In this document: positions 1 through 13,979 of the stretch, one piece after another
Numbering within the stretch: the stretch's first letter is position 1
Layout: the number at the start of each line of letters is the position of its first letter
Origin: a virus
Lineage: Duplodnaviria > Heunggongvirae > Uroviricota > Caudoviricetes
Virus record (IMG/VR): IMGVR_UViG_2737471865_000007
Strand: one strand, 5' to 3'
Length of the DNA stretch: 13,979 bases
Program-made: the position numbers and the translations under genes
The notes under the pieces: generated by a model
Database searches by the model: none
Told to the model about the DNA's origin: nothing
The model's input: the letters and a program-made list of their open reading frames with translations, nothing else

Positions 1-2
1 TA

Positions 3-212
3 ATGTGGAATTGCGGGATGAATATTGAAGAGATAGCAAAAGAATTAAAAGTAACCTGCTTTCATGTCTGGGGCTTGTTGAGTGAAATCCTGCCACGTAA
101 GGAGCTTAATCAACGTTTGCCTAAGCCCGGTAGTCGTGCTTATCGCGAATTTATATTCATCTACCGCCGCCATAGAAATAAAGTCCAGAAAGCAATGGCC
201 CAGAAAGCCTAA
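3..212 (+). CDS. Hypothetical small protein (69 aa), possible helix-turn-helix DNA-binding protein
   Basis: ORF from six-frame track; ATG overlaps an upstream in-window TAA (TAATG at 1-5), suggesting translational coupling to a gene ending at the window edge; segment NIEEIAKELKVT resembles an HTH. RBS not visible because of the window edge. Confidence 0.4.
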   Translation: MWNCGMNIEEIAKELKVTCFHVWGLLSEILPRKELNQRLPKPGSRAYREFIFIYRRHRNKVQKAMAQKA

Positions 213-320
213 GTTTTATCTCTTCGATTTATTTATTTTCGACTCACTTTAACACCCTCGAGACGAGGGCTACTTGCACGAGTTTAACCCCTTCCGGGGC
301 TCTAATTTAAGGAATTCCAA

Positions 321-764
321 ATGTCTCAAATCGCTAAATTATTATCCCAGGTTATCAAAGCTATCGACGCTGAAGATTCAAAAGTTCGCCAGGATCTTTT
401 AGATGGCAAGTTTACCAACACCCTGGCATTTACCCGTGACAAAGAGCACTTCTTAAAACACAGACACCACGCTTTTGCTGAATGCAAGTCCGCTAATGGT
501 GATGTTTTCTATGTCGATTTGGTGGTTATGGCATGTAGGCTGTGGATGATTCAGGACCTTATGCGCCAACACGGTGATGATCCTCTTATCAGCATGTGGA
601 ACAGCGCCCAGGATGGCTTTGTGATTGCTGCCTTATCCAAATCAATGATTGAGGCAGAAGGGGCAAGCCTTCAGAACATGGCAGATCTCTTTGAAATAAG
701 CGTAGGAATGATGCAGACCATGCTCCAAGCTGTCAAACCTCTCAAACTGGTTAGTCTTGATTAA
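321..764 (+). CDS. Hypothetical protein (147 aa)
   Basis: ATG at 321 preceded by AAGGA (311-315); no overlapping stronger ORF; no motif I can assign. Confidence 0.55.
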   Translation: MSQIAKLLSQVIKAIDAEDSKVRQDLLDGKFTNTLAFTRDKEHFLKHRHHAFAECKSANGDVFYVDLVVMACRLWMIQDLMRQHGDDPLISMWNSAQDGFVIAALSKSMIEAEGASLQNMADLFEISVGMMQTMLQAVKPLKLVSLD

Positions 765-818
765 GCTATTGATAAATAAGCACTCCCCATTTTTTGGGGG
801 GTGCATCAATGAGAGGAT

Positions 819-1208
819 ATGCCTATGAATATTGAAGAAATGATAGTTGAATTCGAAGAGGGTGATTTCCTGGAAGAAGGGGAGTTTAAATACTCCCGTT
901 TTAAACAGGCGTTATTTAGCAGCGATGATAAACCCCACGTTAGTGATCTTAATGATGATGATTTATGTCGCTTGGTGTGCACCCGCTTATATGAAGATGG
1001 AAAGTATACAGGCCAAAACTTTCCAAATCTCTATTTCAAAGCACAAACATTTGAGGAAGGGCAAAGAGTGAAAAACCTGGTCGATAAAATGCTGTCAGCC
1101 GGATATTTGCATAAAGAATTATTAAATCCTAAAGCTGAAAGCAAGCGCCATTATATTTTTGTGTGGACTATTGGCGATAAGTGTCCACTAAGACGCAAAG
1201 GCAAATGA
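819..1208 (+). CDS. Hypothetical acidic protein (129 aa); position and acidity compatible with a tail assembly chaperone
   Basis: ORF directly upstream of the tape-measure gene; strongly acidic N-terminal half (EEMIVEFEEGDFLEEGEF). Function is positional inference only. Confidence 0.5.
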   Translation: MPMNIEEMIVEFEEGDFLEEGEFKYSRFKQALFSSDDKPHVSDLNDDDLCRLVCTRLYEDGKYTGQNFPNLYFKAQTFEEGQRVKNLVDKMLSAGYLHKELLNPKAESKRHYIFVWTIGDKCPLRRKGK

Positions 1209-1209
1209 T

Positions 1210-1446
1210 ATGAATACCTACGAAAAGATTTATCAAAAACTGGTTAAGGACTCCGAAGAGATACCCGAAGTGGTGACAATAGGTCACCTGCCAGAGGCAG
1301 CGAAAGAGAGGTCCACCATTATTAAAAGTGGCTCCCACACAGAAGGCCTCTCAATCGAAGAGCTTGCGGAGAAATATAATATTGATAAAGAGGCCCTGAA
1401 AAGGGCTATTTCATTATCAAAATCTTTAAGACAGGGCGAGGTATAA
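1210..1446 (+). CDS. Hypothetical protein (78 aa) with HTH-like segment
   Basis: Start overlaps upstream stop (TGATATG at 1206-1212); its stop TAA (1444-1446) is 1 nt before the ATG of the next gene, indicating a tightly coupled operon. Confidence 0.45.
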   Translation: MNTYEKIYQKLVKDSEEIPEVVTIGHLPEAAKERSTIIKSGSHTEGLSIEELAEKYNIDKEALKRAISLSKSLRQGEV

Positions 1447-1447
1447 A

Positions 1448-3568
1448 ATGGCAATGAAGGAAGTCGCCAAGCTAACAAACGTTATTTACTGGGACTCTGA
1501 TAAATCCTCCTGGCGAAAAGAAGTTAAACGGCTTGAGGATTATAAAAAATCCTGGAAGAAAGCTACCGACGATATAGCTAAAGCGGATTTTAAATCGAAT
1601 CAGGCTGTGCTCAGAACACAAAGAACACGCGCTAAGGTGGAAGAGCAGATTGCCAGAGCTCAGAGGAAACAACAGGAAGCACAGAAGAAACAACGTGCTC
1701 AGGCTGTCAGCCGTCTGACCGGGGGCAATAATCCGGAGCTCTCCTCTATGCGCAAGTTCTATCAGCAGCAAGCCAGAGAGGCCGCCAGACAACAAAAACT
1801 GTTAGATCGTAGTGTTGGAGATGTTCAGCACAGAAAAGCACGTGTAGGGGCCAACAGTGCACGAATCAGCAGCATGTTTGATGGCTCCCTGGTTGCTCAG
1901 TTCCAAAGCAGAATCCAGAGAGTTAATGCTGATTATGCTAAAGGGGCTATTAACCTGCAGACCTATAATCAGAAAATGGCTCGGCTCAGGGCTGAAATGA
2001 AGATGGCAACAGCTGAAGCCGGAAAATTCCAGAGCAGACTGGACAGAGTGAATGGCAACCTGGGGAAACTGAATTCCACACTAGGCAAGATAGCCATTGG
2101 CCTGACTGCCGCTGGCTGGGGTGTTCAGCGTGCTGTTAGTAGTGCTATGAGTGCTCAATCTGACCATAACTCAGCCTATTATGGTTTGCTTGCTCAGAAC
2201 AAGGATGATAAAGCCAAGACTGACCAGCAGATGGCTTTTATCGAGAACACAGCCAACACCTACGGTATGGATCAGCGTGAGATGGAGGGTGGCTATATGC
2301 GTTTTGCTGCCGCTACTCCCACCATGAAGGAATCTGATAAGCAGGCTCTCTTTGAGGCTATGGCTATTAAAGGCCGCTCAGTGGGTGCTACTGGCGAGCA
2401 ACAGAACAGGGCGCTTGTCGCTATTCAGCAAATGGCTGGAAAAAATCGCGTGATGGCAGAAGAGCTGCGGGGCCAGCTGTCAGAAGCCTTTGCAGGCTCT
2501 CAGCAGGACTTCCAACAGGCCGCTATTGATGCCGGAATCATCAAGAATGCCCAGGAATTCGATAAGGCCATGAAAGATGGCAAAATCACCCTGGACAAGC
2601 TACTTCCTTCTTTGGTGAAAATCTGGGGTGCTGCAAAAGAAACTGACGCTTTTGCGAAATCTATGCAACAGCCGGAAGTGGCATTGCAAAGAATGAGCAA
2701 CCAGTTTTTTAAACTAAAACAATCCTTTATGGGTGTTGTGGATCCTGCGGATGGCGTCATTACCCTGTCAGAATCCCTTATTTATATCTTTGAAGATTTA
2801 TCCTCAATTTTCAGTAGCTCAGGTGAAGATGCCAAATCTCTCGGAGTTATGTTAGGCGAGGCAATGCATGAAATTTATTTTTGGGTTAACTGGGCTTGGT
2901 GGTGGACTAAGAAGATCGCTAAAGGCATTGGTGAGACGTTAGGCTGGACCGCACAGGATGCAGGCGAGAAGATTGGCCAGGTTGTGACCGCCCTGTTAGG
3001 CCTGAAGGTTGCAACAAGCATTGCTGGCATGGTTGGCGGCCTTATTTCCATGCTGTGGAAACTTAAAGCGGCGCTTAGTGCTTTAGTCGGTGTTGGTGAT
3101 ATCAGCACTGGAGGCACAGCAGGTAAAGGCAGACCAGGTAGAGGCGGCTTTATCGGGAAAGCAGGCAGACTTGGAGGAAGATTTGCAGGTCCGGCAGGGA
3201 TTGTTTTGACAGGATTTGACATTGCAAATAGCTTAGATTCCTACTGGCAGAATCCTGATAATCAGCGGCAGGAAGGAGCTAAACATCCTGAATGGTTAAC
3301 CAGTATGGTTAATAGTGCTTCCAGCTTCCTCGGACTTGATTATCGTCTCGATGCAGGACGCTACATTACCAGACCAACACCAACGGGTGGTATTGCTATT
3401 CAGAATGGAGGCTATCAGCCGACTCAAATCAGTGTAGTTCCGCAGGGTGAGATTTCCGGCAAATGGGAGATAACTATTGATGAGGGGGGAATTGCCAGGG
3501 TGATTCAGAAGGAAGTCAGCGATCAGTTGGATTGGAAAGCCACACAGGAATCTAACCAGCTTTTCTAA
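1448..3568 (+). CDS. Phage tail tape-measure-domain protein (706 aa)
   Basis: N-terminal K/R/Q/E-rich coiled-coil region, central segment matching the tape-measure domain signature as I recall it (NRALVAIQQMAGKNRVMAEELRGQLSEAF), C-terminal glycine-rich hydrophobic segments; GAGG 6 nt upstream of ATG. Confidence 0.75.
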   Translation: MAMKEVAKLTNVIYWDSDKSSWRKEVKRLEDYKKSWKKATDDIAKADFKSNQAVLRTQRTRAKVEEQIARAQRKQQEAQKKQRAQAVSRLTGGNNPELSSMRKFYQQQAREAARQQKLLDRSVGDVQHRKARVGANSARISSMFDGSLVAQFQSRIQRVNADYAKGAINLQTYNQKMARLRAEMKMATAEAGKFQSRLDRVNGNLGKLNSTLGKIAIGLTAAGWGVQRAVSSAMSAQSDHNSAYYGLLAQNKDDKAKTDQQMAFIENTANTYGMDQREMEGGYMRFAAATPTMKESDKQALFEAMAIKGRSVGATGEQQNRALVAIQQMAGKNRVMAEELRGQLSEAFAGSQQDFQQAAIDAGIIKNAQEFDKAMKDGKITLDKLLPSLVKIWGAAKETDAFAKSMQQPEVALQRMSNQFFKLKQSFMGVVDPADGVITLSESLIYIFEDLSSIFSSSGEDAKSLGVMLGEAMHEIYFWVNWAWWWTKKIAKGIGETLGWTAQDAGEKIGQVVTALLGLKVATSIAGMVGGLISMLWKLKAALSALVGVGDISTGGTAGKGRPGRGGFIGKAGRLGGRFAGPAGIVLTGFDIANSLDSYWQNPDNQRQEGAKHPEWLTSMVNSASSFLGLDYRLDAGRYITRPTPTGGIAIQNGGYQPTQISVVPQGEISGKWEITIDEGGIARVIQKEVSDQLDWKATQESNQLF

Positions 3569-3675
3569 TGTCCACTCTGTGGATTTGAGTTCTACTCAAA
3601 CCTGCATAGCAGGCACTGATATTGTGATCAAAATCAATAAGTTAGCCTGACCGGATAAACTCCAGGCAAGAAAAA

Positions 3676-3701
3676 AGCCCCTAAGTGTTAACAAAGGGGC
3701 T
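3676..3701 (-). terminator. Intrinsic terminator for the leftward (minus-strand) operon
   Basis: 7-bp stem AGCCCCT/AGGGGCT (3676-3682 / 3695-3701) with 12-nt loop; on the minus strand the stem is followed by UUUUUCUU (plus 3675-3668). On the plus strand the downstream tract is not U-rich. Confidence 0.5.
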
Positions 3702-3731
3702 CTTCTCCGGTATCCTTTTGATGCGGGGCAA

Positions 3732-3779
3732 AACCTGCTAACAAAAATCAACCTCTCGCGAGACTAATGTTAGCAGGTT
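3732..3779. repeat. 12-bp perfect inverted repeat (AACCTGCTAACA / TGTTAGCAGGTT) flanking a 24-bp spacer that contains the palindrome TCTCGCGAGA
   Basis: Read directly from sequence; spacer carries a variant (TCAACCTCTCGCGAG) of the 15-nt motif found upstream of two genes at 8049 and 8568. Confidence 0.6.
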
Positions 3780-4120
3780 GCCGGAAGGTAAGTCAACTCC
3801 GGCCTATAAACCTTAAAGCGACTATAAAATCGCCCCGCCAATTGTGATGATCCGACCTTTGAGGCGGGTCCGGTGCCCAGGGGGTGCAGTGATGCACAAA
3901 CCAGGCAACGATAAACAGGCTAACAGTGATAGCGGCGCTCAATCAGCGCACTAAATCCTAACCAGTCCGGGAAAGAGGCTGGCTCTATCGACCGCTCATG
4001 CACGGGACAATGCATACCTGATAAAGGATTCTCACAAGGGACCAATCGCGAGAAAAGAAGTGGAAAGGGGCTGATTTGTGGTGTATCACTACGGCCTCAA
4101 AAGAACACTATTACCTTTTT

Positions 4121-4573
4121 TCAGCCTCTACCTACATTTGACCAATACTTGATTGCACCGATCAAATCATCATAGTGGCGCATTGCATCATTGAAGCCTT
4201 TATAGCTTGCCCATTGTGGTGAAACCTTGTTATTGCTGAATTGCCCACTAATCAGGATAGTCTCCAAAATGTCGGCATATCGCTTGCCAATTCGCTTTCT
4301 GACGGCCTCAGAGCTTCCACCCTTTACGATTGCATTAATCAGGGCTTTTGTGTGTCTCAGGCTCTCATAGAGCATTGCAGCGTGGGCAGATTCCATAAAG
4401 GAGCGCTTAGGCAAATCACCCCACCCCTCAGAGTGGATAGCCGCCAGTGTGGCGTAATTCAGGCCGCTATAGTGCTTTCCGTCATCCCAGCCAACCGCTA
4501 CACCTTCCATCTGTGAGAGCTCTTTATGCAGCTTATCCATCATGCGCTTGTCTATGGTGCAACGGACTTTCAT
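4121..4573 (-). CDS. Hypothetical protein (150 aa)
   Basis: ATG overlaps stop of upstream gene (ATGA overlap at 4573-4570), implying translational coupling; no assignable motif. Confidence 0.55.
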   Translation of the reverse strand: MKVRCTIDKRMMDKLHKELSQMEGVAVGWDDGKHYSGLNYATLAAIHSEGWGDLPKRSFMESAHAAMLYESLRHTKALINAIVKGGSSEAVRKRIGKRYADILETILISGQFSNNKVSPQWASYKGFNDAMRHYDDLIGAIKYWSNVGRG

Positions 4574-5346
4574 TTTGTAGCATCCTTGGCAAATTTGGCT
4601 TGCCTTTGCTGATCATAAATGTCTTTTGTGCTCATAGCCCCATCATTTTCATCGAGCAAAGTTTGTAAATTTTTAGGCTTAGCCGATGGGGTGTTGGTTG
4701 AGTTCCCGACGTTGCTATTCTTCTCAGCACTGTTAACAGCACCCTTTTGCTGTGTTTTGTTCACCTTCTTACTGTTAGTGAAAACTCCGGCATTTTCGAC
4801 CATCTTCACCTTGAAGGTGCGGAATTCTTCAAAAGTGCAATCAATAGTGATGCAGTCACCAGAGGAAGAGCTACGCTTAACTTCACATTTCGTCATGATG
4901 AAGTTCTCAAGAAGTCCGGCATCTTCACTAACCAGGCTAACCAGCTGGCGCTTGTCTCTCATTTCCATAAGAGCACGCACAGCGGCGGCAGGGCGCATTG
5001 ATTCAAGGGGATTATCTGGATCAGTGTTCCGGTCGATGTAGTTCTCTTTCCGGATGATATGAGGGGAAGAGGTAATAATCCCTGTAAAGCTGACAGATTT
5101 ATCTTTAATGACGGCATGGTCTGACATGGTGGTGCCATCCTCGACCGCATAGCTCGATTTCTCGACAGGGAACGAATAGCTGACATCAGAGATTGAGTCA
5201 AAGAAGATAGCCACGTTATCGGTATAGTTGAAGCCATCCATTATATTTTTGTTTTGTGAATATCCCCCACACATAACAGTGAATGCAGGAGATCTCGACT
5301 CAGCTTGTTTTGCAGCTGTCAGAGCATCACTAGCCATATTAAACAT
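4570..5346 (-). CDS. Hypothetical protein (about 259 aa; start ambiguous between 5364 GTG, 5346 ATG and 5337 ATG)
   Basis: ORF in six-frame track; GGAGG (complement of 5348-5352) lies upstream of the ATG at 5337; low-complexity K/N/S/T-rich C-terminus. Confidence 0.5.
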   Translation of the reverse strand: MFNMASDALTAAKQAESRSPAFTVMCGGYSQNKNIMDGFNYTDNVAIFFDSISDVSYSFPVEKSSYAVEDGTTMSDHAVIKDKSVSFTGIITSSPHIIRKENYIDRNTDPDNPLESMRPAAAVRALMEMRDKRQLVSLVSEDAGLLENFIMTKCEVKRSSSSGDCITIDCTFEEFRTFKVKMVENAGVFTNSKKVNKTQQKGAVNSAEKNSNVGNSTNTPSAKPKNLQTLLDENDGAMSTKDIYDQQRQAKFAKDATK

Positions 5347-5496
5347 GCCTCCAAATTGGTCCACTTCATGGATTTGGCTAAAGCCAAACCTGCAAAAGAT
5401 GCAGGCAAAATAGAACTTATCGTTGCCCTGCTTAAAATCTGCAGAAAATACAGGGCAGTTATTCGTTAGAATCGCTTATAGCTCTTCCCGAGAGCG

Positions 5497-5748
5497 TTAT
5501 TTTGCAAAACGATTATGGGCATTCAGGGCTTTTTTGCGGTCCTGGGCTTGTTTGCGTGCAATAAAATGTTCGAAAGTCTCGGCCCAGGTGCATTTATTAT
5601 ATTCACGGTATTTATGCATAGCCTGGCGGCTAACGTCATAGCAGGCGGCAAATGTGGAGATACGCAGGAATTCCGGCAGATCCTCGTCATCGATATGGAT
5701 AATATCAAAAGGCACGTCATCACGGTCGCCGTATAAAACAATTTTCAT
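5497..5748 (-). CDS. Small protein (83 aa) with HTH-like segment (possible DNA-binding regulator)
   Basis: ATG at 5748-5746 preceded by GAGGTG (complement of 5755-5760) with 6-nt spacer; segment AACYDVSRQAMHKYREY is HTH-like. The six-frame track extends the ORF to a GTG at 5757. Confidence 0.5.
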   Translation of the reverse strand: MKIVLYGDRDDVPFDIIHIDDEDLPEFLRISTFAACYDVSRQAMHKYREYNKCTWAETFEHFIARKQAQDRKKALNAHNRFAK

Positions 5749-5777
5749 AAAAGACACCTCAAAAACTTAAGACGGGG

Positions 5778-5806
5778 ATTATGAGTCCTTCCAGGACCTT
5801 AGCTAA
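5778..5806 (-). promoter_or_regulatory. Candidate weak promoter for the three-gene cassette 5748-4121
   Basis: Minus-strand CATAAT (complement of 5778-5783) with a poor -35 (TTAGCT) at 17-nt spacing, between the capsid terminator and the 83-aa gene. Confidence 0.25.
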
Positions 5807-5834
5807 AGCTAAGCCCTTTGGGTCTGTGGATAAC

Positions 5835-5890
5835 AAAAAAGGGAAGAGGGAAAGACCTATCCCCGATCTCTCACCTCTTCCCTTTGCTTT
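5835..5890 (-). terminator. Intrinsic terminator immediately after the major capsid gene (hairpin could act in both directions)
   Basis: 9-bp stem GGGAAGAGG/CCTCTTCCC (5841-5849 / 5874-5882) with 24-nt loop; on the minus strand it is followed by UUUUUU (plus 5840-5835); on the plus strand by TTTGCTTTT. Confidence 0.6.
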
Positions 5891-6921
5891 TATTTAGCCT
5901 TGGCAGCGGCGGCGGTGTTTTTAACACTCACTTTAACCACAACTTCAGGCATCATGTTCATGAAAGCATAAGAGGATTCAACGAAGATTTCGCGTTTGCC
6001 TCTGGACTCTTCCATATACATGAAAGCTTCACGTGCAGCGCCGTTTGCCAGCTTCAGGTTGCGAGCGCAAGGGCCGAAAAATTGAGTATAAACGCCCACC
6101 ATATCGCCTAACGCATGCGGCTGGAACTGTGGGACTAGATAAGCAGTATTCTCTGGCAGACTATCCATTTGCACCACACGCAGAGCTAAGCCCGGAATGC
6201 GGAAGGTCGGGAAGCCCGGCAGAATATCCTCGGGGAACATCAGACCTTTGTCGGTAATATTCTGATTGCCGAACAACAGCACTTTTCTCAACAGTTCATC
6301 AGTCTGAATTGCAGCAAAGAGTTCAGCACGGCAGAACAGGGTGAAACCACGCAGAGCGCGAACAACACCACGCTGTTTAACCTTGCTCAGTGCAACCAGG
6401 TCCTGCAGCTGTTTAAGGATATCTTTAGCTAAATCCACTTCGGAAGTAGTTTGTTGTGCGCCCAGCAGTTCGCACACATTCAGTTCTTTACCCTTGGTGA
6501 GGATAATTTTGTTCTCAAAGAGAGCAAGCTGGCGTGCTTCTTCGTGGGTCTGGCGTAAGCCTTCGCCCAGTTGAATAACACGACGAGCGGTTACAGACTC
6601 TAAATTCTCTTCGGAATCTTTGCCAGGAACACGAATACCCTGCCAGTCAGAAGGATAAATAGCACTTGATGCGGCAGTGAACGCCATATCACCCGTGCCC
6701 GTTTCACGCTCATCTGCGGTAATGGTCGCCATCTGTTCACCGTAGCGCGGATACTGACCGAAAGCGGTTTGTTTCACCTGGCGAACTTTGTCATATTCAA
6801 ATTTAAAGGTATTGCACAGAGCAGTAGTGTTGAAGATATCCATTGCTGAAATAATCTGGTTATCCAGCGGGATGTCTTTAATCAAGCCACACAGATCGCG
6901 GACTTCGAATTCTTTTTTCAT
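5890..6921 (-). CDS. Major capsid protein, lambda gpE-like family
   Basis: Segment ARRVIQLGEGLRQTHEEARQLALFENKIILTKGKE parallels the lambda E region RRRIIMQNMRDEELAIAQVEEMQAVSAVLKGK; length about 343 aa matches the family; ATG at 6921 preceded by AAGGAGG (complement of 6928-6934) with 6-nt spacer. The track's TTG start at 6927 is less likely. Confidence 0.8.
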   Translation of the reverse strand: MKKEFEVRDLCGLIKDIPLDNQIISAMDIFNTTALCNTFKFEYDKVRQVKQTAFGQYPRYGEQMATITADERETGTGDMAFTAASSAIYPSDWQGIRVPGKDSEENLESVTARRVIQLGEGLRQTHEEARQLALFENKIILTKGKELNVCELLGAQQTTSEVDLAKDILKQLQDLVALSKVKQRGVVRALRGFTLFCRAELFAAIQTDELLRKVLLFGNQNITDKGLMFPEDILPGFPTFRIPGLALRVVQMDSLPENTAYLVPQFQPHALGDMVGVYTQFFGPCARNLKLANGAAREAFMYMEESRGKREIFVESSYAFMNMMPEVVVKVSVKNTAAAAKAK

Positions 6922-6932
6922 CTCCAACCTCC

Positions 6933-7268
6933 TTATTGTGCAATTCGCAAATCGCCATTGCTGGCAGCGATAACAGCGGCTAAGCCTTCTTTATCCACGT
7001 AGGCCGGATTGATGTAGCAACCTTTGTTGGCAACAACGATAAAAGCATCACCAACCTCAGCACGTTCTACAACCAGCAGCGGAGTTTTATCTGTGTGCGT
7101 TGCTTTAACGAAGGTCTCAACCTCGCCAGCCTCAGTCACCACAACAACAGTGCCAGCCGGAATCTCAGCCTTAACTTTGTTTTTAACTTCAACGTCGCGA
7201 ATACTAAATTGCTCATCTGCGGCGTATGAAATGATGTGTCCGCGTGTGCGGATAGTCATATCTCTCAT
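6933..7268 (-). CDS. Head decoration-like small capsid protein (111 aa)
   Basis: About 110-aa ORF immediately upstream of and coupled to the E-like capsid gene, which is the canonical position of a decoration/D-like protein; AGGTGA upstream of the ATG. Assignment is positional and by size, not by strong motif. Confidence 0.55.
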   Translation of the reverse strand: MRDMTIRTRGHIISYAADEQFSIRDVEVKNKVKAEIPAGTVVVVTEAGEVETFVKATHTDKTPLLVVERAEVGDAFIVVANKGCYINPAYVDKEGLAAVIAASNGDLRIAQ

Positions 7269-7749
7269 TTGATCACCTGCGATTTAAATTAACTCCCCTC
7301 AAAGGGCTCAGGTATAACCTCTCAAACCACGACAGGCTCGGGCCGAAAAGTTATGCCGGAAATCTAAAGGGGGATTGATATAAGGAGAGGGAGATAGCCC
7401 CGCACCGTCCAAGCGGGGGCTATTCCACATGGGGAAACCGACAACAGTCGGATGATAGTTCACAGTATGGTTACGGTTACTAGAGAGCACTATCACGAAA
7501 GGCACTCCCCCGAATCAGTTCAGGCTGCGGTCACATCAGCGGGGAAATACCTTTCGGGATAGCTACCCACACAGAAAACCCGCAAAAGAAAACTGTGTGG
7601 ATAACTAGCCCTGTAGGGAGAATAAGGAGAATTAATCGACCACTCAACGATGATCAGGGTAGTGTTATTTATAAGGCGGCACCGCTACCTGGTCGCCTTT
7701 ACTTTGGAGGAAAATACGGCAAATCACCTTCGCTAAATGATTCACGGTA

Positions 7750-7786
7750 TACTGTATATTGTATCAGTATTCTCTCAAATTGTCAA
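7750..7786 (-). promoter_or_regulatory. Near-consensus sigma70 promoter (leftward) overlapped by a LexA/SOS box
   Basis: Minus strand TTGACA (complement of 7781-7786), 17-nt spacer, TACAAT (complement of 7758-7763). Plus-strand 20-mer TACTGTATATTGTATCAGTA (7750-7769) fits the LexA consensus TACTGTATATATATACAGTA at the conserved CTG-N10-CAG and flanks. Confidence 0.55.

Positions 7787-13979: not shown

Follow-up and report, generated by a model that had tools for sequence, protein, structure and literature searches.

At positions 1448-3568 of the stretch of DNA analysed here (the window, 13,979 nucleotides) lies a tape measure gene, and the question is why such a gene should be the last of its operon, with two small genes in front of it in the place of a tail assembly chaperone pair. 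The earlier note read this arrangement either as a tail module truncated or rearranged in a prophage, or as a tape measure domain recruited for a non-canonical role. The coordinates of the three genes were confirmed and are given here with the gene that precedes them:

321-764, plus strand: 147-aa ORF, a conserved core gene with homologues in the sister elements L019 and L021
819-1208, plus strand: 129-aa ORF (127 aa if the start is at 825), a lineage-specific accessory gene
1210-1446, plus strand: 78-aa ORF immediately upstream of the tape measure gene, with weak HTH matches and a conserved position
1448-3568, plus strand: tape measure protein (TMP), 706 aa (Pfam TMP_3, phrog_5255, PDB 9cuy_W), last gene of the long plus-strand operon

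The tape measure gene and its replicon

The identification of the 706-aa product as a tape measure protein holds: Pfam TMP_3 matches above cut-off (E=1.9e-13; score 51 bits, cut-off 41), as does TIGR02675 (4.5e-6, 26.9 bits against 21.35), and the protein is also matched by phrog_5255 (1e-142) and by PDB chain 9cuy_W, 'tape measure protein' (1.2e-21). The nearest phage homologues are found in rV5-like Vequintavirinae, for which Escherichia phage MaxBurger (Bas54) was used in a six-frame comparison with its whole genome. Residues 4-703 of the TMP align with residues 5-771 of the 778-aa MaxBurger TMP at 25% identity, end to end, and a core motif and a C-terminal motif are common to the plasmid TMP and phiTE. 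Its dN/dS is 0.21, and the most variable part is aa 500-650; by eye, the fast-evolving C-terminal third looks hydrophobic and rich in Gly.

The window is the complete circular genome of an E. coli plasmid of ~14 kb. A 162-aa ORF reads unbroken through the junction between its end and its start, and the window is colinear with seven circular E. coli plasmids of 13.2-13.7 kb; from these two observations it follows that the window is a whole circular replicon, and that the upstream prophage sequence assumed by the earlier note does not exist. In metagenomes the contigs measure 13,870-13,971 bp and have assembly terminal repeats. By typing, the plasmids are non-mobilizable, and a search of the viral-contig collection did not turn up the element. 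Sixteen ORFs were taken as genes, ~3.5 kb of the 14 kb is non-coding, and two operons converge on a conserved non-coding segment (3568-4121). The plus-strand operon runs from the Rep gene through HTH genes and unknown genes to the 129-aa ORF, the 78-aa ORF and the TMP gene, while the minus-strand operon encodes, in order, a protein in the head-decoration position, the major capsid protein (MCP), a small protein, a tube initiator and a 150-aa neck-cluster protein. The remaining features are as follows:

4121-4573, minus strand: 150-aa protein of the neck/tail-completion cluster (phrog_222)
4570-5364, minus strand: Dit-like tail tube initiator, 264 aa (Pfam Dit_like, PDB 9cuy_K)
5497-5757, minus strand: small ORF of 86 aa, placed between the MCP gene and the tube-initiator gene, HTH-like by eye only
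5890-6927, minus strand: lambda gpE-like major capsid protein, 345 aa (phrog_29, 6.4e-21)
6933-7268, minus strand: 111-aa ORF directly upstream of the MCP gene, a putative head-decoration gene by position only
7758-7786, minus strand: near-consensus sigma-70-like promoter TTGACA-17-TACAAT ahead of the capsid/tail operon, a consensus match only
8276-8536, plus strand: 86-aa DNA-binding protein with a resolvase-type HTH (HTH_7, Pfam 3.4e-6; 47% identity in L019)
8594-9181, plus strand: 195-aa protein with a signal-peptide-like N-terminus (by eye), in a variable cargo slot
10528-10714, no strand: five iterons of ~21 nt, a candidate replication origin, in a repeat region variable between members
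11599-11627, plus strand: near-consensus sigma-70-like promoter TTGACA-17-TAAAAT upstream of the plus-strand operon, a consensus match only
11754-11963, plus strand: 69-aa ORF, first gene of the plus-strand operon, conserved in all lineages
11983-12501, plus strand: 172-aa wHTH ORF, with a partial homologue only in NZ_CP020521.1
12505-13419, plus strand: replication initiator, 304 aa, wHTH, phage O-like (phrog_270, 8.4e-8; phrog_678, 2.6e-6)
13703-13979 (5' part) and 1-212 (3' part), plus strand: 162-aa double-HTH gene across the junction

Five genes are virion-related, namely the decoration-position ORF and those for the MCP, the tube initiator, the 150-aa protein and the TMP, and the other content comprises the Rep gene with its iterons and several HTH genes. 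The tube initiator contradicts the claim that no distal tail gene is present: it matches Pfam Dit_like at 9.4e-25 and PDB 9cuy_K, 'Tube initiator protein', at 2.3e-34, it is 44-46% identical to the Vequintavirus tube initiator, and in the solved entry 9cuy the tube initiator is modelled together with the TMP. It is inverted here relative to the TMP gene, whereas the phage order is TMP then tube initiator. The 150-aa protein matches phrog_222, 'tail completion or Neck1', at 4.6e-28, is 44% identical to MaxBurger bas54_0012 and 49% to phiTE_219, and is 99-100% conserved in the family (dN/dS 0.008); no PDB sequence match was found for it or for bas54_0012, suggesting that the phiTE orthologue is missing from the deposited virion models. 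These two proteins, the TMP and the MCP (24%) are the 4 of 16 ORFs with homologues in the whole MaxBurger genome. The MCP is as distant from many other gpE-like capsid proteins as it is from that of Vequintavirus, and only 29 representative clusters match it at E<1e-3 among 1.84 billion proteins; its sister-lineage homologues carry PF03864 (Phage_cap_E). The 111-aa ORF has no Pfam or PHROG match and is 42-46% identical in the sister lineages, and the helper-type phage has a decoration gene in the matching position, directly upstream of its MCP gene. The position of the 86-aa ORF at 5497-5757 is likewise conserved, with sister-lineage homologues at 32-40% identity.

The TMP gene is the last of its operon, as had been claimed, and the next gene (4121-4573) is convergent; however, the terminator between them, a hairpin with a T-run at ~3705-3671 that the terminator scan missed, is oriented for the minus strand. 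In our analysis the terminal position of the TMP gene is best explained by the element carrying only tail-core parts, the TMP and the tube initiator.

The same architecture, at 13.2-14.1 kb, recurs in E. coli plasmids, in metagenome contigs and in a sister lineage at ~50% protein identity. In the sister elements L019 and L021 (13.9 kb) identity is 50% for the MCP, 57-58% for the Dit-like protein and 35-36% for the TMP, and two further elements, L017 and L015, keep an equal layout, with an MCP identity of 29% in L015. Within the family most TMPs are 68-73% identical (96% to NZ_JBUCKS010000006.1), the MCP and the 150-aa protein 95-100%, and Rep 39-94%, the last varying in step with the iteron region. 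The 172-aa ORF has its homologue in NZ_CP020521.1 (61% identity) inside a 303-aa ORF, and the other plasmids compared are without it. The 162-aa protein, 43-48% identical in the sister lineage, shows weak KorA/TrfB HTH matches (E=0.066 here, 0.006 in L019). As for the cargo slot, no homologue of the 195-aa protein is detectable in five of nine sequences compared, though an ORF is annotated at that position, and L015 encodes a protein of unlike sequence with a similar signal-peptide-like N-terminus.

The small genes upstream of the tape measure gene

It had been proposed that the 129-aa and 78-aa ORFs are joined by a stop-start overlap, that the second lies in the +1 frame of the first, and that no slippery heptamer is present. 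The overlap is in fact a spacer of one nucleotide (TGA-T-ATG), and the junction of the 78-aa ORF with the TMP gene, TAA-A-ATG, also leaves one nucleotide; this spacing of the 78-aa ORF from both neighbours suggests that it may be translationally coupled to them. The +1 frame stands, and so does the lack of an in-frame X_XXY_YYZ heptamer, in the 147-aa ORF as well as in the other two. However, only ~0.5 heptamers per 130 codons are expected by chance (by arithmetic), so that the missing heptamer is little informative alone; more telling is that the frame of the 78-aa ORF is open for just 6 codons upstream of its own ATG. Nor is the frame relation of the two positions constant, being +1 here and -1 with an ATGA overlap in CP134895.

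Neither Pfam nor PHROG gave a match to a tail assembly chaperone (TAC) family for the 147-, 129- or 78-aa ORF, whereas the helper-type TAC ORF, serving as positive comparison, scores Phage_TAC_15 at 2.3e-23. With no TAC match, no heptamer, and neither the frame relation nor the pair conserved, the view of the earlier note that the two ORFs are not a canonical G/GT pair is upheld; judged from the sequence, they are separate genes and not a frameshifted chaperone. If a chaperone is needed, the helper's own would be its likeliest source. The 147-aa and 129-aa ORFs were also compared as TAC candidates with the helper-type TAC by hhalign, which gave a probability of 0.1% for each; the profiles are shallow, and a very remote TAC fold could escape them.

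The 129-aa protein, described before as acidic, is only mildly so overall (pI 5.7), and the acidity is concentrated in its N-terminal third. It has no match in Pfam, PHROG, NCBIfam or PADLOC, the gene is missing from L019 and L021, its dN/dS is 0.16, and an AF2 model, at a pLDDT of 49, is too poor to use. Its sequence weakly resembles (E=0.12-0.48) that of the counterparts of the 162-aa protein in L019 and L021, over their C-terminal half, and a 34-nt repeat is common to the start of the 129-aa ORF and the window's 162-aa gene. The 78-aa protein (dN/dS 0.27) gives only weak HTH matches (Pfam, E 0.03-0.09); a small charged ORF is found at its position in all lineages, with only an N-terminal IYQxL motif kept and not the HTH-like segment. 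The 147-aa protein is 22-23% identical to its L019 and L021 homologues (E=1.6e-5) at a dN/dS of 0.07, and has no family or structure match in Pfam, PHROG or PDB.

A probable helper-dependent satellite and its rivals

The tail module is incomplete, as the earlier note held, with no tube, sheath or baseplate family match in any ORF. The Pfam and PHROG scans of all ORFs also gave no match for terminase, portal, protease or lysis functions, and no receptor-binding gene or integrase was found by them among the ORFs of the element. As essential virion, packaging and lysis genes are missing, the element alone cannot form particles. Its set is confined to one capsid gene plus three for the tail core or neck cluster, so that a large helper phage is most likely the source of the other tail genes. 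We consider it probable, from gene content and conservation, that the element is a helper-dependent phage satellite kept as a plasmid, making chimeric tails around its own TMP. Small capsids would be assembled from the element's own capsid protein, while portal, terminase, scaffold/protease, tube, sheath, baseplate and fibres would be supplied by a helper, a myovirus of rV5-like Vequintavirinae type. The chimeric tails would be built around a TMP 72 aa shorter than that of MaxBurger, for which a tail ~11 nm shorter is predicted. Across three lineages the size of the element stays within 13.2-14.1 kb, which points to a limit set by packaging.

The assignment of the helper rests mainly on two proteins at 44-49% identity. 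Because the MCP is only ~24% identical to that of Vequintavirus and equally far from many gpE-like proteins, its compatibility with a helper portal and scaffold can only be presumed. No DNA similarity that would mark a common pac or cos site was found to a Vequintavirus or any phage record, though a short pac site would escape such a comparison, and a small terminase (TerS) was not recognised in any ORF, the only hint being a match of the 162-aa protein to phrog_7067 at E=0.043.

Interference and hitch-hiking are usually coupled in satellites, so that the strongest rival, a plasmid of anti-phage defence, is compatible with a satellite. On this explanation, which we regard as unlikely though worth weighing, the plasmid is not packaged, and its diverged TMP, tube initiator, neck-cluster and capsid proteins act as poison subunits or decoys against an rV5-like phage. 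Those of its proteins that come closest to the phage (44-49%) would indeed be in contact with phage-encoded partners, the plasmids are typed non-mobilizable, and tail assembly is targeted by known satellites and defence systems (Tai systems, PMC11364771; PLE11 Rta). However, no PADLOC match was found, with the 129-aa and 195-aa proteins among those covered, strong purifying selection on a capsid gene of full length is difficult to reconcile with a decoy, and a packaging limit, suggested by the constraint on size, is unexpected for a plasmid of pure defence.

That the element is a decaying phage-plasmid or prophage remnant, with the truncated and rearranged tail module of the earlier note, is improbable. 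The incomplete structural gene set and the inverted tube initiator would fit decay, but all 13 genes tested are under purifying selection (dN/dS 0.008-0.27), and the six-frame comparison with the MaxBurger genome, of the helper type, revealed no pseudogene fragments of further virion genes. Moreover, this is a complete plasmid that occurs as a circular replicon of its own, in strains from various hosts and continents, and the partial gene set, its order and its size are kept across lineages down to 30-50% protein identity.

Recruitment of a TMP-like protein for a non-tail function, for example in the membrane or in secretion, is very improbable. A recognisable TAC is lacking, tube, sheath and hub genes are missing in cis, and the hydrophobic, Gly-rich, fast-evolving C-terminal third (by eye) might suit such a role; against this, the protein is full-length and colinear with myovirus TMPs, aligning with those of Vequintavirinae over both extreme termini and the core motif, the gene is always accompanied in the family by the tube initiator and the capsid gene, and for the TMPs of PLE satellites a function as tape measures has been demonstrated. 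An autonomous minimal tailed virus, which capsid and tail-core genes and an own replication module might suggest, is scarcely credible in an element that lacks genes for terminase, portal, tube, sheath, baseplate, receptor binding and lysis and has ~3.5 kb of its 14 kb non-coding.

Known satellites and the operon junction

If the element is a helper-dependent satellite, its closest parallel in tail building, by description, is with the PLEs, satellites that exploit the lytic myovirus ICP1 in Vibrio cholerae. These have a TAC, a TMP and a baseplate hub of their own, 19-41% identical to those of ICP1, and build their own shorter TMP into chimeric tails 10 nm shorter (PMC11838301). Both have a TMP at low identity to that of the helper type (25% here, ~20% in PLE) and shorter than it (by 72 aa against MaxBurger here, by 95 aa in PLE), both encode a baseplate-proximal partner at ~41-44% identity, here the tube initiator, and in both the related phage is a virulent myovirus. 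However, PLE is an integrated island with an integrase, whereas the element, which has no integrase, is a plasmid equipped with Rep and iterons; PLE uses the helper capsid protein with the scaffold TcaP, whereas the element has its own MCP; and PLE has a recognisable TAC and in some variants the hub BhuB, whereas here no TAC is detectable and the partners are the tube initiator and the 150-aa neck-cluster protein.

In its plasmid state the element resembles the Vibrio crassostreae satellite-plasmids (cf-PISP and PISP). These are circular, extrachromosomal and only 11-16 kb in size, carry a replication gene alongside one or more capsid genes, and are read as plasmid-maintained satellites (PMC13230959). 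They are without tail genes and carry portal, protease, small terminase or adaptor and parA, none of which is found in the E. coli element, which has TMP and tube initiator instead and a distinct capsid lineage. EPIPs, satellites of Mycolicibacterium aichiense, likewise encode their own MCP and TMP, and their particles are reported to have smaller heads and tails altered in length (PMC12822802); they differ in their serine integrase, small terminase, scaffold, and head-tail adaptor and stopper, all missing here, and in their actinobacterial host, and a plasmid state is not described for them. Hallmarks of cf-PICI (portal, protease, TerS, connectors), PICI and P4 (Sid, Psu, delta, primase), and an integrase, were not found in the Pfam and PHROG scans of all ORFs. 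Compared with the morphogenesis module of Vequintavirinae (MaxBurger; phiTE structure, PMC11972413), the MCP, the 150-aa protein (bas54_0012/phiTE_219), the TMP and the tube initiator are homologous, and a small gene lies directly upstream of the MCP gene in both; but the phage has more than 40 virion genes in one direction, against 4-5 in two convergent operons, and upstream of its TMP gene it has a Phage_TAC_15 chaperone gene and, after it, another ORF in the -1 frame.

No paper describing this plasmid family was found in the literature. Tentatively, and with somewhat less confidence than the satellite nature itself, it may represent an undescribed enterobacterial family of satellite-plasmids living on virulent rV5-like myoviruses, with its own small capsid and tail core (TMP, tube initiator and neck-cluster protein), without its own terminase and portal, and with a conserved structured RNA or cis element at the operon junction exerting control. 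If this is true, large virulent coliphages would have their first satellite, and plasmid-borne satellites their first known case in which head and tail are both remodelled. It would also open a new gene-transfer route in E. coli, and the principle of tail rebuilding, for which Vibrio PLEs have so far been the only demonstrated case, would extend to a minimal system on a plasmid. Since rV5-like phages are common candidates for E. coli therapy and biocontrol, a plasmid hijacking or blocking them would affect phage efficacy. A system of four or five virion genes would also be a compact test of which components must co-vary with the TMP, and would allow one to ask how a foreign capsid protein uses the helper portal and packaging motor and what the role is of the conserved non-coding element between the operons:

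3789-4105, minus strand: highly conserved non-coding segment between the convergent operons
3671-3760, minus strand: candidate small RNA of ~90 nt with its own promoter (3796-3767) and terminator hairpin

The segment at 3789-4105 is 97-99% identical among the plasmids and 77.5% identical over 333 nt to L019, above any coding segment, and it has no match in Rfam, in phages or elsewhere in E. coli; it is a candidate for a structured RNA, a packaging site or another cis site. RNAalifold, applied to 3660-4120, a range that includes the small-RNA terminator, gave 84 pairs, 24 of them with compensatory changes. PLE has a conserved small RNA, SviR, and here too a conserved small-RNA candidate adjoins the TMP gene: its promoter (TTGACT-18-TAACAT) is conserved in the sister lineage, its terminator hairpin is kept there with compensatory changes in the stem, and its fold energy has a z-score of -2.1.

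Gene content of the replicon

The 162-aa ORF runs unbroken through the junction between the end and the start of the window, and circular E. coli plasmids of 13.2-13.7 kb align colinearly with the window from one end to the other; these plasmids were isolated from cattle, pig, chicken and human sources on several continents and are classed as non-mobilizable in PLSDB. The window being a whole replicon, there is no upstream region to inspect, and the refutation proposed in the earlier note, a complete tail module in the upstream context, is not applicable. Phage records gave no match to the whole window by megablast, and the element's family was not found in the viral-contig collection. Scans with the MCP over viral, genome and metagenome contigs either gave no hit or did not hold up on alignment conservation. 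In one plasmid record (NZ_CP043822.1, 39.6 kb) the element forms a circular head-to-tail trimer, and one of the copies has structural genes that are truncated; the trimer may be genuine or may have arisen in long-read assembly.

The genes form two convergent operons. The plus-strand operon begins with a 69-aa protein and a wHTH protein specific to the window, followed in order by Rep, a 48-aa acidic peptide, the 162-, 147-, 129- and 78-aa proteins and the tape measure protein (TMP); the minus-strand operon encodes a 111-aa ORF, the major capsid protein (MCP), a small 86-aa ORF, the tube initiator and a 150-aa protein. Roughly 3.5 kb of the replicon carries no genes.

Features of the element
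11599-11627, plus strand: promoter of the plus-strand operon, a near-consensus sigma-70-like match
plus-strand operon: replication initiator (Rep), phage O-like (phrog_270, 8e-8)
plus-strand operon: 162-aa double-HTH protein, with weak KorA-type matches in two lineages
819-1208, plus strand: 129-aa ORF
1210-1446, plus strand: 78-aa ORF
1448-3568, plus strand: TMP, 706 aa
7786-7758, minus strand: promoter-like site of the minus-strand operon
minus-strand operon: 111-aa ORF in decoration-gene position
minus-strand operon: MCP, lambda gpE-like (phrog_29, 6e-21; relatives carry PF03864)
4570-5364, minus strand: tube initiator, Dit-like, 264 aa (Pfam, 9.4e-25; PDB 9cuy_K "Tube initiator protein", 2.3e-34)
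4121-4573, minus strand: 150-aa protein (PHROG 222 "tail completion or Neck1", 4.6e-28)
10528-10714: five iterons

No ORF matched terminase, portal, protease, scaffold, tube, sheath, baseplate, fibre or lysis families, no small terminase was recognised in the element, and PADLOC returned weak HTH-type noise only. Two genes vary in occurrence. Inserted after the 69-aa gene and ahead of Rep is the 172-aa wHTH ORF (11983-12501), for which a partial homologue was found only in NZ_CP020521.1 (61%, inside a 303-aa ORF); the other plasmids compared lack it. Concerning the 195-aa protein (8594-9181), which has a signal-peptide-like N-terminus, a homologue was undetected in five of nine sequences, though an ORF is annotated there, and the distant relative L015 encodes a different protein with a similar N-terminus. 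The gene looks like a variable cargo slot, possibly with a role in superinfection exclusion.

The tape measure gene and the ORFs upstream of it

The last three plus-strand ORFs lie where the earlier note had placed them, and the 706-aa product is a genuine TMP, as it had proposed: the protein exceeds the gathering score of Pfam TMP_3 (E=1.9e-13) and the cut-off of TIGR02675, and matches phrog_5255 (E=1e-142) and 9cuy_W, the TMP chain of a solved myovirus entry (E=1.2e-21). Its residues 4 to 703 align with the 778-aa TMP of the Vequintavirus MaxBurger (Bas54), an rV5-like phage used here as helper-type reference. The gene 3' of it, encoding the 150-aa protein, is indeed convergent. The supposed lack of distal tail genes holds only in part, because a tube initiator is encoded on the opposite strand, while all other distal tail genes are missing. 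In phages, the TMP gene is followed by the tube initiator gene.

TMP is the fastest-evolving structural gene (dN/dS 0.21 over nine plasmids). Its identity is 68-73% between most members and 96% to NZ_JBUCKS010000006.1, compared with 95-100% for MCP and the 150-aa protein, and residues 500-650 hold most of the excess change. At residues ~101-112 (MRKFYQQQAREA; window 1748-1783) a 36-nt patch is 89% identical in DNA to the Vequintavirus TMP gene, the protein being 25% identical elsewhere; the motif MRKFYQQQAREA is found also in the related phage phiTE and is missing from the sister lineage (L019 and L021). A partner supplied by the helper may make contact at this patch.

The earlier note had placed the two upstream ORFs in the position of a frameshifted chaperone pair, joined by a stop-start overlap and devoid of a slippery site. 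There is no in-frame X_XXY_YYZ heptamer in the 147-, 129- or 78-aa ORFs, which is a weak argument alone because only ~0.5 chance heptamers are expected per 130 codons (our own arithmetic). The overlap does not exist: the junctions read TGA-T-ATG and TAA-A-ATG, a spacing that suggests translational coupling of the 129- and 78-aa ORFs and the TMP gene. The 78-aa frame is open for six codons only upstream of its own ATG, and its relation to the 129-aa frame varies among relatives, being +1 in the window and -1 with an ATGA overlap in CP134895. The absent overlap, the short open frame and the unconserved frame relation are more decisive against a frameshifted pair than the missing heptamer. In MaxBurger the ORF that precedes TMP can be identified as a chaperone (Phage_TAC_15, 2.3e-23), and after it comes another ORF in the -1 frame; HMM searches and profile-profile comparison revealed no similarity of the element's upstream ORFs to this chaperone.

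The 129-aa gene is missing from the sister lineage and is therefore not a core TMP partner. Its product is weakly similar to the C-terminal half of the 162-aa homologues of that lineage (E=0.12-0.48), a 34-nt repeat is common to the start of the gene and the window's 162-aa gene, and the AF2 model of the protein, made from a single sequence, is unusable (pLDDT 49). The slot directly 5' of TMP always holds a small charged ORF (61-89 aa), with an N-terminal IYQxL as sole conserved motif. We also considered the 78-aa ORF as an HTH regulator, a proposal weakened by the HTH-like segment not being kept in the sister lineage; it is possibly a TMP-specific cofactor. The 147-aa and 162-aa genes belong to the conserved core, and PDB sequence and profile searches with the 147-aa family found no virion chain.

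Relation to rV5-like phages and a possible satellite lifestyle

We compared the 16 ORFs taken as genes with the six-frame translation of the complete MaxBurger genome (136 kb), and exactly four matched: TMP (bas54_0019, 25% identity), the tube initiator (bas54_0020, 44%), the 150-aa protein (bas54_0012, 44%; 49% to phiTE_219) and MCP (bas54_0009, 24%). By tblastn over 50,697 phage records, rV5-like phages were top for TMP, MCP and the tube initiator, and also for the tube initiator of the sister lineage. MCP is isolated, with only 29 representative clusters at E<1e-3 among 1.84 billion proteins. Its value as a specific pointer to Vequintavirinae is weakened, since it stands at about equal distance to many gpE-like capsid proteins, so that the link is carried mainly by the tube initiator and the 150-aa protein. 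PDB sequence and profile searches with the 150-aa protein, bas54_0012 and a five-sequence profile found no virion chain, which suggests that the phiTE orthologue is missing from deposited virion models. For the 150-aa protein, AF2 on a shallow alignment gave an all-helical model that is too poor for a fold search (pLDDT 61); Foldseek against PDB and BFVD returned generic helical bundles only (E>0.2). As candidates for a pac, cos or ori shared with the Vequintavirus genome we obtained only short, inconsistent matches, which we do not count as evidence; two of these lie in the phage's own 2.5-kb gene-free region and are not significant.

We consider it rather probable that the element is a satellite which depends on a helper phage and persists as a plasmid. 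Capsid protein and tail core would be its own, and all other parts would be borrowed from the helper; the element would be packaged, might form small capsids and would give rise to chimeric tails. Its TMP being 72 aa shorter than the helper-type protein, the tail would be ~11 nm shorter at 1.5-1.6 angstrom per residue. PLEs, the Vibrio cholerae satellites of the virulent myovirus ICP1, encode their own tail assembly chaperone (TAC), TMP and baseplate hub, with 19-41% identity to the phage versions (PMC11838301). A PLE selectively incorporates its own TMP, 95 aa shorter than that of ICP1 as against the 72 aa found here, its tails are 10 nm shorter, and deletion of tmp removes 96-99% of transduction (PMC11838301). 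A TMP and altered tails are also known from the EPIP satellites of Mycolicibacterium (PMC12822802), and plasmid-borne Vibrio satellites without tail genes have recently been described (PMC13230959). Satellites, satellite-plasmids and satellite-encoded TMPs are already known, and literature searches by accession, plasmid name and keyword found no description of the present plasmids. What appears to be new is the combination: a plasmid-borne element in E. coli with its own MCP, TMP, tube initiator and neck-cluster protein and a link to virulent rV5-like phages, lacking small terminase, portal and TAC. That the diverged structural genes serve phage defence only seems improbable to us; a defence role and hitch-hiking could moreover coexist.

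Conservation of the family and its non-coding DNA

Purifying selection acts on all 13 genes tested over nine plasmids, with dN/dS of 0.008 for the 150-aa protein, 0.07 for the 147-aa ORF, 0.13 for MCP, 0.16 for the 129-aa ORF and 0.27 for the 78-aa ORF. In the sister lineage, the two convergent operons and the size are as in the window (L019, 13,971 bp with a 48-bp assembly repeat; L021, from a 13,893-bp contig), at identities to the window of 50% for MCP, 57-58% for the tube initiator, 49-50% for the 150-aa protein and 35-36% for TMP. Contigs of the MCP cluster are mostly of 13.4-14.3 kb, and a scan for an invariant non-coding motif gave two more whole-element metagenome contigs (13,870 and 13,895 bp). 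The shorter contigs L014 and L017 show the capsid-operon order, L017 adding a convergent TMP, and L015, whose MCP and tube initiator are 29% and 46% identical, has a convergent 539-aa TMP-like ORF. A truncated or rearranged tail module, as raised in the earlier note, or a truncated prophage is unlikely, because content, order and size are conserved and every tested gene is under selection.

The narrow size range points to a packaging size limit and would fit a small capsid or, alternatively, a full-size head filled with concatemers. The element measures 13.2-14.1 kb in the E. coli plasmids, in the metagenome contigs and in the sister lineage, about a tenth of the Vequintavirus genome (136 kb).

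No other DNA of the element is as conserved as 3789-4105 (minus strand), which separates the convergent TMP and 150-aa genes. Identity there is 97-99% among plasmids and 77.5% over 333 nt to the sister lineage, whose proteins are only ~50% identical, more than in any coding segment. RNAalifold on 3660-4120 gave 84 pairs, 24 of them with compensatory changes and many G-U on the minus-strand reading. The segment 3700-4125 had no match in phage records, its E. coli matches being the same plasmids only, and Rfam gave no match at E<=0.1. The region may act as a structured RNA, as a packaging site or in both ways.

Next to it, a small-RNA candidate of ~90 nt was located at ~3760-3671 (minus strand), with a putative promoter at 3796..3767 (extended -10, TTGACT-18-TAACAT) that is kept in the sister lineage; the stem of its terminator hairpin with U-run is kept through compensatory changes. 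It is reminiscent of SviR, a small RNA conserved in PLE satellites. In an RNA duplex scan for its targets, the energies were driven by sequence length and uninformative. A 21-nt motif (AAATCAACyTCTCGC...) occurs on the plus strand in four intergenic copies (3745-3765, 7286-7306, 8046-8066 and 8565-8585), one within the small-RNA candidate and one just 5' of the start codon of the 195-aa gene; its role may be that of an operator or of an antisense target. A gene-free stretch of ~2.5 kb (9181-11750) is present in all family members; 9251-10250 is conserved at 89-96%, and the iteron block at 10528-10714 is variable, like the Rep gene (39-94% identity between members).

Follow-up and report, generated by a model that had tools for sequence, protein, structure and literature searches.

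A conserved structured non-coding element, most likely an RNA, in satellite-like plasmids and tRNA-linked islands of Enterobacteriaceae

The window, a stretch of 13,979 nucleotides analysed in full, is an E. coli plasmid of about 14 kb belonging to a common family. Between two convergent genes it carries a non-coding core (3621–4120, or about 3621–4115, + strand), which is probably one copy of a family of structured non-coding elements approximately 450–500 nt long, lying on the + strand and most likely acting as RNA; we propose that it is a regulator or scaffold made by read-through. The core, of about 490 bases, is supported by conservation among plasmids, by homologues, by covariation and by a covariance-model hit.

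In E. coli and Shigella the element family is found on plasmids of 13–14.5 kb. These encode homologues of tape-measure, capsid-like and tail-tube-initiator proteins, related to genes of virulent rV5-like phages, and for this reason look like phage satellites. The tape-measure gene (1448–3568, + strand; Pfam TMP_3 and phrog_5255, E 1e-142) is the likely source of read-through in the plasmid, because its stop codon precedes the element by 2–55 nt; half of the plasmids have this stop directly adjoining ATATTGTGATC. On the other side, the stop of a convergent gene for a 150-residue protein resembling neck or tail-completion proteins (4121–4573, − strand; phrog_222, E 1e-28) abuts the 3′ end of the element. 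Homologues of the 150-residue protein occur within the E. coli plasmid family only, and searches with this protein and the MCP gave no relatives beyond that family. The window contains no tRNA or tmRNA genes. Five iterons of about 21 bp lie at 10528–10715, with none in the spacer, and Rep-like genes are present elsewhere in the plasmid. The plasmids are mosaics with frequent exchange, and one plasmid record was assembled as a trimer. The sole hint of a recombinase is a weak precomputed HTH_7 match in an 84–86 residue protein of relatives. Literature searches by topic and by signature sequence found no description of the plasmid family or of the element.

The spacer is bounded by the tape-measure stop (3568) and the stop of the leftward gene (4121), as the preliminary description had placed it. 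No open reading frame longer than 51 residues was found within it (3569–4120), and no conserved one within the element; a 26-codon frame from 3767 shows non-synonymous substitutions only. The spacer had been called GC-rich; its GC content is indeed raised, but only mildly (0.44–0.53). The perfect 12-bp inverted repeat reported there is present, its arms AACCTGCTAACA and TGTTAGCAGGTT lying at 3732–3743 and 3768–3779 around a loop of 24 nt. The palindromic core ascribed to it also exists, as TCTCGCGAGA (3754–3763) inside the loop (3744–3767), but it sits 3 bp off the centre of the repeat, and 10-bp palindromes are no commoner in the window than expected by chance (12 seen against 13.7 expected). 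The repeat was further held to be unlikely by chance in 14 kb. By itself it is only modestly unlikely, because 5.7% of dinucleotide shuffles hold a perfect inverted repeat of at least 12 bp with a loop of up to 50 nt (mean 0.06 per shuffle); the window has two of these, the other at 5838/5874. The isolated hairpin has a folding energy of −22.7 kcal/mol (z −5.7), and the spacer as a whole folds better than shuffled sequences on both strands (z −4.1 on +, −5.3 on −). What establishes the repeat as a genuine feature is the comparison with its relatives.

Among the plasmids, the core at about 3621–4115 is 96–100% identical where the tape-measure proteins are only 72–84% identical, and the block 3801–4000 is 96–99.5% identical. 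For contrast, the tape-measure DNA is 67–95% identical and the MCP protein goes down to 82%; adjacent genes diverge, and within the plasmid the element ranks first in consistency of conservation. This near-identity could partly reflect recombination rather than selection. Outside the conserved core lies a 51-bp cassette with three small hairpins (3573–3623, + strand), which is present or absent among plasmids, being an indel in A1 and A2; in L011 it has a variant form with compensatory stem changes, and related copies are found elsewhere in these plasmids. A hairpin GCCGGA/UCCGGC (3780–3803, + strand) is specific to the plasmids and has no counterpart in chromosomal copies. Another candidate hairpin, GCGA...UCGC (3817–3832), was dismissed because natural variants break its pairing.

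The search for homologues started from a 30-mer shared with a Klebsiella plasmid and used a 23-nt motif of the core. The motif identified about 65 homologues in Citrobacter, Enterobacter, Kluyvera, Klebsiella, Phytobacter and metagenomes (8 loci from genomes, 4 from IMG/VR and 54 from metagenomes); exact searches of IMG/VR with the inverted repeat and a 30-mer gave no matches. Of the full-length copies, 56 are unique; they fall into 19 clusters at 88% identity. The element is so far known from Enterobacteriaceae only. Where an intact tRNA gene was detected (28 loci), it lies directly upstream of the element in the same orientation, and is Gly-CCC, Thr-CGU or Leu-CAA. The chromosomal copies lie at the edge of integrase-bearing islands of 6.6–14 kb; three of these, delimited by att repeats and measuring 13.9, 7.5 and 6.6 kb, carry the integrase at the end opposite the element. 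Many chromosomal copies have serine and small tyrosine recombinases nearby. One related locus (L025) carries MCP-like, tape-measure and Dit-like homologues of the plasmid genes. Some islands have no transfer genes at all. Both forms, plasmids and tRNA-integrated islands, belong to one family of small enterobacterial mobile elements, for which the structured element is a hallmark.

The 5′ edge of the core holds a predicted IHF site, AATCAATAAGTTA (3632–3644, + strand), which fits the consensus WATCAANNNNTTR perfectly. The consensus has five matches in the window against about 0.4 expected; a second copy, identical in 16 of 17 positions, occurs at 9345–9361, and many chromosomal copies have an equivalent motif behind the tRNA/att end. 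The site probably derives from an attP arm or is another site acting at the DNA level. The whole element might likewise be regarded as an inert attP-arm remnant, carried over when an integrative ancestor became a plasmid and conserved through recent ancestry and recombination, given that homology begins at the IHF-type site exactly where the chromosomal copies meet the tRNA/att end, and that the plasmids exchange DNA so often. We consider this extremely improbable, since no other plasmid block is as consistently conserved beside diverging genes, and since the element has persisted, with compensatory changes, in 19 clusters and at three or more att sites. RNA-guided integration was also rejected: the variable loops show no complementarity to tRNA ends on inspection. 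Where a leader-like motif was sought in the integrated relatives, 12-mers shared by the element and the remainder of each island were no more frequent than chance.

The fold was derived using RNAalifold from a MAFFT alignment of 45 sequences, and comprises 30 pairs, of which 13 are compensatory; most compensatory pairs of the 3′ domain stem from one deep split between plasmid and chromosomal copies, and the seven plasmid rows are near-identical. Across the alignment 98.8% of cells are paired, compared with 31–45% in slid controls, and the covariation score is 0.282 compared with at most 0.065; none of 500 shuffles attains the score observed. The element consists of a 5′ domain (about 3621–3840) with two long hairpins, one of which is the inverted repeat, and a multi-helix 3′ domain (3861–4098, + strand), and it has long invariant unpaired stretches.

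Within the 5′ domain, helix Ha (AGCCCCU/AGGGGCU, 3676–3701, + strand) is ancestral to the family and its stem covaries, reading GCCCCU/AGGGGC in the window, GCCGCU/AGUGGC in L021 and GCCACU/AGUGG in L015. It is mutually exclusive with a long-range helix, a:a′2 (3677–3729, + strand), in which GCCCC at 3677–3681 pairs with GGGGC at 3725–3729; variants of a:a′2 include GCCGCUA/UAGCGGC, GCCGUUA/UAACGGC, GCCACUG/CAGUGGC and GCCGCUGUA/UACAGCGGC, and it is the minimum-free-energy fold in all 12 of the type-A chromosomal copies folded. The second hairpin, Hb, is the inverted repeat itself (3732–3779, + strand, loop 3744–3767). It is found family-wide, and the arms at the homologous position are CCUGU/ACAGG in 12 copies and CCUGC/GCAGG in 11 (plasmids), with CGUGU/ACACG, GCAGU/ACUGC and CAAG/CUUG in two each. 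Both a:a′2 and Hb stay paired through at least five different arm sequences. The preliminary description offered three readings of the repeat, as a recombination or resolution site, an operator, or the stem of a stable RNA. The last is the one supported: the repeat forms a helix within a conserved structure that covaries, and every related element has it.

The other two, more broadly a site for a protein on double-stranded DNA (an operator, a site for recombination, inversion or multimer resolution, or a cos/pac site for a helper terminase), we consider very unlikely. The arms change while pairing is kept, the opposite of what is seen in a protein-binding inverted repeat, and long-range helices 230 nt apart covary as well. 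Such a site would suit the perfect repeat with its internal palindrome, and the recombinases near many chromosomal copies and the trimeric plasmid record are in keeping with it, but no recombinase domain was found in the scanned plasmid proteins, and the iterons lie at 10528–10715. The match closest to the spacer for a XerCD dif/cer site (GGTGCGCATAA/TTATGTTAAAT arms, 6–8 bp centre) has seven mismatches, and the best in the window lies elsewhere, at 9968–9995 (4 of 22 positions mismatched, XerD arm 11 of 11). A satellite must also carry a packaging site; however, neither plasmid-type nor chromosomal-type elements show any similarity to 50,697 phage records, a comparison that a short site or an unsequenced helper would escape.

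The 3′ domain is closed by helices P1 (3861–3867/4092–4098), which reads GAGGC/GCCUC in plasmids and AGCGC/GCGCU in chromosomal copies, and P2 (3925–3929/4086–4090), in which pair 95:266 is AU (19), UA (16) or GC (7). Inside it, three of the four pairs of the hairpin GUGCA-GUGA-UGCAC (helix 2; 3884–3897, + strand) change on both sides, and the loop, which reads GCGA in L010, thereby retains its GNRA form on the + strand. Four pairs also change on both sides in P5 (helix 5; 4012–4032, + strand), which has a conserved GAUAA loop and a pair, 188:202, that alternates between UA (21) and UG (17). Helix 4, the hairpin CCAGUCC-GGGAAAG-(A/G)GGCUGG with a fixed U·G pair (3962–3982, + strand), is invariant, identical in 45 of 45 sequences, and provided the family signature for the homologue search. 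A hammerhead ribozyme was considered for the CUGAUGA of the chromosomal copies and rejected: no GAAA follows the helix, the motif is absent in the plasmid copy, and Rfam is silent.

The conserved pairing distinguishes the two strands. The alignment contains 85 G·U cells and only two A·C cells, so that 98.8% of cells are canonical on the + strand and 92.7% on the − strand. A covariance model built from chromosomal copies only gave a single match in the window, at 3949–4098 on the + strand (26.9 bits, E 7e-6); it had no comparable match on the − strand, and the next hits have E near 1. As far as sequence comparison goes, this points to the + strand as the one that carries the conserved structure. 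A structured single-stranded functional element on the + strand is therefore a conclusion that we hold with good confidence, and the compensatory structure on one strand, together with the lack of a coding signal, has the general character expected of a structured non-coding RNA.

It is quite unlikely that the functional product is instead transcribed from the minus strand, as the 3′ UTR of the leftward operon or as a small RNA of about 95 nt running from about 3760 to a terminator at 3701–3668, whose 5′ end would pair with the leaders of two genes (starts 8075 and 8594). The candidate unit (3666–3796, − strand) is predicted, and specific to the plasmids, from a promoter scan, the fold and inferred complementarity. 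It has a promoter-like sequence, TTGACT-18-TGnTAACAT (TTGACT at 3796–3791, TGCTAACAT at 3775–3767), and the 5′ end of the predicted RNA is complementary to leader motifs at 8046 and 8565, with 12–15 nt matching the invariant motif AAAUCAACUUCUCGC. At 3701–3668 a 14-bp stem is followed by U6 in the manner of a rho-independent terminator: A6 at 3670–3675 precedes Ha in the plasmids, and Ha therefore reads on the minus strand as a strong hairpin with a U6 tail. The minus-strand terminator of the preliminary description (3676–3701) thus has a good intrinsic-terminator shape, but its hairpin is the ancestral + strand helix, and the A/T-run that makes it a terminator was gained in the plasmid lineage only. 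Promoter, seed and terminator with U-tail, as in Hfq-type small RNAs, can all be recognized at about 3760–3668, which makes this a candidate only; as the region does not vary, comparison lends it no support. The fold score of the minus strand (z −5.3) would suit such an RNA, but the G·U to A·C ratio and the strand of the covariance-model match do not support a minus-strand 3′ UTR as the seat of the conserved structure. A second terminator-like hairpin on the minus strand (4054–4029) was rejected, its pairing being broken by natural variants. A plasmid-specific small RNA ending at 3701–3668 may exist as a further layer in the plasmids, but it would leave the conservation of the whole family unexplained.

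Covariation cannot separate RNA from folded single-stranded DNA, and both it and the strand asymmetry would fit a folded DNA strand equally well. The conserved fold could then be an oriT-like, primosome-assembly or single-strand-promoter site, with IHF helping its assembly at the perfect consensus on the 5′ edge. The promoter scan found no convincing promoter or terminator on the + strand of the plasmid copy, and the islands, being tiny and in some cases without transfer genes, would need a site in cis for mobilisation. We nevertheless consider action as DNA unlikely. Neither a relaxase nor a rolling-circle Rep was found, and the plasmids are classed as non-mobilizable in PLSDB. Known single-stranded DNA promoters and ssi sites are single long hairpins, whereas branching, long invariant unpaired stretches and a GNRA loop are typical of RNAs. 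Furthermore, the element always follows a tRNA gene immediately and points the same way, which suggests that the two are co-transcribed.

Starting from the homology, fold, strand and genomic setting established above, we infer the following course of events. Transcription would run on from whatever lies upstream (the tRNA gene for chromosomal copies, the tape-measure operon for the plasmid) and so yield the RNA; it would fold, possibly switching between the exclusive helices a:a′1 and a:a′2; and the folded RNA would act as a regulator or as a protein-binding scaffold, either for maintenance of the element or for its helper-dependent transfer. The loop of the inverted-repeat hairpin may copy a translation-initiation leader: its 12-mer at 3748–3759 is identical in 11 of 12 positions to the leaders of two plasmid genes (starts 8075 and 8594), a match that is confined to the plasmids, moderately significant, and extends to 15 nt at one site. 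This suggests that the loop titrates whatever binds those leaders. Any particular function, taken singly, is doubtful. A wider proposal, that this is a new class of large structured RNA forming the core cis/trans module of an undescribed enterobacterial satellite-like family and governing, as a conformational switch or ribonucleoprotein, its induction, copy number or helper-phage hijacking, is speculative; the RNA level would then report the integration state, because expression would come by read-through from a host tRNA gene.

Structured RNAs that are both large and strongly conserved are rare, and to find another in the Enterobacteriaceae, the best-studied bacteria, would be unexpected. The element provides a handle on an apparently undescribed satellite family, and on how minimal elements are regulated and mobilised; were it folded DNA instead, it would define a new cis-acting site for transfer or replication. 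The hypothesis is open to standard E. coli genetics, and complete plasmids from named strains are already in RefSeq.

A scan against Rfam, suggested in the preliminary description, matched no family, ROOL, GOLLD, HEARO, RNAI, tmRNA, RNase P, riboswitches and ribozymes included: Rfam 15 at gathering thresholds gave no match over the whole window, nor did the Klebsiella homologue match any entry, and at E up to 10 only terminator-like noise appeared in the window (best ctRNA_p42d, 23.6 bits against a gathering score of 50). Several known systems are nevertheless similar in part. The ColE1 RNA II/RNA I pair also involves a structured plasmid RNA of about 500 nt, with a possible antisense of about 95 nt over the 5′ domain ending in an intrinsic terminator; however, there is no Rfam RNAI match, the iterons and Rep-like genes lie elsewhere, and the antisense terminator is absent in chromosomal relatives. 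The lambda sib region is likewise a structured RNA across attP from int, whose linkage to neighbouring transcription is altered by integration. Our element is ten times larger, and it cannot be a 3′ retroregulator of int, because int is transcribed away from att in the two islands L066 and L030. Frpo-type single-stranded promoters, ssi or primosome sites and oriT hairpins share strand-specific pairing, a non-coding plasmid location and a nearby IHF site, but the element is branched, no relaxase or conjugation context was found, and its tRNA-linked placement is foreign to those elements.

The P4 CI RNA, about 69 nt long and processed from an operon leader, is another regulatory RNA encoded by a satellite, and some relatives of the element lie at tRNA-Leu(CAA), the P4 attachment site. 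However, the element resembles it in neither sequence nor size, and there are no P4 genes among the scanned island proteins. A P4 alpha-binding octamer, TGTTCACC, was seen as a single copy in the chromosomal type only and was treated as chance. ROOL and GOLLD are Rfam families of large structured non-coding RNAs from phages and prophages, often beside tRNA genes. Like these, the element is carried by mobile elements beside tRNA genes, appears as a multi-helix RNA of several hundred nucleotides and includes unpaired stretches that do not vary. It differs from them in matching no Rfam family, in its smaller size (about 450–500 nt), in its restriction so far to the Enterobacteriaceae, in its absence from the 50,697 phages, and in always occupying the att-proximal edge of integrase islands or a set place on satellite-like plasmids.

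The window can be identified as an entire circular E. coli plasmid of about 14 kb from a common family: it aligns end to end with circular 13.3-13.7 kb E. coli plasmids from cattle, human, pig and chicken sources. Plasmids of this type were found in 7 of 5,426 complete genomes, once as a 39.6-kb trimer (RefSeq NZ_CP043822), and more than 100 variants of the tape-measure protein (TMP) occur on E. coli or Shigella contigs of 13.2-14.5 kb. The plasmid encodes TMP (1448-3568, + strand), a capsid-like protein (MCP), a neck-like protein, a Dit-like "tail tube initiator" 45% identical to its rV5-like Vequintavirus counterpart, and Rep/O-like proteins (genes 11983-13419); no terminase or portal was seen among its proteins. 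It looks like a phage satellite maintained as a plasmid, apparently undescribed. No gene of the family varies more than that of TMP: it forms clades at 97, 84 and 72% amino acid identity in otherwise similar plasmids, which suggests diversifying selection or module exchange.

Five iterons of about 21 bp (ACCTGTTGGAATTTCCCAC) at 10528-10715, in the non-coding block preceding the Rep/O-like genes, are likely to be the replication origin. The best dif/cer-like XerCD site, AGTGTAGATAA-6-TTATGTTAAAT (9968-9995; XerD arm 11/11), sits within a second non-coding block that is highly conserved (~9800-10200, with 95.5-99.5% identity between plasmids) and is likely to be the multimer-resolution site. Given these two features, neither origin nor resolution needs the spacer downstream of TMP. 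A perfect 17-bp inverted repeat, TTCCTTAAACAAAAAAT, at 11661-11677 and 13428-13444 flanks a 1.75-kb replication-gene segment.

The spacer was confirmed as a convergent 552-bp interval between the TMP stop (3568) and the stop of the 150-aa gene (4121), and its ORFs do not exceed 51 aa. The perfect 12-bp inverted repeat (IR) described there is likewise real (arms 3732-3743 and 3768-3779), and its 24-nt loop holds the palindrome TCTCGCGAGA at 3754-3763, offset by 3 bp from the IR centre. The IR had been considered unlikely by chance, but alone it is just modestly improbable, since 5.7% of 300 dinucleotide-shuffled windows contain a perfect IR of at least 12 bp with a loop of at most 50 nt; nor are palindromes such as TCTCGCGAGA unusual (12 of 10 bp in the window, versus 13.7 expected). 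The IR hairpin by itself has a predicted energy of -22.7 kcal/mol (z -5.7), and on either strand the whole spacer folds more strongly than its shuffles (z -4.1 and -5.3). A second perfect 12-bp IR, also with a 24-nt loop, lies at 5838-5885, in the gap between the stop of the leftward capsid-like gene (5890-6927) and the next downstream gene, and looks terminator-like.

Among plasmids, positions ~3621-4115 are nearly invariant, despite TMP identities of 72-84%, and this core is also kept where MCP is 82% identical or a 139-aa variant substitutes for the 150-aa gene. The 51 bp right after the TMP stop (3573-3623) form a small-hairpin cassette that is present or absent depending on the plasmid; half of the plasmids have the core immediately adjoining the TMP stop codon. 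The idea that this element is an inert remnant is extremely improbable, as no other block of this mosaic plasmid is conserved so consistently.

A 37-nt match with a Klebsiella plasmid revealed CCTAACCAGTCCGGGAAAGRGGCTGGCTCT and motifs on its flanks, common to both. Searched with a 23-nt pattern, species-representative genomes yielded 8 loci (Citrobacter, Pseudocitrobacter, Enterobacter, Kluyvera, Phytobacter and others), IMG/VR 4 and metagenomes 54; the sequenced phages in the collection searched contained no copy. The unique full-length copies number 56 and fall into 19 clusters at 88% identity, and the plasmid clade is just 40-49% identical to the remainder. The element is directly preceded by an intact tRNA gene in the same orientation (Gly-CCC, Thr-CGU or Leu-CAA) at 28 loci, and several further loci have a partial tRNA (att) fragment at the same spot. 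Comparison gives the element a fixed place, beside the tRNA/att end or, in plasmids, the TMP stop.

Three loci are att-bounded islands with the element at the start and an integrase at the far end: L025 (660-14540, 13.9 kb), L030 (6034-13582, 7.5 kb) and L066 (2132-8776, 6.6 kb). The integrase genes are transcribed away from att, and would therefore be divergent neighbours of the element across attP in the excised circle. The largest island encodes MCP-like and Dit-like proteins that are distantly homologous to those of the plasmid, and also a tape-measure protein; the smaller two carry only recombinases and variable cargo. The element is thus what stays constant across this family of small mobile elements. 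Partial copies consist of the 3' half: in L069 (~3481) a second 3'-end fragment lies 1.7 kb downstream of a full copy, and others (the L039, L041 and L043 set) are cut exactly at the 5' strand of helix P2. They suggest that the element's 3' end is a place of recombination or cargo exchange.

RNAalifold, applied to 45 sequences of the 3' domain (window 3835-4117), predicted 30 pairs, 13 with compensatory changes. Mapped to the + strand of the window, the fold comprises helix P1 (3861-3867 with 4092-4098), helix P2 (3925-3929 with 4086-4090), a GNRA-capped hairpin (3884-3897), an invariant hairpin (3962-3982) and helix P5 (4012-4032). Pairs were counted on a MAFFT alignment, with partners slid by 1-3 columns as control: 98.8% of cells were paired, against 31-45% in the controls, and the covariation score was 0.282, against at most 0.065; the observed score was reached by 0 of 500 shuffles. 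A single deep plasmid/chromosomal split accounts for many of the compensatory changes, but independent changes also occur inside the chromosomal clade, for example P2 pair 95:266 (AU, 19; UA, 16; GC, 7) and pair 188:202 (UA in 21 sequences, UG in 17).

Among the predicted pairs, G·U cells number 85 and A·C cells only 2, so that 98.8% are canonical on the + strand and 92.7% on the minus strand. A covariance model based on chromosomal copies alone recovered the copy in the plasmid, and did so on the + strand (3949-4098, 26.9 bits, E 7e-6); its other matches, on either strand, all had E near 1 or worse. This strand evidence contradicts the suggestion that the spacer mainly yields a minus-strand product, either a 3' UTR of ~420 nt or a small RNA, which we consider improbable. 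That the fold acts as single-stranded DNA rather than RNA is compatible with the sequence analysis, though unlikely. No coding signal is present, and the predicted fold is conserved, strand-specific and branched.

In the 5' domain, the proposal that the IR is the stem of a stable RNA held up as regards structure. The IR occupies the position of a hairpin, Hb, found in much of the family, whose arms vary yet pair: CCUGU/ACAGG in 12 copies, and CGUGU/ACACG, GCAGU/ACUGC or CAAG/CUUG in others; in plasmids they are CCUGC.../...GCAGG, lengthened to 12 bp. Covarying arms argue against a double-stranded DNA protein site (an operator, a recombination or resolution site, or cos/pac), as do the position of the dif-like site and iterons elsewhere and the finding of no recombinase domain among the scanned plasmid proteins; we regard such a site as very improbable.

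The hairpin at 3676-3701, described as a minus-strand terminator, has that character in plasmids, where an A6 run makes it an intrinsic terminator, but not elsewhere, the A6 run being plasmid-only. The hairpin itself is ancestral to the element family (window, GCCCCU/AGGGGC; L021, GCCGCU/AGUGGC; L015, GCCACU/AGUGG). Its 5' arm has an alternative downstream partner (3677-3681 with 3725-3729); this helix is perfectly compensated in five or more variants, and it was the fold of minimum free energy for all 12 type-A chromosomal copies folded. The IHF consensus occurs 5 times in the window, versus ~0.4 expected. A perfect match to it at 3632-3644 has counterparts in many chromosomal copies, at their att-proximal edge, and is probably what is left, at the DNA level, of an attP arm. 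Positions 9225-9361 hold four to five 11-bp repeats, CCTATTTAAYG, then a promoter-like TTGACA site and another copy of AAAATCAATAAGTTAGC, 16/17 identical to 3630-3646.

Read-through from the gene upstream probably accounts for + strand transcription of the element, which we infer to be a regulatory or scaffold RNA in the life cycle of the mobile element. An invariant leader motif, AAAYTCAACTTCTCGCAAARGG, stands 14 nt ahead of the ATG in two + strand genes, namely a 40-aa ORF at 8075 (motif 8046-8066) and a variable gene at 8594 (8565-8585). It is in every plasmid, including the most divergent one and those where the downstream gene differs, and is probably a shared translational operator. In plasmids the IR-hairpin loop UCAACCUCUCGC is 11/12 identical to this motif, and a + strand RNA could therefore mimic the leaders. 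On the minus strand, a promoter-like site (3796-3767) and the terminator predict an RNA of ~95 nt that has, at its 5' end, complementarity to these leaders. Both features are plasmid-specific and hint at regulation; neither is supported in the integrated relatives.

The case for the element is wholly one of comparative sequence analysis. An Rfam scan gave no homology to any family, and literature searches by topic and by signature sequence returned nothing that describes either the element or its plasmid family. Its closest known counterparts are ROOL and GOLLD, large structured non-coding RNAs of unknown function that are borne by phages and prophages near tRNA genes, and we classify the element as a new family inside this general kind.

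Follow-up and report, generated by a model that had tools for sequence, protein, structure and literature searches.

A three-gene cassette lies between the terminator of a capsid gene and a convergent terminator, and the question it raises is whether these genes build virions or form an accessory system carried beside the capsid gene. The initial annotation, based on the letters of the window alone (the window is the whole 13,979-bp stretch analysed here), left both answers standing: head-completion proteins, or an insulated cargo for defence, anti-defence or helper interference. The three co-oriented minus-strand ORFs that it described were found again where it had placed them (Table 1), as was the ATGA overlap of the last gene with the stop of the preceding one. 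We number them genes 1 to 3 in order of transcription.

The cassette belongs to a circular plasmid with a phage-type operon

The window is a complete circular E. coli plasmid: its junction from 13979 to 1 is contiguous in relatives, which are annotated as circular, non-mobilizable plasmids and occur in 7 of 5,426 complete E. coli genomes. Plasmid-bearing strains include 7_14_47A, E275a and JNE25-003. Plasmid replication functions were recognised as five iterons (10528-10714) and an O-like initiator (phrog_270, 8e-8). We detected no near-identical DNA in the phage collection searched and, on this comparison, the window is not a known phage. Likewise, no relatives emerged from scans of IMG/VR viral contigs for which gene 1 and the capsid protein, singly and as an alignment, were the queries, and a full-text literature search gave no paper on the plasmid family or on any satellite of rV5/Vequintavirus phages. 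A Rhizobiales match among GTDB species-representative genomes proved spurious, since it fell inside larger GC-rich ORFs. Scans for tRNA and Rfam families had no match that reached the gathering score or an E of 1 or lower; the single sub-threshold Rfam match, to ctRNA, lay on the terminator hairpin.

Profile searches identified only four structural genes on the plasmid, those for the capsid, the tape measure, the tube initiator and a gp56-like protein. All remaining unassigned ORFs are below 200 aa and thus too small for a portal, a large terminase or a sheath, and no small terminase, Rpp-like protein or other known packaging factor was recognisable. The plasmid therefore has the make-up of a satellite in combining a small replicon, its own replication functions and an incomplete virion gene set. 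It encodes a separate HTH_7 regulator (8276-8536), and its variable slots (8594-9181 and 11983-12501) lie outside the cassette.

We then compared the operon across the family. The order of the 111-aa gene, capsid gene, small gene, initiator (Dit_like) and gp56-like gene was constant in five lineages, with protein identity down to 30-50% and replicons or contigs of 13.2-14.3 kb. Values of dN/dS among 11 family members were 0.17, 0.11 and 0.06 for genes 1, 2 and 3 and 0.07 for the capsid gene; the range of 0.06-0.17 indicates that genes 1-3 are real and under purifying selection. Frameshifts and truncations were absent from the 12 family members compared. Conservation of the cassette independently of the capsid genes, which the initial annotation had proposed to check, was never observed: the cassette was linked to the capsid gene in every lineage found, and all of them keep the joint order. 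It is a fixed core of the plasmid rather than variable cargo. We consider it probable that the cassette forms the distal half of a phage-type late operon, which would comprise the 111-aa gene, the capsid gene, a leaky terminator and the genes for the 83-aa protein, the tube initiator and the gp56-like protein.

Table 1. Features of the plasmid in and around the cassette (positions in the window).
Feature	Position	Strand	Evidence or remark
Tape measure protein, 706 aa	1448..3568	+	PF20155 1.9e-13, phrog_5255 1.1e-142; convergent with cassette
Bidirectional terminator hairpin, GCCCCU...AGGGGC	3677..3700	both	fold of 3560-3700
Gene 3, gp56-like, 150 aa	4121..4573	-	phrog_222; ATGA coupling to gene 2
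Gene 2, predicted tail tube initiator (Dit_like)	4570..5364	-	PF21821, phrog_5197, PDB
Small terminator-like hairpin, weak, gene 1/gene 2 gap	5388..5406	-	consensus scan
Gene 1, 83-aa family-restricted protein	5497..5748	-	ATG start, GAGGTG 6 nt upstream
Weak sigma-70-like promoter candidate, TTAGCT-17-CATAAT	5778..5806	-	read from sequence
Intrinsic terminator directly 3' of capsid gene, GC-rich hairpin and U6	5833..5884	-	fold, conservation
Major capsid protein	5890..6927	-	phrog_29 3.2e-21; upstream of cassette, same operon
111-aa protein, first gene of operon	6933..7268	-	kept in all lineages; no family match

Gene 2 encodes a predicted tail tube initiator

The longest ORF of gene 2 (5364..4570) opens with GTG and encodes 264 aa. 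A start at the ATG at 5337 appears likely (255 aa, 5337..4570): GGAGG lies 10 nt upstream of it and the N-termini of relatives align there. The protein matched Pfam PF21821 (Dit_like) at 9.5e-25 (87.6 bits, for a cut-off of 24.2) over profile positions 1-125 of 127 and phrog_5197 at 1.5e-100, and it is 45% identical to the 'tail tube initiator protein' of rV5-type phages. Among solved structures, it matched the phiTE tube initiator (PDB 9CUY_K/9MJN) with an E of 2.3e-34, residues 19-223 aligning with 35-237, and also phi92 gp135 (6e-9) and 9ndy_A gp018 (6e-4). By homology, gene 2 is a tail tube initiator, the protein from which, as a hexameric ring seated on the baseplate hub, the tube starts to polymerise around the tape measure (PMC11972413).

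The tube-fold core of gene 2 is conserved and its N- and C-terminal tails are variable. What had been taken for a low-complexity tail is in part a phage-like segment, because the C-terminal arm shares KKVxKTQQKGAVN...SNVGN in part with the phage homologue. Gene 2 thus has the whole tube-fold core in common with the tube initiators of Vequintavirinae (phiTE TI, rV5 gp48, phi92 gp135), but it is carried on a plasmid, away from hub genes, and is convergent to the tape measure gene, whereas the phage initiator gene directly follows its tape measure gene. Its product is also shorter (255-264 aa versus 284-294 aa), and its arms, which in phiTE contact the hub, the wedge and the sheath initiator, vary within the family.

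Gene 3 belongs to the rV5 gp56 family

Gene 3 matched phrog_222 ('tail completion or Neck1') at 1.1e-28. It is 44% identical to MaxTheCat bas57_0011, itself a phrog_222 match at 2.4e-41, and 49% identical to CB7_14 (gp14), annotated as 'structural protein, MS/MS confirmed'; relatives were present in 364 phage records. The product is, as judged by alignment, an orthologue-like homologue of rV5 gp56, phiTE gp219 and CB7 gp14 in the PHROG 222 neck-module family. It aligns with the rV5 gp56 family end to end at 44-49% identity and equal length (150-155 aa), and keeps the invariant motif HxSGLNxATLAAIH..GW..LP.R.FM. The gene position differs: the phage gene is flanked by those for the adaptor and for head completion, while gene 3 follows the tube initiator gene and is translationally coupled to it.

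Neither the phiTE nor the phi92 virion model includes a chain of the gp56 family. PDB sequence searches with gene 3, its rV5 and CB7 homologues and a 31-sequence profile gave spurious armadillo-repeat matches only, and the fold of gene 3 was not matched among solved tail-completion, terminator or neck proteins. Within three closely related E. coli lineages gene 3 is 91-100% identical, compared with 39-82% for the other proteins, and it is 33-50% identical to two distant lineages. On these identities it is the most conserved protein of the plasmid family. Hence two of the three 'unknown' genes of the cassette are, by sequence, ordinary structural homologues.

Gene 1 is probably a DNA-binding protein

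The AF2 model of gene 1 (pLDDT 82) shows a beta-hairpin (residues 3-23) followed by three helices (24-38, 44-54 and 58-85), with segment pI values of 4.1, 8.0 and 11.1: the hairpin is acidic and the C-terminal helix basic. We found no Pfam, PHROG or NCBIfam family match. In Foldseek searches of the model against the PDB nothing scored at E <1, the top hits being homeodomains at E 1.1 or more. A homologue of 32% identity gave sub-threshold Pfam matches only, to GP3_package (P22-type small terminase, E 0.0018) and HTH_17 (0.03). A whole-library HMM search with gene 1 recovered family members together with repeated HTH modules in unrelated larger proteins; these distantly matching modules belong to sigma-factor or NUMOD-type proteins.

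The earlier description of gene 1 as HTH-like therefore agrees with the three-helix model and finds no echo in curated HTH families or significant Foldseek hits; we regard it as plausible, and a DNA-binding protein as the probable nature of the product. Small homologues occurred only beside capsid and Dit_like genes on 13-14 kb contigs, and by these searches gene 1 is restricted to this plasmid family. We also asked for a counterpart in the rV5-type protein encoded after the capsid gene (bas57_0009); profile-profile comparison gave a probability of 2.6%, that is, no relation.

The post-capsid terminator resembles a phage attenuator

The terminator reported after the capsid gene was confirmed by folding. 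Its hairpin (5884-5839), followed by U6, has a stability of -32.6 kcal/mol (z = -4.8), equalled by 0 of 200 shuffles. The insulating role assigned to it did not stand. A hairpin and T-run follow the capsid gene in all five lineages, and the rV5 record itself carries an annotated terminator directly after its capsid gene, which argues for a putative conserved attenuator of phage style instead of an insulator.

We examined the proposed promoter in the same way. The weak -10 CATAAT (5783-5778) exists, with TTAGCT (5806-5801) 17 nt upstream, but the pair stayed below threshold in a consensus promoter scan. In lineage L022 the terminator and gene 1 are only ~28 nt apart, so that an own promoter is not a conserved feature; given this spacing and the equivalent terminator in rV5, the separate transcription unit suggested for the cassette was not upheld. 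The small hairpin between genes 1 and 2 is weak, this region folding no better than shuffles (z -1.66), and it is not conserved either: the gap measures only 27 nt in L011 and L022.

A strong bidirectional terminator hairpin lies further on. The fold of 3560-3700 reached -43.2 kcal/mol (z -4.46), and its hairpin at 3677-3700 is preceded by A6 on the plus strand, equivalent to U6 after it on the minus strand. It lies ~420 nt beyond gene 3 and ~110 nt beyond the tape measure gene. The stretch 3568-4120, between these two genes, is conserved. We rejected a terminator directly behind gene 3, as 4020-4125 folds no better than shuffles (z = -0.18).

The plasmid is related to Vequintavirinae

For all four recognisable structural proteins, the nearest phage relatives are in Vequintavirinae. 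The capsid protein is 24% identical to rV5-type capsid proteins, and relatives of the plasmid capsid match PF03864. The tape measure protein is 25% identical to an rV5-type tape measure of 778 aa; it is only 72 residues off the helper's length, which would predict tails shorter by about 11 nm, and the small difference counts against a satellite reading. G+C contents are close (43.8% for the plasmid, 43.6% for the phage). In addition, a 52-bp non-coding element of the plasmid (7976-8027) recurs at 82-90% identity, at an unannotated spot, in 63 phage records, from Escherichia, Shigella and unclassified Vequintavirinae phages plus 12 deposited as Campylobacter phages. Structural homologues, the 52-bp element and G+C content thus link the plasmid specifically to one helper lineage. 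The element is patchy, being absent from several plasmid-family members, and this weakens its candidacy as a universal pac site. No Vequintavirinae genus stands out as markedly closer to the tube initiator and the gp56-like protein (44-49%), hence no specific helper can be named.

A probable satellite-plasmid of virulent myophages and the alternatives

As the probable explanation, we favour a satellite-plasmid whose helpers are virulent myophages of the rV5 type (Vequintavirinae), with the cassette as its tail-core module. Since the replicon looks like a satellite-plasmid, the cassette genes probably act on the helper's tail assembly. The helper-interference idea of the initial annotation survives here in altered form, attached to the whole replicon instead of the cassette. 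Its head-completion alternative came closer as to the structural nature of the genes, but the proteins are of tail and neck type instead.

A simple model would run as follows. Infection by the helper would lead to high expression of the capsid gene, and the three cassette proteins would be made in smaller quantity by read-through of the post-capsid terminator. The tube initiator would dock a tape measure that is the satellite's own and strongly divergent onto hubs made by the helper, and the gp56-like protein would work at the neck end. The outcome would be tails or tail intermediates with satellite parts, drawing down helper parts. Gene 1 would most likely bind DNA, either marking plasmid DNA for the helper packaging motor or regulating the late operon; this DNA-binding role is the weakest step of the model. 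In its fullest form, which we put forward tentatively, satellites of virulent rV5-type myophages would rebuild both virion ends: their own capsid would give small heads holding about one plasmid copy, the tape measure, tube initiator and gp56-like protein would replace the inner core of helper tails, and the 83-aa protein would redirect the packaging motor.

Among the other readings, the one nearest to ours is a defence that poisons assembly without transfer, in which divergent structural copies co-assemble into dead-end tails and heads and protect the population while the plasmid is not mobilised. The homology of the plasmid proteins (24-45%) would suffice for them to enter helper assemblies, and blocking of tail assembly is a known defence strategy (Tab, PMC10884400; Tai, PMC11364771). 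The missing packaging gene and the lack of virome relatives in IMG/VR scans with the capsid protein also speak for such a poison and, together with the patchiness of the 52-bp element, count against the satellite reading. We nevertheless judge poisoning unlikely. Replicon size is held at 13.2-14.3 kb, which a capsid-capacity limit fits better than a defence plasmid does, and a complete capsid gene under strong constraint (dN/dS 0.07) with a full tape-measure operon exceeds what a poison needs. This reading in part overlaps with the satellite-plasmid, because known satellites combine interference with transfer. A small phage-plasmid or prophage fragment in decay, its structural genes functionless relics, would account for the mere fraction of a virion gene set and for the rarity of the plasmid; purifying selection on all structural genes, intact reading frames in the compared members, and gene order and replicon size kept across five lineages at 30-50% protein identity make this quite improbable.

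Least credible of all is the cargo reading, a new type of defence or anti-defence system that would be accessory, insulated and led by an HTH regulator. It could draw on a gene 1 outside known families, on the terminator before the cassette and on the weak promoter-like site. PADLOC-DB gave noise-level matches only (E 1e-3 or weaker), with none for genes 1 and 2, and the homology of gene 2 to tube initiators and of gene 3 to PHROG 222 is confident. Matches of this kind for the two larger proteins are what the initial annotation had itself named as grounds for discarding the cargo idea. The invariant order, the constant capsid linkage, the unconserved promoter and transcription unit and the location of variable slots elsewhere likewise leave a defence cargo unsupported. 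A narrower alternative concerns gene 1, which might be a transcription regulator of the late operon (activator, repressor or anti-terminator) and not a packaging factor. We hold this to be possible, if rather doubtful: the three-helix HTH-like model with its basic C-terminal helix and the repeated HTH modules of sigma-factor or NUMOD-type proteins agree with it, but the gene occupies a mid-operon place among structural genes, behind that for the capsid, a site typical of morphogenesis or packaging and not of early regulators. Moreover, the best match of the 32%-identical homologue, although sub-threshold, is GP3_package, and the plasmid already encodes its HTH_7 regulator.

Significance and comparison with known satellites

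Cocktails for E. coli phage therapy and biocontrol make wide use of rV5-type phages (Vequintavirus). A resident plasmid that draws on their tail and head assembly, or disrupts it, would affect both phage efficacy and plasmid spread. Should the fullest form of the model hold, it would provide the first known case of a satellite replacing the interior of the tail in a contractile-tailed helper, and the first satellite-plasmid outside Vibrio and Shewanella. A compact element with capsid, tape measure, tube initiator and neck gene would offer a handle on how tape measure, initiator and neck partner are fitted to one another, on the role of the rV5 gp56 family (annotated as MS-detected in CB7 and unseen in two whole-virion structures), and on the persistence of satellites of strictly virulent phages.

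So far, Vibrio is the only reported source of satellite-plasmids of tailed phages, namely PISP and cf-PISP (Nat Commun 2026, PMC13230959). Compared by gene content, these resemble the plasmid: they are small (11-16 kb), have their own replication functions and carry satellite-type capsid genes, the PISP capsid E protein being PF03864 as in relatives of this plasmid family. Plasmid maintenance and movement by helper phages have been proposed for them (PMC13230959). They differ in host, having been found only in Vibrio, and in gene set: PISP and cf-PISP have no tail genes but a small terminase and a protease (and a portal in cf-PISP), whereas this E. coli family has a tape measure, a tube initiator and a neck-module gene and no recognisable terminase or protease.

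Tail genes are almost unknown in satellites. The EPIP satellites of Mycolicibacterium encode their own tape measure and capsid, and their particle tails are altered (bioRxiv Dec 2025, PMC12822802); according to this December 2025 preprint, tape measures are otherwise absent from satellites. EPIPs are thus a precedent for satellite action on tail length or assembly. Unlike the plasmid, they are integrative with a serine integrase, have a siphovirus helper and encode a small terminase and head-tail connectors, with no tube initiator reported.

The cf-PICIs and MulchRoom/MiniFlayer (PMC10690885) share with the plasmid the possession of their own capsid genes. MiniFlayer and MulchRoom further have virulent Streptomyces phages as helpers and a helper-matched G+C content, as in the plasmid (PMC10690885). 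These elements carry a full head and packaging set without tail-core genes, whereas the plasmid combines one capsid gene with a tail-core set. With Tab (PMC10884400) and Tai (PMC11364771) a common outcome may exist, namely helper tail assembly disturbed by a resident element. Tab and Tai are not homologues of tail structural proteins, and PADLOC searches found no sequence relation to the plasmid.

Organization and coding capacity of the cassette

The three ORFs of the cassette lie co-oriented on the minus strand, with an ATGA overlap coupling gene 2 to gene 3, as in the initial annotation, whose observations were largely right. Gene 2 likely starts at ATG 5337 (255 aa), since a GGAGG is located 10 nt upstream and the N-termini of its relatives align at this codon. 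Among 11 members of the plasmid family, dN/dS values were 0.17, 0.11 and 0.06 for genes 1, 2 and 3 respectively; the three are therefore functional coding genes.

Table. Coordinates of features in the window
Feature	Position	Strand	Remarks
Tape measure gene, 706 aa	1448-3568	plus	PF20155; phrog_5255 1e-142
Strong bidirectional hairpin	3677-3700		Fold analysis; ~420 nt beyond gene 3
Gene 3, 150 aa	4573..4121	minus	ATG overlaps gene 2 stop (ATGA)
Gene 2, longest ORF, 264 aa	5364..4570	minus	GTG start
Gene 1, 83 aa	5748..5497	minus	ATG start; GAGGTG 6 nt upstream
Promoter-like site	5783-5778 (CATAAT)	minus	TTAGCT 17 nt upstream; below consensus scan threshold
Post-capsid terminator hairpin	5884-5839 + U6	minus	-32.6 kcal/mol; z-score -4.8
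Major capsid gene	6927..5890	minus	Directly upstream of cassette
111-aa ORF	7268..6933	minus	Upstream of cassette
HTH_7 regulator	8276-8536
Variable slots	8594-9181; 11983-12501
Five iterons, ~22 nt	10528-10714		ACCTGTTGGAATTTCC core
O-like replication initiator	12505-13419		phrog_270 8e-8; weak PF13730

Genes 2 and 3 match tail and neck families

Gene 2 matched Pfam PF21821 (Dit_like) with 87.6 bits for a cut-off of 24.2, and phrog_5197 at 1.5e-100. Its product shares 45% identity with rV5-type E. coli phage proteins bearing the annotation 'tail tube initiator protein', and also matched phi92 gp135 and, in the solved phiTE baseplate, the tube initiator (PDB 9CUY chain K, E 2.3e-34). The phiTE protein forms a six-fold ring on the hub; its core is that of a tube protein, and its long arms at the N- and C-termini touch hub, wedge, sheath initiator and sheath (PMC11972413). 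Within the plasmid family, the core of the gene 2 product is conserved and the arms are variable. Its tail, previously taken as low-complexity, is in part phage-like: KKVxKTQQKGAVN...SNVGN is common to it and to the phage tube initiator.

Gene 3 matched phrog_222 'tail completion or Neck1 protein' (1.1e-28), and its product is 44% identical over its full length to bas57_0011 of the rV5-type phage MaxTheCat, which corresponds to rV5 gp056, given that same name in RefSeq. Homologues were found in 364 phage records, from Vequintavirinae and Pakpunavirus-like Pseudomonas phages; gp14 of Pectobacterium phage CB7, 49% identical, bears the annotation 'structural protein, MS/MS confirmed'. The gp56-family gene of CB7 and phiTE is located between the adaptor (CB7_13, PDB 9CC7_D) and head-completion (CB7_15, PDB 9CC7_E) genes, and no chain of this family was found in the phiTE or phi92 virion models. 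Comparison with BFVD retrieved unnamed phage proteins, with E-values as low as 3e-8, and, at about 5e-3, two 'virion morphogenesis proteins'. We thus place gene 3 in the rV5 gp56 family, as a presumed neck-module virion or morphogenesis protein and not a proven tail terminator. By homology, genes 2 and 3 are assigned as new members of known phage protein families.

Gene 1 is restricted to the plasmid family

No match to gene 1 was found in Pfam, PHROG, NCBIfam or PADLOC. Exhaustive searches gave homologues solely in this plasmid family, small proteins of 72%, 49%, 32% and 32% identity, each encoded between the capsid and Dit_like genes; more distant matches were repeated HTH modules within unrelated proteins with NUMOD-like or sigma domains. 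In the AF2 model (pLDDT 82), an acidic beta-hairpin precedes two short helices, and the C-terminal helix is long and basic. The helix-turn-helix proposed initially is reflected in the classic spacing of the two short helices (ISTFAACYDVSRQAMHKYRE), but neither a curated family nor a significant Foldseek match backs it, the top PDB matches being non-significant homeodomains. One of the 32%-identical homologues scored below threshold against GP3_package, the family of P22-type small terminases (E 0.0018), which is no more than a hint. Gene 1 is presumably co-expressed with the structural genes and its product is DNA-binding-like; packaging specificity or late regulation would be its most plausible roles.

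Transcription of the cassette

The terminator noticed after the capsid gene was well supported, as none of 200 shuffles was equally stable. A G+C-rich hairpin followed by a T-run is found 3′ of the capsid gene in every plasmid lineage, and rV5 has an annotated terminator at the same place. The terminator-to-gene 1 gap is reduced to ~28 nt in lineage L022, and genes 1 and 2 are only 27 nt apart in lineages L011 and L022. This general occurrence and these short gaps argue against an insulated, separate transcription unit; the weak -10 on which it relied exists as a sequence but is below the scan threshold. The hairpin is best read as a leaky attenuator of the kind seen in phage late operons, which would maintain an excess of capsid protein. 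As to the convergent terminator proposed beyond the cassette, a bidirectional hairpin does exist, but far from gene 3; the region just 3′ of this gene folds no better than chance (z = -0.18).

For the gene 3′ of the capsid terminator, the MaxTheCat genome carries one 275-aa ORF (6902-7729) where the rV5 RefSeq record has two, gp058 and gp059 (74 and 193 aa). The discrepancy may stem from annotation or sequencing, or may mark a frameshift site.

The cassette in the plasmid core

The arrangement 111-aa gene, capsid, small gene, Dit_like, gp56-like is common to five lineages, on replicons or contigs of 13.2-14.3 kb; those that extend far enough also carry a convergent tape measure. Across lineages, identity to the window ranged from 95 to 40% for capsid, 71 to 34% for gene 1, 85 to 49% for the tube initiator and 94 to 40% for the gp56-like protein. 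The latter is the most conserved of all among three closely related E. coli lineages (91-100%, against 39-82% for the others). The best-conserved plasmid DNA, 3388-4572, covers the tape measure C-terminus, a 550-bp convergent non-coding stretch and gene 3; it is 96-97% identical in close relatives and 87% in a divergent clade, most of whose remaining DNA is 67-76% identical or unalignable. The non-coding part (3568-4120) has several stable hairpins and no Rfam match, and differs in sequence in lineage L015.

The initial annotation had considered head-completion proteins or, equally, accessory cargo such as a defence, anti-defence or helper-interference system, and had named confident matches of the 150-aa and 259-aa proteins to head-completion, adaptor or tail-terminator families as evidence against cargo. 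The unknown-cargo reading does not pass this test, given the matches of genes 2 and 3 to tail and neck families; the common gene order includes the capsid. Judged from these comparisons, the cassette belongs to the plasmid core. If the family has accessory or defence cargo, the two variable slots would be its likely place. Their occupants, a 195-aa protein whose N-terminus resembles a signal peptide and a 172-aa MarR-like protein, are each found in only one or two relatives, other ORFs taking their place elsewhere.

The replicon

At 92-93% identity, the window has relatives in 7 of 5,426 complete E. coli genomes: complete circular plasmids with sizes of 13.2-13.7 kb, typed non-mobilizable in PLSDB. 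The isolates were obtained from cattle, pigs, chickens and humans on four continents. The 13979-to-1 junction is contiguous in these plasmids, and the window is the whole replicon. Three places of NZ_CP043822.1 (E. coli RM10740 plasmid, 39,610 bp) match the whole window; this record is thus a trimer of the 13.2-kb unit, either an assembly artefact or a real multimer, the latter being relevant to headful packaging. The iterons and the O-like initiator likely constitute the plasmid origin and Rep. Around the iterons, about 2.6 kb (9181-11750) contain almost no conserved ORFs, reminiscent of an ORF-free stretch of equal length in rV5-type phages. A 21-nt motif, AAATCAACTTCTCGCAAAGG, occurs four times on the plus strand (3745-3765, 7286-7306, 8046-8066 and 8565-8585), the last copy lying immediately upstream of the 195-aa gene; a role as shared leader/RBS region or as regulatory site is possible.

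The tape measure gene, convergent with the cassette and preceded by three small plus-strand ORFs, is mosaic: identity between lineages reaches 66-98% over residues 1-450 and 651-700, and an internal segment (~451-650) is hypervariable, with 8-34% identity even in close relatives. The largest unassigned ORFs are below 200 aa, and the plasmid has no room for portal, large terminase or sheath.

Ties to rV5-type phages

When all plasmid ORFs were compared by local tblastn with a complete rV5-type genome, four proteins had matches: tube initiator (45% identity), gp56-like protein (44%), tape measure (25%) and capsid (24%). Among 50,697 phage records, the best matches of all four were Vequintavirinae. 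G+C contents are practically equal (plasmid 43.8%, phage 43.6%).

A 52-bp non-coding element (7976-8027; weaker copy 1257-1307), directly followed by the 8046 copy of the 21-nt motif, carries three adjoining palindromes, CACCC-N3-GGGTG, GTGAC-N5-GTCAC and CTGGC-N3-GCCAG. An unannotated spot with 82-90% identity to the element occurs in 63 phage records, which comprise Escherichia, Shigella and unclassified Vequintavirinae phages together with 12 records deposited as Campylobacter phages. Its rV5 counterpart lies within a 2.6-kb ORF-free stretch between convergent gene arms; no significant similarity was detected between this stretch and plasmid region 9181-11750 (best, 24 bp, E 0.11). Stems are preserved and loops differ between copies. 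The element shows DNA exchange with these phages; its patchy distribution in the plasmid family speaks against a universal packaging site. Candidate functions are those of an operator, of an origin or pac-related site, or of a small-RNA element that phage and plasmid have exchanged.

Proposed mechanism

Contractile tails grow from a hub holding the tape measure C-terminus; a ring of tube initiator on the hub primes the tube to polymerise along the tape measure, and the tail top is completed by neck and terminator proteins. From this knowledge and the phiTE structure, we propose that the plasmid contributes the tape measure with putative chaperones, the tube initiator and a neck-module protein, the remainder coming from an rV5-type helper. 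The plasmid tape measure shares only ~25% identity with that of the helper, the initiator and gp56-like protein 44-49% with phage versions. The cassette would supply cognate partners fitting the satellite tape measure into helper-made hubs, tubes and necks, yielding satellite-type tails while using up helper parts. For the head, a small capsid would agree with the presence of a capsid gene and with the narrow size range of 13-14 kb; the T=4 heads of P4 and SaPIs accommodate ~11-15 kb. Alternatively, concatemers may be packaged in full-size heads, the plasmid being close to 1/10 of the helper genome. No relatives of the plasmid capsid protein were found in IMG/VR.

Comparison with known satellites

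In the full-text literature, nothing was found on this plasmid family or on any rV5-type phage satellite; the plasmids probably form an E. coli satellite-plasmid family, apparently undescribed, with the tail-core cassette as part of its conserved core, and the interest lies at the level of the whole element. Tape measures in satellites were presented as a novelty in the EPIP preprint (PMC12822802). As a whole, the element resembles the Vibrio satellite-plasmids PISP and cf-PISP, reported from no other genus, but these carry terminase and protease genes and are devoid of tail genes (PMC13230959).

Follow-up and report, generated by a model that had tools for sequence, protein, structure and literature searches.

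The stretch of DNA analysed here (the window, 13,979 bp) is one complete circular E. coli plasmid, probably of the iteron type, whose start and end are adjacent bases in a trimer record. It carries an operon for two head proteins with the following features.

7269..7786, minus strand: capsid operon promoter and structured leader of ~480 nt, from promoter scan, fold and conservation.
6933..7268, minus strand: head decoration (cement) protein of the gpD/SHP beta-tulip type, 111 aa, from family PF02924 matches and fold.
5890..6927, minus strand: major capsid protein (MCP) of the HK97/lambda-E type, 345 aa from TTG, 343 aa from ATG at 6921.
5830..5893, minus strand: intrinsic terminator directly 3' of the capsid gene (inverted repeat I7), a stem followed by UUUUUUG.
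5497..5757, minus strand: conserved product of the small gene that follows the MCP, 83 aa if started at the likely ATG 5748.

The 111-aa protein had no Pfam match of its own and tblastn against phages gave no matches. A family profile was built from the protein and four syntenic homologues of related elements; hhalign of the decoration family with the decoration protein of the Vequintavirus Bas58 was not significant. PF02924 HDPD, the family of lambda gpD, was matched by 25 of the 47 family members. An AlphaFold (AF2) model based on the 47-sequence alignment reached a pLDDT of 79.5, compared to 39 for a single-sequence model. The best Foldseek matches of the model were P21 SHP (1td0), lambda gpD (1c5e/8xqb) and the decoration chains of phiTE (9cul), Bas63 (9ncf), YSD1 and Sf14, with a probability of 1.0 and TM-scores of 0.52-0.61. 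Because there was no significant match to a phage sequence, the link to phage decoration proteins rests on the Pfam matches of the relatives and on the fold. It is the only virion protein of the plasmid that matches phages by fold alone. In Bas58 the corresponding position, directly before the MCP, is taken by the gene of a 129-aa 'head decoration protein'. Taken together, family matches and model argue for a gpD/SHP beta-tulip head decoration protein with a predicted capsid-binding/trimer role.

The MCP matched phrog_29 with an E-value of 3e-21. PF03864 Phage_cap_E was matched by 11 of 12 aligned relatives (best 1.7e-28), though not by the window's own copy. In tblastn the protein was 24-25% identical to the MCPs of Vequintavirus (rV5-type) over 97% of its length. 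The family profile matched phi92 gp124 (E 1.7e-35) and the phiTE MCP (E 3e-30) in the PDB, both over the full length. Profile and transitive evidence thus indicate that the protein belongs to the HK97-fold lambda-E MCP family.

The promoter (7786->7758) has a near-consensus sigma-70 sequence, TTGACA-17-TACAAT with TG, in which 11 of 12 positions match. Promoter and leader are located in a 1-kb non-coding region upstream of the decoration gene. The leader folds with a z-score of -5.2, and its identity of 94-100% among seven plasmids is above that of most coding regions. The terminator has a folding energy of -33.6 kcal/mol with a z-score of -3.9. A gene for 53-86 aa follows the MCP in every related element examined; the product encoded here is 34% identical to its L011 counterpart and weakly matches bas58_0134 (E 1e-3). 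Thus the main elements that the earlier note had described from the letters alone were confirmed, i.e. two adjacent head genes at precisely these coordinates, one decoration-like and one E-like, with a regulatory region before them and a strong terminator straight after the capsid gene.

The plasmid also carries genes for tail proteins.

4570..5364, minus strand: tail-tube initiator (Dit-like baseplate protein), 264 aa, PF21821 E 1e-24, phrog_5197 1.5e-100.
4121..4573, minus strand: neck/tail-completion-like protein, 150 aa, phrog_222 'tail completion or Neck1' E 1e-28.
3569..4120, unstranded: convergent intergenic region, a candidate cis-acting site or ncRNA, from conservation profile, ORF list and fold.
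1448..3568, plus strand: tape measure protein (TMP), 706 aa, PF20155, phrog_5255 E 1e-142, TIGR02675.
819..1446, plus strand: pair of small genes (129 aa, 78 aa) that adjoins the start of the TMP, no family match.

The tube initiator is 45% identical to the 'tail tube initiator protein' of Vequintavirus and matched the phiTE tube initiator (9cuy_K) with an E-value of 2e-34. The neck/completion protein is 43% identical to Alma_054 / Bas58_0012, which in the phage is encoded between the head genes and the sheath gene. Both genes lie just downstream of the capsid gene on the same strand, and only the TMP gene is on the opposite one; the view that the nearest tail gene is on the opposite strand had to be corrected. 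The TMP is 25% identical to those of Vequintavirus and matched the phiTE TMP (9cuy_W, E 1e-21). A variability profile showed its C-terminal region, about aa 480-680, to be hypervariable. By position only, the 129-aa and 78-aa genes are candidates for tail assembly chaperones; rV5-type phages have a 157-aa and 82-aa gene pair at the same position before the TMP. In the convergent intergenic region, positions 3700-4120 are 99-100% identical among the plasmids and contain no ORF above 51 aa. The region folds with z-scores of -3.5 on the minus and -1.9 on the plus strand and forms a hairpin with a 12-bp stem around one copy of the D2 motif.

Decoration protein, MCP, TMP, tube initiator and neck/completion protein are the five virion proteins of the plasmid, and there are no others. 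Scans of all ORFs with Pfam and PHROGs found neither portal, terminase, protease nor scaffold anywhere on the replicon, so that their absence near the head genes, which had been noticed earlier, extends to the whole element. Sheath, tube, baseplate, lysis and cargo-type genes were likewise not detected. The longest unassigned ORF has 195 aa, which makes a hidden portal or large terminase impossible. As the element is a complete small replicon, we concluded that the missing genes are truly absent.

All five virion genes have dN/dS values of 0-0.26, namely 0.14-0.26 for the decoration gene, 0.05-0.10 for the MCP, 0.08-0.17 for the tube initiator, 0-0.03 for the neck/completion gene and 0.13-0.20 for codons 1-450 of the TMP; the small gene after the MCP has 0-0.26. 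Premature stops were not found in any of the seven plasmids. Purifying selection on all five genes thus argues against a decaying remnant.

Features of replication and of the remaining plasmid are as follows.

12505..13419, plus strand: replication-initiator-like winged-helix protein, 304 aa, phrog_270 'replication initiation protein' 8e-8, phrog_678, PF13730 sub-threshold.
10528..10714, unstranded: five ~21-nt iterons (ACCTGTTGGAATTTCCCAC), presumed replication origin, direct-repeat family D1, tandem repeat with a period of 23.
13703..13979, plus strand: N-terminal part of a 162-aa protein, ORF crossing the window junction.
1..212, plus strand: C-terminal part of the same junction-spanning protein.
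8276..9181, plus strand: divergent unit of an 86-aa HTH_7 regulator-like protein (PF02796 3e-6) and a 195-aa variable protein whose N-terminus resembles a signal peptide, accessory slot.

With regard to an iteron theta plasmid, the Rep-like protein has only sub-threshold Pfam matches and the iterons are located about 1.8 kb upstream of its gene. Plasmid typing called the element non-mobilizable, and MOB-suite assigned no replicon type. The plasmid was present in 7 of 5,426 complete E. coli genomes and never on the chromosome. The seven plasmids come from the USA, Chile, Japan and South Africa, i.e. from four continents, and all copies are identical in gene content. Where related circular plasmids of 13.2-13.7 kb align with the window (73-85% of its length), they are 91-93% identical to it. 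In other plasmids the 195-aa accessory gene is 39-55% conserved or replaced, and one plasmid (GCA_002463705.1) has strAB and tet genes inserted in an accessory slot. Natural carriers include E. coli E275a, RM10740 and 7_14_47A. Searches of the accessory proteins with PADLOC and NCBIfam were uninformative, and scans of the window for tRNAs and Rfam families had no matches.

The 162-aa protein has an LYxxSWNPRCR motif and HTH-like segments. It is 28-31% identical to the product of the gene that precedes the TMP region in integrated islands, and its family comprises >146 clusters across Enterobacterales, none with a Pfam match. A function as small terminase is unsupported, the sole PHROG match having an E-value of 0.04.

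Against a whole Vequintavirus genome exactly four plasmid proteins matched, i.e. tube initiator (45%), neck/completion protein (43%), TMP (25%) and MCP (25%). The best phage matches of MCP, TMP and tube initiator are all in virulent Vequintavirinae (rV5, phiTE). With rV5-type phages the plasmid shares the gene order decoration-MCP-terminator, including the terminator right after the MCP, and the order of two small genes followed by the TMP. In agreement with the earlier note, a standard lambdoid late operon was rejected; the related phages are virulent rV5/phiTE-type myoviruses, and the gene order copies theirs. The shell of phiTE consists of MCP and a beta-tulip decoration protein at a ratio of 1:1 (PMC11972413), and exactly these two head proteins are retained by the plasmid.

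Megablast of the whole window with 50,697 phage records gave no matches, and the conserved non-coding regions shared only a terminator-like 40-mer and one weak 65-nt match with phage or related-island DNA. The extended -10 motif (TGGTAAAATA), which resembles a late promoter and recurs before the late genes of Vequintavirus, is not enriched in the plasmid. Comparison with the phage and the islands revealed no packaging signal, small terminase or helper-like DNA segment. A link to the putative helper lineage would consist of four homologous proteins at 25-45% identity; shared DNA, a common promoter motif or a pac site did not turn up. No phage with a close MCP was present among the 50,697 phage records or 1.84 billion representative proteins, and the best MCP match outside the element family was below 30% identity. 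Because the identity to the proteins of the proposed helper is this low, the real helper may be an unsampled phage.

The synteny of decoration gene, MCP and small gene is retained across Enterobacterales in relatives whose MCPs are 42%, 30% and about 25% identical; tube initiator, completion gene or TMP may be present or absent. Its carriers are metagenomic contigs and integrase-bearing chromosomal islands of E. coli, Serratia and Klebsiella. The 162-aa protein is common to the plasmid and the integrase-bearing islands and is a hallmark of the family. The lengths of many contigs of the family are grouped around 13-14 kb, which is in the range of known satellites. The common Klebsiella islands are devoid of a TMP; the lifestyle of the family hence does not depend on tail genes. 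In one relative DarT/NADAR adjoins the MCP in an accessory slot. MCP scans of species-representative genomes and of IMG/VR viral contigs found no relatives; with no match in the phage collection or in these viral contigs there is no sign of the element having been seen in particles. RefSeq labels only a "major capsid protein" among hypothetical proteins in these elements, and in open-access papers we found no description of the element or its family.

As a mobile element without a full set of virion, packaging and lysis genes the plasmid fits one part of the functional definition of a phage satellite. We favor, at somewhat better than even confidence, the view that it is a plasmid-borne member of an undescribed family of phage satellites that make a small capsid shell of their own and rely for the remainder on a Vequintavirinae-like helper. 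The analysis shows the gene content and the homologies, that the replicon is complete, that purifying selection acts and that the family is conserved; all that would follow infection by a helper, beginning with expression and including packaging, the identity of the helper and transfer, is inferred. The satellite that borrows helper functions, one of two possibilities raised in the earlier note, thus became the best-supported explanation, strengthened by the complete replicon, three tail proteins of the same lineage, the purifying selection and an arrangement conserved across a wide family. The integrated, att-bounded island did not hold up: the window is a plasmid without an integrase, and integrase-bearing relatives are found elsewhere.

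In an uninfected cell, the plasmid would replicate via the Rep-like protein and the iterons, with the capsid operon behind its long structured leader. Infection by the helper phage would then lead to production of the plasmid MCP and the beta-tulip cement protein. Both shell proteins, together with the portal, scaffold and protease of the helper, would form a smaller shell that fits ~14 kb and not ~137 kb, and the helper terminase would fill it with plasmid DNA, probably from multimers. The head would join a tail for which the helper provides sheath, tube, baseplate and fibres, and the plasmid's own tube initiator, TMP and completion protein would nucleate, measure and cap this tail. Because assembly components would be diverted, the yield of the helper should fall too. 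It speaks against this scheme that the near-consensus sigma-70 promoter could allow expression of the capsid operon without any phage.

More tentatively, and at somewhat less than even confidence, we consider the plasmid as the E. coli plasmid branch of a large unrecognised satellite superfamily of Enterobacterales, which exists as plasmids or integrative islands and parasitises big virulent Vequintavirinae-type myoviruses. Its hallmarks would be a private shell of MCP and beta-tulip cement, a protein of 160-210 aa that bears the LYxxSWNPRCR motif and, in the majority of lineages examined, a tape measure of its own.

Alternatively, the plasmid may serve defence by interfering with assembly, in which case its diverged virion proteins would be dominant-negative decoys that co-assemble with those of an infecting rV5-type phage and spoil its heads and tails; the plasmid would be neither packaged nor transferred and the bacterial population would be protected. 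Defences that block virion assembly are known (PMC10884400, PMC11364771). The plasmid proteins are homologous to exactly those phage proteins that nucleate or size assemblies, and the hypervariable C-terminus of the TMP is what an arms race would predict. That neither a packaging function nor a pac site was found and that the plasmid was typed as non-mobilizable would fit as well. Yet, the accessory proteins match no PADLOC model. A co-adapted pair of MCP and cement protein under strong purifying selection, in lineages at 22-30% identity, agrees better with a working shell than with a poison subunit, and the integrases and replication genes of the relatives as well as the clustering of contigs at 13-14 kb suggest a packaging constraint. 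We thus consider decoys unlikely. Known satellites combine interference and transfer, so this alternative is largely contained within the satellite model.

It is far less probable that the plasmid is an inert leftover of a larger phage or phage-plasmid, in which structural genes persisted by chance after genome loss, even if these genes are scattered over both strands, packaging genes are absent and the plasmid is rare. Selection on the virion genes, intact reading frames in plasmids from four continents, an identical gene content in every copy and the same arrangement at 30-42% MCP identity are at odds with decay, and no parent phage with a close MCP turned up in the databases searched. The heavily rearranged prophage remnant, the other possibility raised in the earlier note, is not supported either, given dN/dS values of 0.05-0.26, the lack of stop codons and a synteny conserved down to 30% MCP identity. 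We give equally little credence to a particle or compartment independent of a helper, be it a minimal virus whose packaging genes went unrecognised or a shell of MCP and cement protein that, like those of encapsulins or GTAs, has a cellular purpose. Metagenomes have led to the proposal of small portal-less HK97 elements (bioRxiv 10.1101/2025.06.18.659913), the promoter of the capsid operon is of the host type and several small plasmid proteins are without assigned function. On the other hand, the ORFs are too short for a portal or large terminase, cargo-type and lysis genes are absent, and TMP, tube initiator and completion protein would be pointless in an element that lacks sheath, tube and baseplate.

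If the satellite reading is right, the plasmid represents a new hijacking strategy, with its own shell and tail ruler and all else borrowed, and widens the repertoire of phage satellites by a plasmid lifestyle for a satellite of tailed phages. The combination of a private MCP with a helper's portal and scaffold would then be a natural experiment on how capsid size is set in the HK97 fold. Virulent phages of the rV5 type have found wide use in phage therapy and biocontrol of E. coli, and such plasmids and islands could lower their efficacy. Movement of genes would also be possible; one variant already carries streptomycin and tetracycline resistance genes. Should the superfamily exist, no satellite of tailed phages would have been known before to persist as a plasmid, nor one to replace the shell and the tail-length machinery of the helper while borrowing portal, scaffold, terminase, sheath, tube and baseplate. 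The common detection tool SatelliteFinder would be expected to overlook these elements, since its published rules exclude tail genes and demand an integrase.

The plasmid did not fit established classes of elements. A prophage fragment is incompatible with a complete circular plasmid, and a lambdoid late operon with relatives among virulent rV5/phiTE-type myoviruses. A phage-plasmid of the P1, N15 or SSU5 type was rejected because the element has 14 kb and no portal, terminase, sheath, tube, baseplate or lysis genes. Psu, Delta, Sid, alpha primase, integrase and cos of P4-like satellites were unmatched in Pfam and PHROGs scans of all ORFs. The structural module of the Vequintavirinae (rV5, Bas58, phiTE, phi92) is the lineage source of MCP, TMP, tube initiator and neck/completion protein; yet the identity is only 25-45%, these are phages of 135-145 kb with T=13 capsids, and the plasmid has 5 of their ~40 structural genes.

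The cf-PICIs are Enterobacterales elements of ~14 kb that encode their own HK97-type capsid protein and obtain the remaining virion from a helper phage (PMC10085698). The plasmid resembles them as a small Enterobacterales element with its own HK97-type capsid protein, its dependence on a helper being proposed. However, the head and packaging module of a cf-PICI is complete (TerS, TerL, HNH, portal, protease, adaptor, connector) and accompanied by integrase, AlpA and primase, while the plasmid encodes only the shell of MCP and decoration protein. None of these other genes, including a head-tail adaptor, was detected in the window, where replication is assigned to the winged-helix Rep-like protein and iterons. 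Furthermore, cf-PICIs are without tail genes, which are 'forbidden' in the SatelliteFinder detection model (PMC10085698), whereas the plasmid has three, for TMP, tube initiator and neck/completion protein.

Satellites of strictly virulent myoviruses, as proposed for the plasmid, are PLE of Vibrio cholerae and the PICMIs of Vibrionaceae; PLE makes small capsids and blocks its helper ICP1 (PMC10945586, PMC10803314). Both are integrated islands and homology to the plasmid was not seen. PLE remodels the helper coat protein by the external scaffold TcaP and encodes no MCP, and PICMIs have no capsid-remodelling genes. The Acinetobacter satellite phage Aci01-2-Phanie is a ~12-kb extrachromosomal element with its own capsid that needs a virulent myophage for infectivity (PMC11476376). 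Like the plasmid, it is small, extrachromosomal and equipped with capsid genes, but its linear genome is protein-primed as in phi29, it has its own portal, packaging and short tail, and it borrows only the contractile tail. The inovirus satellite pDolos is an autonomously replicating plasmid, as proposed here, and the only plasmid satellite known according to a 2025 review (PMC12282955); unlike our plasmid it replicates by rolling circle, lacks a capsid gene and relies on a filamentous phage for packaging. In SaPIbov5, a cos-type SaPI, Ccm is a homologue of the helper MCP that redirects assembly to a smaller shell via the portal, scaffold and terminase of the helper (PMC8569155). SaPIbov5 differs from the plasmid in that it resides in a Gram-positive chromosome and is induced by temperate siphoviruses; Ccm works in concert with the capsid protein of the helper, there is no decoration protein and no tail gene, and the sequences are unrelated. 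Nevertheless, this satellite-encoded MCP homologue that redirects capsid size is the nearest mechanistic precedent for what we propose for the plasmid.

Megablast of the whole window against plasmids and complete E. coli genomes matched it to small circular plasmids of 13.2-13.7 kb, which were 91-93% identical over the aligning 73-85% of the window and came from E. coli of human, bovine, chicken and feral-pig origin in the USA, Chile, Japan and South Africa. The plasmid was found in 7 of 5,426 complete E. coli genomes, in each case as a plasmid. A 39.6-kb record, a head-to-tail trimer of the unit, joins the last base of the window directly to the first. Thus, the window is one complete circular replicon, and the extended context by which the earlier note wanted its capsid module judged is the window itself. 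Scans of all window ORFs found no integrase, att site, portal, terminase, protease or scaffold, and no sheath, tube, baseplate wedge, fibre or lysis gene; the largest unassigned ORF is at most 195 aa long. The suggestion that portal, terminase, protease and scaffold genes are missing near the capsid genes therefore holds for the entire replicon, while the idea of an island bounded by an integrase and att repeats finds neither on this circular plasmid.

Main features of the replicon, with products as predicted
1448-3568, plus strand: tape measure protein (TMP), 706 aa
4121-4573, minus strand: neck/tail-completion protein
4570-5364, minus strand: tail-tube initiator
5890-6927, minus strand: major capsid protein (MCP), 345 aa from a TTG or 343 aa from the ATG at 6921
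6933-7268, minus strand: decoration protein, 111 aa
8594-9181: variable accessory slot of the backbone
10528-10714: five 21-nt iterons of the backbone
12505-13419: Rep-like winged-helix protein of the backbone

The backbone also encodes several small HTH-like proteins. The 195-aa protein of the accessory slot (8594-9181) has a signal-peptide-like N-terminus; other plasmids have a replacement or a copy that differs by about 25% (nucleotide identity about 75%). Most of them lack a 172-aa MarR-like winged-helix protein (11983-12501). PADLOC gave no informative match of either protein to a known defence family. A plasmid variant on a 30,105-bp contig of GCA_002463705.1 has an insertion between the tail-completion and TMP genes (about 13.4-21 kb of the locus) with strAB-like aminoglycoside phosphotransferase genes, an IS and tetR-type genes, and the element is therefore able to carry resistance cargo. 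The trimer record (NZ_CP043822.1, 39,610 bp, of a 13.5-kb unit) consists of unequal units of 13,531, 13,554 and about 12,525 bp. It is possibly real, and then a possible packaging substrate, or possibly an assembly artefact. Its strain, RM10740 from a feral pig, also has an integrated relative of the family on the chromosome (NZ_CP043821.1, 3428459-3437660).

Both head genes proposed in the earlier note were present on the minus strand. The product of 5890-6927 matched PHROG 29 "major head protein" in a PHROG profile search (E 3e-21) and is about 25% identical to MCPs of rV5-type phages across 97% of its length. A profile of this protein and its relatives matched the solved MCPs of phi92 (E 1.7e-35) and phiTE (3e-30) end to end, and we assign it by homology as the MCP. 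The label "E-like" held in part: 11 of 12 aligned relatives matched Pfam PF03864 (Phage_cap_E) and the window sequence itself did not, so that the label applies transitively. The 111-aa protein had no direct match in Pfam or among phages. As a profile with four syntenic homologues it retrieved 56 protein clusters across Enterobacterales, and 25 of the 47 members of its family matched PF02924 (lambda gpD family). An AlphaFold model built on the 47-member alignment (pLDDT 79.5) had its best PDB matches in P21 SHP, lambda gpD and the decoration chains of phiTE, Bas63, YSD1 and Sf14. Family and model thus bear out the proposed decoration-like character, and the protein is predicted to be a decoration protein.

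The regulatory signals were also as described. The 1 kb upstream of the capsid operon is free of genes and has a near-consensus sigma-70 promoter directed toward the operon as well as a leader of about 480 nt, which is unusually structured (fold z -5.2) and 94-100% conserved among plasmids; downstream of the MCP gene a stem of -33.6 kcal/mol is followed by a U-run. The claim that the nearest tail gene is on the opposite strand was mistaken, because the tube initiator and neck/tail-completion genes share the capsid strand and the TMP gene is the only tail gene opposite to it. A small conserved protein encoded after the MCP gene (5497-5757) had a marginal phmmer match (E 1e-3) to bas58_0134, an early-region hypothetical protein of the Vequintavirus Bas58 (94651-94983), which is too weak to interpret.

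The tail genes point to the same phages. TMP matched PF20155, phrog_5255 (E 1e-142) and the phiTE TMP (E 1e-21); the tube initiator matched PF21821 and the phiTE tube initiator (E 2e-34) and is 45% identical to a Vequintavirus protein. The neck/tail-completion protein matched phrog_222 and is 43% identical to the product of a Vequintavirus gene that sits between the head genes and the sheath gene. When all plasmid proteins were searched against every ORF of the complete Bas58 genome (136,906 bp), only TMP, tube initiator, neck/completion protein and MCP matched, in addition to the one marginal small protein. Bas58 and Alma both have a protease gene followed in turn by scaffold, a 129-aa head decoration protein, MCP and terminator; TMP is preceded by two small genes and followed by the tube initiator. 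The local gene order of the plasmid copies that of these phages. The T=13 shell of phiTE combines MCP with a trimeric beta-tulip decoration protein in equimolar amount (PMC11972413). Homology, gene order and the make-up of the phiTE shell together indicate that the plasmid retains the two shell components and the start and ruler proteins of the tail tube. The third tail protein, for which PHROG 222 gives just "tail completion or Neck1", may cap the tube. Nothing further of the virion is retained. These findings on gene content are solid and unusual.

About 17-23 'Campylobacter phage' records per phage-collection search (MG065647, MG065652, MG065654, MG065655, MG065666, MG065676 and others; mostly 135-146 kb, a few 59 kb) gave the same MCP, TMP and tube initiator matches as E. 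coli Vequintavirus genomes and seem to be rV5-type coliphages labelled as Campylobacter phages.

Between the convergent TMP and tail-completion genes lies a 420-bp ORF-free stretch (3700-4120), which is 99-100% identical in seven plasmids and more conserved than any gene. Its minus strand has a fold z of -3.5. The stretch contains a hairpin with a 12-bp stem, whose loop holds one copy of a 21-nt motif, and its candidate roles are those of an ncRNA, a partition site or a pac-like site. The motif, AAATCAACTTCTCGCAAAAGG, occurs four times (3745-3765, 7286-7306, 8046-8066 and 8565-8585). Three copies sit 1-8 nt upstream of an ATG, that of a 26-aa ORF (3767), of a hydrophobic 40-aa ORF (8075) and of the 195-aa gene (8594). 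A role as a common operator or translation-initiation element is possible. The 40-aa ORF (8075-8197) and a 49-aa ORF (11473-11622) have hydrophobic helix-like segments and could encode small membrane proteins or toxins; the latter is annotated in related plasmids (WP_157794903.1) and preceded by a sigma-70-like promoter.

An exhaustive HMMER search found just 29 relatives of the MCP among 1.84 billion representative proteins. More distant relatives, with about 25% identity, were on integrase-bearing chromosomal islands of E. coli, Serratia and Klebsiella pneumoniae and on contigs of unknown origin; island relatives occurred in 42 of 5,426 complete E. coli genomes. The island order is a 148-aa gene, a small gene, a Rep-like DUF6945 gene, a 160-210-aa gene, a gene of about 130 aa, TMP, decoration gene, MCP and a small gene; the islands examined in Klebsiella and Serratia lack TMP. 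A homologue of the 160-210-aa gene encodes the 162-aa protein that spans the window junction of the plasmid, and the LYxxSWNPRCR motif is conserved; this hallmark protein forms more than 146 Enterobacterales clusters, which carry neither a Pfam domain nor a functional name. Many contigs of the family are 13-14 kb long. Its MCP lineages are as distant from each other (22-30% identity) as they are from phage MCPs (20-25%), so that either the family is old or its module has been captured repeatedly. One K. pneumoniae island adjoining thiM/thiD is very common (indexed in 458 blocks of the collection) and carries the hallmark protein, the Rep-like DUF6945 gene, decoration gene and MCP without TMP; tail genes are therefore optional in the family. 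In one metagenomic relative, on an SRR18209023 contig (1101-2453), a DarT/NADAR (DarTG-type) pair directly follows MCP and the small gene. Such defence cargo is typical of satellites.

The most economical reading, which the balance of probability slightly favors, is that the plasmid is a phage satellite of Vequintavirinae-type virulent myoviruses, the only phages with homologous parts; inferring satellite behavior from these genes is well motivated. The small element maintains itself but has no genes for portal, scaffold, protease, terminase, sheath, tube, baseplate, fibres or lysis, so that it would depend on a helper for all of these to get into a virion. On portal and scaffold of the helper, plasmid MCP and cement protein would form a shell of a size that suits about 14 kb. 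A T=13 capsid of about 140 kb scaled by T^1.5 would hold roughly 15 kb at T=3 and 24 kb at T=4; the genomes of the satellites P4, SaPI and PLE (about 12-18 kb) are carried in T=4 capsids. The closest precedent is Ccm, the MCP homologue of SaPIbov5 (PMC8569155). The tube initiator, TMP and completion protein make sense as a group, which would start, measure and perhaps cap the tail tube. With 706 aa, TMP is about as long as those of the proposed helper lineage (680-779 aa), so that tail length would stay unchanged. Among the plasmids its residues of about 480-680 (window 2800-3400), the C-terminal fifth with hydrophobic and Gly-rich segments, are hypervariable (mean pairwise identity 0.22-0.72), while the N-terminal 480 and last 60 residues are conserved. 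A satellite-specific TMP with 200 hypervariable C-terminal residues may serve DNA delivery or defence evasion. Neither a TerS, a pac or cos site nor shared DNA was found; the trimer record suggests that multimers can form.

Pairwise Nei-Gojobori dN/dS of the window versus six other plasmids was 0.05-0.10 for MCP, 0-0.03 for the neck/completion gene, 0.08-0.17 for the tube initiator, 0.13-0.20 for the first 450 codons of TMP and 0.14-0.26 for the decoration gene, and there were no premature stops in the five virion genes of these seven plasmids. A relative with 42% MCP identity has decoration gene, MCP, small gene, Dit-like gene and a 152-aa gene; another with 30% has decoration gene, MCP, small gene and Dit-like gene, plus a long gene in convergent orientation, probably TMP. 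That these non-identical nearest relatives keep the arrangement counts against an inert remnant, as do selection and intact ORFs, and we consider it very improbable.

A plasmid that acts as a defensive decoy, spoiling phage assembly without itself being transferred, is rather unlikely in our view; it overlaps with the satellite model because satellites interfere, too. We give little credence to a helper-independent particle or encapsulin-like shell, for which the coding capacity is too small and which would not explain tail-tube accessory genes without a tube.

We favor the view of a satellite and compared it with known systems. The cf-PICIs have integrase, AlpA, primase, TerS, TerL, portal, protease and connectors, all missing from the plasmid, and lack the tail genes that it has (PMC10085698). 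The plasmid differs from classical PICIs by the lack of integrase, AlpA and primase, carries none of the hallmark genes of P4-like elements and, unlike phage-plasmids, does not have a complete phage genome. These four identities were rejected, the defining features of each being absent. Open-access full-text literature yielded no description of the plasmid or the wider family; such a description may exist elsewhere. Closest in working, as proposed from the genes alone, is a cos-SaPI with Ccm, by the shared feature of an MCP homologue. PLE and PICMI resemble the plasmid in a virulent helper and Phanie in combining its own head with a tail taken from a myophage, both proposed for the plasmid. 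The plasmid lifestyle is shared with pDolos, an inovirus satellite and the only plasmid satellite known according to a 2025 review (PMC12282955). Taken together, the element is, on well-motivated grounds, a putative kind of phage satellite whose gene content differs from that of the known classes.
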